A DNA stretch of 64,000 nucleotides from Ostreococcus lucimarinus (lineage: Eukaryota), in NCBI GenBank assembly GCA_000092065.1, contig CP000583.1; one strand, written 5' to 3'. The position numbers were made by a program, and so were the translations under genes. Of this stretch, positions 1 to 64,000 are shown piece by piece (positions within the stretch are counted from its first letter, which is position 1; each line of letters opens with the position of its first letter). The notes beneath the pieces are model-generated. The model was not told the DNA's origin. It ran no database searches and saw nothing but the letters and a program-made list of their open reading frames with translations.

Positions 1-1
1 G

Positions 2-601
2 ACGACGTTGGCGTACGGGCAGATCAGTTTGAGTGAAGACGACGGAGGAAAGGCGACGGTCGAGATACGGCAGGCGACGAGCGGTGCGGACGTCGTGGAC
101 GTCGGCAACGTGTTGAGTTACGTCGCCGTCACGGTGCCGTTTGGTCTGCGAGTGTCGCAAATTTACGAGAGCGGCGGCGAATTGTTGTACGGCTTTGGGT
201 TTTTCGATATGCGCTCGCCCGGCGGTATTCCAGTGCGTGGGCAAGTGGCGACTAGACGAGATCCGCTGGAAGTGGTGGCGTTGAACGTAAAGAACGTGCG
301 CGAGGCTGAGAAATTCCTCGTCGCCGAGTACGGCTTTGAATCCGTTAAGCCTCTCGACGCGAATTCTTACGCCCCAAAATCTCCCAACGGCTCGCGTTTG
401 CTTTACTTCACCAGCCCGACGAAAACGTTTACGGTTATTTTACAACCCTGGCGAGAGAAGACGCCCTTGCGTCTCGGCGACACCTTGCGAGGCGTCGTCG
501 TCGCGCGCGGCGGCGATTTCGCCCGCGCCGACGTCGTCGCCGACCCCCGCGTCGCGGGCGTCCCGTTCCAATCTCGCCCGCTCGCCCCAGAATTTATTTA
601 A
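2..601 (+). CDS. 3'-terminal part of a gene entering from upstream of the window; hypothetical protein, function unknown
   Basis: ORF is open to the window edge with no upstream stop. The 197 aa are non-repetitive and protein-like. No confident family assignment. Confidence 0.35.
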   Translation, partial: TTLAYGQISLSEDDGGKATVEIRQATSGADVVDVGNVLSYVAVTVPFGLRVSQIYESGGELLYGFGFFDMRSPGGIPVRGQVATRRDPLEVVALNVKNVREAEKFLVAEYGFESVKPLDANSYAPKSPNGSRLLYFTSPTKTFTVILQPWREKTPLRLGDTLRGVVVARGGDFARADVVADPRVAGVPFQSRPLAPEFI

Positions 602-909
602 TACGCATTGGATCGTCCATCATCGCTTGCCGGCGTGCCGCGCACCATCATCGCGCGCGCGTAGACGCGCTCCCTTCCCGCCTCGCGCGTGGTGCCTTCT
701 CATGGGGGCCATTAAACAGTTTCAACAGTTTCTTCCTACGCGTCGACGTCACCTATATACGAATCGACACATGGAAACCGAACGCACCTCGATTTCACAT
801 ATAACCCCCCCCAAAACGCCATGACGCGTATTTTTGTCTGTCTCGATCCCACATCCGACGCCGCCCGAGCCGACGACATCATTCGTCGACGCGGAACGCA
901 CTCGTCACC

Positions 910-2211
910 ATGTCCACCGAAACCGAACGCAGTTCGTTCGCCGTCAAGGCTGGCTTAGCGCAGGTACGCATCGTCGATAATTCTTACGCGTCGCGTCGTC
1001 GCGAGGTCGAGAGACGCGCGCGCGGGATGCGACGCGGGACGTCGCGAGCGCGACGCCGTCATCGCCCCTAGGTCCTCGACGATGGCGTCGACGGCGCGAT
1101 GGCGACGCACGCGACGCGCGATGGCGCACGACGCCGCGACGACGCGAACGGGGCGTTTTATTTACGCGAACGGCGTCGCGCGTCGCGCGCGGGCGACGCG
1201 TCGTCGGGGCGAAGGCGCGGACGATGCAACCATCGTCCGCGGACGTCATCGGGACGTCACGCTTTTTCGGCGAGGACAGGTTTGGTTTGGCTGTCTGTGT
1301 TTTGGTGTTGTATGCGCGCGAGACGCGGTTGGGTTCGACGACTGACGAGACGTGGTGTGGATACGACGACGCAGATGCTCAAGGGCGGCGTGATCATGGA
1401 CGTCGTGAACGTCGAGCAGGCGCGCATCGCGGAGGAGGCGGGCGCCGTCGCCGTCATGGCGCTCGAGCGCGTGCCGGCGGACATTCGCAAGGATGGCGGC
1501 GTGGCGCGCATGTCTGATCCGACGATGATCAAGGCTATTAAGGAAGCGGTGACGATTCCGGTCATGGCGAAGGCTCGCATTGGGCACTTTGTCGAGGCGC
1601 AAGTGCTCGAGGCGGTGGGGATCGACTACATTGATGAGTCTGAAGTTTTGACGCCGGCGGATGAAATTAACCACTTGAACAAGCACAAGTTCAAGGTGCC
1701 GGTGCTTTGCGGATGCCGCGATCTCGGTGAAGCGCTTCGACGCATCGCCGAGGGTTCTTCCATGATCCGCACCAAGGGTGAAGCTGGTACGGGTAACGTC
1801 GTCGAGGCTGTTCGCCACTGCCGCGCCGTCATGGGCGACATTCGTCGCTTGTGCGCCATGGACGAGGACGAAGTCTTCGTGTACGCCAAGGAGATTCGCG
1901 CCCCGCTCGAACTCGTGCAGCAAACCAGAAAGCTCGGTCGTTTGCCCGTGGTGAACTTCGCCGCCGGTGGTGTCGCCACCCCGGCTGACGCCGCTTTGAT
2001 GATGCAGCTCGGTATGGATGGTGTTTTTGTCGGTTCTGGGATTTTCAAGTCTGGCGATCCCGCCAAGCGCGCGCGCGCTATCGTGCAAGCCGTCACCCAC
2101 TACAACGACCCGAAGATCATTGCCGAAGTTTCGCAAGGATTGGGCGAAGCTATGGTCGGCATTGACTGCAAGGAGCAAAATTTCGTCTCCTACGCGGGCC
2201 GATCCGAATAG
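910..2211 (+). CDS. PDX1: Pyridoxal 5'-phosphate synthase subunit PDX1/SNZ (PdxS); two exons 910..963 and 1375..2211 with a 411-nt intron GTACGC...ACGCAG
   Basis: Exon 2 encodes [38 protein letters not shown]... and the [16 protein letters not shown] motif typical of PdxS. An upstream ATG at 910 encodes [18 protein letters not shown], matching the conserved PDX1 N-terminus (..VKVGLAQMLRGGVIMDV). It joins in frame across GT...AG. Confidence 0.85.
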
Positions 2212-2331
2212 GATACCAGGCGCGGCGACTCTGATTATTTTACGCGACGATAAGGATTTTAGCACTTTAAAATTTCGAAATAAGACAATCTGTACGACAT
2301 GCAATGCTATGTGCGCTAAGAGACTCCCCGA

Positions 2332-3441
2332 CTAGTCGTCGCCGCCGAAAAACGTCCGCGCCATGCCTTTGCGCTTTTGCTTGCGTTCGCTATCGGCGCG
2401 TCTCGGTTTTTTCTTCTTGTTCTTCTGCGCGCTCTCGGTCGGTTGCGGGCGTTTCTTCATGCCTTTTTTCACGAAAGGTTGATTCTTCCCTTCTTTTAAG
2501 AACTTCTGCTTCCTCTCGAGCTGCTTTTCGTTGAAGTGCTTGGCCTTTTTCGTCGCGCTCTTGCCCGCGTCCTTGTTTGTTTTAGAGCTACTCGTCTTGT
2601 TCGTCGCCAACAACGCCTCCGCCGCGCGCCGCGCGCGCTCAATTTTCAAGAAACCGGGAACATCACCTTCGTCGTCATCGCTTTCGTCTTCGCTCGAGGA
2701 GAATCGTCCGCCGAGCGTGTCTTCGTCGTCGCCGCCGCCGGCTTCTCGCATCGCCTTGGCGCGCGCCTTGCGTTCCGCCTTTTCAGTCTGATTTCGCTCC
2801 CTCTTCACGTCCCCGGTCTCCGCTCCGACCTTGACGGCGAGATCTTTCAAATTACCCCTCGACATCGCGTCGTGCTCGAACTGACACTCCTCCCCGAACC
2901 GACACCGTCCCATGTTTAACCAATCCAAGCACGCGCCCGCGCTTCGCGCCTCGTGCACCTTGGTCGCGTACTCCAATCTCGCCTCTTTCCGTTCCTTATC
3001 CCTCGCCTCCCTCGCCTCGCGCTCTTTCCGACTCGCATTTATCCTCTCCTTCGCCTCGCGCTTTCGCAATCGCGCCTCGGCGACGCCCTCCGCCCCTCCG
3101 CTCTTCTCAAACTTGGCGCGTTGCGTCGCCTTTGTCTTCGTCCACGCCTCGCGCACGCGTCGCGCGCGTTCGACCTCATCCTTCGCACCGTCGTCGCCGT
3201 CCTCGACCTCGCACGCGCGGTCGAGCACGTTCAACAGGTGTCCTTTGCTGTCCAGCAATCGCAGCGCGTCGGCGTGCGCGTCGCCCTCGCGTCGTCCGCG
3301 CGCGCGCGCCAGTTTCGCCCACGACGCGTAGTCTCTCGAACTCTCGACGAGCGCGCGGGCGAAGTCGTCCTCCGCGCGCACGGCGCGCCCGAGGAGGGCG
3401 ACGAAGGCGTTCTTCTTGCCCTTACCGACGCCAGCCACCAT
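2332..3441 (-). CDS. Lys/Arg/Glu-rich protein with a CCCH (C-x5-C-x..C-x3-H) zinc finger, nucleic-acid-binding type
   Basis: Contains CLDWLNMGRCRFGEECQFEHD and highly charged K/E tails. First ATG (MVAGVGKGKK) is at 3441. The ORF start at 3531 is a non-ATG extension. Confidence 0.55.
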   Translation of the reverse strand: MVAGVGKGKKNAFVALLGRAVRAEDDFARALVESSRDYASWAKLARARGRREGDAHADALRLLDSKGHLLNVLDRACEVEDGDDGAKDEVERARRVREAWTKTKATQRAKFEKSGGAEGVAEARLRKREAKERINASRKEREAREARDKERKEARLEYATKVHEARSAGACLDWLNMGRCRFGEECQFEHDAMSRGNLKDLAVKVGAETGDVKRERNQTEKAERKARAKAMREAGGGDDEDTLGGRFSSSEDESDDDEGDVPGFLKIERARRAAEALLATNKTSSSKTNKDAGKSATKKAKHFNEKQLERKQKFLKEGKNQPFVKKGMKKRPQPTESAQKNKKKKPRRADSERKQKRKGMARTFFGGDD

Positions 3442-3836
3442 GGCGAGCGACCGCGCGCGTCGCGTCGGCGCGTGACGCGCGCGGTTCGAGGCGCGCGGTG
3501 GACATGACGGCGGCGGTGGGAAAACTGACAAAACTCGCCCTTATTAGGTAACAACCAAAGGAAAAAAATTGAAATTGTATCTCAAAGATAATAAGCACTG
3601 ACATACGAACGAAAGGAACGCGCCGCACCCGTCTCGCATCGCGCGCGCCGTGAGCTTACGGGTTCTTCGGCGCGCCGAACTCGCTGACATTTGATTGAAA
3701 GTCTTCGTCGTCGCGCTACAGTTAACATCGTATACATACTTCGCCGCTACTCGCTAGTGATCGCGCCGCGACCATGCGCGCACACTAATTGTGCGCGCAC
3801 CGATCGCGCGTCGTCGTCGTCACCCTCTACGCGCGC

Positions 3837-4379
3837 TCATCGCGCCGCGGCGCGTCGTCCAGCCTGCATCGCCGCGATCGTCTCGCTCGACGACTTTTTG
3901 TACTCGAACAATTCCTCGATCAGCGCCGACATGTCCACCATCGTCCTGTGTTGCGTGTCTATGATATCGCACAACTGCGCGCGTTCGTTCGCCGCGTCTT
4001 CCCGTCTCTTCTCATCCTTCGCGTTCGATTTTTCCACCTCCCACCACACCGCGCCGCCGGCGACGGCGAACACGAACGCCTCCCCCACGAATTCGCTCGC
4101 CGCCTGCAGCGCCGCGTCTTCGCTCATGTTCGCCTTCGCCATCGCCCGCTTCGCCTCGTTCCTCGCCTTCCTCGACGTCGTTCCGGGTTCACCGCTCACC
4201 GCGCCGCTCGCCGCGTCGTCGCGCGCCAGAAACGCCATCCACTTCGCCGTCGCGCGCGCGCTCTCGATGGCGTACGCGCGCGCCGTCGGCGACTCCTCCA
4301 TCGCCGTTCGCAACCGCTTCGCCAGCGGTTTCGACGCCGTCTTCACGATGAGCGTGAACGCCTTTATGTACAGCGCCAT
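3837..4379 (-). CDS. OPA3: OPA3-like protein (optic atrophy 3 family)
   Basis: [24 protein letters not shown]...[19 protein letters not shown] resembles OPA3 [20 protein letters not shown]...GEATIFIVGGGCLVLEYWR. ATG is at 4379. The longer ORF up to 5186 is antisense to the SF3B1 5' region. Confidence 0.7.
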
Positions 4380-4505
4380 GTCGGCGTCGCTCGCGTCGCG
4401 GCGCGCGCGTGCGCCGCGCGGCGCGCACTGCGGCGGCGTGGAATGCGCCGGCGCGCGCGTCCTTCGCGCTTCAATCCGCGACGCGACGCGACGCCGCGCG
4501 CGCGC

Positions 4506-7500
4506 ATGGGCGCCAACGCGCGCTCGCGATCGCCCGCGTCCGCGTCGCGACGCGCGACGCGCGCGAACGACGCCGAGGGCGACGCCGAGGGCGACGACGA
4601 CGACGCGCGCGAGATCGCGCGATTGCAGCGCGAGCGACGCGCGCTGGACGACGCGACGACGACGTCGCGCGACGCGAGGAAGGGCGATGACGCGCTCGAC
4701 GACGAACGAAACGACGCGCGCGAGGCGACGACGCGCGCGACGCGGACGGTGAAGGCGCCGCCGCGCGCGTACGCGCCGACGGCGGAGACGCTCGCGGGCG
4801 CGCCGCTGGACGCGGAGGAGGACGAAGATCTGGAGAGCGACGAAGCGCTCGGGTTCGGGAAATCGCGACGGGTGATCGATCGAGAGAGCGATTACTCGAA
4901 GCGACGGTTCAAGCGACGGCTGAGTCCGGGGAAAAAGGGGGAGGTGCGCGGCGACGAGACGCGAGGGCGACGAGACGCGCGAGAGGCTAGGTTTTGGGAG
5001 ACGACGACGACGCGCGATCGCGGACGACGCGCGCGATGCGTGAGACTGACGGAAAATGCGACGCAACGCGCGGGTTTTGCCTCGACGCAGGACGGAGACG
5101 AAGGACGAAGCTATGCCGAACGCATGAAGGAGGCGGCGGTGGAGCGAGAGCGCGACAACACGCTGCGAAACATTGAAAAGAAGCAACGAGAAGAGGCGGA
5201 ACGCGCGGCGGACGAGGCGCGACTCGCCGCGGCGCGAGCGAGCGAACCCGCGGCATCGTCGGCGAGGCCAGAGAAGCGCAAGCGACGATGGGACGCGAAA
5301 CCGGACGACAGCGCGGCGCGAAGCGGGCAGGCGCCGGCGCCGGCGCGCGTGAGCGAGTGGGAAAGCGACGACAGCGCGGCGACTGGGACGAAGTGGGACG
5401 ACGCCACGCCGCAGCGCCCATCAGAGTGGGAAACGATGGAAAGCGGCACGCGAGCGGCGGACGTCAAACCGACGCCGCGACGCTCGAGAAGCCGTTGGGA
5501 CGAGACGCCGATGATTCGCGCGGGTGGCGATCCGAGCGCCACGCCGGCGTGGACGGGTGGCGAGACGCCCGTCATCGCCGCCGGTGGGGAGACGCCGAAA
5601 ATCACGGCTGGTATGGCGACGCCATCTGCAGCGCAAATCGCCGCGCACGCCGCCATGCAATCGAACGTTCCTTTGACGCCCGAGCAGTATCAGCAGATGC
5701 GTTTTCAACGGGAAATCGAAGAGCGCAACCGACCGCAGACGGATGAGGAACTCGACGAGTTGTTGCCGTCCGAAGGGTACAAGATTCTCGAGCCACCGGC
5801 GAGCTACGTGCCCATTCGCACGCCTGCGCGTAAGCTCATGCAAACGCCGATGCCGTACGGCTCAAACGCCGGCTTTTTCAGCATTCCCGAGGAGGATCGC
5901 GGGCAAAAATTTGACGTCGCCCTCGTCCCCGAAGGTTTGCCGGAGATGAAACCCGAGGACGTGCAGTACTTTGCACCTTTGTTGAAAGAAACGGACGAGG
6001 AAGCCTTGACGATCGAAGAGCAGAAGGAGCGCAAGATTATGCGTTTGTTACTTCGAGTCAAGAACGGGACGCCGCAGCAGCGCAAGACGTCGCTTCGTCA
6101 AATCACCGATCGCGCCAAAGAGTTCGGCGCCGGACCGTTGTTCAACCAGATTTTACCTTTGCTCATGTCGCCGACGTTGGAAGATCAAGAGCGTCACTTA
6201 CTCGTCAAGGTGATTGATCGCATCTTGTACAAGCTCGACGACTTGGTGCGCCCCTACGTGCACAAGATTCTCGTCGTCATCGAACCTTTGTTGATTGATG
6301 AGGACTACTACGCCCGCGTCGAGGGGCGGGAAATCATTAGTAACGTCGCAAAGGCTGCAGGATTAGCGACGATGATCGCCGCTATGCGCCCTGACATTGA
6401 TAACGTGGATGAGTACGTGCGGAACACGACGGCGAGAGCGTTCGCCGTCGTCGCGCAAGCGCTCGGCGTGCAGTCTTTGCTTCCTTTCTTGAAGGCGGTG
6501 TGCCAAAGTAAGAAGAGTTGGCAAGCGCGTCACACGGGCATCAAAATCGTTCAGCAAATCGCAATCCTTCACGGGTGCGCCGTGCTGCCGCACCTCAAAT
6601 CTTTGGTGGACATCATTGAAAACGGTTTGGGCGATGAAAACCAAAAGGTGCGCACCATCACCGCGCTTTCCATCGCCGCGCTCGCTGAGGCTGCGACGCC
6701 GTACGGTATCGAGTCGTTCGATAACGTTCTCAAACCGTTGTGGAAAGGCATTCGCGCACACCGAGGGAAAGTGTTAGCCGCGTTCCTCAAGGCCATCGGT
6801 TTCATCATTCCGCTCATGGACGCGATGTACGCCAACTATTACACCCGCGAGGTCATGGTGATTCTGATTCGTGAATTCGCTACTGCGGACGAAGAGATGA
6901 AGAAAATTACGTTGAAAGTTGTCAAGCAGTGCGTAGCCACCGACGGGGTCGAGCCAGAGTACATTCGAGCCGAAGTCATGCCTGAATTCTTCAAACATTT
7001 CTGGGTTCGACGCATGGCTCTCGATCGACGCAACTATCAACAGCTCGTGGAGACGACGTTGGAGGTTTCCTTAAAAGTCGGTGCCGCGGAAATCATCGGG
7101 CGAATCGTGGAAGATTTGAAGGATGAGTCCGAGCCTTATCGCCGTATGGTGATGGAAACAATCACCAAGGTGATTGAAGAGCTTGGTACGGCGGACGTGG
7201 ACACTCGCATGGAGGAACTCCTGATTGACGGCATGCTGTACGCCTTTCAAGAGCAAACGTCGGATGAGAATGATATCATGCTCAAGGGCGTCGGTACCAT
7301 CGTCAACGCCCTTGGACTTCGTGCGAAGCCGTACTTGCCCCAAATTTGCGGTACGATCAAATGGCGCATGAACAACAAAAGCGCCGACATTCGCGAACAA
7401 GCGGCTGATTTGATCAGCGCCATCGCTCCCGTGATGCGCAAGTGCGAAGAAGAGCAACTTCTCGGGCACTTGGGGGTCGTTTTGTACGAGTACCTCGGTG

Positions 7501-8465
7501 AAGAATATCCCGAAGTTTTGGGTTCGATTCTTGGCGCGTTGAAGGCGATCGTGAGCGTGCAAGGAATGACGCGAATGACGCCGCCGATTAAGGATCTTCT
7601 CCCGCGATTGACGCCAATTTTGAAGAATAGGCACGAGAAGGTGCAAGAGAACACGATCGATTTGATCGGTCGAATTGCCGATCGAGGTGCGGAGTACGTC
7701 GCCGCGCGCGAGTGGATGCGAATTTGCTTTGAACTTTTAGAATTGTTGAAGGCGCCGAAGAAGGCGATTCGCCGCGCGACGGTGAACACGTTTGGTTACA
7801 TCGCCAAGGCGATTGGTCCGCAAGACGTGCTCGCGACGCTTTTGAACAACCTCAAGGTACAAGAGCGTCAAATGCGCGTGTGTACGACTGTGGCGATCGC
7901 AATCGTTGCGGAAACGTGCGCGCCGTTTACCGTGCTACCGGCGCTCATGAATGAGTACCGCGTGCCCGAGCTCAACGTGCAAAACGGCGTGCTGAAATCG
8001 TTGGCGTTTTTGTTCGAGTACATTGGAGAGATGGGAAAGGATTACATCTACGCCGTCACGCCGCTGCTCGAAGACGCGCTCATGGATCGAGATCTGGTAC
8101 ACCGCCAAACTGCGGCGGTGACGGTAAAGCATCTCGCCTTGGGATGCGCTGGTCTTGGATGCGAAGACGCCGTGACGCATCTGATCAATTACACTTGGCC
8201 CAACGTATTTGAGCCGTCGCCGCACGTCATCAACGCTGTGACGGAGGCGATCGAAGCCGCACGAGTGGCGCTCGGACCACATTTCGTACTCGCATACACG
8301 TTGCAAGGGCTATTCCATCCCGCACGCAAGGTTCGCGACATTTACTGGAAGATTTACAACACGCTGTACATTTCATCCGAGGATGCTCTCGTGCCGGCAT
8401 ACCCGGCGCTCGACGACGACGGACCGAACACGTACCGTCGCGTCGAGCTTGACTGTTTCGTGTAG
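4506..8465 (+). CDS. SF3B1: Splicing factor 3B subunit 1 (SF3B1/SAP155), single exon
   Basis: N-terminal [19 protein letters not shown] aligns to human residues 8-27. TP-dipeptide repeats ([16 protein letters not shown]) are followed by a long run of HEAT repeats that is near-identical in character to SF3B1 (..[35 protein letters not shown]..). An alternative ATG lies at 4443. The ORF-track start 3789 is antisense-overlap junk. Confidence 0.9.
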
Positions 8466-8533
8466 AGAAGTATATAGAAATTAGAAGTTCTTCATTACAC
8501 AACACACCGATTTTCCCACCGCAAGCGTCGCCG

Positions 8534-9434
8534 TCAATCGAAATCGCTGTCTTCGTCGTCACTATTCGCTTTGAATCCGCCCGTCCGCATCATGCGCGAC
8601 ATCGCTTCTCTACGTATCTCCTCCACCTCATCCTCGCTATCGCTCTCGTTCTTCTCCGGCTGCACCACCGCATCCGCTTTCAACAATATTCGCTCTAGTT
8701 TCGCCGTGGGGTAATCGTCCTTACCCCCGAGTTCCTCGAACCCAACCAAGCGATCGAACGCGACGCCGTCTTTGAAAAAAATCAAACACGGCAATACCTT
8801 CACTTGCAACTTGGTCACAAAGAACGGCGCGTCCGGTGCCGATATCTTGATAAACTTTGTATCGAAAAACTTCTTCGCCAGCGCGCTTAAATGCTTATCC
8901 ATGATCCTACACCGCTCAAACTCTTGATGATAAAAATGCGCCACGACGCGATGCGTCGTCGTCACCTCTGGCAGGAACTCCTTCTCATCTACCTCGGTCA
9001 GCGTTCCGTGCCCCGTGCGCTCCATCGTCATCCGTCGCTCTTGCGCCTCTTTCATCGCCTGCACGCGCTCGCGATGAATGTCCTCTAAATCAGGATCCTA
9101 CGCGCGACGCGAAAAGTCAACGCGAAAAGTCAGTCTTCCTGTCCTCGCGTCGCGACCACACGACCGCTCCCACCGCGCGTCTGTCGCCTCCAGTCCCGCC
9201 GCGCGTCCGTCGCGTCGCGTCCCACGCGATCGCACTCGCAACCGCGCGCGCGCGCGCGTCGTCGCGCACCTCGCACAACTCCTTGGCGTCTAAAACTCGC
9301 GCCCGCGCCCGCGCTTTCGCGTGCGCATCTTCCCGCGTTTTCTCCTCCATGTAGTTCCTCGCCGCCGCCTCCATCACCGTGCCGTAATTCAGCGAGTGCA
9401 TCGTGTCCCGGAACTTGCCGCCGTCCATGTTCAT
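8534..9434 (-). CDS. TXNDC9: Thioredoxin domain-containing protein 9 / phosducin-like protein (TXNDC9, APACD); two exons 9434..9243 and 9058..8534, intron about 9242..9059
   Basis: Exon 2 carries VVAHFYHQEFERCRIMDKHLSALAKKF...VLPCLIFFKDG, a thioredoxin-fold PhLP, and an acidic SDSEDE tail. Upstream exon MNMDGGKF...DAKELCEVRDDARARA joins to AMKEAQERRMTMERTGHG. This reproduces the human DEDELERLKEKRLQALRKAQQQKQEWLSKGHGEY block length and order. The donor is an unusual GTTGCG and the acceptor is GTGCAG. Confidence 0.7.
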
Positions 9435-9686
9435 CGCGCTCGTTCGCCTCGCGCGTCCGCGAGTGCGGCCGCGTCGCCGCGCGATTGATGACTTTAAACT
9501 TTTGACGCGCGCGCGCGCGCGACACACCTCGACGCGGACGAAGCGCGCGAACGAACGCGCGAACGCGCGAACGCGCGAACGGACGGTCGTCCCCTGACGC
9601 TCGGTCGCGCGCGACGTCGTCGTCGCGTCGTCGTCGTTTCGCATCTTTTTTGGCGTCGAATCGACTTTGGTGTTGCGTCGAGAAGG

Positions 9687-11063
9687 ATGATGTCGGAGGA
9701 GAACGATGCGGGCGCGGAGGACGCGCCGCCGCCGGCGTACGAAAGCATTCACTTCGCCGAGGATGCCGACGCGCTGCCGGAGGTGCCGCGGGATGGATAC
9801 GTGAAAACGAAGACGATCGAGGTGAGCGTGACGAATCCGACCAAAGTCGGCGACGGGTTGACGGCGTACGCGGTGTACACGGTGAGCACCAAGAATAAAG
9901 ATCCGGCGTATAAAAAGGATGAATCCATCGTGGTGAGAAGGTATTCCGACTTTCAGTGGTTGCGCGGACGCTTGTCGACGCTGTACCCAGGCATCGTGTT
10001 GTTTCCGCTGCCGGAGAAGACGGTGACGACGAATCCGTTTCAGAGCGATTTCTTGGAGCATCGTCGAAGCGGTTTGGAGGCGTTCATGAAGAAAGTGGTG
10101 GAACATCCGGGACTCGGAACGTGCGAAGACGTGGTGATGTTCTTAGAGGAACAGGGGGGGAGTTCGTGGGACCAGCGCGCCCCGTGGTATTCGCGCGGCG
10201 CGGTTGGCACCGCGCTCGGAGCCGTGGATTCTTGGTTTCAGTCCATCGGTACGGCGACGGAGACGTGGAGCACGGGCGCGGGGATGGAAAGTGTCATGAT
10301 GGAGGAAGATCCCAAATATCTCGAAGCTACGGAATATTTGTTGCTCCTCGAAGAGCGCCTGAAGCGAGCGCTGAAGAGCGGGGGTGAAATCGTCAACGCG
10401 GTGCAGAATCTCGGCATTTTAACCGGTACGTTTGGAGAAAACGCGCATCACTTAGGCGACTGCGAGGAAAAAGGGGCGAAGATGTTGCTCGGCGATGAGG
10501 CCGGGGGATTAGGGCAAGCGTTCAGACAGGTTGGTTCCGCCGCGTGCACGATGCGGGCGCCGACGGAGGCGCAAGCGGAGCGCTTGGCGAAAGAGTTCCG
10601 CGCGCCGTTGAAACAAGCGCTGCAATACGTGCGCGCGGCGAAAGAATCAATAGACGCGCGCCTCGACGCGTTGTTGAAGCTGCAAGCGTGCCGCGCCAAG
10701 GTGCAGTCCAAGCGCGCCAAGCTTGAACACGCGTTGCACGCGCCGCCGCCGCCGCCGCCGCCGCAACCGACGACAATTTTTGAGCGCCTCTCCGCTGCCG
10801 TCACATCCCCGACGCCCGTCACCGTGGAAGAATTACAGCGCGATGTCGGCCTCGCTGAATCCGCGGTGAACGACGCGCAAGCAAAGTACGACGACATCAA
10901 ATCTCGCATGACCAACGAGCTCCCGCGCGTGCACGCCGAATTAGAACAAGTCATCAACGCCGCCTTCGCGAACTGCGCCGTCACCATGAAGGCGCTCGCC
11001 GAGACGCACGTCGAGGCTTGGGAATCCGTCTTCCCCGGGTGCACCGCCGACGCCGCGGCGTGA
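9687..11063 (+). CDS. PX-BAR sorting nexin (Vps5/SNX1-2-like retromer subunit)
   Basis: PX domain signature RRYSDFQWLRGRLSTLYPGIVLFPLPEK is followed by a long helical BAR-like C-terminus and a poly-Pro linker. Confidence 0.8.
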   Translation: MMSEENDAGAEDAPPPAYESIHFAEDADALPEVPRDGYVKTKTIEVSVTNPTKVGDGLTAYAVYTVSTKNKDPAYKKDESIVVRRYSDFQWLRGRLSTLYPGIVLFPLPEKTVTTNPFQSDFLEHRRSGLEAFMKKVVEHPGLGTCEDVVMFLEEQGGSSWDQRAPWYSRGAVGTALGAVDSWFQSIGTATETWSTGAGMESVMMEEDPKYLEATEYLLLLEERLKRALKSGGEIVNAVQNLGILTGTFGENAHHLGDCEEKGAKMLLGDEAGGLGQAFRQVGSAACTMRAPTEAQAERLAKEFRAPLKQALQYVRAAKESIDARLDALLKLQACRAKVQSKRAKLEHALHAPPPPPPPQPTTIFERLSAAVTSPTPVTVEELQRDVGLAESAVNDAQAKYDDIKSRMTNELPRVHAELEQVINAAFANCAVTMKALAETHVEAWESVFPGCTADAAA

Positions 11064-11180
11064 CCCGGCGCATCCATCAAACGCGTGTAAAAATTACATT
11101 TCGATACGATTTCGCCAAGCGTCTCGCCGCGCTTTGACTGCTCGAGCGCCACGCAATCGTCATTGACGACCGCGTCGCGA

Positions 11181-12568
11181 ATGGCTCGCGCGTCCGCGCA
11201 ACGCGCGCTCGCCCTGCTCGACGCAGAACGCGACGAAGACCCTCTCGCGTACATCGCGCGCGGTAACGCACGCGTCGTGCGCGAAAACTTTCTCGATCTC
11301 ATCACGGTGCGCACGCACGATTCCAATCCAAGTTGGTTACCTTTTACTGACGTAAAGCGCAGCGGTTTCCCTCGCTCACGGTGCGAGACGACGATTATTA
11401 TCACAACGATGGCTCGCGCGAGCGATTGCTGTGCGCGGAAGGGACGATACCGATCGAATACAACGGTGCGAGGTATAACATTCCGGTGAAGATGTACGCG
11501 CCCAGCGACTATCCGACGACGCCGCCGACGTGTTTCGTGACGCCGACGAGAGATATGGTAGTAAAACCGAATCACGGGTGCGTGGAATCAGATGGAATGG
11601 TGGTGATCGAACGCGTGTTTCGATGGGATCGTCGGCGGAAGATGAGCGATGTGGCGCGGGCGCTGAGCGACGTGTTTAGCGCGGAGCCGCCGCTGTTTTC
11701 GAAACCGGCGCGCGGGGTAGGGAACGCGGGAGAGGCGACGCAGCGCACGGCGACGGCGTCGACGGCGGAGACGAGACCAGAACGAGTCCCGTTTAGCGTG
11801 TCTGTCGAACGACGACCGAGTTTGAACGAGCGTTTCGCGCAAGGGCAGCGAGCAACGACGAGTCCGCGCGCCGACGACGCGACGGCGGCGCAGGCGTGGT
11901 TTCGTCAAACAGCGATACAGTCTTTGACGGATCGCTTGAAGTCTGGCACCGAACATCATTTAGATGCAAACGCACAGCTCATCGAAACGCTCTTGGCGCA
12001 TCAAACCGAGCTTTACGCGAGAAAGATTAATCTAGAACAGGAAAAGGGCGTGTTGCGATCGATGTGCGATCAGTTTGAACGCGACGCGCAGGAGCTCAGA
12101 GGGGCGACGGCGACCATGGAACGGTGGCTTGAAGCGCACCCAGACACAGGAGAAGTGTCGTTCGATCCCGAAACCGCGATCGAAGCCGCCGACGCGATGA
12201 GTCGTCAGCTCTTAAACGCGCACGCCAAGGATGCAGCCATCGAAGACGCGCTCGACGCGTTGGACGAACTCCTCAACGACGGCAAAGTCCAACTCGAAGA
12301 CTACATGCGTCAGGTGAACAAACTGTGCAAAGAACAATTCATCGCTCGCGCTGAGATACTCGTCGTGTCGAGGATGCAGCAAGAGCGCGGTGTGACGAAT
12401 GGCTTGGCGCCGCGCGACGACGGCGCCGAATCGCCGCGAGACGTCGATTTCGATTTTCTTCGCCCGCGACCGCCGCAATCATCGCCGCCACCGCGCGAGA
12501 CGCGCAAACCACCGCCATCGTGGAATTCAAATTCAAATTCGAATCCGACCGGGTGGTGGGATTGTTAG
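11181..12568 (+). CDS. TSG101: ESCRT-I subunit TSG101/Vps23 (UEV domain, coiled coil, C-terminal steadiness-box region); exons 11181..11306 and 11363..12568 with a 56-nt intron
   Basis: UEV core NDGSRERLLCAEGTIPIEYNGARYNIPVKMYAPSDYPTTPPTCFVTPT matches TSG101 [48 protein letters not shown]. Exon 1 ..ENFLDLIT joins RFPSLTVRDDDYYHNDGS in frame. The intron is GTGCGC...tactgac...GCGCAG with a branch-point-like TACTGAC. Confidence 0.8.
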
Positions 12569-12637
12569 ATTGTTAGATTGTAGAAACTTACGAGTCGCGC
12601 GACTCGTAACCGCCGCTCGAGCGCCACACCGCGCCTG

Positions 12638-13405
12638 ATGGACAGCGGCTCGTTCACGCACGCCGCGCCCTCGCACGTGGACACGAGCACGGAGTGGGAC
12701 GACGCGCAGGCGCGGTTAGGGAACGTCAAACCCAAGCCCAAGCCCGCGAAACCGGAAAAGTTTACCGCATCGTTCGACGACGCTGGCGCTTTGGCGTCGC
12801 GACGAAACGACGCCGTCGACGCGTCGACGAGCGATGGCGATGACTTTGACGACGACGACGACGACGCGTACGTTCGCGAGTACCGCGCGCGGCGAATGAA
12901 GGAACTCACCGCGGAGGCGACGGCGAAGGCGCACGGCGAAGTGCGCGAGGCGACGCGAGCGACCTTCGTCGCCGAGGTGACGCGACCGAGCGCCGACGCG
13001 TACGTCGTCGTCCTCATGACGCGAGCGGGATGTCGCGATTGCGAGAAAATGGAGCGCGCGTTTGAAATTTTGGCCGCCAAGTTTCCGCGCACGAAATTCG
13101 TGAAAATCGCGCACCGCGAGTGCGTTCCGAATTATCCCGACCGTCTCGCGCCGACGGTTTTGGTGTATCGCGACGAGGACGTGGCGAGGACGTACGCCAC
13201 GCTCGCCCCGTTCGGGGGCGAGCACATGACTCCCGAGGGCGTGGAGCTCGCGCTGAGAGAGACGAGCGCGGACGTGTGTCCGAGCGCGTCGGACGAGAGC
13301 GAGGCGGACGTCGCGCGTCGTCGCGCGGCGTACGTCGCCGGCGTGCTCGAGCGCGCCGTCGACGCGGCGAGACGCGAGGCGAGCGCGGACGCCGTCGACG
13401 ATTAG
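12638..13405 (+). CDS. Phosducin-like protein (PhLP3/PDCL3-type, thioredoxin fold)
   Basis: Has TEWDDAQARLG, an acidic D-rich stretch and the thioredoxin-like core VVVLMTRAGCRDCEKMERAFEILAAKFPRTKFVKI...TVLVYRDEDV. A clean ATG is at 12638. Confidence 0.7.
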   Translation: MDSGSFTHAAPSHVDTSTEWDDAQARLGNVKPKPKPAKPEKFTASFDDAGALASRRNDAVDASTSDGDDFDDDDDDAYVREYRARRMKELTAEATAKAHGEVREATRATFVAEVTRPSADAYVVVLMTRAGCRDCEKMERAFEILAAKFPRTKFVKIAHRECVPNYPDRLAPTVLVYRDEDVARTYATLAPFGGEHMTPEGVELALRETSADVCPSASDESEADVARRRAAYVAGVLERAVDAARREASADAVDD

Positions 13406-13543
13406 CGAGCGCGTCGACCGTCGGCATCTTGTACGTATACGTAGCAGCACGCATCGACGCGTCGCTTCGTCGCGCTCGTCGTCTCGCGTCGCCGTCGCCG
13501 CGCGACCGACCGCACACCGCGCCCCGCCGCGCGCTCGGGGACG

Positions 13544-14050
13544 ATGCGGCGCGTCTCGCCTCCTCCGACGCGCGTCGTCGCCCGCGCCCGCGCCCGCGTC
13601 CCGCCCTCGCCGAACGCGGCGCTCGTCGAGCGCGTCTGCGTCGCCGCGCTCGCGTCCTTCGTCGTCGCCTCGTCGTGCGCGCTCGACGCCGACGCGGCGA
13701 GCGCGACGCGGTTCGCGGGCGACTACGCCGATCCCAACCATCCGGGGTGTCCGCGCGCGATCGACGCGCGAGGAAACGTCTCGGGCCTCGACCCCGTGCC
13801 GTTCGCGCGCGGTCGAGGATGTCGAGGCGTGAAGAAGACGGACGCGAACAGGGCGGCGTCCAAGTTCAAGGCGTGGACGATCAAGGGCAAAATAAACAAG
13901 GCGGACGACGAGATCACGATCGATTTCGATCAAAAAGACGGCTCGGGCGAGCGGGTCGTGGGGAAGTTGACGCCCAAGGGCGACGTCGCGCTGCCGGACG
14001 GAACGATTTGGAGACGAAAGAGCGACGCCGACGCGTGGACGCCGCGATAG
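13544..14050 (+). CDS. Hypothetical small secreted protein (signal-peptide-like N-terminus)
   Basis: ATG at 13544. Hydrophobic VCVAALASFVVASSCALDA is followed by a non-repetitive 120-aa domain. The surrounding antisense ORFs are Arg-rich junk. Confidence 0.4.
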   Translation: MRRVSPPPTRVVARARARVPPSPNAALVERVCVAALASFVVASSCALDADAASATRFAGDYADPNHPGCPRAIDARGNVSGLDPVPFARGRGCRGVKKTDANRAASKFKAWTIKGKINKADDEITIDFDQKDGSGERVVGKLTPKGDVALPDGTIWRRKSDADAWTPR

Positions 14051-14257
14051 GCGCGCGCGTCTCGATCTGTGACCGATTTGTGACCGATTTGTGAAGCGTT
14101 TCGTTTCTTTTCGTTTCGCGCGTCGTTCGCTTTCGTCTTCGCTCGATCGCTCCTTCGTCGTCGTCGCCTTCGTCGTCGTCGCGTCCGGTCCGAGTCCAAT
14201 CCGGATTCGTAACCGACCGAGACGACGACGCTCGTGGACCGCACTCTCGCGCGCGCG

Positions 14258-17200
14258 ATGTTCACGTCCGCGCGCGAGGTCCTGGCGAAACAGACGGAAA
14301 CCGACGCGTCGTCGCGCGGCGACGACTCGACGCGCGCGCGCGACGCGAACGCGCCGAAACCGTCGTTCGACGTCGACGCCCAAGATGCCAAAAACATCGC
14401 GCGCGCCGAAGCGAAAGCCGAACGCATCGCGCGCGCCGAGGCGAAGCGCAAGCGAAGAGACGACGAACCGAAGCAAACGTCTTTAATCGACGCGTGGCGA
14501 CGCGGTGGGGCGCGAGCGTCGACGTCGGACGTCGGCGTCGGCGGCGATGTCATCCGACGGTTGTTGAGCTGCGCGCCGACGAGTTTCTACGCCGACGCGC
14601 GATTGGTGTGCAAGGCGTGGCGAGACGCCGTGGACGATCCGAAGTTCATGCCGTGCGTGAAACTCAATCGAGCGCTCGCGTTGGGTGGCGCGCGCGCGGA
14701 TGCGGCGGAGGCGTACTTGAATGAGGTCACGGGACGCGAGCCGGGAGACGCGGGCGTCGGGCCGTTGGCGAGACACGCGGCGACGACGAAGACGCTGTTC
14801 AAATCGCGATTGGACGTCGAGACGTTTTGTCGATTCGTGGAGGAGGATGAACACTTATCGGGGGCGAGAGATATACGTGGGGAAGTGCAACCGGGGTACG
14901 ACGAACCCGATGATTTGACGAAGATTGATGATTTTTGGCAGTCGCTCGGTACGGCGGCGTCGCGTTCGTTTCTAGGCACCGTCGGCGACGTCGCGGCGAC
15001 GATTCGGGTGATCGCGAAATTTGCGTGCGTTCAAGAGCCGATCACGCGCGGCGGCGAGCGCGAGGCGGACAACACGCGAGCGAACGGCTGGGCGGTGTTG
15101 GTTATCGCGATGACGCACGTCGCCGAAAACGAATGGATCGCTTCTCGGTTGCTTCGAGCGGCTCGACGCGCACTTCGAAGCGACGCGAGCGCGGAATTCG
15201 TTGAAGAAGACTTGACCGAGTTTGTCAATTTGCTCATCGCGTACGTGCGCTTGGAATCGAGATCATACGCAGACGCATCCGAGCCGGCGAAAGTCCACGC
15301 ATGCCGACGTATGAAGGCGCGATTATCGGCCGCGTACGATTACGCCAATCTTCACGACGAACGGGAACAAAACTCAAGCGACGCAGATTTGAAAAATGTC
15401 GTGGGGAATTCGAGCGCCGCAACGCGTCCGACGGATACGATGCGAAAAACATCGAGATTGACACACGAACAGGAAGCCATCGTCTCGACGAGTTTGCGAC
15501 CACCGCAATGGATGGTCGTGCACGCGTTCGCGGGATCGGGCAAGACGACGACTTTGGTCGAGTACGCGAAGAGAAATCCTTCGAAACGATTTCTTTATCT
15601 CGCGTTCAATCGTGCCATCACGGAAGAAGCCAAGACAAAGTTTCCAGCGAATACGGACGCGAAGACGTTTCACGGATTAGCGTACGGGCTCGCCACGTGG
15701 TACAAGGCGGGAGGTAAAAAACTACACTTCGGCGACAAGCTTCGATCGTCCGAAGTCTGCAAAGCGCTCGGAAAATCAATCAGCGATCGGGCTGTGGGCA
15801 AAGGTTTGGTGACGCTCCAAAACTTTCTAGTTTCTGCCGATGAAAATATTTCAAAGGAGCACGTGCCCACGGAAGGTGTTAAACCTGCGTCTGTGGACGA
15901 AATCATTCAAGTTGCCGAGACGTTGTGGCGTATGATGAAGGACCGATCGAGCAACGATGTGCCGTTGACGCACGCCGGCTACATGAAGCTCTACCAACTG
16001 CAACGTCCGCGTCTGGATATCGACATGAGTAGAAATAAAAACAAGACGGGATATGACGTCATTTTGCTGGACGAAGCGCAAGATATCGCACCTGTGATGT
16101 TTGATATCGTTCTTCGGCAAACGAAATGCGCAAAGATTCTCGTCGGAGACGTACATCAACAAATTTACAACTTCACCGGAGCTATGAATGTGATGGATAA
16201 AATCGATGATCTCGTGGCTAGCCATCAAGTGACGCACAGGCGGCTTGTGAGAAGTTTTCGTTTCGGTGTGGAAATCGCCAATGTCGCAAACGCTATCTTG
16301 AACATAAAGCGCGAGAGCGCATTCCTTGTCGGCGCGCGATTGAGCGAGCTGGATCAAACGTGCGTGTTCTCAACGGAAAACGTTGCGTCTAGCGACCCGA
16401 GATTGAAGACAGTACGAGGTCCGCCGCCCTTATCTACTGTGATCGTAGGAGACGGGCGACGCGAGCAACTGGCGGTTCTGGTTCGATCGAATTACAATCT
16501 CATTTCGGCTTTGATGTATCTCGAATCCTCGCGTTCGAAAGTGCACGTCATCGGTGGCGTCGACGCGCTCAAGCTCGACCAAGTGTGTGATTTCGTGCGT
16601 TTGATACTCGACGAAGATCTAGGATCCATCAGCGACCGATACATCAAAATGTTCGTCACGTACGGCGGCGGCGATCTGGCTAGGTTTGATCAACGGCAAG
16701 ACCAAGAGAGTTTTGTTGAGCGCAACGCGCTGACGAGGATATATGAAATCGCTGAGAACCAAGACGACGCGGACACTCTCAATCGAATACGCATCGCGCA
16801 AAGTTACCGCGAGAAGATGTTCAAACTCGTCAAGCGATTGAAAGATAGCTCATTCCTTTCGAACGAGCCCAACGCAAACTTCATCGTCGCCACGGCGCAC
16901 AAGTCCAAGGGGTTGGAGTTTGATAACGTGATGATATGGGACGATTTTGAAGACGTCGATCGGGTCTGGCGCAGAGGGGACAAGTACGTATCGATCAGTA
17001 CAGATCCGGTTTTCGGCGACGCAGACACCTTGGTCCCCGTCGATGAAATCAATTTGACGTACGTGGCCGTGACGCGGGCGAAGAAACGCGTTTTCTTGAA
17101 CAAAAGCATCGCCACCCTCTTGGCGTTCCCGTCGCATGGAAACGTCCCGATGTACGACGAAATCGCGAACGGTTTCGCGCTCTTTCCAGAGAGATTTCCA

Positions 17201-17893
17201 CTTCGGCAACATCGCGCCGCAGATAGAGGCCTCTCTCCGTACGTGCTTCGACGCGTCGAGTTTCATCCGAACGACCTCCAGGCGACGCATGAAAGCGTCC
17301 TGAATGCGCTGAGCTGGAATCCCTTGTTTAACGGGTTCCATGCGTCGATGGGCACCGTGCAAGTGCCCGGCGAGGGCGCGAGGCCAGTTCGCATAGAAAG
17401 GCCAGTCGATGGGAACGTGTGTCAGTGTTGTATCCATCGCGTTGGCGATCTTGAAGACATGCCATTATTGTTGGGCACCTTCGTCTGGCAAGTCGACCTC
17501 AAGAGTGGTCTCGTGTGCGTTTCCGACCGCGGCGTCGAGCAACGAGTCTGTACCGCCGATTCCGGCGTGCGCTTCGCGACCGCCGACGGCGACGCCAAAG
17601 ACGCGCCGCGGTTCCGACGCCCCGTCGACGATTACGGCGATGCAAACCACCACGATCCCGCGCATCCGAGAATTTACGCGCTCCAAAATCCTCCGTATCT
17701 CTTCCGCACGCGACGCTGCGCCGGATGCGTGGATCCCGCGCGAGCGCGCGAGAAGCTGCGCGCGTTAGAGTTCGACGCGTACGAACGCGACGAGTTCTCT
17801 CGCCTGCCGCTGTTTCACACCATGCGGTACGAGAATCAACTCCGGCACGACGTCGCGATCAGCCGTAGAGAAAAGTTCATCACAGTGAAATGA
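14258..17893 (+). CDS. FBH1: F-box DNA helicase, FBH1/FBXO18-like (F-box plus UvrD/PcrA-family SF1 helicase), with an additional about 300-aa C-terminal domain of unknown function
   Basis: F-box-like VIRRLLSCAPTSFYADARLVCKAWRDAV. Helicase motif I MVVHAFAGSGKTTTLVEYA, motif II ILLDEAQDIAPVMFDIV, and the UvrD-like C-terminal half (IVATAHKSKGLEFDNVMIW...YVAVTRAKKRVF). First ATG is at 14258. The track start 14234 is GTG. Confidence 0.75.
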   Translation: MFTSAREVLAKQTETDASSRGDDSTRARDANAPKPSFDVDAQDAKNIARAEAKAERIARAEAKRKRRDDEPKQTSLIDAWRRGGARASTSDVGVGGDVIRRLLSCAPTSFYADARLVCKAWRDAVDDPKFMPCVKLNRALALGGARADAAEAYLNEVTGREPGDAGVGPLARHAATTKTLFKSRLDVETFCRFVEEDEHLSGARDIRGEVQPGYDEPDDLTKIDDFWQSLGTAASRSFLGTVGDVAATIRVIAKFACVQEPITRGGEREADNTRANGWAVLVIAMTHVAENEWIASRLLRAARRALRSDASAEFVEEDLTEFVNLLIAYVRLESRSYADASEPAKVHACRRMKARLSAAYDYANLHDEREQNSSDADLKNVVGNSSAATRPTDTMRKTSRLTHEQEAIVSTSLRPPQWMVVHAFAGSGKTTTLVEYAKRNPSKRFLYLAFNRAITEEAKTKFPANTDAKTFHGLAYGLATWYKAGGKKLHFGDKLRSSEVCKALGKSISDRAVGKGLVTLQNFLVSADENISKEHVPTEGVKPASVDEIIQVAETLWRMMKDRSSNDVPLTHAGYMKLYQLQRPRLDIDMSRNKNKTGYDVILLDEAQDIAPVMFDIVLRQTKCAKILVGDVHQQIYNFTGAMNVMDKIDDLVASHQVTHRRLVRSFRFGVEIANVANAILNIKRESAFLVGARLSELDQTCVFSTENVASSDPRLKTVRGPPPLSTVIVGDGRREQLAVLVRSNYNLISALMYLESSRSKVHVIGGVDALKLDQVCDFVRLILDEDLGSISDRYIKMFVTYGGGDLARFDQRQDQESFVERNALTRIYEIAENQDDADTLNRIRIAQSYREKMFKLVKRLKDSSFLSNEPNANFIVATAHKSKGLEFDNVMIWDDFEDVDRVWRRGDKYVSISTDPVFGDADTLVPVDEINLTYVAVTRAKKRVFLNKSIATLLAFPSHGNVPMYDEIANGFALFPERFPLRQHRAADRGLSPYVLRRVEFHPNDLQATHESVLNALSWNPLFNGFHASMGTVQVPGEGARPVRIERPVDGNVCQCCIHRVGDLEDMPLLLGTFVWQVDLKSGLVCVSDRGVEQRVCTADSGVRFATADGDAKDAPRFRRPVDDYGDANHHDPAHPRIYALQNPPYLFRTRRCAGCVDPARAREKLRALEFDAYERDEFSRLPLFHTMRYENQLRHDVAISRREKFITVK

Positions 17894-17973
17894 AACGCAG
17901 AAGAGTCGCCGCCGCGCCGTCGCGACAGCCACGCCCGCCGTGCAAACCGCGCCACATCTCGGCGCGTCGCGCG

Positions 17974-19470
17974 ATGCCCGCCGCCCGATCGAACGCCCGC
18001 GGCGCGTCCGCGACGACGACGAATACCGTCGACGACGCCGTGACGCGCGCGTTCGGCGCGAGCGGCGCCGCGCGATCGAACGCCGCGCGCGCGAAGCGAA
18101 AGAATTTCGCATCGGGAACCGCGGGCGCGTCGCGGACGGTCGCGGCGGAGCGCGAACGCGCGATCCCGAAGGGCGAGGCGTGCGACGCGCTGCCGATGGA
18201 CTGGACGATCAAGTCGAGCGTGCGGTTGAGCTCGCGGGCGAGGTCGTTCCGATGGGGGACGTGCGCGGGGGCGAACGCGACGTCGGAGGGACTGCGGGCG
18301 TACTCGGGCGGCGACGCGTCCTCGTTGAGCATCGACGGTGGAGAAAGCGGCGACGGCGGCGACGACGACGAGGCGAGGTTGGAGAAGAAACAGAAATTGC
18401 TGACGCGGGCGATGTATTCGTGCGCGTATCCGGAGCTCGGGCTTTCGGATGAACAGCTGGCGTCGATGCGGGCGACGCCGAGCGGAAACGAGTGGGTGCG
18501 GAAACGCGAGTCCATGTGGGTGGATGCCTTGGTGAGTCTGTACGGGTTGCTCAAAGTGAGGCAATGCTATGCGTTTTACGTCGTCTATCGCGAGCGGAGC
18601 ATCTTGTTCTGCGCGCCGGGCGTGGGAGGGGTGACGGATGGCGGATACGCCGTGGTGACGAATAGCAACGCGAAGATTCGAGCGGCATTGAAGGACGCGG
18701 CGGTAGATTTCACGAGCGCGGACGAAGAGGCGCTGGCGATCGGCAAAGCGAAAACTGTGTGGGCACAGAAATGGCGACCCGAGGACGAGACGCAAGGGTT
18801 GCTAGACAACCTGGCCGGCGACGACGCGAGCCGAGCGGAAATCACGGCGCATTTGGCCAAGATGGATAACCCAAGCAACGCTCGTCGCCGAGCCGCGGAT
18901 ACGATCATATGCCGCGGCGCGATCGCGGTGAATGGACTGTTGAACGTTCTAGTCGAAGCCTCCGGGGGTGATCCCGGAAGTTCCGACGGCGCGCAGCACG
19001 ACGTACCGATATTGTTGGCACCCGTACCGTTCGCGCACAGCTCGATGAAACCTTTGGAGCTCAAGGCACAAACGAACACGATGTTGTCTCGCAAAGACGG
19101 CAAGAATGCAAACGCACTGTACCAATCATCCAACGCGACGTCGATGCAAACGGTGTACACGGCGGAGACGGATCGCGACGAACTCATTCCGCCGTGGACG
19201 CTCGCGCGCGTTTGCGCGGCGTTGGCGCTCAACCATGAAGACATATCTGCCACGTGCATGACCCACAAGCCTACGCACGGCTTGAACGTTGGCGTCTTAG
19301 CGGCGCGCGATATGTCGGATTCCAACACCAAGCATCGCGAAGCCGTCTTGGTTCGCGAGTGCGCGTATTACGACGAAGCCGAGACGTCGCGCATCATGGC
19401 GCCGCCGCCGCTCGGTTCGTCCGTGCTCTCGCGCATCGAGTACGTCAACGGGACGTATTATATCCCTTAG
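17974..19470 (+). CDS. Hypothetical conserved protein, unknown function (start uncertain; the ORF is open from 17890)
   Basis: 526-aa ORF with non-repetitive segments (WVDALVSLYGLLKVRQCYAFYVVYRERSILFCAPGVGG...). The first in-frame ATG at 17890 overlaps the FBH1 stop (ATGA), so a downstream ATG at 17974 was chosen. Confidence 0.4.
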   Translation: MPAARSNARGASATTTNTVDDAVTRAFGASGAARSNAARAKRKNFASGTAGASRTVAAERERAIPKGEACDALPMDWTIKSSVRLSSRARSFRWGTCAGANATSEGLRAYSGGDASSLSIDGGESGDGGDDDEARLEKKQKLLTRAMYSCAYPELGLSDEQLASMRATPSGNEWVRKRESMWVDALVSLYGLLKVRQCYAFYVVYRERSILFCAPGVGGVTDGGYAVVTNSNAKIRAALKDAAVDFTSADEEALAIGKAKTVWAQKWRPEDETQGLLDNLAGDDASRAEITAHLAKMDNPSNARRRAADTIICRGAIAVNGLLNVLVEASGGDPGSSDGAQHDVPILLAPVPFAHSSMKPLELKAQTNTMLSRKDGKNANALYQSSNATSMQTVYTAETDRDELIPPWTLARVCAALALNHEDISATCMTHKPTHGLNVGVLAARDMSDSNTKHREAVLVRECAYYDEAETSRIMAPPPLGSSVLSRIEYVNGTYYIP

Positions 19471-19595
19471 TGAAAAAGTAGTGGATCAGAGAAGCGATGT
19501 AACGGCCGCACGCGCGAATGTCGCTAAAGTCTTTCGTCTGAACGTTGAGAAAACTCGGGCTATTTCGCGCTACGAGACGAACCGACCACCCGTCG

Positions 19596-20078
19596 TCACA
19601 TCATCATCTCCGCGTCCTCATCCGCGCGCACCAAATCCTCTCCCTCCTCCTCATCCGCGCCCCCCGCGTTCGCGCACACGCTCGCTCGCTCGCGCGTCAA
19701 CCTCTTAATCTCCTCTGTCAATTTTTTCCGCTCGAGAGACTTTCCAAAATTTTTCTTCCCAATCTTCCCTCGCTTACTCATCAACTCCGCGATCCGCTCT
19801 CGAAGTTCGCGCTTCCGCGCCGTGATCGCGCTCTGTTTCATCCGTCCCGCGCCTCCGCCGCCGCCGCCGCCGTCGCCGCCTCGCGTCGCGCGCCCGTCGT
19901 CGCCGTCGTCCTCGTCCTCGCCGCCGCCCCCCCCCGTCGTCGCGAGCGCGCCGTCGATCGCCATCGCCGTCGCCGCATCGCTCGCCGCGCGCGCCGCGCG
20001 TCGTTTTTTCTTATCCTTCGCCCGCTTCCGCTTCGTCTTCAGCTGCTTCAGCTCCGCCTTCGACCGCGCCGCCTTCAT
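19596..20078 (-). CDS. Hypothetical small Lys/Arg-rich coiled-coil protein
   Basis: Encodes MKAARSKAELKQLKTKRKRAKDKKKRR...MKQSAITARKRELRERIAELMSKRGKIGKK...acidic tail. The longer ORF to 20771 overlaps the FBPase 5' region and is low-complexity (IDAR repeats). Confidence 0.4.
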   Translation of the reverse strand: MKAARSKAELKQLKTKRKRAKDKKKRRAARAASDAATAMAIDGALATTGGGGGEDEDDGDDGRATRGGDGGGGGGGAGRMKQSAITARKRELRERIAELMSKRGKIGKKNFGKSLERKKLTEEIKRLTRERASVCANAGGADEEEGEDLVRADEDAEMMM

Positions 20079-20544
20079 CGCGTCGCCGTCTCGCGCGGCG
20101 TCGCGCGCGCGGTCGCGGTCGATCGACGCGTCGATCGCTCGATCGCGCGTCGAACCTCGCGTCGAGGTCGATCTCGCGTCGATCGAACCTCGCGCGTCGA
20201 TCGGCGTTCGCGCGCGATCGCGGGTCGCCGCGATCGCGCCGATCGCGCGTCGCCGATGGATAACGCGCGCGCGATCGCGACGCGCGTCCGCACTCCACGC
20301 ACACGGTGCGCGCGATCGGCGACGCGCGATGACGCGCGATGACGCCGATGACGCGCCGCGCGCGACGCGCGGGCGAGCGCGGGCCCGGGCGAGGGACGGG
20401 CGCGCCGCGCGACGCGATGGATGGGGCGATAACGCCGGCCGATGGATGGGACGGCGCGTCTCGAGACGGAGGACGGTGACGCGAACGAACGGTGACTGAC
20501 GAACGCGCGCGCGCGAACGCGATGATAGGTAAAGAACGCACACG

Positions 20545-21687
20545 ATGTCTGCCGCCACCTCCGCCTGCGCTCGCGCGATCGTCGCGACGAAGAAGACCAC
20601 CGCGGCGCGCCGCGCGGGCAAGTCGGCGACGCGGGCGACGCCGCGATCCGTCGCGGCGCGCGCGGGGGGCGCGGGCACGCCGTTCACGACGTGGATCTTG
20701 CAACAAGAGATGGAAGAAAAGATCGACGGCGAACTCGCGGTCGTGTTGTCGAGCATCGGCTTGGCGTGCAAGCAAATCGCGAGCTTGGTGCAACGCGCCG
20801 GGCTTCAAGGCATGACGGGTTTGGCGGGCGAGACGAACGTGCAAGGTGAAGACCAAAAGAAGCTCGACGTCATCTCCAACGATGTGTTCTGCGATGTCTT
20901 GCGTCAAACCGGCCGCACGGGCGTGATTGCGTCCGAGGAAGAAGACGTGCCGGTCGCCGTCGAAGAAACCTTCGGCGGTAACTACGTCGTCGTCTTCGAT
21001 CCGCTCGATGGCTCTTCCAACATCGACGCCGCCGTTTCCACGGGTTCCATCTGGGGCATCTACGAGTCCGACTCCACGTGCATCCCGGATTTTGGCACCG
21101 AAGATGCGGCCAAGATTGAAGAGAAGTGCGTCATGAACGTGTGCCAACCGGGGAACAACTTGTTGTGCGCGGGCTACTGCATGTACTCCTCTTCCACCAT
21201 CCTCGTCTTGACCCTCGGTGAGGGTGTGTACGGTTTCACCCTCGACCCGACCGTCGGCGAGTTCATCATGTCCCACGACAACATCAAGGTTCCGGAATCT
21301 GGTAAGATTTACTCCTTCAACGAAGGCAACTACGACATGTGGACTCCGGGCTTGAAGAAGTACATGGACTCCCTCAAGACTGGCGGCGCGGAACAAGGCA
21401 CCAAGCCGTACAGCGCCCGTTACATCGGTTCCCTCGTCGGTGACTTCCACAGAACCATCTTGTACGGAGGCATCTACGGCTACCCGGGCGACTCCAAGAA
21501 CCCGAACGGTAAGCTTCGCCTCTTGTACGAGTGCGCGCCGATGTCCTTCATCGCCGAACAAGCCGGCGGTATGGGTTCCACCGGTAAGGAGCGCGTCCTT
21601 GACGTTGTCCCGGAAAAGTTTCACCAACGTGTGCCGTTCTTCACCGGCTCCAAGAAGGAAGTGCAGTACTTGGAATCCTTCATGTAG
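20545..21687 (+). CDS. FBP: Fructose-1,6-bisphosphatase, probably plastid-targeted
   Basis: FBPase signatures DPLDGSSNIDAAVSTGSIWGIY and GGIYGYPGDSKNPNGKLRLLYECAPMSFIAEQAGG. The 60-aa N-terminal extension is rich in A/R/S/T (transit-peptide-like). Confidence 0.9.
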   Translation: MSAATSACARAIVATKKTTAARRAGKSATRATPRSVAARAGGAGTPFTTWILQQEMEEKIDGELAVVLSSIGLACKQIASLVQRAGLQGMTGLAGETNVQGEDQKKLDVISNDVFCDVLRQTGRTGVIASEEEDVPVAVEETFGGNYVVVFDPLDGSSNIDAAVSTGSIWGIYESDSTCIPDFGTEDAAKIEEKCVMNVCQPGNNLLCAGYCMYSSSTILVLTLGEGVYGFTLDPTVGEFIMSHDNIKVPESGKIYSFNEGNYDMWTPGLKKYMDSLKTGGAEQGTKPYSARYIGSLVGDFHRTILYGGIYGYPGDSKNPNGKLRLLYECAPMSFIAEQAGGMGSTGKERVLDVVPEKFHQRVPFFTGSKKEVQYLESFM

Positions 21688-21852
21688 ACGCCGCATATTT
21701 TTCACAACCTAGACGGAGATTTGTTTGTTAATACGACGAATTTTTGATTCGACACCGCTCGCGAGACGACCGCGCGACTTAAATAATCATCAAGGTGATG
21801 GATATTGATAATTTTCTACAGCGAAAAAAATGACTGACGACAATAAATCACT

Positions 21853-22929
21853 TTACTGAGACTTGGCCACGCTCGTGGCGCGCTTGATGGCGCGCTTGAT
21901 GGCGTCTCTGTCGAGACGCGTGACGACGTGAATTTCTTGGACTTGGCGTCCCGCGCGCGCGAGCAGGTTGTAACCATCTTCAACAAACACATTCGTGAGC
22001 CAAAGCTCGAGGTCTTGGCTCACGACGCGTTGTTCCATCGCTTGGCGACCCGGGATGACGGCTTCGATGCCATCCTCCTTGAGCAGGGAGCTACAGATGT
22101 CCGGCAATCCCGGAAGCGGAATCTCGCTCAAATCGTCCTCATCGATCGATGGTTCCGGCATCGTCACCGGCATGATGGTTTCCAACGTCTCCATCAACGG
22201 ATCAGCTTGCGTTTGCTTGATGCTGAAGTTGATGCGACCGGTTTCGTCGTTCACCTCTAAAACCTTGACAAACTCGCGTTGTCCAACCTTGACCGCGTCT
22301 CTCGGGTGACTAATTCTATTCCACGAGATCTCAGAGATGTGCACCAATCCCTCCAACCCGCTCGCTTCGCCTTGACCGTCGCACACCTCCACGAACGCCC
22401 CAAAATCGCTCAACGAGGTGACGACGACCTCCTTGACGTCGCCCACGGGTAACTTTTCGCTCGCCCGTTCCTGCAACAACGCTCGCTCGCTCACCACGAT
22501 CCGCTTCGACGAGTGATCGACCAACTTCACGTCGATCAATTTCCCGATCTGCGCCTCGAGCATCTTCGTCTCGTCCGCCTCCTCGGCCCCCCCCCTGAAG
22601 TCGCCCCGCAGGCGACTCGATCGCATTTGGCTCTTCGGCAAAAACGCCCGAAAGCGTCCCTTGGTCACCCTGAGCACCACCCCGCCGCGATTCACCACCT
22701 CCACCTTCCCCGTGAGTCGCCCTCCGTCGCGTTCGATCGCCTCGATCGCCGCGCGCACGTCCTGTTCGCGCGCGTTCTTCGCGTCGCCGCCCGCCTCCGC
22801 GTTCGCCCTCGCCCGCGTCGTCCCTCGTCGCTTCGTCGCGCGCGCGCCTCGTCGCGCCCGCGTCGTCGTCGTCGTCGTCGTCGTCACCGTCGCCGCGCCG
22901 CGACGCGCCATCGTCGCCGTCGTCGCCAT
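21853..22929 (-). CDS. S1 RNA-binding domain protein (two S1 domains), possibly organellar
   Basis: GDVKEVVVTSLSDFGAFVEV...GLVHISEISWNRISHPRDAVKVGQREFVKVLEV is an S1 fold. The N-terminus is Thr/Arg-rich and presequence-like. Confidence 0.7.
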   Translation of the reverse strand: MATTATMARRGAATVTTTTTTTTRARRGARATKRRGTTRARANAEAGGDAKNAREQDVRAAIEAIERDGGRLTGKVEVVNRGGVVLRVTKGRFRAFLPKSQMRSSRLRGDFRGGAEEADETKMLEAQIGKLIDVKLVDHSSKRIVVSERALLQERASEKLPVGDVKEVVVTSLSDFGAFVEVCDGQGEASGLEGLVHISEISWNRISHPRDAVKVGQREFVKVLEVNDETGRINFSIKQTQADPLMETLETIMPVTMPEPSIDEDDLSEIPLPGLPDICSSLLKEDGIEAVIPGRQAMEQRVVSQDLELWLTNVFVEDGYNLLARAGRQVQEIHVVTRLDRDAIKRAIKRATSVAKSQ

Positions 22930-23188
22930 CGTCGTCGTCGTGTGCCGACGCGTGCGCGCCGGCGGATAGCGTCGACGTCACGCGCCGGGCGTCGCCAGAC
23001 GAGGGCGAACGTCGCGTTTCGCCACACGAGGGCGAACGTCGCGTTTCGCCGAACGAGGGCGAACGTCGCGTTTCGCCGAACGAGGGCGAACGTCGCGTCG
23101 CCGCCCGACGGTTCTGGTCGTCGACGCGCGACGCGTCGGCGCTCGCGGATCGCGTCGACAGACGCCGACGACGGGGGAGCGCGCGACG

Positions 23189-24109
23189 ATGGGACGCGCG
23201 ACGGACGCGACGCGCGCGGTGACGCAGAGCGCGAACTCGATCGCGGCGCTGCGCGCGGTGGAGAGCGAACGGGCGGATGGATTGATGAAAGATCCGTGGG
23301 CGCGCGAACTCGCGGGCGCGCGCGCGATGGCGCGCGCGGACGCGCGGCGGCGCGAGGACGGGGATAAGGGGAGAATCGCGGTGCGCACGAAGTTTTTCGA
23401 CGATTTCGTGACGGCGGCGGCGGGGAAGATGGCGAGCGCGCGGGGGGAGACGACGCAGGTGGTGCTTCTGGGCGCGGGGTACGACACGCGGAGCTGGCGA
23501 TTGCGCGCGGCGAGCGAAGAGGCGCGAGAACGAACGAGCGTGTACGAGGTCGACGTCGAGGAGGTGTTGGCGCGAAAGCGCGAAGTCGTGAGCGACGCGC
23601 CGTTGACGCTCGGCGCGGAGCGACGCGAGGTGGCGAGCGATATCGCCAAAGACGATTGGGTCGCCGCGCTCAAAGCCGCGGGAATGTCCACGGAGTTGCC
23701 CACGGTGTGGGTTCTCGAAGGGTTGCTCTATTACCTGTCGCCGCGATGCGCCAAAAAGACGCTCGCGCTGTGTCATCGGTCGTGCGGGCCCGGGAGCGTC
23801 GTCGCCGTCTCCGTCGTCAACGCGCCGTCGCTCCGACGCGCGCGTCGCGAGCCGTTCAAGAGCAAGTTTCTTCGCGTTTTCGGTCGCGCCGCACCGAAGA
23901 CCGCGCGTCAGTGCTGGAAATCGTCCTGCGACGTGCCGCCCGAGGCGTACTTTGCGCCGTGGCGTCTCGACGCGTGCGCCCAACTCGGCGACGGCGCGCT
24001 CCATTACGGACGTTGGACCGGCGCGCCGCCGACGCCTTTCGCCACCGACAGAAAATCCTATCGTCGCGATCCCACTCCTAGGACGTTTTACGTCGCCGCG
24101 TCGAAATAG
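23189..24109 (+). CDS. SAM-dependent methyltransferase of the LCMT / TcmP-like O-methyltransferase family (PF04072-like)
   Basis: VVLLGAGYDTRSWRL and WVLEGLLYYLSP resemble the bacterial 'putative S-adenosyl-L-methionine-dependent methyltransferase' / leucine carboxyl methyltransferase family. Confidence 0.6.
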   Translation: MGRATDATRAVTQSANSIAALRAVESERADGLMKDPWARELAGARAMARADARRREDGDKGRIAVRTKFFDDFVTAAAGKMASARGETTQVVLLGAGYDTRSWRLRAASEEARERTSVYEVDVEEVLARKREVVSDAPLTLGAERREVASDIAKDDWVAALKAAGMSTELPTVWVLEGLLYYLSPRCAKKTLALCHRSCGPGSVVAVSVVNAPSLRRARREPFKSKFLRVFGRAAPKTARQCWKSSCDVPPEAYFAPWRLDACAQLGDGALHYGRWTGAPPTPFATDRKSYRRDPTPRTFYVAASK

Positions 24110-24275
24110 CGTGTAGCTTAGAATTTCCCGCGGTCGGCCGCGGCATATTCTCGGTCGGCCGCCCAACACTAAATCCATCTTCTTCGGCTTTTTCCCCGAA
24201 ATCCCGACGTAATACTTGACGATCGCCCGCGTCGCGAACCCATCGCCACCTTTCCGCGATACTTGGCGACAAGGC

Positions 24276-24301
24276 CACGTGGCAACGGCACGTGGCAACG
24301 G
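24276..24301 (+). promoter_or_regulatory. Tandem 13-bp repeat containing two G-box/E-box CACGTG cores (CACGTGGCAACGG x2), about 210 bp upstream of the SERP1/RAMP4 ATG
   Basis: Read directly: ggcCACGTGGCAACGGCACGTGGCAACGGcac. Function is inferred only. Confidence 0.3.
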
Positions 24302-24506
24302 CACTCGCCGACGCGCCCGAACCCCGTGTTCGCGCACGGAATCGCTCGGAACGAAGATGGTGCGTAGAAAAACATCACTCGACGCGTCGCGCGCGGTTGA
24401 ACGCGCGTCGCGCGCGCGCGCGTCGCGATCGCGTCGCGATCGCGTTCGATCTCCCGGTTTTTCACACTGACGATGGATCGCGCGCGCACAGGCTGTCTCG
24501 CACCGC

Positions 24507-24704
24507 ATGATGGCGCACAAGTCGCGAAAGTTCCATGGGAACATCCACCGACGCGGTTTAGTGGATTCCGGCAGCGCGAAGAAGAAGGATTTCAGCGTCG
24601 GTCCGGTGATGCTGGGATTCTTCGTCTTCGTCGTCATCGGCTCGAGCATTTTGCAAGTGCTCAAGTCTGCGTCTTCGGGACCTCTCGCCTCGCAAGCGAT
24701 GTAA
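24507..24704 (+). CDS. SERP1: Stress-associated ER protein / ribosome-associated membrane protein RAMP4 (SERP1 family)
   Basis: 65 aa: MMAHKSRKFHGNIHRRG...SVGPVMLGFFVFVVIGSSILQVL matches RAMP4 [22 protein letters not shown]...[23 protein letters not shown]. Confidence 0.75.
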   Translation: MMAHKSRKFHGNIHRRGLVDSGSAKKKDFSVGPVMLGFFVFVVIGSSILQVLKSASSGPLASQAM

Positions 24705-24832
24705 ACTATTCCGCGCGAACGTTGAACGCAGATAGCCGCACTGAGTGATCATCATCGCGTTTAGACACGCCACCGTAGTTTTGTACATTAACAAACATCT
24801 CTGGTCACTCACCCGACCGACTCGGCCAAGTT

Positions 24833-26341
24833 TTAACCGCCGTTGGTGTCTCTAGTCACCGCTAATTCTACTCTAGTGCCTCGATCTTCGTGCTCGGACG
24901 AGGCGTGAATCTCGGCGTATCCCGAAAGGCCGGATTTCATCGCGCTCTGGATTTCCTTCAACGGCTTGCGCGCCGTCTCGGGAATGTAAAGATAGACAAA
25001 AGTCGTCGACGCAAAGCACACGATGGCGTACACGACGAACGTGCCGGCGCCGATGGTGGAGATCATCGACGGGAAGATTGAATCAGAGAGCGCGCCCGAC
25101 GCGAAAAGCGTCGCCGTGACGAGCGCGATGGCTGACGACTTCGCCCGCATGGAGAACAGCTCGGAGACGAGAACCCAAAACACGCTCGCGAACGACGAAG
25201 AGAACGCCAAGATGAACGCGCAGAGACCGAAAAGAGTCCATCCGACGCTTTTGGCGGCGTAGCCGAAACACGCAACGCACAGCCCGAACCCGGAAGCGGC
25301 TGAACCGAACAACAACAACGGTCGCCGGCCGACGGAATCAACCATGGCGATGGACGCCGCCACTCCAACCGTTTTGCAGAGAATGATGACGCCCGTGTAC
25401 ATGTTGTACACGTCCATATCGCCGTTCGACGCCGACGCATCGTTCGCCAATCTGCGAAACACGCTCGAGCCGTAATTGATCACGCTCGTCGACGCGCACA
25501 TTTGGTTGAGCACCGCCATCGCGAGCGCCAGTCGAACCGCTCGTCTCTCGTCTCCCGACATCGCCTCGCGGACGCCTCCGACCGTGCTTTCGACGAATGA
25601 ACGCCAGAATCCGGCATCGTCACCCGCGCCGCCGTCAAATCCGATCCCCAACGCGCGCTCCTCCGCTAAAATCTCCCCGATTTCTTCCTCGACCGTCGCC
25701 GCGTCCGCGCCCGTCGCGCGAAGCGCGTCCCTCGCCCCGTTTTCGTCCCCACGCCTGAAAAGCCACCTCGGACTCTCCACCGACATCGCGAACACGATCG
25801 CGCTCCAAAATCCGAGCACCGCGGGCGAGAAAAGCACCAATCCGAGCGTCTTCTGCGGCGAGAACCACGTCAACGCGTTCGCCAACGCCATCCCCGCGCA
25901 CACGCTCAACTCGAAGCACGCCCCCACGCTCCCTCGCGCGCCGACCTCGCTCGTCTCCCCGCAGTACGCCGGCGCAATCACCGCCACCCCTCCCACGCCG
26001 ACGCCCAGCGCGACGCGCCCGAGCGCCATCCCGGTCGCGTCGCCCGCCTCCGCGCTCGCCCACGTCGCCGCGCTTCCGCACGCCGAGCACGCCAGCGTCA
26101 TCGCCGACGCCGATCTCCCCCGTCCGTGGCTCCGCATCAGCGCCGCGCCGACGAACGCACCGAGCGCGCCGCCGAGCTTGGCGCTCGCGACGACGACGCC
26201 TCGCGCCGCGGCGCTCAGCGCCAGCGTCCTTTCGAGCGTCGGCAGGATCCCACCGACGAGCGCGACGTCGTACCCGAGCGACAGCCCGCCGAGCAGGGCG
26301 AACCGATACGCGTGCGCGTTTCCGCGTCGACCGGGCGCCAT
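24833..26341 (-). CDS. Major facilitator superfamily sugar/polyol-type transporter
   Basis: 12-TM-like profile with MFS sugar-porter motifs (GRRPLLLFGSAASGFG, PETARKP near the C-terminus). ATG chosen at 26341 (MAPGRRGNAHAYRFALLGG). The 5' region carries a 13-bp tandem duplication. Confidence 0.7.
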   Translation of the reverse strand: MAPGRRGNAHAYRFALLGGLSLGYDVALVGGILPTLERTLALSAAARGVVVASAKLGGALGAFVGAALMRSHGRGRSASAMTLACSACGSAATWASAEAGDATGMALGRVALGVGVGGVAVIAPAYCGETSEVGARGSVGACFELSVCAGMALANALTWFSPQKTLGLVLFSPAVLGFWSAIVFAMSVESPRWLFRRGDENGARDALRATGADAATVEEEIGEILAEERALGIGFDGGAGDDAGFWRSFVESTVGGVREAMSGDERRAVRLALAMAVLNQMCASTSVINYGSSVFRRLANDASASNGDMDVYNMYTGVIILCKTVGVAASIAMVDSVGRRPLLLFGSAASGFGLCVACFGYAAKSVGWTLFGLCAFILAFSSSFASVFWVLVSELFSMRAKSSAIALVTATLFASGALSDSIFPSMISTIGAGTFVVYAIVCFASTTFVYLYIPETARKPLKEIQSAMKSGLSGYAEIHASSEHEDRGTRVELAVTRDTNGG

Positions 26342-26677
26342 CGCGCGGGTTTCGCGTCGCGCGCCGCGGCGCGAAACGACGCGCGACCGTCGGAACGTCG
26401 ACGCATTCGATTGATGAATTCGATTGATGAATTCGATTAACATCCGACGCCGTCGCCGCGCGCGACGCGTGAACCGCGCTACGCCGCGCCTCCGCTGTCG
26501 ACCGCGTCCATCTCTCGTTGCGTCAGCGCGCGCCTGGCGCGGCGCAGCGCCTCGGGCACGCGATCGGCGTCGAGCGCGCGCGGCGGTCGTCGGCGCGGCG
26601 CCGGCGTCGTCGTCGACGCGTCCGAGCGCGCGAGCGCCAGGCGCGCGAGCTCGCGCGCGTGCGCGGCGGCGGGGAGC

Positions 26678-27940
26678 GTGCTGAGGACGACGCCGTCCTC
26701 GCGCACGCGCGGCGGGAAGCGCATGCGCAGGAGCGAGGCGGACGCGCGCAGGGCGCCGCGTCGAAGCATGCGCGACGGCGCGGCGCGGAGTGAGACCGCG
26801 ACGCGCGACGCCGACGACGCGAGCGCCATGGCGACGCGCGCGCGGACGACGGCGACGACGGCGACGCGCGCGACGACGCGAACGACGCGGACGGCGCGGA
26901 CGGCGCGGACGACGCGACGCGCGGGGACGATGGCGATGACGTCGTCTCGCGTGACGTTCGCGACGCGAAAGCCGCGCGAGACGACGCGCGCGCGCGATGG
27001 CGACGGCGCGATATCGCGCGGACGACGCGCGATGACGCGCGCGCGGGCGCGCGGACGCGAGGACGAGACGCGAGACCCGAGATTGATCTCGCGAAGGGAC
27101 AAGGCGGCGAATCGAGAAAACGCGAAGACGTGGGTCGTCGTCGGGGGATTGGCGGTCGCGATGACGGCGGTGATCGCGCTGGTGTACGAAAATTCAACGG
27201 ATGGGTTCTTGTACGGGGTGGATTCGATCGAGTCGTACGCGGATTGGACCGGGGGGGGGGACGGGGAGTTTGACTTCGCGAGCGGGCGCGGCGCGGGCGG
27301 GGCGATGGATTTTTTGAGCGGGTCGGCGATTTTCGGCGCCGTGGTCTGGGCGTTGGGCTTATACTACGCGAGTCCGGTGTCGGTGGTGATGTTGTTTCTC
27401 GGGAGAACCGACAGCGAGCGGCCGAGCGATTGGTTACTGCGCAAAGCCACGGGGACGGCGCAGATGGAGGACGCGTCTTCGGCGAGCAAGGCGCTCATCG
27501 CGTGTTGGTTCTTGTTATCGGGCGTCGCCGTGTCGCAGCTCGGCGACGCCGCGTTCGGTGATGCGACGTGGCAAATTTCGAGCGGATTGGGGTTCGCCGT
27601 CATCGCCGGCGTGAGCGAACTCGGCAGACCGAAGCGCGTCGACGAGGCGACGATGGCGAAATTGGAGGCGCAGTACGCCGATTTCTGCGCCTTTGGAGAA
27701 AAGCGGCTGTCGCGCTCGGGGCGGTGTCATCAGAGCGAAATCTCAAAGGCGTTCCGAGCGGCCTATCCGCAGCACGCCGGCGAGGACGTGCTCGACGAGA
27801 TGGAGCTCCGCTCGCTCATAGCCAACTACTGGCCGGGCGCGGAGCGTTCGCCGAGAGGGTACTACAAAAATTTGTCGCTGCTCGATCGTGACGGCGCCCC
27901 GCTCACCGACCGCGTCTCCGTCAAGGATCTCGGATTGTAA
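26678..27940 (+). CDS. Hypothetical multi-pass membrane protein with an R/T-rich presequence-like N-terminus (start uncertain)
   Basis: The N-terminal 150 aa are low-complexity R/T/A. Then come 4 hydrophobic segments and a non-repetitive soluble C-terminus. No family recognised. Confidence 0.4.
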   Translation: MLRTTPSSRTRGGKRMRRSEADARRAPRRSMRDGAARSETATRDADDASAMATRARTTATTATRATTRTTRTARTARTTRRAGTMAMTSSRVTFATRKPRETTRARDGDGAISRGRRAMTRARARGREDETRDPRLISRRDKAANRENAKTWVVVGGLAVAMTAVIALVYENSTDGFLYGVDSIESYADWTGGGDGEFDFASGRGAGGAMDFLSGSAIFGAVVWALGLYYASPVSVVMLFLGRTDSERPSDWLLRKATGTAQMEDASSASKALIACWFLLSGVAVSQLGDAAFGDATWQISSGLGFAVIAGVSELGRPKRVDEATMAKLEAQYADFCAFGEKRLSRSGRCHQSEISKAFRAAYPQHAGEDVLDEMELRSLIANYWPGAERSPRGYYKNLSLLDRDGAPLTDRVSVKDLGL

Positions 27941-28074
27941 TATTTTATGCGCCGCGCGTTATCGTCGATCGCTCACTTTAGTCGCGGCGTCTTCGTCGCG
28001 TCTTCGTCGCTCATTCGTTCATCTTGTGACTGCTGCACCGCACCTCGCGTCGCGCGTCGCGCGGGACCGCCGCC

Positions 28075-29199
28075 ATGGCGCGGCGCAACCGAGCGTTGCG
28101 TCTCGCCCGCGGTCTCGCGGTGTGCGCGGCGCTCGTCGTCGTCGTGTGGGCGCTGCAGAGTGCGATGGGTTCTTTGAACATGGGTTCCGAAAACGCGCGT
28201 TCGGCGTCGATGCGCGGATCGTGGCCTCGCCGTGGACGCCCGAACGACGATTCGCATTCGTCGTCGTCGTCGACGAGCGCCTTCGCCGCGGGTCAGGCGT
28301 CGGTCGGGCCGCGCGTGTTCGAAGACGCGCACGCGGCGTGCGCGGCACCGAGCGTTCGAGCGGCGGCGCCGTCGGAACGCTCGAGAAAGGTGGCGGTGGA
28401 AAAGGCGAGAGACATAGCGAATGGAGGGTACGAAAAAGTGAGACAAGGCAGCGGAGACGTGCTGGTGCACGGGATGGTGACGGCGATGTTGTCGAATTAT
28501 CAGCACGACGACATGAGCTTGTTCGGCGCCGTCGGCGAGTTGGGAGTCCACCACGGTCGGTTCACGAGCTGCTTATTTATCACCGCAGACGCGAGCGAGG
28601 CGCTAGTGGCGGTGGATGTCTTTGAAAAGCAAAATTTGAACGTCGACGGCAGCGGTCATGGCAGTTATCATCGATTCATGCAAGCCATGTCGCACCTCGG
28701 GCTGCGATTCCGCGACTTTGCGCTTTTACACAAAGGATCGACGACAGATCTCGCGACGGATTGGCTTTCGAAGCACCACATCGATCCATTCCGCTTAGTA
28801 TCGGTCGATGCCGGACATACGGCGGAGTTAACGTTTCGAGACTTGGGCGCGGTGGCGTGTAATTTGGCGCCCGGCGGCGTCATCGTCGTGGACGATTTTT
28901 TCCACCCGCACTGGACCGGCGTGACCGAAGGCTTGTTCCAATACCTCACGCGTGGTGCTGTGCGTCTCTACCCCTTCCTCGTCTGCGCTGGGAAGGTTTA
29001 TCTCACGAACGACGCGTCGGCGCACGAGGCGTACGCGCGTCGTCTCCAATCCGACGCCGCCGTGGGCGAATTCTTCAAATCCGACAGCGCTGAGTTTCAC
29101 GGTTCGACGTACCACGAAATGGCGGGCGTTCACTTCCTCAACTGTCCCAACGTCGATCGCGCGCGCGTCACCGCGCGTTGGCTCGACGAGATACGTTAG
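28075..29199 (+). CDS. Type II membrane protein with a C-terminal class I SAM-methyltransferase-like (Methyltransf_24 / TylF-like) domain
   Basis: N-terminal signal anchor LAVCAALVVVVWAL. C-terminal LVSVDAGHTAELTFRDLGAVACNLAPGGVIVVDDFFHPHW resembles the ..PGGIIIVDDY macrocin-O-MTase-type fold. Low specificity. Confidence 0.4.
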   Translation: MARRNRALRLARGLAVCAALVVVVWALQSAMGSLNMGSENARSASMRGSWPRRGRPNDDSHSSSSSTSAFAAGQASVGPRVFEDAHAACAAPSVRAAAPSERSRKVAVEKARDIANGGYEKVRQGSGDVLVHGMVTAMLSNYQHDDMSLFGAVGELGVHHGRFTSCLFITADASEALVAVDVFEKQNLNVDGSGHGSYHRFMQAMSHLGLRFRDFALLHKGSTTDLATDWLSKHHIDPFRLVSVDAGHTAELTFRDLGAVACNLAPGGVIVVDDFFHPHWTGVTEGLFQYLTRGAVRLYPFLVCAGKVYLTNDASAHEAYARRLQSDAAVGEFFKSDSAEFHGSTYHEMAGVHFLNCPNVDRARVTARWLDEIR

Positions 29200-29273
29200 C
29201 GATCGTTTAGACGAATTGTAAGCCGCGCGCGCGGAAAAGCTCTGCTTCGTCCGCACTTCATCGCTCGTTCACG

Positions 29274-30753
29274 ATGTACGGCCGCGACCGCGACCCTCCT
29301 CCGCGGCGTCGGGACGACAGCAGGGACCGATACGACCGTCGCGATCGCCGCAGGGACTCGCGATCGCCCCCGCGCGGGCGCCGCGAGCGGTACGGCGGCG
29401 GCGGCGGCGGCCGCGGTCGCGATCCTCGACGAGGATTTCGACCCGAACGCGAGCGAAGCATGAGCCCGGGGCCGTGGGAACCGCAACCGAGGATGCGCAA
29501 GACGCTATTCGATGTTTTGCCCGAGGGTGGTGCGTCGACGCGCGCGCGCGCGCGCGATCCGTGGGCGACGAAGCGAGAGGGGCGCGAGAACGAGGACTGA
29601 CGAAGCGAAATCGCCGCGCGACGCAGTGGACCCGAATAATTTACCGCCCGTCGGGAGCGGGTACGCGCCGCCGCCGGGAATGGGATACGGCGGCAGAGGC
29701 TTGAACGCGACGGCGCAGGCGACGCGGCACGCGAGACGGATTTATGTCGGTGGAATCCCGCTCACGACGAACGAGGCGGACGTGAACGCGTTCTTTAACA
29801 ACGCGTTGCTCGCCGTCGGTGGCACGAACGGGGCGGAGGGACAACCGGTGGTGAACGTGTACATCAACGTGGAGAAAAAGTTCGCGTTCGTTGAGTTTCG
29901 TAGCGTGGAGGAGGCGTCAAACGCGCTCGCGTTGGACGGAATCGTTCTGGACGGCGTCCCGGTTCGCATTCGCAGACCGAATGATTACAACCCGTCGCTC
30001 GCACATGATTTAGGGCCGTCGATGCCCAACCCGGCGTTGAATCTCGCGGCGATCGGATTGGATCCTTCGGCTTTGCAACGCGCGGGCGTGGGTGGGAACC
30101 TTTTGCATGAACACGAGGATCGCATCTTCATCGGTGGTTTGCCGTACTTTTTAGACGAAGCCCAGATCCGGGAGTTGCTCGAAGCGTTCGGGCCGATTCG
30201 TCAATTTGATTTAGTGCGCGACAAGGAGACTGGAAATAGTAAAGGATACGGCTTCGTCGTTTACGAAGACGTCTCCGTCACGGACATCGCGTGTCAAGGG
30301 TTGAACGGCATGACGATGGGCGATAAAACGCTCACCGTGCGCCGCGCCGAGCAAAGTAACGCTCCCGGCGGCGTGCAACCTGGGATGATGAACGTGCCAC
30401 CACCGCCGCCCGCGATCGCGGCGCCTCCCACAAACCCACCGTCAACTGTGGTTTCCTTTGACAACATGGGCCTCACGGAAGAAGAATTGGCTGACGACGA
30501 AGAGTACGAAAACATCATGGAGGACATGCAAGAGGAATGTGGAAAGCACGGAGAGATTGTCTCCGTGGTCATTCCTAGACCGGGCAAGGATACAGACGAA
30601 AAGACTCCTGGAATCGGGAAGGTTTTCGTGCAGTATGCCTCTGTCGACGCCGCGACAAAGGCGCGAGATGCTCTCAACGGGAAGAAATTCGGCGGCGCCA
30701 CTGTCGTAGCGGATTTCTTGGATGAAGACGACTTCCGCGCGCGTAAATTCTAA
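29274..30753 (+). CDS. U2AF2: Splicing factor U2AF large subunit (U2AF65); exons 29274..29529 and 29627..30753 with a 97-nt intron GTGCGT...ACGCAG
   Basis: RS domain (RDRYDRRDRRRDSRSPPRGRRERY) followed by RRMs (RRIYVGGIPLTTNEADVNAFFN.., IFIGGLPYFLDEAQIRELLEAFGPIRQFDLVRDKETGNSKGYGFVVYED, C-terminal UHM KVFVQYASVDAATKARDALNGKKFGG). The two ORFs are in different frames and are reconciled by the intron. Confidence 0.85.
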
Positions 30754-30828
30754 ATTCTGAATCGTTTAGACTTCTAGGCATGACGTTGAGATAAAACTAT
30801 TAGCTACGATAAAAACTGAAAGAACGCA

Positions 30829-32412
30829 CTAGCATAAGAACTTCCAGTACAAGTACACCCCGTACCAGCCAATCAAACCGGCACCTGCGAGCGAGACGAC
30901 AGAGAGCACGATCGCGAACGCGATGGTCCAAACGACCTCGGATCGCTGCAAACGCGTCTTACGACTCTTGCGCTTCAAGCGCACCGTGCCCACAGCTTCA
31001 CTATCACCGCGTTTTAGTGTTTTACCACCTTTCATGATCACAGTGCCGCCCTCTTCTTCGTCAGCGCCTGCGTCGACGGTCGCGCTGACGTCGAACACTT
31101 CGGCGTCCAAGTCGAGCGTCATGTCGATGGGCGCCGGATAACTCGCCGTCGACCGCGAGCGCGGAACGGCAATCGTGGGATCACCCGTGAGCGTGTTCCA
31201 CACGACGCCTTGCGAGCGTTGCAAAACGCGCATGTCGCTTCGCTCGAGCGTCGATTTTGCGGCGGCAAAAATGCTCCCAACCAAGATGAGCGTCGACGCA
31301 AACGCGTCGCGCGCGAGTACGGCGCCCCCTATGCCGGCAGACATGATCAATCCGGCAAAAATCGGCTGCAGTGACCCGTAACACGCGGTGACAACCGGCG
31401 TCGTGTCCGCTTCCGCGCGCGTAGTCAACGCGTACGCCGCCGAGGCAAGCACGCCGACGGCGGCGACGGCGGCCCACGCGTTCGATTGCGTCACCAAAGC
31501 AATCGGCGCCTCCGCGGTGACGTGCTCGCGCAACACGAGAGGAACGGTGATGGCGATCCCCATGAGTGCACCCATAGTTTGCGAAACCACGGCCACGGTG
31601 ATGGGATTGTACTCGCGCAAGATGGATTCTTGAAACGCCAAGTACGCCGCGAAGAGCGCGCTTCGAAATAGCAACAGAATATTACCCGAGCTCAGCCACA
31701 TTCGCGCCGGATCGAGGAGTAATATCGTCCCGATCACGCTCAACGCGATCGCGGAGAATTTACCCACGCTCGGCCTCTCGATTCCTTGAAACACGGCGAT
31801 CGTGCACGAATACACCGGCACCAATTGCCCCAGGACGACGGCGTTTCCGAGCGACGCCCGCTTCAATCCGTACGCCAAACATATTTGCGCCAAACAAACG
31901 CACGCCGCGAGCAGAATCATCACGGTCGACGTGCACAGCGCGTTCCTTTTCTTCACATTATTCAACTCCCGCATCGTCTCCCCTCGCACGCGCGCCAACA
32001 AGTAAATGAACGGCAACGAAATCGCGCACCTCGCCAACGTAAACTGCGCCGCGCTAAAGTAATTCATCGACTGCGCGCTCATGCACATCGCCCCCACGAA
32101 GCACGCCTGCGCGCACGTCAGCAACAACGCGCTCTGCGACGCGCGTTTCACGTCGTCCCTCACCTTTCTCCGCATCTCATCCAACTCCTCGGGAAACGTC
32201 TCGCTCAGCGTCTCCAGAAACGCCGCGAGCTCCGTCTTATTCCTCCATCTCTTCCGCCCCGCGCTCGCCGCCGTCGCGCGCGCGTCCGCGACGCCGTCGT
32301 TCGCGTCCTCCGTCTCGCCCGCGCCGTCCCGTCCGCTTCGCGCGCGCGCGCGTCCCCACCCGCGGCCGTCGTCGCGATCGACGCGCGTCGTCAACATCGT
32401 TCGCATCGTCAT
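30829..32412 (-). CDS. Drug/metabolite transporter (DMT/EamA-like) family membrane protein with a C-terminal TM anchor
   Basis: Ten hydrophobic helices in an EamA-like arrangement (..LGQLVPVYSCTIAVFQG.., ..LQPIFAGLIMSAGIGG..). The ORF's first 240 aa are antisense to the HD gene and are discarded. ATG at 32412. Confidence 0.55.
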   Translation of the reverse strand: MTMRTMLTTRVDRDDGRGWGRARARSGRDGAGETEDANDGVADARATAASAGRKRWRNKTELAAFLETLSETFPEELDEMRRKVRDDVKRASQSALLLTCAQACFVGAMCMSAQSMNYFSAAQFTLARCAISLPFIYLLARVRGETMRELNNVKKRNALCTSTVMILLAACVCLAQICLAYGLKRASLGNAVVLGQLVPVYSCTIAVFQGIERPSVGKFSAIALSVIGTILLLDPARMWLSSGNILLLFRSALFAAYLAFQESILREYNPITVAVVSQTMGALMGIAITVPLVLREHVTAEAPIALVTQSNAWAAVAAVGVLASAAYALTTRAEADTTPVVTACYGSLQPIFAGLIMSAGIGGAVLARDAFASTLILVGSIFAAAKSTLERSDMRVLQRSQGVVWNTLTGDPTIAVPRSRSTASYPAPIDMTLDLDAEVFDVSATVDAGADEEEGGTVIMKGGKTLKRGDSEAVGTVRLKRKSRKTRLQRSEVVWTIAFAIVLSVVSLAGAGLIGWYGVYLYWKFLC

Positions 32413-32566
32413 CGTTCGCGCCTTCTCGTCGCCGCGCGCGCGCGTCGCGCGTCGCCCGCACCGCGTCGACGTCGTCGCGCGCGCGCTCGACGCCGCGCGC
32501 GCCGTCGCCGTCGTCGCCATCGCCGACGGTGCGTCGTCGACTGTCGTCAATCCGCGCCGCGTCGCG

Positions 32567-33280
32567 ATGCCCGCGACCGACCGCGCATCGTTCGAGCGCG
32601 ACGTCGTCGCGCGCGCCGAGCGCTTCGCGCGCGACGCCCTGGCCTCGAACGACGGCTCGCACGATCTCTGGCACGTCGAGCGCGTGCGCGCGAGCGCGGT
32701 GGCGCTCGCGAGGCTCGAGGGCGCGAACGCGTTCGTCTGCGAGCTCGCCGCGCTGCTGCACGACGTCGACGATTGGAAGTACGCGCGCGGCGACGGCGCG
32801 AAGGGCCGGGCGAGGACGTTTCTGGAAGACTCGTGCGCGGACGTCGACGCGGCGACGCGCGAGACGGTGCTGGACGTGTGCGCGCGGATCGGGTTCAAGA
32901 GCGAACTCGAAAAAGCTGAAAAATCGCGCGCCGACGACGACGAGGAGAGCGTCGAGTTTCGATGCGTGCAAGACGCCGATCGATTGGACGCGATCGGCGC
33001 GATCGGCATCGGGCGGACGTTTTGTTTCGGCGGCGCGCGCGGGAATCCGATGCACGTGCCCGGCGTGCCGCCGATGGTGGACGTGACGGCGGCGCGGTAC
33101 GAGGCGGCGCATCGCGACGAGACGCGGCCGAACACGACGATTAATCATTTCCACGAAAAGTTGTTCAGGCTGAGGGGTCTGATGAAGACGGCGTCGGGGC
33201 GCGCGCGCGCCGAGCGCAGGCACGCGACGATGGTCGAGTTCGTCGAGCGGTTTCACCGCGAGTGGGACGGCGACGAGTAG
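32567..33280 (+). CDS. HD-domain metal-dependent phosphohydrolase (YedJ/HD superfamily)
   Basis: HDLWHVERVRASAVALARL...LHDVDDWKY...DADRLDAIGAIGIGRTFCFGG is an HD motif. ATG at 32567. The 5' extension of the ORF is antisense to the DMT gene. Confidence 0.75.
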   Translation: MPATDRASFERDVVARAERFARDALASNDGSHDLWHVERVRASAVALARLEGANAFVCELAALLHDVDDWKYARGDGAKGRARTFLEDSCADVDAATRETVLDVCARIGFKSELEKAEKSRADDDEESVEFRCVQDADRLDAIGAIGIGRTFCFGGARGNPMHVPGVPPMVDVTAARYEAAHRDETRPNTTINHFHEKLFRLRGLMKTASGRARAERRHATMVEFVERFHREWDGDE

Positions 33281-33300
33281 CGGCGGCGCAAAGTTTAGTA

Positions 33301-33325
33301 TTCATTCATTCATTCATTCATTCGT
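33301..33325 (+). repeat. (TTCA)n microsatellite, about 6 units, in the 5' region of the ROK/EF/TRX gene
   Basis: ttcattcattcattcattcattc read directly. Confidence 0.8.
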
Positions 33326-33363
33326 TCCTTCACTCACTCGCGCGCGCGCGCCGACGCCGGGCG

Positions 33364-35007
33364 ATGGCCGCCGCGTCTTCGTCGCTCGCCGCGCGCGCGT
33401 CGCGCGTCGGCGCCGCGGCGTCCGCGCGCGGCGTCGCGCGGCGTCGAGCGACGAAGACGCGTCGCGTCGACGCGGCGACGTCGCGTCGGCGCGGCGGCGG
33501 CGCGCGCCCGCGGGCGCTCGCGAGCGACGCGGACGCGGACGAGATCCTGGGCGTGTACGTCACGGCGTCGGCGGAGGACATACGCGCGGCGCCGGTGAGG
33601 GCGAGCGATGGGACGTTCCTGCGCGCGGGGGCGAGCACGAAGCTCGAGGCGGCGACGGCGAGCGGCGTCGCGGCGGCGGTGAAGCGATTGGTCGAGCAGA
33701 TGGAGTGGACGGGGGCGATCGGGATATCGCTGCCGGGATTAGTGACGCGCGTGGAGGGCGAGAGAGGCGATGGGGCGAGAGGGACGATGGCGAGGACGGA
33801 CATCGAACGCGCGGTGAAGCAGGCGACGGGGTGCGAGACGTCGATTTCGAGCGGCGCCGAGGCGTGCGGGGCGGCGGAACTGGCGTACGGTGCGGGCGTG
33901 GAACTTTCGGGCGGAGAGGCGAAGGGATTAGTGATGTTTTGCATGATCGGTGGGCGGTTCAGCACCAGTCTGTACGATGGAGGGAAGGTTGTGAAGAACT
34001 TTGCGGGCGAAAAGTTGAGCGACGGCGACGGCGACGTCTCGGGAATATCGACTTTACCCGACATCGGTGGCGCAAACGATACCGACGAGGCGTGGACGGC
34101 GTTTGGTGAACGCGTGCGCGAGTACTTGAGCGAGCTCGAGCGAAAGTATAAGCCGGACGTCATCATTCTCGGTGGTAAAGCTGGTCAAAATGCCGACAAA
34201 ATTATGGACAAGTTGACCGCGCTTAACACGAAAGTCGTGCCGGGGACTCTGGGCTTCGTCGCCGGTGTCAAGGGTGCGGCGTTACTAGCGAAACAGCAAA
34301 TTGGCTTGCGCGAAACGCTCGCGCAAGTGCGCGAAGCCGTAGGCGTCCAGACTGGCGTGAGCCCTCAATTCGTCTCGGATGAACAGTTGAAGAGCGTCTT
34401 CGACACATTCGACACGTCGAAGAACGGCGTTTTGGAACTCAATGAACTCGTCGACGCGACGCTCGCGCTCAACGTAAAAGTGAACGACGTGCAGTCGTTG
34501 ATGGATTCCTTGGATTTGGACGCGAACGGTGTCGTCACTTTCGATGAATGGTGCAGGTGGTGGAAGAGCGAAGTGTCGACTGAAGCCGTCACGACTATTG
34601 TCTCGCAAGACGAGTGGCGCCGCGTGCTGAAAATGGAAAGCAAAAGACTCATTTGCCTCGAAGTCGGTTTTACGTTTTGCCGACCGTGCAAAGCGTTCGC
34701 GCGCAAGTATCATCAAATCTCCGAGCAATTCCCGAGCGTCAAGTTCGTCTACATGAATGGGAACGAAAACGGGAGTACTACGATTCTCGCGCGCGACGAT
34801 CTCGGTGTGAAGTCGACGCCTTCCTTTTTCTTGTTTCGAGCGGGCGAAAAGTTGCATTTCCACTCCGGTGCGAAAGAAGAGCGCTTGCGCAACGCGATTA
34901 ATCGCCACATGCGCGACGGAGAATGGCCAGCGTTGGCCGGACCTCGACCGCCTGTGATTTCAGAAGACGAGGAGTTGCGCGCAGCGGCGGCGGCGGAAGC
35001 GACTTGA
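33364..35007 (+). CDS. Fusion protein: ROK/polyphosphate-glucokinase-like sugar-kinase domain + two EF-hands + thioredoxin-like domain, with a transit-peptide-like N-terminus (calredoxin-like C-terminal half)
   Basis: ROK-like glycine loops (AIGISLPGLV, MIGGRFSTSLYDGGKV, VIILGGKAGQNADKI). EF-hands FDTFDTSKNGVLELNELVDATL and LDLDANGVVTFDEWCRWW. TRX-like LICLEVGFTFCRPCKAFARKYHQISEQFPSVKFVYMN. ATG at 33364 follows the HD gene stop. Confidence 0.6.
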   Translation: MAAASSSLAARASRVGAAASARGVARRRATKTRRVDAATSRRRGGGARPRALASDADADEILGVYVTASAEDIRAAPVRASDGTFLRAGASTKLEAATASGVAAAVKRLVEQMEWTGAIGISLPGLVTRVEGERGDGARGTMARTDIERAVKQATGCETSISSGAEACGAAELAYGAGVELSGGEAKGLVMFCMIGGRFSTSLYDGGKVVKNFAGEKLSDGDGDVSGISTLPDIGGANDTDEAWTAFGERVREYLSELERKYKPDVIILGGKAGQNADKIMDKLTALNTKVVPGTLGFVAGVKGAALLAKQQIGLRETLAQVREAVGVQTGVSPQFVSDEQLKSVFDTFDTSKNGVLELNELVDATLALNVKVNDVQSLMDSLDLDANGVVTFDEWCRWWKSEVSTEAVTTIVSQDEWRRVLKMESKRLICLEVGFTFCRPCKAFARKYHQISEQFPSVKFVYMNGNENGSTTILARDDLGVKSTPSFFLFRAGEKLHFHSGAKEERLRNAINRHMRDGEWPALAGPRPPVISEDEELRAAAAAEAT

Positions 35008-35076
35008 TTCGCATTCATTTTTTGTTTGTACGCATTTCAGCTATTTGTAGAACGCGGCAGCGTTGTAATCTAACGG

Positions 35077-36643
35077 CTAAGTTGACGTTCCCGCGTCCTT
35101 TTTATAATAAGTCGGCGCGTCGGCTTCGACGGCGGGCTTGCGCGTCGTGCGCTCTTGTAACGCTCGCACCGCGTCTTTGCCCGCTGCCGCCGCCGCTGTC
35201 GCCGCGGCCGTCGCTGCCGCCGTGGCTGCAGATGCGCGTTCTGCCGCCGCCGCCGTCGAAGCTGACGCGCTTTCCCAAATACCGCCCATGCTGAAATTCT
35301 TCAGCGTATCGCTCACTTGATGGCTCACGCTCTTCGCCTCGATCACGATTCGTCGCGGGCTTTGCGCTTCTTCCAAAGGTCCATCTTGCGCGCCACCTTT
35401 AGGCGGTGGCGGGCGCAAGTTCACCCCGTGCATGTCTTCGTCCGCGATCCCGAGCGCCTCTTTTCTCGCCAGTGCGATGCGTTCTGCTTCGCCGACGTCC
35501 ATGGACTTTTCCGACTTGATTTCGTGCGGCTGGTTGAGAATTGCCCCCTTCGTCTGGTCCGCACGCGCGCGAACACCGTAAAGCGTGTACATTTTTCCGC
35601 TCGACGCGTCACGTTCGTCGCCATCAGCGTCCGCGTTGAAGAAATCGTCCAAATCGCTCGTCATCTTTGAGGACATGGTCGACGCGACGTCGAGCGACGA
35701 AGCGATGTCCTTCAGGGACTCATCCTTCGAGAGAACCGAGACGTCCTTACTCTTCTTCTTCGCCAAACTCGCGAGTTTCTTCTTAAGTTCTTGCTCGGCT
35801 GCGATTTCCTCCGTCGTCCTCGAACTCACTTGGTTCGTCATCGCGTCGTTCACCAACATGTCGTGCAACTGAAGCACGTGTGCGACTTCCTCCTGGAACG
35901 CCGCCTCTGCCTCCGCATCCTTCGCCTCTGCATCGTCTCGTCGTTTATACAACGCATCCAACTCGGCTCCGATCTCCGCTTCGAGTAACATCTCCTCCAC
36001 CTCGGACAGCAGCTCCACCGTTCGGTTGAGCGACTCGCTCTGTTCCCAAACCTTCGCCGTCATCCCCGAAACTTCCGCGAGTTCGCGCTCGAGCGCCACC
36101 CACGACTCCTCTTGCTTCCGTATCGTCGATTCCAGCGTCGCGCTGTGCCGCAGCGCGATCCTCGCGCGCGCGTCCACGTGCGCGTGTCGCACGTCGTACG
36201 CCTCCATCGTTTCCTCCACCGCGCGCGCGTACGCCGCCAAACCTCCATCCACTCGCGTATCCTCCTGTCGCGTTCGACCGCAATCATCCTCTTCGTCAGT
36301 CCATCGAATCGGCGTCTCCGCGCGCGTCTCCGGTCGTCCCTCGTCCGCGCGAACACCAAACGCGCGTCGCCGCTCGTCGTCGTCGTCTCTCGTCCCATCG
36401 CTCGCGTCGTTCGCGCACCGTCTCCGCGCGCCTCGCGCGCAGCATCGTCTCCAACACGCCCTCGCGCACGCTCGTCGAGCGTTCGAGCGCGTCCCGCGCG
36501 TCCCGCGCGCCCCGTCCGATCGTCTCCGTCATCGCCTCGACCGCGGACGTCCCGGCGCTGTGCACGCGCGCGACCGTCTCGCTCTTCGCGATCGCGCTCG
36601 ACGCGCGTCCGTACGCGTCGCGCAAGAACTCGTGCGTCGTCAT
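35077..36643 (-). CDS. Hypothetical coiled-coil protein; exons 36643..36419 and 36264..35077 with a 154-nt intron (GTGCGC...GACTGAC...CGACAG)
   Basis: Exon 1 MTTHEFLRDAYGRASSAIAKSETVARVHSAGTSAVEAMTETIGRGARDARDALERSTSVREGVLETMLRARRAET joins in frame to EDTRVDGGLAAYARAVEETMEAYDV... This gives a long helical protein with an acidic middle and an Ala-rich C-terminus. Confidence 0.5.
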
Positions 36644-36708
36644 CGCGCGTCCGCGACGCGTTCGTCGGCGCGCGGCGCTCTGCCGCCGCACTTCGCGACG
36701 CGACGACG

Positions 36709-37527
36709 ATGCTGACGCGACGCGCGACGATTCATCCACCGCGCGTCGCGATCCGGTCGCGACGCGCGACGCGCGCGCGCGATGGACGGCGGCGCCGCGA
36801 CGCGCGCGTCCGCGCGAGCGCGCGGATCACGCTCGTGCGCTGCGACGTCAAGGCGGAGGCGATGGATGATTTTCTGCGATTGACGGAGGAAAACGCGCGC
36901 GCGAGCGTTCGCGAGGCGGGGAACGTGCGCTTCGACGTGCTCCGGGACGAGAAGGATAGAAATTTAGTGACGCTGGTCGAGATATACGCCGACGACGCGT
37001 CGGCGGCGAAGCACAAGGAGACGAAGCATTACGAGACGTGGCGAGACGAAGTCGCGGATATGATGGCGGCGCCGCGGAGCGCGGAGACGTATCTGGCGAT
37101 CGAACCGAACGACGACGCGTGGACGTACGCGAACGCCGTGACGTGGAACGAAGACGATGATCAGAGCGAGATGGTGAACGCGAGTTGCGTGCACGTGCAC
37201 TGCGAATGCGCGGCGGGCGACGAGGCGGCGTTTGCCTCGGCGTGCGCGAAGAACGCGAGCGAATCCGCGTTAGAGGATGGGAATTTGCGCTTTGACGTGT
37301 TCCAGAGCGCCGAGAGCGCGCGAAAGTTTTTATTGGTTGAGGTGTACGACGGCGCGGCGAGCGCGGTGGCGCATAAATCGACGCCGCATTACGAGGCGTG
37401 GCGAGAGGAAGTCGCGAACATGATGGCCCGGCCTCGCCAGGCGCGCGCGTACGACGTCGTGTTTCCGCCCACGAAAATCAGTTGGCGCGGCGACGCGTGC
37501 GGCGACGCGTGCGACACGACGTGGTGA
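36709..37527 (+). CDS. Tandem ABM-domain (antibiotic-biosynthesis-monooxygenase / Dabb-like) protein with a presequence-like N-terminus
   Basis: Two repeats of NVRFDVLRDEKDRNLVTLVEIYADDASAAKHKETKHYETWRDEV / NLRFDVFQSAESARKFLLVEVYDGAASAVAHKSTPHYEAWREEV (ABM fold signature). ATG at 36709. Upstream ORF sequence is Arg/Ser low-complexity. Confidence 0.7.
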   Translation: MLTRRATIHPPRVAIRSRRATRARDGRRRRDARVRASARITLVRCDVKAEAMDDFLRLTEENARASVREAGNVRFDVLRDEKDRNLVTLVEIYADDASAAKHKETKHYETWRDEVADMMAAPRSAETYLAIEPNDDAWTYANAVTWNEDDDQSEMVNASCVHVHCECAAGDEAAFASACAKNASESALEDGNLRFDVFQSAESARKFLLVEVYDGAASAVAHKSTPHYEAWREEVANMMARPRQARAYDVVFPPTKISWRGDACGDACDTTW

Positions 37528-37605
37528 CCCGAATTCCCGCCGCTAGACTGTAATCCATATCCAAATCCCGAATCCCGCGCGACGCGCCGCACTCCGCGAC
37601 TCGCG

Positions 37606-38100
37606 ATGCCGACCGCCGCCGACGCCGACGCCGAACCGCGCTTCGACGACGTCACGGGCGAAGCCCTCAACGTCGCCGCGCTCGAACTCCAGCGTCGCGC
37701 GACGCAGAACGACTACGTCGCCGCGCACGCACCGAGCGAAGATTCACCGTTACGTCGCGTCCCCGCCGTCGACGTCGCGCCTGGACGGCACAAGTACGTC
37801 CTCACGCAGCTCGCGATCGGCGACGAAGCCGCGCTCGTCGTTCGCGCGTACGCCGGATGCGCGTACCACGCGAATAATTTTGAGCTGTTGACGCGCGAGT
37901 TGGCGCGACTCGGCGTCGACGCGACCGGCCGCGTCGTCGGCGGCGGTCGATGCGAACGCGACGACGCGGCGAAGACGATCAAGGTGTACGGGTACAGTAA
38001 AACGTTCGGGCGCACGCCGGGGTGTAACGAACGCGCGTGCGCGATGATTCAAGAGGCGTTTACTGGATACCAGGCGACGTGGAGCGACGACGGGTACTGA
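37606..38100 (+). CDS. PHPT1: Phosphohistidine phosphatase (Janus/Ocnus family, PHPT1-like)
   Basis: KYVLTQLAIGD...AYHANNFELLTRELARLG...VVGGGRCERDDAAKTIKVYGYSKTFG matches PHPT1 [44 protein letters not shown]. Confidence 0.7.
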   Translation: MPTAADADAEPRFDDVTGEALNVAALELQRRATQNDYVAAHAPSEDSPLRRVPAVDVAPGRHKYVLTQLAIGDEAALVVRAYAGCAYHANNFELLTRELARLGVDATGRVVGGGRCERDDAAKTIKVYGYSKTFGRTPGCNERACAMIQEAFTGYQATWSDDGY

Positions 38101-38435
38101 GTTCGCGCGACGCGGAAGAGCGCCGACGTTTGATTTCGAGTTGTTCCGACGACGCGATCGTTCGACTGTTAGTTACGCTTTTATAGCCCCATCGATAGCG
38201 ATTTCGCTCGACGTCGCGTCGTCGTCGACGCCGCGCGCGTGCGATTCGATTCGACGCGCGATGGTGCCCGCATTGGCATCGCGCGCCGAAGCGCGGCACA
38301 CACCGACGCGCGCGATGCCCGCTCGCGCGCGCCGCTCGATCGAAACCTCTCGCGCGCGCGAACTCCTCCTCGCGATCGACGAATCGTTCGCGAGCCCCGA
38401 GGCCTTCGCGACCGCGCGCTTCGATCCTCGCGAAG

Positions 38436-40229
38436 ATGCTGAATGGTAAAGGGCGTTCGCCGCGCGCGCGCGCGGCGCGAGCATTGACGACGTCGTCGCA
38501 CGCGCGCAGGCTCCTCGTGAAGCGCGCGTTCAACAGACGCGCGTTGGAGACGCACCCAGACAAAGGAGGCGACGCGGACGCGTTCCAAGCGATGTACGAG
38601 GCGTTTCAAGAGCTCAAACAAGCGTTTCTCGATGGCTTCTCGGAATTCGCGAAGTGCATCGAATCGGCGCCGGCGAAGGCGAAGGCGAAGGCGAAGGCGA
38701 AACGAACGATGGTAGACGCGCCAGAACTCATGGGTAAGCGACGGACGATTCCACCGTACGAGTTCTTTCAAACCGCCGCTGAACGAGACATTCCGTTCTG
38801 GAAAATTGAGTTGGCGGCGTCGGGCAGAGCTCGCTGCACCGGCTCGCGCAAGTCCCTCGGCAGCGTCGGTCGCTGTCGAAACACCAATGAAGGATCGAAG
38901 GTGGATCAGCCGAGAAGCGTGGGTCCCGGTCCCGGTCCCGGTCCCGGGTCATCGAGAGCGCTCGTCGCCGACGTGTTCGGAATCATCAAGAAGAACGCTG
39001 TGCGCGTGGGCTTAATGGATCCAGAATCTGGCGCGTACTGCCGATTCGTTCATTTGCGATGTTGGCGTGTGCCTCAGGCGGTGTGGTACAATCTTCCGCA
39101 GTACCCCGACGATACGACTGAGTATAGCGTCGATGAGTTCAAAAGACGCTTGGTCGATATGGACGGCGTCGTCTTCGTCGGGTTGAACAAACTTTGCGAT
39201 GAAGACATCACGCTCGTCGCCGAACACGCGATGAATCAGGAGGCGTGGGCGGCGTTCAATCAGAAGAAATATGTCGCCGCTCGAGCTGCTGGCCTTCCGT
39301 CATCGCGGGTTCAACTTCTTTCGAAAGACGAAATCAAAGTACTGCAGAAACTAATGTCGAAGGCGACGTCTTTAGTGCAAGAACCAGAGCAAGACGAACC
39401 GCTCGCCGCGGTGACGAAGCAGGAATCAAAACCGGAACCAAAACGAACGGACCACGATGAGTACGACGTCGTGACTGATGACGACGAACACGAAGATGGC
39501 TTGCAAGTGGCGCCGAATGTCGGCACCGCGATCGCCGTGCAGAAACCAAAAGAGGAGAAGCCACCACCGAAGATTTTGATTCCCGTCCCTGGCGAAAACG
39601 GCGCAATCGCCAACTCACTTCTTCGCGACAATTCCAAACCCATGACGTTCGTGCTGACGGGAATTTTTCCGGATCTCGGAGGCGATCGAATCGGTCTGAT
39701 GCAAGGCAAAGACATGGCGGAAAAGCTGATTCAGCGGTTTGGAGGCGTCGTGCGGAGCGCGGTTTCAGGCGCAACTGATGTTTTGCTCGTCGGCGAAGAG
39801 CCAGGCGTTTCGAAACTATCAGCTGCGCGCACGAAAGCGAACTGCAAAGTTCTCAATCTCGAACACATCCTCGACATGATTCACGGGCGCTCCATTGAAG
39901 GGAAACGGTTGCAAATTGAAAGATTCAGCACAGGTTTTCATGGAAATTCGTTAGCGTACGATATGACGCGAGCCGAATTGGAAGAGCTACGGACGGGAGC
40001 CAAAGCGCTTCCTTCGACGATGAAAACAGAGGAGCCACAACTTCTACCATCGTCCAAGTCGACAACGCGTAAGCGCAAAGCTCTTCCTTTGTCCACGAAA
40101 GACGAAGCGCAAAAGAATTTGACGTTACCCGCACCTGATAAGCCGCCGCGAAATAAGAAGCCAAAACGCTCGCCGAAAGCGCCCGTGCGAAGCTCGCGTC
40201 GTCTCGCCGCACTGACGAACGCCGCGTGA
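38436..40229 (+). CDS. Protein combining a J-domain (HPD) segment, a PARP-type zinc finger and a BRCT domain; candidate DNA-damage factor
   Basis: J-domain helix II/III ..RRALETHPDKGGDADAFQAMYEAFQEL. zf-PARP: KIELAASGRARCTGSRKSLGSVGRC...YCRFVHLRCWRV, compared with PARP1 RVEYAKSGRASCKKCSESI...HWYHFSCFWKV. BRCT: MTFVLTGIFPDLGGDRIGLMQGKDMAEKLIQRFGGVVRSAVSGATDVLLVGEEPG. K/P-rich tail. Confidence 0.65.
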   Translation: MLNGKGRSPRARAARALTTSSHARRLLVKRAFNRRALETHPDKGGDADAFQAMYEAFQELKQAFLDGFSEFAKCIESAPAKAKAKAKAKRTMVDAPELMGKRRTIPPYEFFQTAAERDIPFWKIELAASGRARCTGSRKSLGSVGRCRNTNEGSKVDQPRSVGPGPGPGPGSSRALVADVFGIIKKNAVRVGLMDPESGAYCRFVHLRCWRVPQAVWYNLPQYPDDTTEYSVDEFKRRLVDMDGVVFVGLNKLCDEDITLVAEHAMNQEAWAAFNQKKYVAARAAGLPSSRVQLLSKDEIKVLQKLMSKATSLVQEPEQDEPLAAVTKQESKPEPKRTDHDEYDVVTDDDEHEDGLQVAPNVGTAIAVQKPKEEKPPPKILIPVPGENGAIANSLLRDNSKPMTFVLTGIFPDLGGDRIGLMQGKDMAEKLIQRFGGVVRSAVSGATDVLLVGEEPGVSKLSAARTKANCKVLNLEHILDMIHGRSIEGKRLQIERFSTGFHGNSLAYDMTRAELEELRTGAKALPSTMKTEEPQLLPSSKSTTRKRKALPLSTKDEAQKNLTLPAPDKPPRNKKPKRSPKAPVRSSRRLAALTNAA

Positions 40230-40303
40230 GAAGTTCATCACATGATATGATTGCCTCGTTCGCTACGAATCAATGTGTAATTTACAAATGTCTCTCTATT
40301 TAG

Positions 40304-42145
40304 CTACCACGCATCAAAGTTGCCGAAACCGCCCGTCTTCGCCTTCTTCGGCGGCGGCGCGCTCGCAGCCGGCGCACTCGTGGATGCCGAGGCGACGTAT
40401 TTTCCCACGCCATCGGATGCTTTAGCCGCTGGTAATGCCGAGGCGTCCTTCGCTAGCGCTGCCGCGGGATCACTCCACCACGACCCGCGCTGACCTTGAC
40501 CGGTGCCATTCTTGACGTCTGCCGCCTTGGCTTTGGCTTCCGCTTCTGCGCGTTCCTTCTTGTCGTCTTCTTCGCGCAGTTCGTCGTATGGATTGGTGAA
40601 AATCGTGCATGAAGTGATTTTAATCGTCTTCAAAGGACGATCGGCGGCGTCGCATTCAACCTCTTCGATACGCGCGAGAGTTTCCATCCCGCCCACGACG
40701 CGTCCGAACACCGTGTGCTTGTTGTCCAAATGCGGCGCAGCATTGTACGTGATGAAAAATTGCGAACCATTCGTGTTCTTGCCGCTGTTTGCCATGCTCA
40801 ACACGCCGCGTTCGTCGTGTCTATGAGGGTTGCCCTTGATTTCATCCGCAAACTTCTCGCCCCATATGCAGTGTCCGCCTCTTCCAGTGCCCGTGGGATC
40901 GCCACCCTGAAGCATGAATCTTTTAATGCTTCGGTGAAACTTGACTCCGTCGTAAAATCCCTTTTCTGCGAGCGTGATGAAATTTTCGCACGTTCTCGGC
41001 GTCTTGTCGCAATGCAGCTCGATGTTCAAATCACCAAAGTTTGTGTGTAATCGAACGTATCCCTTCTTCGTCGGATTGTACCACACGATTTCCTCGGCGC
41101 GATGGTTCTTTGTGTGCGCCTCCATCGTCGTCGACGTGAACCCCATCGCACTGTGCCCAGTCGTGCGCATGTCGTTCGTTTTCGTCTTAAGAGTTACGAG
41201 ATACGGCGCCATTTCCGCCCGCCTTTTCGCCTTTTCCTTCTCCGTGCGTGTATCCAGGTCCACTCGTCCCGTCTCGTTTGTGTCCCAGGTGGAAGAACCG
41301 GGCTTGAACGTAATGTTATCCACCGGCGCCACGTACGCGGGTCCTCGCAGCAAGTGACTGTTGTCGACTGTGTCTGGCTTGGTTTCGATCCCGTGCTTCT
41401 TATTCTCCTCCGCATCTTTAGCCTTGGCGAGATTTAAAACCTCCTGCGCCTGCGCCGCCGCCGAACTCCCGCCTCGCGCGCCGATTTTTGCCGCCTCCTC
41501 GCTCCCGAGCGACGCCAACACACGACGCATGTCTTCGCTCACCTGCGTCTTGTTGATGCTTCCATCGTCTCCTTGTCCTTCTTTCCCCAATCCCTTCACG
41601 TCTAACCCGCGTTTCACGTGATCAAAGTTATCCAACGTTCGCGCCTTCAAATCCAACGGGTCCTGCAGCGTCACCACGTCGCTTCTCTTAAACGCCTCAT
41701 CCGTCAACAAATCCTTCCAGTTCTTCGTCTTAAAGCACAACTCTTCGATCGCATCGGTGCAATACACGTTTCCAGTCGTCTTCACCGCGCATATCCGCGT
41801 CGCGTCCGTAAACGTCTTATTCAGCACCGGGCACTCGTACTCGCCGTCTTTATTCTTGTACCAATTCAACCGCACCAAATCCTTCACCGCCAGCGCCTCA
41901 CCGCTCACGGGGTGCTTCTTATGTTTCATCACGTACGGCACCGCGTTCGAGATGTCCATCACCGTCCCATCCGGCGCGCACACCGCGTTTTTAAACGGCA
42001 GAAACGAGATTGCGCAGCAGTGAAACGGCAATCGTCGAAACGGCGCGTCCGCGCCGCGATCCCTCCCACCGCCGCCGCCCTCGGCCGCCCACTCGCTCGC
42101 GGTGACGTACCCTCGGTCCTTCTTCGCCGTCTTGTTCCGTCCCAT
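40304..42145 (-). CDS. PPIL2: Peptidyl-prolyl isomerase-like 2 (PPIL2/Cyp60: U-box + cyclophilin)
   Basis: N-terminal U-box-like (RLPFHCCAISFLPFKNAVCAPDGTVMD) and cyclophilin core (GYVRLHTNFGDLNIELHCDKTPRTCENFITLAEKGFYDGVKFHRSIKRFMLQGGDPTGTGRGG...FGRVVGGMETL). Confidence 0.85.
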   Translation of the reverse strand: MGRNKTAKKDRGYVTASEWAAEGGGGGRDRGADAPFRRLPFHCCAISFLPFKNAVCAPDGTVMDISNAVPYVMKHKKHPVSGEALAVKDLVRLNWYKNKDGEYECPVLNKTFTDATRICAVKTTGNVYCTDAIEELCFKTKNWKDLLTDEAFKRSDVVTLQDPLDLKARTLDNFDHVKRGLDVKGLGKEGQGDDGSINKTQVSEDMRRVLASLGSEEAAKIGARGGSSAAAQAQEVLNLAKAKDAEENKKHGIETKPDTVDNSHLLRGPAYVAPVDNITFKPGSSTWDTNETGRVDLDTRTEKEKAKRRAEMAPYLVTLKTKTNDMRTTGHSAMGFTSTTMEAHTKNHRAEEIVWYNPTKKGYVRLHTNFGDLNIELHCDKTPRTCENFITLAEKGFYDGVKFHRSIKRFMLQGGDPTGTGRGGHCIWGEKFADEIKGNPHRHDERGVLSMANSGKNTNGSQFFITYNAAPHLDNKHTVFGRVVGGMETLARIEEVECDAADRPLKTIKITSCTIFTNPYDELREEDDKKERAEAEAKAKAADVKNGTGQGQRGSWWSDPAAALAKDASALPAAKASDGVGKYVASASTSAPAASAPPPKKAKTGGFGNFDAW

Positions 42146-42240
42146 CGTCGGCGCGTCGCGTTTTCACGCCGCTCGTCGCTCGCCGCCGCCGCACTCATCG
42201 ACGACGACGACGTCGCGAGAATCGCGCGACGCGAGCCGCG

Positions 42241-42848
42241 ATGGTGGGGCTCGGCAAGGGCGTCGGCGTGCCGGTGAAGCTGCTGCACGAGAGCGAGGGA
42301 CACGTCGTGACGGTGCGTTCGCTCGACGTCGATGCGCGACGACGACGTTCGATGCGCGATTGCGCGATGTTTTCGAGGAATGCGCGCGCGCGCGACGCGC
42401 GACGGCGACGCGCGCGACGCCGCGACGCGCGGGCGGCGTCGATCGACGCGCGCGCGGGCGAGACGCGCGAACGACGCGCGAGAAGCGCGCGCGGGCGAGG
42501 ATCGCGAGGGGGAGGAATCAACCCTAACGCCTCGAACGCGCGCGAAGGACGGTTTCGCGAAGACGAGGAAAGCGACTGACGACGACGCGCGGTTCGCGAA
42601 CGATGACGCAGGTGGAGCTTAAGACTGGGGAAACGTACCGAGGGCAGCTCGTGGAGAGCGAGGATAATTGGAATTGTCAAATGACGGATGTCACGCACGT
42701 CGGTCGCGACGGGAAGGAGAGTAAGATGGAACACGTGTACATTCGTGGGTCGAAAGTGCGAATGATGGTGATTCCGGACATGCTGAAGCACGCGCCGATG
42801 TTCAAGAGAATCGATCCGAAGTTTGATCCGAAGGGCGGGAAGAAGTAG
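42241..42848 (+). CDS. SNRPD3: Small nuclear ribonucleoprotein Sm D3; exons 42241..42312 and 42612..42848 with a 299-nt intron GTGCGT...ACGCAG
   Basis: Exon 1 [24 protein letters not shown] plus exon 2 [64 protein letters not shown] reproduce SmD3 ([41 protein letters not shown]...[20 protein letters not shown]). Confidence 0.85.
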
Positions 42849-42915
42849 GCGATGCGGCGGCGTTTGTTTTTAATAAAGAATTCCGTGTACAAGACGAGAC
42901 GCGCGGCGAGCCGCG

Positions 42916-44004
42916 CTATTTGCCAAATCTTTGCGCAGTCTTCGCGTACTTGTCTATGACTCGCGCGAGATCGCGACGACTAAATCTATCTAATGATTCC
43001 TCGTGGAACAACTCCGCGGCGTGCAGTTGCCACGGTGGGTAGCCCTGAAGATGAAACGTCGCGCCGAAGACGACGGCGACGTCGGCGGGCGGAAGGAAAG
43101 TCCCTCGCTCGCGCATCCAACGCTCCAAACGCACGACGTCGGGTTTATATTTGAACTTTGCCCACTCCACGCCGTCACCATCCCGCGCGCTCGCGATGGC
43201 ACCCTCGAGCGAATCGTCGCCTTCATCTAATTCCGCGTGTCTCGCCGCGTCCAGCAGCGCCGCGCACGCGTCCCTCGGTCCCAACGCGTCGACATCGATC
43301 GACGCCTCCCCGCGCCCCGCGCTCGCCCCACGCGCGCACTCTCGAATCTTACCACCGTCATCGGCGTCCACGACGCGCAAGACGTACCCCACGCCCTCGC
43401 GATCTCGCCTCGAGGTCTCCAGCGCCTCGCGCAGCGCCTCGATTCCGCGCGTCGTCGTCGCGCGTCCGCCGCCATCGTACACGCTCACGCGTTCCACCCC
43501 ACACCGCGCGCACCACCGCGCGACGTTCACCGCGCGTTCGACGAACCTCTCCAGATCGCCGTCTCCCTCTCCACACGTCGCGATCACGCTCAGCGTCCTC
43601 GGCGGTCGTCTCGGCGCGTCGCCGCCCAACCCTTCGTATCCGCCCACCCTTCGTCGCAGCTCCGCGTTCATCGCGCGCATCGCGTGCCGCAGCCCTCGCC
43701 GCGGTTCGAATCGTTCGCATCCCAGCGCGCGAAACGTCGCGTCGACGACGCGTCGCGCCCACGCGCGCGCGACGAAGAACCAGTGCGTGCACGCGAGCAA
43801 CCACTCGTGCGCCGCGCGCGTCGCCGCGCGCGCCTCGCTCGCGCGCGCGCGCATGCGTCGTCGCGTCGCGCGTCGTCGCGCGTCGCGCGTCGTCGCGCTC
43901 GCGGCGCGCGCCGCGCGAGGCGCGTTCTGACGCCGTCGATGCGTCGACGCGTCAAAAAAGTGCCATCGAACGAATCGTCGCGCCAGACCGACGCGCGCCG
44001 GCAT
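42916..44004 (-). CDS. NUS1: NUS1/Nogo-B-receptor-like subunit of cis-prenyltransferase (dehydrodolichyl diphosphate synthase complex)
   Basis: UPP-synthase-like fold (LSVIATCGEGDGDLERF..VSVYD) with the family-typical C-terminal ..YAKTAQRFGK (RxG motif, cf. NgBR ..YAKCHQRLGK). First ATG at 44004. The ORF start 44163 is GTG. Confidence 0.6.
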   Translation of the reverse strand: MPARVGLARRFVRWHFFDASTHRRRQNAPRAARAASATTRDARRRATRRRMRARASEARAATRAAHEWLLACTHWFFVARAWARRVVDATFRALGCERFEPRRGLRHAMRAMNAELRRRVGGYEGLGGDAPRRPPRTLSVIATCGEGDGDLERFVERAVNVARWCARCGVERVSVYDGGGRATTTRGIEALREALETSRRDREGVGYVLRVVDADDGGKIRECARGASAGRGEASIDVDALGPRDACAALLDAARHAELDEGDDSLEGAIASARDGDGVEWAKFKYKPDVVRLERWMRERGTFLPPADVAVVFGATFHLQGYPPWQLHAAELFHEESLDRFSRRDLARVIDKYAKTAQRFGK

Positions 44005-44412
44005 GTTCGGCGACGCGGTCGCGGTGAGCGGCGCGATCGATCCGACCGCGACGATCGGCGCGCGCGCGGCGCGGGCGAACGCGCGAGACGGGACGGAAGG
44101 GACAAAACTTGAGCTCCCGCGATTGGATGATTTTCGCGACGAAGAGAGCGCGCGGCGGTTCACGCGCGCGAACCGATGGTTGAGCGTGGACTTGCTGGCG
44201 TTTCCGGTGCGTGGGCGCTCGGCGGTGCGACGTCGCGCGCGAACGAAGGCGAAAGAGGTGGACGAAGGAAGGAAGACGACGGATGGATGGATGCAATCGG
44301 CAATCGAGGTTGTTACAGAGCGCGAAGAAGGGGGGGACGAGCGCGAGAACGACGACTGACGAAACGGTGCGCGACGCGATAGGTGGTGCGAATAAATTGG
44401 GTGGTGGCGCTC

Positions 44413-46671
44413 ATGGCGACGACGACGCTGTGGGGATTCACGATCGGCGTGTTGTCTCGTGAAGAGGCGGCGGAGGAATTTTTCGGCAAGGCGACGCTTT
44501 GGATTTCCAACAACTTTACGTGGTTTTACACCTTGACGCAGAACGCGTGGATTTTCGTGGTGATTTTCGTGCTGTTTCGGAAAAGGTACGCAAACATCAA
44601 GCTCGGACAGCCGGATGATAGGCCTGATTATTCCGATCTCGTGTGGTTCACGTTGATTTTCACCACGGGGCTCGGGACGGGGATATTTTACTTTGGAGTG
44701 AGCGAGCCGATGTACTACTATCGTGATGATTCCAAACTTTTAGGAACAGCAACCAACTATATAGCGAAGATCCCGTTCATGAACGATGATCAAAGGGCGA
44801 ACATGGCGATGTTTGTCACTTTTTTGCATTGGGGTTTGCACGGTTGGGCGACGTACATCTTGGTCGCGCTGACGCTCGGCGTCGTGCATTACCGACTGGG
44901 CAGGCCGCTGACGCTTCGCAGTGCGTTTTATCCCATCGTAGGCGATTACGTCAACGGGCTGTTCGGCGACTTGATTGACTCGATGTCCATCGCTTGTACG
45001 ACGTTTGGGTTGTGCACGTCGCTCGGTTTGGGGGCGAGCAGTATCAATACCATCTTGCACCGCATGAGCGCTTCGATTCCTGACGACGACGACAACACGA
45101 AGTCGGCCATCATTTGGGGCATCACCGCGCTCACTACGGGTGCACTCGTAAGCGGGCTCCACCGCGGGGTTATCACTTTCGCCATTGTCGCCTTCTCAAT
45201 TCTACTTGCGCTGATTATGATTTTGTTCATGCTTGACAACACGTGGTACCTTGCAAATTCGTTTACGCAGCAAATCGGAACATACTTGCAGTACGTGATT
45301 CTCGGCGGATTCGACAATGACGCCATAGCGCAGCTGAACATAGAGTTTACGCAGAACGACACGCACTTGTGGGGTGCGCAAGGGATAAAACAATTAGTGG
45401 AAACGGCCTTGAACAAGACGCTTGCCGATCCGACGACGTATTACTCGAGCTCGCCGACTTCGTTCATGGATACGTGGACGGTATTTTACTGGGCTTGGTG
45501 GATCACTTGGGCGCCGTTCGTAGGAATGTTTTACGCTAAAATTTCACGTGGTCGCACCATAAGATCGCTTATTCTGGTCGGTATGTTTGCGCCGATGTTT
45601 TTGGGTTTCTTTGCTATTTCCGTCCTCGGATCGCTTGGTATTCGAATGCAACGCATCGCGGAATTGGCGCTCGGCGCTGCACCAGATTGGCAGAAAGGAG
45701 TTGTGAACTGCGGTGCCCTCGGGTATTTAGAAAACACACCCGTGAGTGCGGACGCAAAAAAGTTGGCCTCGGAGCTCGGAGTCTACGCCTTGGCGTGTCG
45801 AAAATCGACGGATAGAATTTTGGACATTCTTGAGCCTTACAAAAACTTGACGACGCTTTTACAAACCTTAGTTCTTTTGGGTGTGATTTTGTTCTTCGTC
45901 ACCTCTGCGGATGCGGGCGCGTTCGTGGACGACAAAATCGCCGCGAACGGCATGGAAAATCCTCCTGTTCTTCAAAAGGTGTGGTGGAGCATCACGCAAG
46001 GCGCCACCGCGCAGGCGTTGCTAAGCTCCACTAAAAACGGTTTGTCCACGCTTCAATCGGTGAGCATTTGTGCCGCTCTGCCGTACACGTTCGCGCTGAA
46101 TTACATGTGTGTAGCACTCTTTCGCGCTATGGACGAAACGAATGAGGATCCAACATACATGAAAATGCGGAAAGGTTTCAGCACATCCATCGTCGACGTG
46201 TTTGAGAATTTCCACAAGGCTGACGGAACGATGGCGACGAAACAAGCGTCGACAAAGGATCGCTTGCTGTTACTATTGCGCACAATTTTAAATCCGAGAA
46301 GGTCCTTAACGACGGCGGGCTTGGAACTCTTCAAGCCTCTCAGGCTGAGCGTGTTAAGTTTCGGTTACGGGCTGGTGCATCTTTTGTGGATCTTGCTCCT
46401 CGCGTTGTCGCCGTTGGACAAAGGCACGCACACGTTGGCGTGGTTGATGTACTTGATTTTCACATCAATCACGGCGGCCGTGCGTTATAATCTTAGGAAA
46501 AAGTGGTACATCATCGGTAACTTGATGGATGACTTTTTCGTGTGCTTTTTCTTTTATCCATTCGCGTTGGCGCAAATGCAGCTAGAGGTCGAGAGTCACA
46601 CGGGACGCGCCGTCGAGCACGGAAGAGCCAACTTTGTTCCGGCAAACACGATGAAAGCCGCCGACGACTAG
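44413..46671 (+). CDS. BCCT-family transporter (betaine/carnitine/choline type), bacterial-like, with a long C-terminal extension
   Basis: Hallmark BCCT motif WTVFYWAWWITWAPFVGMFYAKISRGRTIRS plus GLHGWATYILVALTLGVVHYRLGRPLTLRSAFYPI. First ATG at 44413 (track start 44383 is GTG). Confidence 0.8.
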   Translation: MATTTLWGFTIGVLSREEAAEEFFGKATLWISNNFTWFYTLTQNAWIFVVIFVLFRKRYANIKLGQPDDRPDYSDLVWFTLIFTTGLGTGIFYFGVSEPMYYYRDDSKLLGTATNYIAKIPFMNDDQRANMAMFVTFLHWGLHGWATYILVALTLGVVHYRLGRPLTLRSAFYPIVGDYVNGLFGDLIDSMSIACTTFGLCTSLGLGASSINTILHRMSASIPDDDDNTKSAIIWGITALTTGALVSGLHRGVITFAIVAFSILLALIMILFMLDNTWYLANSFTQQIGTYLQYVILGGFDNDAIAQLNIEFTQNDTHLWGAQGIKQLVETALNKTLADPTTYYSSSPTSFMDTWTVFYWAWWITWAPFVGMFYAKISRGRTIRSLILVGMFAPMFLGFFAISVLGSLGIRMQRIAELALGAAPDWQKGVVNCGALGYLENTPVSADAKKLASELGVYALACRKSTDRILDILEPYKNLTTLLQTLVLLGVILFFVTSADAGAFVDDKIAANGMENPPVLQKVWWSITQGATAQALLSSTKNGLSTLQSVSICAALPYTFALNYMCVALFRAMDETNEDPTYMKMRKGFSTSIVDVFENFHKADGTMATKQASTKDRLLLLLRTILNPRRSLTTAGLELFKPLRLSVLSFGYGLVHLLWILLLALSPLDKGTHTLAWLMYLIFTSITAAVRYNLRKKWYIIGNLMDDFFVCFFFYPFALAQMQLEVESHTGRAVEHGRANFVPANTMKAADD

Positions 46672-46745
46672 TCATCGTGCAGCGCCACTTTGTAAAATTA
46701 TGCTGCAAACAAATAATATGTGTAACTACATCGTTCCGGTACAAT

Positions 46746-48671
46746 TTAAGCAGCGACGGAGACCCGACGCGACGACCTGCTTGGCGTTCGAGACGGGGTC
46801 TTTTTCGGCGTACGAGACGGGGTCTTTTTCGGCGTTCGAGACGGGCTCTTTTTCGGCGTTCGCGATGTCGCCGACTTGTTAGATATCTTTCGCGCGGGAG
46901 TTCGCGCACGCGCCGCAACTTTCGCCTTGACGTCCGCCGAACTTCCCCAGTTGGCGGCGTAAATGTCGTTGAACTGTTCCTGGCACATGTGCACGAAATA
47001 CATCGCGCAGTGCACTGGAATGGCGTACGGCAGCGCGGCGCGGAAACCCGCCATTTTGTGGAAACCCAGAAGTCCGACCATACTGCCAATGATCATCGGA
47101 TGCGGCACCACGTTGTAAGGGAACCCGTGCACGAAGTTGGGTTTGACTTTTCCGAGTTCGACGCCAAAGTACGTCTGGTCGATGCCCAGCGCCACCGTGG
47201 CGGCGGTGCTCAGACCGTATCCACACACGATCATCGCGATGGAGACGATGTCAAACTCGAAATGCTTCAGGTACGTCAGCCCGAGATGGGTCAAAGCCAG
47301 CGATTTCCAAAACATCACGTTGCGCTTGAACATCCCAAAGTTGATTCCCTCGCGCACGTGATAGGTGGCGATGTACATGCAATAGTGCGTGTACGACGTG
47401 ACGGCGAAGAAAAAATACGGGTGAATGTACTTGCCCGCGGCGTAAATCGCAGCAACGCTTGCGATGTTATTGATGCCAGCGTATTTGGATACGAGAAATG
47501 CACCATTAGTGACGGCGAGGACCATGAACGCCATAAATCTCCAGAAACCAGTCGGCTTGATGGTGTTCAAAAACAGCTTGCGCGCGACGGTGTTGTACAT
47601 CACGGACAAGTGTAACAGCGCCTCGCCGAACGGTCCAAAGCACTTGGGATAGACGCAGTAATGTAACTTCATGGTAATGCGTCGATCGGGATTCGCCACC
47701 GGTCGATCAGCGATGACGTGGATCTCGCGATGGAAATCAAAGCCGACGACGTCGCCGTCGGATAAGCACCCGCCGCTTCCTTCTTGGGTGAAAATAGTTT
47801 CAACCTTGACGTTTTCATTCACCGCGAGCATGCAGCGGTACAAGAAGCAGAACGGATACACCGCCCACGGGCCATCGATGTGTTCCATGTAAAATACCGT
47901 GTCGGAATTATTGTTGTGATGGGACGAGGCGACGTAAATCTCATTCATCCCGTACACGGGTTTGACGACCCACGCGTCCGGGCGGAAGCGCTCGGCAAAC
48001 ATCTTCTCCACCGGCGCCGAGTGCGCGATGTGCGTGAACGCGTCTTTCTCCTTCGGAGCCAATCGCGTGTGCCACCAGTGCGCGGTGCAACTGCGATCCG
48101 GGTCCTCCTCGGTGACGAAGCGTTCGATGGTTTTCATCGCCGCCCGATCCTCCGCACTCGTCAGCTTTCCCCGCACCACGTAATTATGCGCCACGATCCA
48201 CGACAAGAAGCTCTCGTCCATGTGCATCACCGCGTCCAGGCACAGCGGCAGCAAATAAAACGTGTGTTCGACGAGCAGCGCCGGCCAATTCGTAAACTTC
48301 ATGTACGACGCCTGATACGTCTTCTCCCCCGTCGCCGCGTGCGCCGCCTCCTGCCCCGCGTACGCCGCCGCGAACACCCCCATCATCCCCCACATCGTCA
48401 TCCCGCTCGCGCACATCGCCCCCGCCGCGCGCGCGATCATCGCCCACGCCACCGTCGTCGCCACTTTCACTCCCTCGCCCGCGTTCGTCGCCATCGTCGC
48501 CGCCGCGTACGCCCAAAACGCGCCTCGCGCGCTCGCCGCGCCCCATCGCGTCTCCAGCATCGCCATCGCGCTCGCCATCGCCACCGGCGTCGTCACCAGG
48601 TGCAGCGCGACGTTGAACGAGTTCGAGTGGTACCTTCGGAACTCCGTCGCCGTCGCCGCGAACGTCTTCAT
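46746..48671 (-). CDS. Polytopic membrane protein with a C-terminal phospholipid N-methyltransferase (PEMT/PEM) domain, CHO2-like phosphatidylethanolamine N-methyltransferase candidate, ending in an S/TPKK-repeat tail
   Basis: C-terminal GIDQTYFGVELGKVKPNFVHGFPYNVVPHPMIIGSMVGLLG matches the PEMT family (..YFG.E.G..V..GPY..VRHPMY.G). Many TM segments upstream. Tail TPKKSPSRTPKKTPSRTPKKTPSRTPSR is encoded by a 24-bp tandem repeat. Confidence 0.6.
   Translation of the reverse strand: MKTFAATATEFRRYHSNSFNVALHLVTTPVAMASAMAMLETRWGAASARGAFWAYAAATMATNAGEGVKVATTVAWAMIARAAGAMCASGMTMWGMMGVFAAAYAGQEAAHAATGEKTYQASYMKFTNWPALLVEHTFYLLPLCLDAVMHMDESFLSWIVAHNYVVRGKLTSAEDRAAMKTIERFVTEEDPDRSCTAHWWHTRLAPKEKDAFTHIAHSAPVEKMFAERFRPDAWVVKPVYGMNEIYVASSHHNNNSDTVFYMEHIDGPWAVYPFCFLYRCMLAVNENVKVETIFTQEGSGGCLSDGDVVGFDFHREIHVIADRPVANPDRRITMKLHYCVYPKCFGPFGEALLHLSVMYNTVARKLFLNTIKPTGFWRFMAFMVLAVTNGAFLVSKYAGINNIASVAAIYAAGKYIHPYFFFAVTSYTHYCMYIATYHVREGINFGMFKRNVMFWKSLALTHLGLTYLKHFEFDIVSIAMIVCGYGLSTAATVALGIDQTYFGVELGKVKPNFVHGFPYNVVPHPMIIGSMVGLLGFHKMAGFRAALPYAIPVHCAMYFVHMCQEQFNDIYAANWGSSADVKAKVAARARTPARKISNKSATSRTPKKSPSRTPKKTPSRTPKKTPSRTPSRSSRRVSVAA
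46783..46870 (+). repeat. 24-bp tandem repeat (3.6 units: ggcgt[t/a]cgagacggg[g/c]tctttttc) encoding the SRTPKK(S/T)P tail on the minus strand
   Basis: Read directly from 46783 to 46870. Confidence 0.8.
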
Positions 48672-49024
48672 GGCGTCTTCGCGTTCGCGTTCGCGTTCGC
48701 GAGCGATCGTTTTCGCGCGATGAATATTCCAGTCGCGTCGACGCGCGCGCGGATCCAGCGCGCGCGCGAGCGCTCGCGGCGCGGCGTCGCGCGGTCGGCG
48801 TTCGCTCGCCGTTCGCTCGGCGTTCGCTCGCGCGTCGCGGAGTGGCGAAAAACGCGACGCGATTCGGATCGAAAAATCGCATCGTGACGTGGTCGAGCGC
48901 GGGGCGACGACGCGTCGGAGCCGAGGCGCGCGGATGATTGATTACAAGCGAACGCGCGCGCGCGAACGCGACGGCGCGCGCGTCGAAGCGTCGCACGCGC
49001 GCGCGTCGAACGATGGACGCGCGT

Positions 49025-51064
49025 CTACATCTTTTTATCAGCCTTGCTGGCTTTTAAAAAGTCGTCGTACGCGCGCTGGAGCGCGGCGCGATCGTCGAGG
49101 GTGGCGACGTCGGCGTCGGCGGGATCGGCGGTGGAGACGTCGGCCTCGGCGACGCGCTCGGCGCGCTTGGCGACTTCTTCACTGACGACGTCGATGTCGA
49201 TGGCGGCGGCCCAGCGGTCTTTTTGTTTGAGCTTGTCGGACTCGAGACGAGCGCGGCGCTCGGCGCGACGGCGAGCGCGCTTGCGGCGCGACGCGCGGAC
49301 GCCGACGGACAACACCGAGGCGAGGGCGAGTGAGGTGACGAAACCCGCGGTGGCGTACCCACCGGCGTCGAACGCGCCGGGGAGTCTGGGCATCTGCCAA
49401 GACACGGATTGCGACGCCGACGTCGCGCCGCGCTTGGCGGATTTCGCCGGTTTCTTCGCCGCCGGTTTCGCCTTGACCACCGCCTTGGTCTTCGTCTTCT
49501 CCACAACCTTTTTGCTCGGTTTCGCGACGACGACTGGCTTTTTCGGCGCCGGTTTTGCGACTTCCTTCTTCGGCGCGACGACCGCCTTCTTCACCGGCTT
49601 CGGCGCCGCCTTTGCCTTTGGTCTCGAAGTCGTTTCGCCGCGCCAAAAAAATCTCCGAACGCCGCGCGCGCCGTCGATGACGCCACCGAGCGCGTTGTCG
49701 AGCGAATCCGCCGTGCGATACTTTAAGTCATCAATGAATTCCGCGCGCTGCTGCGCCTTCAATTCCTTCACGCGCGCCACTTCTTGTGCCTTCAACTCCT
49801 TTTCCCGAGCGACTATTTGCGCCTCTCTCGCTCGCTCGAGAGCCTTGGCCTCTTTCGCGGCGTCATCTTTAATCTTTTTCGCCGCCTCCGCGAGCTTCCG
49901 CTGGTTCTCTTGCGCGATTTTCTCGGTTTCCGCCGCGCGAGCTTCCAAGGCTTTGCGTTTCGCCGCCAGCGCGCGTTCACGCGCCTCTTCTAACTCTCGC
50001 GCAGCCTCTTCCCGCTGCCTGGCCTGTTCTCTCGCCCGCTTCTCGGCGATTTCTCGCGCCTGCTCTTGTGCGCGCGCCCGCGCGCGAGCTTGTTCTTGAG
50101 CTCGCTTTTCCTCGCGCACGACTTCCTCTTCCGCTCTCTTGAGCGCGCGCGCCTGCTCCTTGACGCGTTCGCGCTCTCGCGCCGCGACTTCCTCTTCGAC
50201 GCGTCGCTCGCGTTCGAGCGCCGCGCGCAACTGCGCCTCCGCCTCCGCCGCGCGCGCTTGCTCTCTCTTTAATCGCGTCAACTCCGCGATCCGATCGCGT
50301 CGCTCGATGCGTCGAGCTTCGATGACGCTATAAAGCTTATCTGCCGCTTCGTTCCGCACCGGTTGCCACCCGACGGGTCGGCGTTCCGCCACGTATCTGC
50401 GAAACGTCGGCGCGGCGTTCGCGACGGCTGTCTTGGACGACTGCTCACTCGCCGCCTTCTTCGCCGCGATCTCAGCGGCTTGCTTCGCTTCCGCGCGCTC
50501 GCGCTCGGCTTTCTCGCGCTCCGCTTGCAATCGCTCTTTATCCGCCTTCACGCGAATTTCCGCCGCCAGCTTCGCGTCGATGCGCTCGTCGTGCACCTCG
50601 GCGACTTCCACGCGCATCATCGGATTAAACCCCGCACCGCTCGCCGTCGACGCCTCGCCGCTCGCCGTCTTCGCTCGTCGAGGCGCGACCGTCGCGGAGT
50701 CCGCGCTCTCTTCCCCCCCAGCCCTCGTCCCCGCGCTCGCCGTCGCGTCGCGCGTCGCCGTCGACTTATCCCTCCGCGCGCGTCGCCCCCCCTCGCCTCG
50801 TCTCTCTCGTTTCCCATCCTTCACGCGCTTCGCGTACGCGCACCACGCCAAAAACACCCCGAGCGTCACGATTTCCCGCTGCGTCGCGCCGTTCCCGCGT
50901 TTACTCGCGCTCGCCGTCGTCGCCCCGCGTCTCGTCGTCTTCGCCGTCGTCGTCGTCGCCGCGATCTTCCCTCCCTCCACTCGCACCGCGCCTCGTCCGC
51001 GTCTCGCGCGCGTCCCGCCCTCCGCGCGCGCCGTCGCGACGTTCGCGGCCGTCACCGCGCGCAT
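49025..51064 (-). CDS. Hypothetical Ala/Glu/Lys/Arg-rich coiled-coil protein with two hydrophobic segments
   Basis: 679-aa ORF with a long charged helical region (EREKAERERAEAKQAAEIAAKKA...), a TM-like IVTLGVFLAWCAY near the N-terminus and another near the C-terminus. The opposite-strand ORFs are Arg-rich artefacts. Confidence 0.45.
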   Translation of the reverse strand: MRAVTAANVATARAEGGTRARRGRGAVRVEGGKIAATTTTAKTTRRGATTASASKRGNGATQREIVTLGVFLAWCAYAKRVKDGKRERRGEGGRRARRDKSTATRDATASAGTRAGGEESADSATVAPRRAKTASGEASTASGAGFNPMMRVEVAEVHDERIDAKLAAEIRVKADKERLQAEREKAERERAEAKQAAEIAAKKAASEQSSKTAVANAAPTFRRYVAERRPVGWQPVRNEAADKLYSVIEARRIERRDRIAELTRLKREQARAAEAEAQLRAALERERRVEEEVAARERERVKEQARALKRAEEEVVREEKRAQEQARARARAQEQAREIAEKRAREQARQREEAARELEEARERALAAKRKALEARAAETEKIAQENQRKLAEAAKKIKDDAAKEAKALERAREAQIVAREKELKAQEVARVKELKAQQRAEFIDDLKYRTADSLDNALGGVIDGARGVRRFFWRGETTSRPKAKAAPKPVKKAVVAPKKEVAKPAPKKPVVVAKPSKKVVEKTKTKAVVKAKPAAKKPAKSAKRGATSASQSVSWQMPRLPGAFDAGGYATAGFVTSLALASVLSVGVRASRRKRARRRAERRARLESDKLKQKDRWAAAIDIDVVSEEVAKRAERVAEADVSTADPADADVATLDDRAALQRAYDDFLKASKADKKM

Positions 51065-51374
51065 CGCGGCCCCTCCGCCGCCCCCCGCGCCCGTCGACCG
51101 CGATCTACGCCGAAATCAGGCGTCGCCGATGAATCGATTCGAGATCGTCGCGCGTCGCGATTGCGTCGCGCTTTCGCGTCCCGCGACGCCCGCGTCGTCG
51201 TCGCGATTGCGTCGCGAATGCTTCTCGCGCGCGCGCGCGCTCGCGCGTCGTCGGACGCCGTCGACGCGTCGCGCGCGTCGCGAATGCGTCGCGGATTGAC
51301 GCCGAGCGAATTAACGTTCGCGCGCGCGACGCGTCGCGATTGAATCGCCACCGCGCCGCGCGCGACGCGCCTCG

Positions 51375-52229
51375 ATGCGCGCCGACGCGCATCAAGGCGC
51401 GCGAAAATTCGCACCGTCGACGCGTCGCGCGTCTCGGCGCGGACGCGCGTCGACGCGTCCGCGAGCGTCGCGCGATGCGCCGCCGTTCGTCGACGCGCGC
51501 GCGGTGAGCTACGCGCCCGCGGGCGCCGGCGCGCCGGTGCTGCGCGACGTCGCGCTCGCGCTCCCGCGACGAGGGCTGACGCTGATCGTCGGACGGTCGG
51601 GCACGGGGAAGAGCACGCTGCTGACGCTGATCGCGGGGCTGAGCGAACCGACGACGGGGCGGGTGACGCTGGGCGGCGACGGCGCGGAGGACGCGCGGGC
51701 GACGACGGCGGCGGACCGACTGGCGAAGGTGGGGATCGTGTTTCAGTTTCCGGAGCGACACTTCTTGGGGAAGACGGTGCTGCAGGAGCTGACGTTCGGG
51801 TGGCCGACGTCGGCGAACGCGTTCGCGAGACGAAGGGCGCTGGCGTACAGGATGCACGACGCGCTGCACGCGGTGGGGATGGAGGGCGTGCCGCTGGACA
51901 CGGAGGTGCGGACGCTGAGCGGGGGGTATAAGCGACGGTTGGCGCTCGCGATACAACTCGTGCGCGATCCCGCGGTGCTGTGCCTGGATGAACCGCTGGC
52001 GGGGTTGGATTGGAGCACGCGCGCGGAGGTGACGGCGCTGCTCGACGACTTGAAGCGCGACAGAGCGGTGGTGGTGGTGTCGCACGACGTGGAGGAGATT
52101 CAACCGATCACCGATCGTGCGTTTAGAATGGAGCAGATGGGTAAGCTCACGGACGTCAGCGCCGAGCTCGCGGGGGCGAGAGCGAACGCGTTCGGGCGCG
52201 CCGAGGAATCGTTTCCGGCGTTTGATTGA
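51375..52229 (+). CDS. ABC transporter ATP-binding protein (ECF/CbiO-like ATPase), presequence-like N-terminus
   Basis: Walker A LIVGRSGTGKSTLL, signature LSGGYKRRLALAIQL, Walker B VLCLDEPLAGLD. Confidence 0.8.
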   Translation: MRADAHQGARKFAPSTRRASRRGRASTRPRASRDAPPFVDARAVSYAPAGAGAPVLRDVALALPRRGLTLIVGRSGTGKSTLLTLIAGLSEPTTGRVTLGGDGAEDARATTAADRLAKVGIVFQFPERHFLGKTVLQELTFGWPTSANAFARRRALAYRMHDALHAVGMEGVPLDTEVRTLSGGYKRRLALAIQLVRDPAVLCLDEPLAGLDWSTRAEVTALLDDLKRDRAVVVVSHDVEEIQPITDRAFRMEQMGKLTDVSAELAGARANAFGRAEESFPAFD

Positions 52230-52290
52230 ATCGTAGCGACGAATAGACGAGATTGTAGAAATTGTGATGCGGTACCGCGCGAAACTGTTA

Positions 52291-52331
52291 GAACGAACGA
52301 ACGAACGAACGAACGAACGAACGAACGAACG
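52291..52331 (+). repeat. (GAAC)n microsatellite of about 10 units, followed by a (CGTCG)n run
   Basis: gaacgaacgaacgaac... read directly. It lies between the convergent 3' ends of the ABC and phosphatase genes. Confidence 0.8.
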
Positions 52332-52482
52332 CTCGCGTCCCGTCGCGTCGCGTCGCGTCGCGTCGTCGCGCGTCGTTTCGGTCGTTGTCGGGGTTTTGTC
52401 TTTTACAACGCGCCGTCGCGGCGTCCGCCCCGCGCGCGCTCTTCTCCGTTCGGCGCGACGACGTCGGCGTCGTCCGTCTCGC

Positions 52483-53064
52483 CTAGATTTGAATAATACC
52501 CTCCGGTGTCGCGACCGCGACGAGCGTCCACGACCCCGCGTCCGCCATCGCGCTCGCCCACGTATCACCCTCGCCTCGCGCGCGCTCGAGCAGCGCCGCC
52601 GTGGCCACTTGCAAGCGCACGTCTCTTCCGCAATACTCGCTCGCCGCCTCCTCCATCCCTTTGTTATGCCCGACCGCCATGATCGTCCTCGCGTCCGTGA
52701 CGATCTCACACTCCACCACGTCCCCCTCCTCGCCATCCGCGCCGTCTCCCGCCGTCGTCTGCTTCACCACGCACTCGCTCAGGTGTTGTCGCATCACGCC
52801 GTCCAGCGACGCGTAGTGATACAGCGACCCGAGATACATCACTCGTCCCTTCGTCCCGAACGCCTCGTTCACCTCGTCCCGCATTATCTCCAGCGTCTCT
52901 TTCGATCGTCGCGAGTTCGAGCACAGCGTGAGATCGGGCGTCCATCCCGCGTCGTCGACGCGCGTCGCCACGCTCTTCGCCAGCGCGCGACCCTCTCGCG
53001 TGAGCGGTCGATCCGCGTCCTTCGTCTCGCCGTCCGCCCCCGAGGACGCGCTGTGTCGAAGCAT
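52483..53064 (-). CDS. Histidine phosphatase superfamily protein (SixA/phosphoglycerate-mutase-like)
   Basis: RHG motif: LIMLRHSASSGADGETKDADRPLTREGRALAKSV...MAVGHNKGMEEAAS. ATG at 53064. The upstream 277 codons of the ORF are antisense to NADK. Confidence 0.65.
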   Translation of the reverse strand: MLRHSASSGADGETKDADRPLTREGRALAKSVATRVDDAGWTPDLTLCSNSRRSKETLEIMRDEVNEAFGTKGRVMYLGSLYHYASLDGVMRQHLSECVVKQTTAGDGADGEEGDVVECEIVTDARTIMAVGHNKGMEEAASEYCGRDVRLQVATAALLERARGEGDTWASAMADAGSWTLVAVATPEGIIQI

Positions 53065-53248
53065 GATGAGTCTGTACGTCGGCGCGTCGCTCGCGCGCGC
53101 GCTTTCGAGCGCGCGCGGCGCGACGCGCGTCGATCGTTCCGCGACGCGTCGCGGTCGGTCGGTCGCGCGTCGCGCCGTCGCGCCGCGCCGCGTCGTCGCG
53201 CGCGTCGCGGACGCGACGCGTGGCGTCGCGCGCGTCGTCGCGCGCGTC

Positions 53249-54442
53249 ATGCGCGCGTCGTGCGCGCCGTGCGTCGAGCGCGCGCGCGTGTGCGGCGTCG
53301 AGCCGTCGCGGTCGTTGCGCGCCATCGGACGCGCGACGCCACACGTCGGCGCGTCGCGCGCGATGGCCCGCGTCGCGCGCGCGGCGACGACGGCGTCGTC
53401 GTCGCTGTACAGGAACGCGCTGCTCGTCGTCAAGACGACGCCGATGACGGAGTACACGTCGCTCATCGGGTCGGGAGAATTGTACGACACGCCGCGGTAC
53501 GAACGCGTGAAAACGCGACACGAAACGCACAAGAGCGGCGTCAAGGCGGTGAAACGCATGCTGGAACAGCGCGGCGTGGCGTTCGAGTGCGTGGAGAGGC
53601 ACGCGCTGACGGAGGAGTCGGTGAGAGGGCACGATTTGATCGTCGCGCTGGGCGGAGACGGGACGACGCTGATATCGGCGCACCACGTGAGGGACGCGAA
53701 AGTGCCGATACTGGGGATAAACACCGATCCGGCGACGAAGGATGAATTGACGAAGATGTATCTGACGAACGCGTGCGTGGACGAGCGACGGTCGACGGGA
53801 CATCTGTGCGCGGCGAATAGGTTCGACGCGGAGACGGTGCTGGACGGCGCGCTGCGGGGAACGCTGAAACCGACGAGATTGGCGAGGATACGCACGGTGC
53901 TGAACGGTAAGGTCTTAGAACCGGCGTTGAACGATGTGCTGATCGCCCATCCGAGCCCGGCGGCGGTGAGTCGGTACAGCGTGCGATTACCGCCGACGGC
54001 GCGCGGGGGCGACGGCTACGACGAGTCCGCGAAGAGATTTTTTCACGTGCGCAGCTCGGGCGTGCGCACGTGCACGGCGAGCGGGTCCACCGCGGCGATG
54101 TACAGCGCCGGTGGGGAGATCATGCCGCACGACTCGATGTCCATGCAATACATGGATCGCGAGCCGATTTATTACGACCACGCGCCGCCGCCGAGCGTCG
54201 GGCACGGATATTACGAGCGAGGCGACGCGCTGTCGTTCCGATGGAACTCGCGCGTGGGGACGATTTACATCGACGGCGCGCACGTCAAACACGACGTCGT
54301 TCTGGGAGATGATGTCGAGATGTCCACGGACGCGCCCGAGTTGTCGCTCTTCGTCTCGAAATGGTTCGTCGAGGCCCGACGCGTGCGCACGGGCCTCGAC
54401 CGCGTCTTCAAAACGCGCGAGAACTGGGGTCGACGCAAGTAG
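53249..54442 (+). CDS. NADK: NAD kinase (ATP-NAD kinase, NADK2/POS5-like), presequence-like N-terminus (start uncertain; alternatives 53063 and 53363)
   Basis: GGDGT motif (DLIVALGGDGTTLISAHH), NDVLI (LNDVLIAHPSPAAV) and ASGSTAAMYSAGGEIM. Confidence 0.75.
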   Translation: MRASCAPCVERARVCGVEPSRSLRAIGRATPHVGASRAMARVARAATTASSSLYRNALLVVKTTPMTEYTSLIGSGELYDTPRYERVKTRHETHKSGVKAVKRMLEQRGVAFECVERHALTEESVRGHDLIVALGGDGTTLISAHHVRDAKVPILGINTDPATKDELTKMYLTNACVDERRSTGHLCAANRFDAETVLDGALRGTLKPTRLARIRTVLNGKVLEPALNDVLIAHPSPAAVSRYSVRLPPTARGGDGYDESAKRFFHVRSSGVRTCTASGSTAAMYSAGGEIMPHDSMSMQYMDREPIYYDHAPPPSVGHGYYERGDALSFRWNSRVGTIYIDGAHVKHDVVLGDDVEMSTDAPELSLFVSKWFVEARRVRTGLDRVFKTRENWGRRK

Positions 54443-54534
54443 ATGATCGTCATGATAGAATAGAGTGCTAGAATTTGTTGTATTCCATCGTTGTTGCCGA
54501 TACGTGTGCGCGTCCTTCGCGCCGCGCCTAACTT

Positions 54535-55236
54535 CTAACCGTCGACGCGCTCTAGCGCGTGGCCAACAACCTCGCGCGCCGTGCTCTCGAGCGTCGACGT
54601 CTCCGACGATACCGTCATCGTCGACGCTAATAAATCCCCGTTCGCGTCGACGAATCCGCACGACGCCATCTGCTCCTCCAACTCGTCGTATTCTAAATCG
54701 CACGTCCCGAACGCCGTCGTCGAGCACCGCTCCGCTCGCGCTCGCGATCCGTTCCCGTACGTCTTCACGAACGCCCGCACGTTCACGCAATCTTCCAGCG
54801 TGAACGCACCCACGGTCGCGCACGTCGCGATGTCGCAACTCAGGCAATCTCGCGCCGTGGTCGAATCCGTCGTCGGCCCGAAGACGAACACGCAGCGCTT
54901 GCAGTCGAGCACGTTCACCTCTTTCACGGCGCAGCAGATCACGAAGACGCAATCCTCGCAGCCCTGGGCGAAGAACTTCGTCACGTACGCCGACCGTTCC
55001 ATCGCGATCGTCTCCGATTTCCTGCACTTGTACGACACGTCGCGCGACGCGCCGAGCGGTTTCGCGCGGAATGACGGTTTGCGTCGCTCGATCGGCGAGT
55101 ACGACAGGATGGACGTCGGTGACGGCGGACGCTCGGTCTTGGGCGACGCGGAGGATAGAATTTTACGCGCGATCGCCTTGGGCGACGGCGTCGCGGCCCA
55201 GAGCGCGGCGGTGGGTTTGGTGAAGTAGCATCCCAT
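54535..55236 (-). CDS. Hypothetical Cys-rich protein with an N-terminal MGC (myristoylation/palmitoylation-like) motif
   Basis: MGCYFTKP... then about 20 cysteines in CxxC/CC patterns (GCEDCVFVICCAVKEVNVLDCKRC...). No family assigned. Confidence 0.4.
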   Translation of the reverse strand: MGCYFTKPTAALWAATPSPKAIARKILSSASPKTERPPSPTSILSYSPIERRKPSFRAKPLGASRDVSYKCRKSETIAMERSAYVTKFFAQGCEDCVFVICCAVKEVNVLDCKRCVFVFGPTTDSTTARDCLSCDIATCATVGAFTLEDCVNVRAFVKTYGNGSRARAERCSTTAFGTCDLEYDELEEQMASCGFVDANGDLLASTMTVSSETSTLESTAREVVGHALERVDG

Positions 55237-55401
55237 CGCGACGTTCGGCGCAAAGTGCGGTGTTCCTTCCCCTCTGCGCGAGAGCGAGACGACGTCGAGT
55301 CGCGGTGAAGTTCTGAATCGGATGGATTAAAATATGTCTCTACGCGGGACGCACGCCGTCCCAGTGAATAAAAAAATCTTTTTTACGTATGGTACTGCGC
55401 T

Positions 55402-56265
55402 CTACGCGGCGACGAGGTCGCGCTCGCCTTCGTCGGCGGGCGCGTCGGCTTGCAGCGCGCCTTCGATGGCGGCGGCGGCGGCCTTGGCGGCCAAGTTGCG
55501 CGCGTATTCGCCAGCCGGGTAGAACTCGCGGTGTTCCTTACCGAACGGCACGCGAGTCTTCTTCATCCAAACCTCCGGCTCGACGTAGGTGCCCAACACG
55601 TGGTCGACGAGCGGGCAGCACACGTTGTAGTTGCACTGGCCGGACAACACGTGGTGACCGCTGTGGTTCAGGTACAAGTAATCGTAATACTTGGATTCGC
55701 GGTATCGCGCGAGCCACAACGACGGGATCCCATCTTGAAGCGGAACCTCGTTCAAGCCGTGCATGGCCGGATGCAACGAGTTCCAAATCAACGCGTGCGC
55801 GAGCGTGGACCCGCCGATGAGCGCCGCCATCGGCCCCGCGGAGAACCCCATGAGCGCCAGCACCGGCACGCACGTGATCACCATTTGCATCGTCATCAAA
55901 CCCGTGACATCCCACTCGAACGCCGTTCCGCGGTAGGTGTTCCCTTCCAAAACCGCCGCCGGTTCGCTCTTCATCCACTTGTCGTCCACGCGAAGCGACA
56001 TGTCGTCCAGCGTCTCCGCGTGGTGTTCGATGTGTCCGCCGCCGCCAACCTTCGGCGCTTCCTTCTGTCTCGTGAAGAAGCACCACACCCTTTTCAAGGT
56101 TTCGTTCTTGTTGAACTCGGCGTGTTGGTAGTAACGATGGGTGATGTATTCGTTGATGGACACCATCGCGTACATGGTCGGGACGCTCAGCGTCCACCGC
56201 GCGACGTCCACCGCGAGGCTCGCGCGCGGCGTCACCGCGCGCGCGTCTCGCGTCGACGCGCGCAT
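55402..56265 (-). CDS. Fatty acid hydroxylase superfamily (di-iron His-box) membrane oxidase; sterol desaturase/hydroxylase-like
   Basis: Four His clusters HRYYQH, HIEHH, HPAMH and HSGHH, with intervening hydrophobic helices. Confidence 0.55.
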   Translation of the reverse strand: MRASTRDARAVTPRASLAVDVARWTLSVPTMYAMVSINEYITHRYYQHAEFNKNETLKRVWCFFTRQKEAPKVGGGGHIEHHAETLDDMSLRVDDKWMKSEPAAVLEGNTYRGTAFEWDVTGLMTMQMVITCVPVLALMGFSAGPMAALIGGSTLAHALIWNSLHPAMHGLNEVPLQDGIPSLWLARYRESKYYDYLYLNHSGHHVLSGQCNYNVCCPLVDHVLGTYVEPEVWMKKTRVPFGKEHREFYPAGEYARNLAAKAAAAAIEGALQADAPADEGERDLVAA

Positions 56266-56542
56266 CGCGCGTCTCTTTTGAATCGCTGTTTTCGCGTGTT
56301 CGCGCGCGCGCTTTCGTCAGTCTCGCGCGCGTTCGGGCTCGTTTCGAGTCGTCGCGTCGACGTCGACGGCGGCGGCGTTTCGAGTCGGCGCGTCGCGTCG
56401 CGTCGCGCACGCACGTTTCGCGCTCGAGATCGCGCGCATGGCGGACAGCGCGTTGGTTTGCATCATCTCGCGCGTCGAGGGATGGTCGCGTGCGGTGGAG
56501 TGACGCGCGCGCGCGACGCGAGCGTTTGGTGGATTACTTATC

Positions 56543-57391
56543 CTACTCGCGCATCTCGGCGCTTTTCGCGCAACCACAGTCGTCCGAGTCGCCGAAGTCG
56601 CGCCTCGACGTCGCGTCGCGCTCGGTGACGGTGATTCGCGACAGCAGCGCGTCTAAGGGAGATAAAGTCGGGGAATACGCGCGCGAGGGAACGCGCGTCG
56701 GCGACGACGGCGACGACGGCGACGGCGGCGACGGCGGCGACGCGCGTTCTAAATCGTCATCCGCTACGTCGTCCGCCGCTCGTTCGCGCGCGTCCGCCTC
56801 GCGCGCGCGCCTCGCGTCGGCGGCGCGCAGACGCTCGATTTCCTCGATCAACGATTCGACTTTTTGTTCGAACGCCGCGAGCGACGCGACGTGATACTCG
56901 AACGACACGACTTCGGGCGAACCGTCGCCGCGCGTCGCCGCCGGCGCCGACCGCCGCGCCGCGCCGCGCGTCGCGCGCGTCGTCCCCAACAGCCGTCGCA
57001 GCTTGTGTAACTCCACGTCCTGCGTCTTCGCCCTGCCGAGCAACCGCTCGCACTTGCGCGCGAGGTCCGCGCGAGACCGTCTCGCCTCGTCGCGCTCGCG
57101 CGTCAGCCTCGCGCACCGTCCTCGCAGCGCGTCCATCGCCTTCGCGTCCGACGCGCGCGACGACGACGCGTTCTCATCGTTCGCCGCGAGCGCGTCGCGC
57201 GCGTCCCGCGGTCTCGTCTTCGCCGTCGTCTTCGCCGTCGTCTTCGACGCCGACGTCGTCGAATTCAAAGCCATCGCGCGTCTCGCCTCGAGCTGTCCCA
57301 GGAGCTGTCGCGCCACCGCGCGCGCGTGTCGCTCCTCGGCGTCCATCGCCTCGGCGCGCGCGAGCGCCGCGCCCGTCGGCGACGCCGCCAT
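56543..57391 (-). CDS. Hypothetical coiled-coil protein
   Basis: 282-aa helical, charged ORF (..LTRERDEARRSRADLARKCERLLGRAKTQDVELHKLRRLLG..). Confidence 0.35.
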   Translation of the reverse strand: MAASPTGAALARAEAMDAEERHARAVARQLLGQLEARRAMALNSTTSASKTTAKTTAKTRPRDARDALAANDENASSSRASDAKAMDALRGRCARLTRERDEARRSRADLARKCERLLGRAKTQDVELHKLRRLLGTTRATRGAARRSAPAATRGDGSPEVVSFEYHVASLAAFEQKVESLIEEIERLRAADARRAREADARERAADDVADDDLERASPPSPPSPSSPSSPTRVPSRAYSPTLSPLDALLSRITVTERDATSRRDFGDSDDCGCAKSAEMRE

Positions 57392-57617
57392 GTCGACGCG
57401 TGCGGCGTTCGCGCGCGGCGACGGACGACGGACGACGGACGACGGGTCGCGCGCGCGTCGATCGCGCGATCGAAAAAACCGTAACCTTGCGCGCGTGCCG
57501 TAGAATCGATGGCCTCCTCGAAATTTAGCGGTTTTAACGCCATATAATCGTGCGGTTGTGACCGAGTGTTTCTCCGTCTCCGCGGCGAAGGAAGCGAATG
57601 GACGCAGACAACCCAGA

Positions 57618-57716
57618 GCGTTCGTGACCGAGTGGTTTTAAGGTGCTCGCCTGCTATTGATGAGAGCAGTGAGTGAGTGTGCTCTGCACGCCCAGGTTCG
57701 AATCCTGGCGAACGCG
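57618..57716 (+). tRNA. tRNA-Ser (anticodon GCU) with a 15-nt intron 3' of position 37; copy 1 of a tandem array
   Basis: Acceptor GCGTTCG/CGAACGC, D-arm ACCGAGTGGTTTTAAGGT, anticodon loop CUGCUA + intron TTGATGAGAGCAGTG (its AGC pairs with the anticodon), 3' stem GTGAG, long variable arm GTGCTCTGCACGC (identical to the human tRNA-Ser-GCT variable arm), T-arm CCAGGTTCGAATCCTGG, discriminator G. An oligo-T (T6) terminator follows immediately. Confidence 0.75.
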
Positions 57717-57766
57717 TTTTTTATTTTACAGTTTTACGGCGCCATCGCGACGCCATCGTGCCGCTA

Positions 57767-57866
57767 TCGTTCGTGACCGAGTGGTTTTAAGGTGCTCGCC
57801 TGCTATTGATCGAGAGCAGTGAGTGAGTGTGCTCTGCACGCCCAGGTTCGAATCCTGGCGAACGCG
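57767..57866 (+). tRNA. tRNA-Ser (GCU) copy 2, 16-nt intron; position 1 is U (U1:C72 mismatch)
   Basis: Same structure as copy 1, 150 bp downstream. The intron has one extra C (TTGATCGAGAGCAGTG). Followed by T6. It may be less functional because of the acceptor mismatch. Confidence 0.6.
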
Positions 57867-57916
57867 TTTTTTATTTTACAGTTTTACGGCGCCATCGCGA
57901 CGCCATCGTGCCGCTA

Positions 57917-58016
57917 TCGTTCGTGACCGAGTGGTTTTAAGGTGCTCGCCTGCTATTGATCGAGAGCAGTGAGTGAGTGTGCTCTGCACGCCCAGGTTCG
58001 AATCCTGGCGAACGCG
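57917..58016 (+). tRNA. tRNA-Ser (GCU) copy 3, identical to copy 2
   Basis: Identical 150-bp unit. Followed by T6. Confidence 0.6.
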
Positions 58017-58100
58017 TTTTTTATTTTACAGTTTTACGGCGCCATCGCGACGCCATCGTGCCGCTATCGCGATGGTACAGACGCCGCCTCGGCCTTCTTC

Positions 58101-58637
58101 TCAGTCGAGAACGATGGGCGCGTCGTCGTCCGCCTCCGCGTCCAACACCACCACCGCATCGTCCCCCCCAGGCGCCGCCAACAACCGACTCTCATCACGC
58201 GCCGTCCCTCCCAATCGCCGTCCGCCGCCGCGCAGACCGACCTCGGCGAGTCGCGCGCGTCTCGCCGCCGCGTCTCGCGCGTTCGTCCGCGGCGACCGCG
58301 CGCGTCTCGCGCCGCCGTCCCCGCCCACGCACCGTCCGCACACCACGAAATCGCTCGCCATCATCACCGCCGCCTCGCGCTCGAGCGTTCGCAGCAGCGC
58401 GTAGAACGTCGCGTCGTGCGGTCCGATCTCCACGTGCGTCAGCTCGTGCAGCATCACCGCGAACACTTGCTCCTCGTCGATCCATCGATACGCCGCCTCG
58501 CCGCGCCCTCGTCGCTGTCGCACCAGCACCCGCACGCGCCTGCCTCGGTCGAGATTGTCCCCCCAGAGCGCGATCTCGCCCGGCGGCGCCGGCGGGAGCT
58601 CGGTGAGCTCGCCGACGCGCCATCCGCGACGCTTCAT
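58101..58637 (-). CDS. WLM-domain (Wss1-like) zinc metalloprotease
   Basis: HExxH in VFAVMLHELTHVEIGPHDATFYALLRTLERE, typical of the WLM domain. Confidence 0.6.
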   Translation of the reverse strand: MKRRGWRVGELTELPPAPPGEIALWGDNLDRGRRVRVLVRQRRGRGEAAYRWIDEEQVFAVMLHELTHVEIGPHDATFYALLRTLEREAAVMMASDFVVCGRCVGGDGGARRARSPRTNARDAAARRARLAEVGLRGGGRRLGGTARDESRLLAAPGGDDAVVVLDAEADDDAPIVLD

Positions 58638-58800
58638 GAGACCGTGCGCGCGCCTCGCGACGCGATGGAGCGTCGCGAGCGCTCGCGCGCGCTCGACGGC
58701 ATCGCCCGCGGCGTGCGCGACGACGCCGTCGAACGCGTCGACCGGGTACGGGCGGTCCAGCGCGCGCGTCGTCGTCCGCGCGACGGCAGCGCGCGACGCG

Positions 58801-59595
58801 ATGTCGAGCGCGCGCGTCGTCGTCGCGGCGCGACGCGGCGTCGCGTCGCGCCGCGGCGCGCGGACGACGACGCGCGGGGCGACGCCGAACGACGCGCGGT
58901 CGGACGAGCTCGTGCGCGCGTCGGCGCGCGCGGCGGCGGACGCGAAGGCGGCGGTGACGCGGCGAAACGTCAGGGCGACGGTCGAGGCGCGGAAGCGCGC
59001 GGACGAGGACCGCGAGGCGGCGGCGCGCGAAGAAGCGGCGGCGGAGAAGCGGGCGCGCGCGGAGGCGCGCGCGGCGGCGATCGGGGGACGACGGCCGTTT
59101 CATCGAAAGGCGGGACCGATCGCGGCGGCGGGCGCGGCGTGCTTGGCGGCGACGGCGGGGTGCTTCGAGGCGACGGTGCACGCGGGGGATTGGATAAACG
59201 CGCTGGCGGTGCCGGGAGACGCGCTGGTGGGGGCGAGCGGGGCGCCGGCGAAGAGCGGGCTGTTGACGCTGACGATCGGGGTGGGATTGACGGTGACGTC
59301 GACGCTCGCGTTTTCGACGGCGATTTTGTTCGCGTTGGCGTTTCAGGAGGGGAAGGGCGTGATAAAGAACGAACCGATCGTTTATTACCGATGCGACGGC
59401 GCCGATCCGACGTGTTGCGTGAACGGGCCGCACAACAAGGGGTATCACGAGCGGTTCGTGTACATGAATCACGGGCGCGGGTTCGAGACGCGACGGGCGG
59501 GGTGCATGCAAAGACATCTTCGCGTGTCGCGCGGGTGCTCGGCGCTCAAACCGTTGATCGTGTACCCGAAAGACGAGGACTGGGGATTCTGGTAA
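58801..59595 (+). CDS. Hypothetical membrane protein with a Cys-rich C-terminus (start uncertain)
   Basis: Charged helical N-terminus, hydrophobic segments (LLTLTIGVGLTVTSTLAFSTAILFALAF) and a C-terminal YYRCDGADPTCCVNGPHNKGYHERFVYMNHGRGFETRRAGCMQRHLRVSRGC. Confidence 0.35.
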   Translation: MSSARVVVAARRGVASRRGARTTTRGATPNDARSDELVRASARAAADAKAAVTRRNVRATVEARKRADEDREAAAREEAAAEKRARAEARAAAIGGRRPFHRKAGPIAAAGAACLAATAGCFEATVHAGDWINALAVPGDALVGASGAPAKSGLLTLTIGVGLTVTSTLAFSTAILFALAFQEGKGVIKNEPIVYYRCDGADPTCCVNGPHNKGYHERFVYMNHGRGFETRRAGCMQRHLRVSRGCSALKPLIVYPKDEDWGFW

Positions 59596-59660
59596 ATCTA
59601 CCGTCGCCACTAGATTTTAGCGTAATTTGTACAAACAACAGCGTCGGCGGGCGACTTTCT

Positions 59661-60887
59661 CTAAGACGACGCGCGCACGAAGAACGTTTGCGCGTCGAGC
59701 GCCGCGAGCGCGGGCGCGTCGCCGCCGTCTTCCCGCAACACGACTTCCCCGGCGCGCGTGGTGAGCTCGAACGTGGGCATCGACAACACCGCGTCGTCTA
59801 AACTGCGCGCGTAATCGAACACGTCGCGAATCGTAGACGCGTTCGCGTCGAACTTGCGCGTCTTCACCGCGCCGTTCGGCAAACTAAATCGAAGCGCCAC
59901 TACGCCCGGCGTTCCGCGCGCGGCGCTCGGCTCGGGCGCTATGGACGCGCGCAACGTCGCTTTACGAGTCTCGAACGCCTCTTGTTCGGCTAATTTAGCT
60001 CGCTCGCGCTCGGCGAGCGCCTCTTTCGCCTTTAAGAATTCCTCCTTGCGCCGGCGCTCGCGAGCGGCGATCTCATCCATCACGCGCTCGTACTCCTCGC
60101 TCGGTTCGAGCTCGACCTCTACGTCGGTCTCGAGTAAAGACACCGCGCCGAAACCGTCGTCCGGTTCCACCGCCGTCACCTTGAGCTCGTACGTCTTGCT
60201 CGGATCCGTCGTCGACGCGACGACGACTTCGTCGCCCACCGTCGCCGCGCTTCGCCCCATCATCACGCGCTCCAGCACCTCGCGCACGTCCTGATCCACG
60301 AAATCCCGCGCGAAATCATTCATACGAGGTTTCAGCGTCATCTTCGTCCCAAGCGGTAGCGCCGCGTACGTCACTCGCACCAGTCTCGCGTCGGCGTCCG
60401 CGCCGTCCTCGCGCGCCGCGTCCCCCGTCAACCCGAGCGTCCGCATCACCGGCTCCGGCAGCCCGATCGTCCCCGAATCCACGCTCCCGTAATCCAACAC
60501 CCCAACGTGCGTCTTCCTCTCTCCTCTCGACACGCAAAAGTGCGCGCGTCCGCTTCGATTCGCCCCCACGCTCGCCGCCGCGCTCGCCGGCAGTTGCGCC
60601 TTGTCCTCGCCCCGCGCGCGAATCCCCCGCCTCCTCGCCGCATCGCTCGATTGCGCGAACAAGCGCGCGTCGTACGACACGCCTTCGTTTTGCACCATCA
60701 TCGCCTCCTCGGCGCGCCGCTGTTCGCGCTCTCGCGCTCTCGCGCGCATTTTTTCATCGTCGAGCTGTTTTCGTAACGCTTCTTTCCGCGCGTTTTCCGC
60801 GCGCTCGACCGCGATCTTGTCCCGCAGCCTTCCCTGTTCGCGCGCGTTCTCCCGTTCGAGCTTCTTCGCCGCGTCGCGGAGGAACAT
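59661..60887 (-). CDS. UFD1-domain protein with a C-terminal UBX/ubiquitin-like domain and an N-terminal coiled coil (p97/Cdc48 cofactor-like)
   Basis: UFD1 N-domain THVGVLDYGSVDSGTIGLPEPVMRTLGL...KTYELKVTAVEPDDGFGAVSLLETDVEVELEP matches UFD1 [27 protein letters not shown]...[30 protein letters not shown]. The C-terminal VVALRFSLPNGAVKTRKFDANASTIRDVFDYARSL... is UBX-like. ATG at 60887. Confidence 0.6.
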   Translation of the reverse strand: MFLRDAAKKLERENAREQGRLRDKIAVERAENARKEALRKQLDDEKMRARAREREQRRAEEAMMVQNEGVSYDARLFAQSSDAARRRGIRARGEDKAQLPASAAASVGANRSGRAHFCVSRGERKTHVGVLDYGSVDSGTIGLPEPVMRTLGLTGDAAREDGADADARLVRVTYAALPLGTKMTLKPRMNDFARDFVDQDVREVLERVMMGRSAATVGDEVVVASTTDPSKTYELKVTAVEPDDGFGAVSLLETDVEVELEPSEEYERVMDEIAARERRRKEEFLKAKEALAERERAKLAEQEAFETRKATLRASIAPEPSAARGTPGVVALRFSLPNGAVKTRKFDANASTIRDVFDYARSLDDAVLSMPTFELTTRAGEVVLREDGGDAPALAALDAQTFFVRASS

Positions 60888-61026
60888 GGCGCGCGTCGCG
60901 CGTCGCCGCCTCGTCGTTCGCGCGCGTCGCTTTTTGACGCGATTCCGGAATCCGCACTCCGCGCCGCGCGTGCGTCCGCGCGCCCGTCGCGCGTCGCCTC
61001 GAAGCGCGTCGACGACGTCGATCGCG

Positions 61027-61809
61027 ATGTCCGCGAAGCGCGCGCTCGGCGCGTTGGCGACTCTGGCGACGCACGAGGCGCGCGCGGGGTCGATGAAGTT
61101 GATGACGATGTCGGGACATCGATGCGGCGCGACCGCGGCGACGACGGCGCGCGCGACGGTCGCCGGACCGACGCGCGCGCGTCTCGCGCGCGATGCGATG
61201 TCGCGCGATCGCGCGTACGCGACGCGACGAGGGACGAAGTCGAGCTCGAGCGCGGATGAGGCGGCGAGCGGGACGCGCGGCGACCTGGCGTCGACGCCGG
61301 AGAGCGGACGGTACGACGAAATCACCGATAAGTGGATCCCGGAGAAGCCGGTGAGCGTGGTCGAGGGCGCGTCGTACGGCGCGGTGGGGCTGATCGGGCT
61401 CGGGATCGCGGCGGGAGCGGTGTGGTACGGGGCGTCGGAGTTGTTGGTGACGCCGCGAGAGCAAAAGGTGTTCAACGCGGCTATGGATAAATTACACGAT
61501 GACGTGCGCGTCACCGTCGCGCTTGGATCGCCGATGACGGGATATGGGAGCGAAAGCCGCAGTCGGAGCGCGAGACACAGGATCGCGCACAGAGTGGTGA
61601 TCGATGAGAGAGGACGCGAGCGGTTGCGCGTGCAGTTTCACGCGCGCGGCGCGAGAGGAAGCGCCGTGGTGCACGCTGAGGCGGGCTTAGACGAGTCGAC
61701 GGGGAAGTGGGAGTTTCAATACATCATCGTGGACGTGCAAGGCGCGAACCCGACGCGGATTCACGTCGTTTCGCCGCAAGCGCAGCCACGGCGTCTGGTC
61801 GCGTTGTAG
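61027..61809 (+). CDS. TIM21: Mitochondrial import inner membrane translocase subunit TIM21
   Basis: Presequence-like N-terminus, one TM (AVGLIGLGIAAGAVWYG) and the IMS domain ..VRVTVALGSPMTGYGSESRSRSARHRIAHRVVIDERGRERLRVQFHARG...GKWEFQYIIVDVQ matching TIM21 ..VIGVFGESVKGYGEVTRRGRRQHVRFTEY...GEYDFRYIFVEIE. Confidence 0.75.
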   Translation: MSAKRALGALATLATHEARAGSMKLMTMSGHRCGATAATTARATVAGPTRARLARDAMSRDRAYATRRGTKSSSSADEAASGTRGDLASTPESGRYDEITDKWIPEKPVSVVEGASYGAVGLIGLGIAAGAVWYGASELLVTPREQKVFNAAMDKLHDDVRVTVALGSPMTGYGSESRSRSARHRIAHRVVIDERGRERLRVQFHARGARGSAVVHAEAGLDESTGKWEFQYIIVDVQGANPTRIHVVSPQAQPRRLVAL

Positions 61810-61866
61810 AAAGAATCGCTTCGATAAATTTACAATCATGAATATCATCAACACACGCGCGCGCGC

Positions 61867-63156
61867 CTACGTCGTCGAGCGCTCGCTCGACTGCCGTATC
61901 TTTTCTTCTCGTTCTAATTTTTCGCGCTTCCCCAGCCACACGGTGTACGGTATGGTGGCGCAAAGCATCGCGCACGCCAACAAATTTGCCCCCGTCGCGT
62001 CGTTCGAGTCCACCGCCCAGGCGAGCATAGGGTACTGCAACAAGCTCCACACCGCGGATATCAAAAGTCCAAGACCGCAGAGCGTACCGTAGTGCTCGAA
62101 TCCGAAGCGTCGACCGATGTTGCTAAAGTACATCGCGAACACAAACAGTCGGCCCAACGAATAGAGCGTCATGCCGAGAACGTGCACTCCCATACCCGCG
62201 CTCTTCGGCAGCGTCAGCAGCGCGAACGAGATCGCAGTGGAGATCGTCGCGAACGCCTGACACGCCCCACAACCGATCACATCCGCCACGCGACCGCCGT
62301 AGGCGGCGAATATCGCCACCGAACCGTACGCGGCGGAGAAGATGCTCGAGTATTCGCCCGCGGCGTCGCCCTTGAGTTCGAGTTGGTACCCTATGGCGGA
62401 TATGTAAAACTGTAGCGGACACACGACGACGGTGAACCACCCGACGAGTCCGATGTACTCTACCGATCGCATTTGCTCGCTTCGACTGAACCCATTCGCT
62501 AAACCTTCCGACCGCGCGTGTAAATCTCGCCGCGACTCCGCGCCGTCGCCGCCGTCGCCGCCGTCGCCGCCGCCGCCGTCGAAATCCACGTTCGCCGTCT
62601 CGTGAAAGTCCTGTCCCTTGGGCAACATCACTAAACACGCCGCGAACAACACCGCCGCGCACGCCGCGAACGCGTAAAACCCAACTTCTCGATCGTCGCC
62701 CGCCGTCAACGCCAAAAATACCACGCCGCTCACCTGAAACGCTCCGCTCAGCGACGACATCACCGTGCTCGCGCTTTCCGGAAACAACGCCGCCACCGGC
62801 TGCACGCACAACTGCACTCCGCTCCCTAACCCCAATCCAAACATCCCCAGCGTCAGCGCCGCGTCGTTCGTCGCCTCGCTCGCGCCGAGCGCCAGCGCGC
62901 CGCCGACGACGAACGCCAGGCACGCGCAGCACGTGAACCGCGTCCCCACGCGGTCCCGCGACACGCCCGCGACGAACCGACCGCCCTGAACGCTCCACGA
63001 CCCCGCGGTGAAGTGTCGCGCGAGGCGTTTCTCGCTCAGCTCGCCGCGCTCGCGCAGTAAAAGCGCGCGCAGCGGCGGCCATCCGTACACGGTACCCGCG
63101 ACGAGCGAGGACGCGACGAACGCGAGCGCGAACAGCGCGATTCGCGGGTACTTCAT
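61867..63156 (-). CDS. Major facilitator superfamily transporter (SLC43/LAT3-like or unknown-substrate MFS)
   Basis: 12 hydrophobic segments in an MFS layout. ATG at 63156 ([18 protein letters not shown]). The preceding 239 codons of the ORF are antisense to the GNL3 5' region. Confidence 0.6.
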
Positions 63157-63444
63157 CGTCGCCCTCGGTTCGCGCGCGCGCGCGCGCGTCGGGCGCGCGC
63201 GCGCGGGTGTGCGGCGATTCGTATTCGCGCCGCCGCCGCCGCCACGCGACGCGACACAATCGCGCGCGGTTCTCGACGTCACGCGCGCGCGCGCGCACGA
63301 CGACGCGACCGAGGCTCGAAAGCGCGCGCGCGCGAACGCTCGTCCGTCGCGCGTCGTCGACGCGACGTCGCCGACGCGCGACGCGCGCGAAGACGCCGAC
63401 GCGGCGACGCTCTCGACGCCGACGCCCGACGACGACGCGCCACC

Positions 63445-64000
63445 ATGCCGAAGAAGAGCACGAAGTCGAAGTCGAAGCGCACGACGCTGAAACAAAAGTA
63501 CAAGGTGATTCGCAAGGTGAAGGAGCATCACAAGAAGAAGCGGAAGGAGGAGAACCGGTTGAAGCGATTGGGCATCAAGAAGAAGGGGCCGAAGGATCCG
63601 GGGGTGCCGAACGCGTGGCCGCACAAGGATGAGTTGATGAGGGAGATTGATCACGAACACGAGAAAATTGAGACGAAGAAGGAGGAACTGATGGAGGCGA
63701 AACGGGCGCGACGGACGGAGAATAAGAGAATCGCGAAGGAGATGATGGAGTCGGGGGCGCCGGCGCCGACGCTGGAGGAACTGCGAGCGATCGCGGATCG
63801 AAAAGAAACGAATTATGAAGAGAAGAAGAAGGCGAAGTTGGCGGAAGAGCTCGAGAGGGAGGATGAAGATCAAGATTCGAGTCGACGGGCGTATTATAAG
63901 GAGTTTGTTAAGGTTGTGGAGCTTTCGGATGTCATCATACAGGTTTTGGACGCGCGGGATCCGTTGTCGTGTCGATCGCCAGAGGTCGAGCGGTTCGTGC
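63445..64000 (+). CDS. GNL3: Nucleostemin/GNL3-family nucleolar GTPase, 5' part (continues beyond the window)
   Basis: [64 protein letters not shown]...[29 protein letters not shown] matches GNL3 ..MTCHKRYKIQKKVREHHRKLRKEAKK..KKPRKDPGVPNSAPFKE...[26 protein letters not shown]. It is absent from the ORF track because no stop lies in the window. Confidence 0.8.

Follow-up and report, generated by a model that had tools for sequence, protein, structure and literature searches.

The gene at positions 59661..60887 (minus strand) of a 64,000-nucleotide window of the Ostreococcus lucimarinus genome (contig CP000583.1) joins a UFD1-type domain to a FAF1-type helix-UBX tail in one protein. The UFD1 N-domain and the UBX domain are modules that normally sit in separate cofactors of Cdc48/p97, Ufd1-Npl4 and the UBX proteins respectively. 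From the amino terminus, the protein contains a 66-residue helix, a UFD1-type UT3 domain, a second helix of 52 residues, an IAPEP linker, and a UBX beta-grasp domain. On sequence grounds it is a paralogue separate from canonical UFD1, with a UT3 clade of its own, and it belongs to a family that is widespread in protists and algae and so far undescribed, no paper on it having been found. We judge it somewhat probable that the gene product is a cytosolic Cdc48/p97 cofactor of this distinct N-helix/UT3/linker/LPxEP/UBX family, with putative binding to Cdc48 and ubiquitin, a putative strut function for the central helix, and a putative cytosolic location.

Gene and protein organization

The complete coding sequence comprises 408 codons and a TAG stop at 59661-59663 in a single intronless, unbroken frame on the minus strand, exactly as delimited in a preliminary description of this DNA. 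The encoded 408-residue protein is identical to O. lucimarinus CCE9901 XP_001416843.1 (UniRef A4RTT9), and is thus already present in public databases, under automatic names only; UniRef names it "UBX domain-containing protein", and its O. tauri orthologue is named 'Ubiquitin fusion degradation protein UFD1'. The orthologues share 52-66% overall identity, and the start MFLRD is conserved across 12 of them. The open frame continues upstream to 61514, but that extension lacks conservation and was discarded as an artefact of ORF calling.

The N-terminal part (aa 1-67; 60687..60887, minus strand), defined from the AF2 model and from conservation, is a long charged helix, with residues 2-67 modelled as one helix at pLDDT 79-93; a charged coiled coil had been described in front of the UFD1 domain, and the charged helix is upheld. 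It opens with a conserved MFLRDAAxKLxxE, the distant relatives showing F-x5-[KR]-[LFI]-x-[KR]-E. A VIM-like reading of this motif (R-x5-A-A-x2-R) was rejected by eye, as R4-D-A-A-K-K-L-E-R12 does not fit. Inspection of the protein by eye shows neither a signal peptide nor a transit peptide.

The UT3 domain

The UFD1-type UT3 domain spans aa 72-262 (60102..60674, minus strand) and is supported by Pfam, phmmer, profile and Foldseek searches. The Pfam UFD1_N2 match (aa 180-262) has an E-value of 2.9e-9 and, at 37.3 bits, passes the cutoff of 37, whereas that to UFD1_N1 (aa 94-156; E = 5e-4, 20 bits) lies under its cutoff of 29. Yeast Ufd1 is matched by phmmer at 8.6e-9, human UFD1 is matched by the orthologue profile at 7e-14, and the AF2 model matches the yeast Ufd1 structure 1zc1 in Foldseek with an E-value of 1e-9 over 203 columns, so that the UFD1 N-domain recognized earlier from the sequence is well founded.

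As in canonical UFD1, the UT3 consists of a double-psi barrel and a beta-clam, and the residues that contact the initiator ubiquitin are kept, human K139, E143, E184 and D186 corresponding to R202, E206, E253 and D255. In contrast, the residues at which the FAF1 helix docks in trans, human A140, R147 and Y162, which are invariant or nearly so among canonical UFD1 proteins, are changed to E203, M210 and S225, and A104 takes the place of L53, which in human UFD1 contacts the proximal ubiquitin.

Relationship to canonical UFD1

The fused protein also departs from canonical UFD1 in its additional N-terminal helix and in lacking the SHP boxes and, probably, the NPL4-binding region; the entire UT6 region is absent and is replaced by the helix-UBX tail. 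Five of six canonical UFD1 proteins tested have one or two strict C-terminal SHP boxes (F-x-G-x-G-x-x-L), the sixth having a looser version. The preliminary description had found no obvious SHP region, and this was borne out, with no match in the fused protein even to the loose pattern G.G..[LIVM]. In a neighbour-joining tree built from 179 UT3 columns, fused and canonical proteins form separate groups (90/100 bootstrap); the fused clade contains UT3 domains from chlorophytes, a diatom, an oomycete, a dinoflagellate and an apicomplexan relative, and the canonical clade includes the green-lineage UFD1 proteins of Trebouxia and Iris. Canonical intronless UFD1 genes with two SHP boxes (Pfam 1e-36 to 1e-38) were found on metagenome contigs whose tetranucleotide signatures correlate with those of two Mamiellophyceae relatives carrying the fused gene, at r = 0.95 for one locus (L003) and 0.83-0.87 for the other (L008), a link that is compositional and indirect.

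Two ways of explaining the gene without a distinct family can be weighed against these data. The preliminary description had itself named the possibility that this is simply the canonical Ostreococcus UFD1 orthologue with a divergent C-terminal tail, and the UFD1 name given automatically to the O. tauri orthologue agrees with it, as does the fact that a second UFD1 was not directly shown in O. lucimarinus, where the search with a canonical-UFD1 profile (806 matches, the 120 listed being almost all metazoan) was swamped by metazoan sequences. We rejected this as very unlikely, given that the UT3 groups at 90/100 bootstrap with fused proteins of distant phyla, that both the SHP box and the UT6 region are missing, that the tail is a FAF1-type helix-UBX (E = 4e-17) and not a degenerate UT6, and that canonical UFD1 occurs on contigs compositionally matched to Mamiellophyceae relatives with the fused gene. 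Less plausible still, to a degree that we regard as negligible, is that the fusion is an artefact, either of read-through between two adjoining genes or of a chance reading frame. The GC-rich DNA here does yield many long spurious ORFs in all frames, and prokaryote-style gene callers produce over-long versions of 554 and 604 residues; however, the gene is a single frame without an internal stop, the 12 orthologues are collinear with both start and end conserved, and the same layout recurs in proteins derived from the transcriptomes of distant protists and in a Coccomyxa gene model that contains introns.

The connecting helix and UBX domain

The connecting helix (aa 264-315, 52 residues; 59943..60098, minus strand), placed from the AF2 model and the FAF1 alignment, aligns to the helix that precedes the UBX domain in FAF1, and carries a block, ERRRKEEFxxAKEALAERE, that is invariant among the aligned orthologues. 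It is followed by IAPEP (aa 316-320; 59928..59942, minus strand), which corresponds to the LPPEP motif that bioRxiv 10.64898/2026.03.13.711538 defines for FAF1/FAF2; E319 is invariant across the orthologues, and LPPEP is found in most distant relatives. Together with R344-K345 in beta2, helix 264-315 and IAPEP 316-320 make up the FAF-type combination of long helix, LPPEP-type motif and beta2 Arg pair. From the end of UT3 to the PEP Glu there are 53-57 residues, and in FAF1 49 residues separate HUE Y515 from E564. Inspection of the connecting-helix sequence reveals no FAF HUE motif (QdeaYxxSLxaD); PSEEY, at the start of the helix, was considered as a HUE match and dismissed, because it is the end of the UT3 homology and matches the PPxGY end of the canonical UFD1 UT3. 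The linker of many distant members is not a helix but a Ser/Thr/Pro stretch of low complexity, and a rigid strut is therefore not a family-wide property.

The UBX-type beta-grasp occupies aa 329-406 (59670..59903, minus strand), as identified by Pfam, profile, AF2 and Foldseek. Checking the two domains against Pfam, as had been proposed, gives a mixed outcome for the O. lucimarinus protein alone, with UFD1_N2 passing, and UFD1_N1 and UBX both under cutoff; the UBX match has an E-value of 0.045 and 14.4 bits against a cutoff of 21. The same weak match is seen in 10 of 13 orthologues, and collinear distant homologues pass the UBX cutoff, with values up to 6e-14. A profile of the C-terminal 147 residues matches the FAF1 helix plus UBX along the entire module at 4.3e-17 and the FAF1 UBX alone at 2e-10, and UBXD1 more weakly (1e-5). 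The AF2 model of the tail (pLDDT 92) has the order beta-beta-alpha-beta-beta-alpha-beta, and its best Foldseek matches are to the FAF1 UBX (6.8e-4). The C-terminal UBX or ubiquitin-like domain suggested in the preliminary description is thus substantiated by the family profile match and by the UBX-type fold of the model, and the tail is a FAF1/FAF2-type helix-LPxEP-UBX module, not a generic UBL.

Within this domain the beta1 arginine (R333) and R344-K345-F346 of beta2 are kept, and R333, L336-G339, T343, R344, F346, L375 and R378 are among the residues invariant in the orthologues. A conserved acidic patch, SLDD, is specific to the Mamiellophyceae, with D364 and D365 invariant. The S3/S4 loop is TTRAGE (aa 376-381; 59745..59762, minus strand) in place of the canonical T-F-P-R. 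The Phe-Pro-Arg of this loop, the main contact of UBX domains with the p97 N domain, is thus lost in the O. lucimarinus protein, as it is in all Mamiellophyceae orthologues (A379-G380-E381 here), with R378 invariant; most other family members keep [FYM]-P-R. The only part of the R...FPR signature of UBX domains that is retained is R333.

Distribution of the family

A search with the full-length profile recovers 1495 proteins at E <= 1e-3. At least 116 of the best 150 clusters at 50% identity contain the helix-UBX module, compared with none of 118 canonical UFD1 proteins. Collinearity with the distant members extends from the first Met through the last strand, in a full-length alignment that spans chlorophytes and stramenopile-alveolate lineages, and many of them pass the Pfam cutoffs for UFD1_N1, UFD1_N2 and UBX and have a canonical FPR loop. 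The Ostreococcus protein has all of the family features, N-terminal motif and helix, UT3, linker, LPxEP and UBX, in the same collinear order. A comparative search in other green algae, as had been suggested, recovered this layout in Coccomyxa, Chromochloris, Tetrabaena and Chlorella, and it is also found in Thalassiosira, Phytophthora, Polykrikos and Platyproteum. The earlier idea that the protein might be a lineage-specific adaptor consequently does not hold, given this spread of the collinear architecture.

A full-text literature search found no published description of a UFD1-UBX fusion protein, and a SELMA phylogeny paper that includes Ufd1 trees makes no mention of one. An NBR1-type UBA is found at the C terminus of some distant relatives, and a few (P0122, P0152) have an SHP-like box in the linker before the UBX domain. 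The O. lucimarinus gene lies near a WLM (Wss1-like) gene, a neighbourhood that is kept within the Mamiellophyceae and not in Coccomyxa; we treat this as synteny and do not propose a functional link.

Comparison with known Cdc48/p97 cofactors

The tail has its closest parallel in FAF1, FAF2 (UBXD8) and yeast Ubx2-Ubx3, in which a long helix is likewise followed by an LPPEP-type motif and then UBX, and the PEP Glu and beta2 Arg pair that fix the helix on the UBX domain are kept in the fused protein. Unlike FAF1/FAF2, the fused protein lacks UBA, UBL and UAS domains (there is no Pfam match to UBA or UAS), the HUE motif is missing, the UT3 is covalently attached rather than bound in trans, and in the Mamiellophyceae the FPR loop is lost. 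In 2025-2026 several laboratories reported that the FAF1/FAF2 helix-UBX holds the otherwise floppy UT3 of UFD1 on the p97 N domain, which speeds unfolding by p97-Ufd1-Npl4 (PMC12965308; PMC13578712; PMC12630741; bioRxiv 10.64898/2026.03.13.711538).

UBXD1/UBXN6 shares a degenerate S3/S4 loop (FPR to SGG there, AGE here) with an important Arg kept (PMC10716044), but it lacks a UT3 and contains a VIM, a PUB and a helical lariat. The p47/Shp1 and plant PUX proteins are also UBX-containing Cdc48 adaptors, and p47 has an SHP box before its UBX, where the few distant members described above have an SHP-like one, but the p47/Shp1 and PUX proteins share no SEP, UBA or PUB domain with the fused protein. 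A review of the PUX proteins names UFD1 solely as a separate cofactor and reports none of the PUX proteins as having a UFD1-type domain (PMC8181520).

Proposed function

We propose that the C-terminal UBX would dock on the N domain of Cdc48; that the helix of 52 residues, held against the UBX at the IAPEP/R344-K345 interface, would act as a rigid strut; and that the strut would hold the UT3 above the ring, where it could bind ubiquitin chains. The fused protein would thus be a covalent version of the non-covalent link between the helix-UBX of mammalian FAF1/FAF2 and the UT3 of UFD1, with the helix-UBX standing in place of the UT6 tail, where canonical UFD1 has its SHP boxes and NPL4-binding site. 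With the S3/S4 loop degenerate in Ostreococcus, docking there is probably less tight, or is assisted by some other element, for instance the conserved motif of the N-terminal helix. Of the Cdc48 adaptor envisaged in the preliminary description, the distinction from canonical Ufd1 stands (UT3 clade, 90/100); because the FPR loop is lost in the Mamiellophyceae, both docking on Cdc48 and the adaptor role are what we infer for the Ostreococcus protein.

The loss of this loop raises the question of whether the Mamiellophyceae UBX has given up Cdc48 binding, the protein being a Cdc48-independent ubiquitin-binding factor or its beta-grasp serving some other partner. A-G-E or a similar sequence replaces FPR in every Mamiellophyceae orthologue, the lineage has its own acidic patch with D364 and D365 invariant, and a use for another partner has already been proposed for the UBXD1 UBX and ubiquitin. 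The UBXD1 UBX bears on the matter in both directions, since, with SGG in place of FPR, it was long reported not to bind p97, and yet cryo-EM places it in the canonical pose on the p97 N domain with a conserved Arg helping (PMC10716044). R333, R378, IAPEP and R344-K345 are moreover invariant or conservatively replaced, which fits a retained UBX geometry, and relatives outside the Mamiellophyceae, Coccomyxa g12764 among them, keep FPR; on balance we consider a loss of binding unlikely, if still worth serious attention. A role as an accessory adaptor like FAF1/FAF2 seems to us more improbable again. The helix would then grip the UT3 of canonical Ufd1-Npl4 in trans, leaving the protein's own UT3-like domain as a secondary ubiquitin receptor comparable to the FAF1 UBA. 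Homology of the tail to the FAF1 helix-UBX would suit such a role, as would the report that the FAF1/2 helix-UBX alone suffices to stimulate p97-Ufd1-Npl4 (PMC12965308), but the UT3-binding HUE motif is missing, PSEEY at the helix start corresponds to the PPxGY end of the canonical UT3, and the linkers of many family members are non-helical.

Implications

The evolutionary joining of exactly these two modules provides independent comparative support for the FAF1/FAF2-UT3 interaction. For annotation, 'UFD1' labels on the fused proteins are misleading. More tentatively, and with some doubt, the family may be an ancient and independent class of Cdc48 substrate adaptors, in which a ubiquitin-unfolding UT3 is placed on the ring by a UBX strut without the UT6 of Ufd1 and possibly without Npl4. 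In that case the fusion would be a natural 'Rosetta stone', giving independent confirmation of the mammalian partnership between UT3 and helix-UBX, and a minimal system of one chain would become available in which to study the initiation of unfolding; the concerted loss of FPR in the Mamiellophyceae, together with their new invariant residues, would represent a re-engineered Cdc48 interface. The findings suggest that algae and protists of many kinds, with oomycete pathogens, diatoms and apicomplexan relatives among them, possess a class of Cdc48 adaptor that the yeast, animal and Arabidopsis models lack.

Domain architecture

The UT3-UBX gene (59661–60887, minus strand) consists of one ORF, 408 codons followed by a TAG stop, and its product is identical to O. 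lucimarinus CCE9901 XP_001416843.1 (ABO95136.1). Because this entry is named 'predicted protein' at NCBI and 'UBX domain-containing protein' in UniRef (A4RTT9), the sequence is already public and machine-annotated; the O. tauri orthologue carries the label 'UFD1-domain-containing protein', and a full-text literature search found no description of the protein or its family. All 12 aligned orthologues align from the methionine of MFLRDAAKKL, and the upstream extensions present in some of them are not conserved. The frame has no stop 5′ of the start through 60888–61514 (minus strand, 209 in-frame codons), and we note that metagenome gene calls of 554 and 604 residues (P0001 and P0208) are over-long, arising from this open frame, which overlaps the divergent TIM21 gene.

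An AlphaFold2 model of the full protein, built on 13 orthologues (mean pLDDT 76.7), contains an N-terminal helix (residues 2–67), a beta-rich domain (73–260), a connecting helix (264–315), and a C-terminal beta-beta-alpha-beta-beta-alpha-beta domain (329–406). A helix precedes the middle domain, which is a UT3 domain of the UFD1 type, much as the preliminary description had proposed. The match to Pfam UFD1_N2 is barely over the cutoff (2.9e-9) and that to UFD1_N1 is under it (5e-4); yeast Ufd1 is matched at 8.6e-9 (phmmer), human UFD1 at 7e-14 using a profile of the orthologues, and Foldseek ranks 1zc1 first (1e-9, 203 columns), ahead of the N domains of Cdc48, PEX1 and NSF, which share the fold. 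The 66-residue helix opens with the motif M-F-L-[RK]-D-A-A-x-K-L-x-x-E (60849–60887, minus strand, residues 1–13), which takes the form F-x5-[KR]-[LFI]-x-[KR]-E in distant members of the family (e.g. SKFEREAK, SRLEKEQK, KKLEKETQ). This motif does not match the VIM consensus, and a VIM reading was discarded; it could make additional contact with Cdc48 or ubiquitin.

The C-terminal domain is a UBX domain despite its poor score alone, the Pfam UBX match being weak both in the window protein (E = 0.045) and, equally, in 10 of the 13 orthologues. When the C-terminal 147 residues of 11 family members were combined into a profile, human FAF1 was matched at 4.3e-17 across helix plus UBX and the isolated FAF1 UBX at 2e-10, followed by Rep8, UBXD1, p37, UBXD2 and p47. 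The best PDB matches of a separate AlphaFold2 model of the tail (pLDDT 92.1) are to the FAF1 UBX (6.8e-4, TM 0.58 on target), which ranks above generic ubiquitin and SUMO folds. A motif check over the entire protein gave no SHP box. Both the UBX-type assignment and the missing SHP region of the preliminary description are upheld.

Relationship to canonical UFD1

The UT3-UBX protein is not a canonical UFD1: it falls in a separate clade and lacks SHP boxes and UT6, whereas canonical UFD1s have both and form their own clade. In a neighbour-joining tree of 179 UT3 columns (32 fused proteins, 13 canonical UFD1s and a single UBX-less protein) the fused and canonical proteins split with a bootstrap of 90/100, with the seven Mamiellales orthologues sampled forming a 100% clade within the fused group. 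Green-lineage sequences from Trebouxia and Iris lie on the canonical side, which argues against a mere UFD1 orthologue with a divergent tail.

A search for the canonical UFD1 of O. lucimarinus gave mostly animal sequences among the matches listed. In metagenome contigs, however, there are canonical UFD1 genes that lack introns and encode two SHP boxes (Pfam E = 1e-36 to 1e-38). Two are on estuarine or marine contigs of ~60% GC, encoding proteins of 355 residues (contig L065, 2986–4053, plus strand) and 413 residues (contig L070, 2857–4098, plus strand), with a pair of SHP boxes in each (FLAFAGSGNRLDGK and FQAFQGSGNKLR). Their tetranucleotide signatures correlate (r = 0.95) with L003, the Mamiellales locus whose fused orthologue is 56% identical, and other UFD1 contigs correlate at 0.83–0.87 with L008, a locus from a low-GC relative, chunks of the window correlating with each other at 0.98–0.99. 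This suggests, short of proof, that the Mamiellophyceae have both a canonical UFD1 and the fused gene.

Distribution of the family

A full-length profile search over 1.84 billion cluster representatives yielded 1495 proteins with E <= 1e-3 (40 with E <= 1e-30), and many family members have 390–450 residues and can be aligned from the N-terminus through the last strand. The helix-UBX module is found in 116 of the 150 best clusters versus none of 118 canonical UFD1 proteins. Eight of 10 distant members are above the Pfam cutoffs for UFD1_N1, UFD1_N2 and UBX jointly, and the other two miss one cutoff apiece. The architecture occurs in the chlorophytes Coccomyxa viridis, Chromochloris zofingiensis, Tetrabaena socialis and Chlorella sp. 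A99, and also in a diatom (Thalassiosira oceanica), an oomycete (Phytophthora boehmeriae), a dinoflagellate (Polykrikos kofoidii) and an apicomplexan relative (Platyproteum vivax); it thus extends beyond green algae, and the earlier suggestion of a lineage-specific adaptor does not hold.

Longer members, including those of Phytophthora and Polykrikos, have an added C-terminal NBR1-type UBA domain. The linker in many distant members is Ser/Thr/Pro-rich and lacks the helix, and thus the proposed rigid strut characterises the green-algal branch and certain others but not the family as a whole. A few such members carry an SHP-like box before the UBX (TGTGNRLG, GGAGTVLG), resembling p47 with its bipartite SHP and UBX binding. 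Variants with an SHP-like box or an added UBA are among the related proteins P0122, P0152, P0066, P0089 and P0120.

Gene neighbourhood

The TIM21 gene (61027–61809, plus strand; PF08294, 2.8e-22) is divergent from the UT3-UBX gene, with start codons 139 bp apart, and the gap resembles a bidirectional promoter region serving both genes. An unannotated convergent gene of ~319 codons (about 58636–59595, plus strand; no Pfam match) ends 65 bp from the UT3-UBX stop; it is called by gene callers at the orthologous loci L001–L006, and its product has a Cys-rich C-terminus (...YYRCDGADPTCCVNGPHNKGYHERF...KDEDWGFW). The second gene downstream of UT3-UBX is a WLM/Wss1-like metalloprotease ORF (58101–58637, possibly to 58877, minus strand; PF08325, 6.4e-25) with a HELTH zinc motif; yeast Wss1 is a partner of Cdc48. 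This four-gene order is common to three Mamiellales lineages (L001–L006), and we regard the TIM21, UT3-UBX and WLM neighbourhood as conserved synteny. In the low-GC relative it is kept in rearranged form, with a faint SVIP/VIM match in the WLM product, and at the Coccomyxa locus the TIM21, UT3-UBX, WLM order is not kept.

Possible Cdc48 docking and a proposed mechanism

The Phe-Pro-Arg (FPR) loop of UBX domains inserts into the p97 N domain. It is kept in most family members (e.g. TQFPRRV, TRFPRRV) and replaced in every Mamiellophyceae orthologue by T-R-x-G-type sequences (T-T-R-A-G-E in the window protein). The window protein has the fold and profile of the UBX class without its FPR signature. 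Among orthologues only 52–66% identical, residues R333, L336–G339, T343, R344, F346, L375 and R378 are invariant, together with a new pair, D364–D365, and judged from these alignments the UBX domain is under constraint. The replaced loop would accord with a protein acting independently of Cdc48, but the UBX of UBXD1, with a Ser-Gly-Gly loop and long thought non-binding, sits on the N domain in canonical pose by cryo-EM, with a conserved Arg (PMC10716044), a precedent for docking with a degenerate loop, and we consider such independence unlikely. Given the lost FPR, the constraint and this precedent, docking in Ostreococcus may be weak, helped by another element, or lost.

The protein is most likely a single-chain Cdc48 cofactor whose ubiquitin-binding UT3 domain is presented by a helical strut anchored through the UBX. 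The FAF1/FAF2 helix-UBX is such a strut, with the UBX on the p97 N domain and the helix binding and positioning the UFD1 UT3, by which unfolding is accelerated (PMC12965308; PMC13578712); the helix also binds ubiquitin (PMC12630741), and its orientation is fixed by an LPPEP motif packed on two UBX arginines (bioRxiv 10.64898/2026.03.13.711538). Like that tail, the Ostreococcus protein has a helix, an I-A-P-E-P sequence whose Glu is invariant among orthologues, and R344-K345-F346 in beta2. Whereas the FAF1/FAF2 helix binds a separate UFD1, here UT3 is joined directly to the far helix end, 53–57 residues from the PEP glutamate, compared with 49 between the UT3-binding Tyr515 and Glu564 of FAF1. 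When functionally tested human UFD1 positions are placed on the window protein, the initiator-ubiquitin network is kept (K139, E143, E184 and D186 correspond to R202, E206, E253 and D255), the residues docking the FAF1 helix in trans are altered (A140, R147 and Y162, which vary little or not at all across canonical UFD1, become E203, M210 and S225), and the proximal-ubiquitin Leu53 is Ala104. From the domains, homology, family and residue conservation established in sequence and model we infer the binding events and geometry: the UBX would anchor the cofactor on Cdc48, the strut would present UT3, and UT3 would bind ubiquitin. Helix-UBX here takes the place of UT6, the canonical tail region that bears SHP boxes and binds NPL4.

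The components (UT3, a helix-UBX of the FAF type, and a degenerate loop like that of UBXD1) are all known; their UT3 plus helix-UBX combination is absent from the literature searched and is seen solely in automatic database domain tables. FAF-type adaptors have UBA, UAS and HUE (the UT3-binding motif of the FAF helix), and the UT3-UBX protein lacks all three. We class it as a putative Cdc48 cofactor whose combination of domains is new. It would represent a class of adaptor that the standard model organisms lack, and as a natural fusion the gene would corroborate the newly found partnership between UT3 and helix-UBX.
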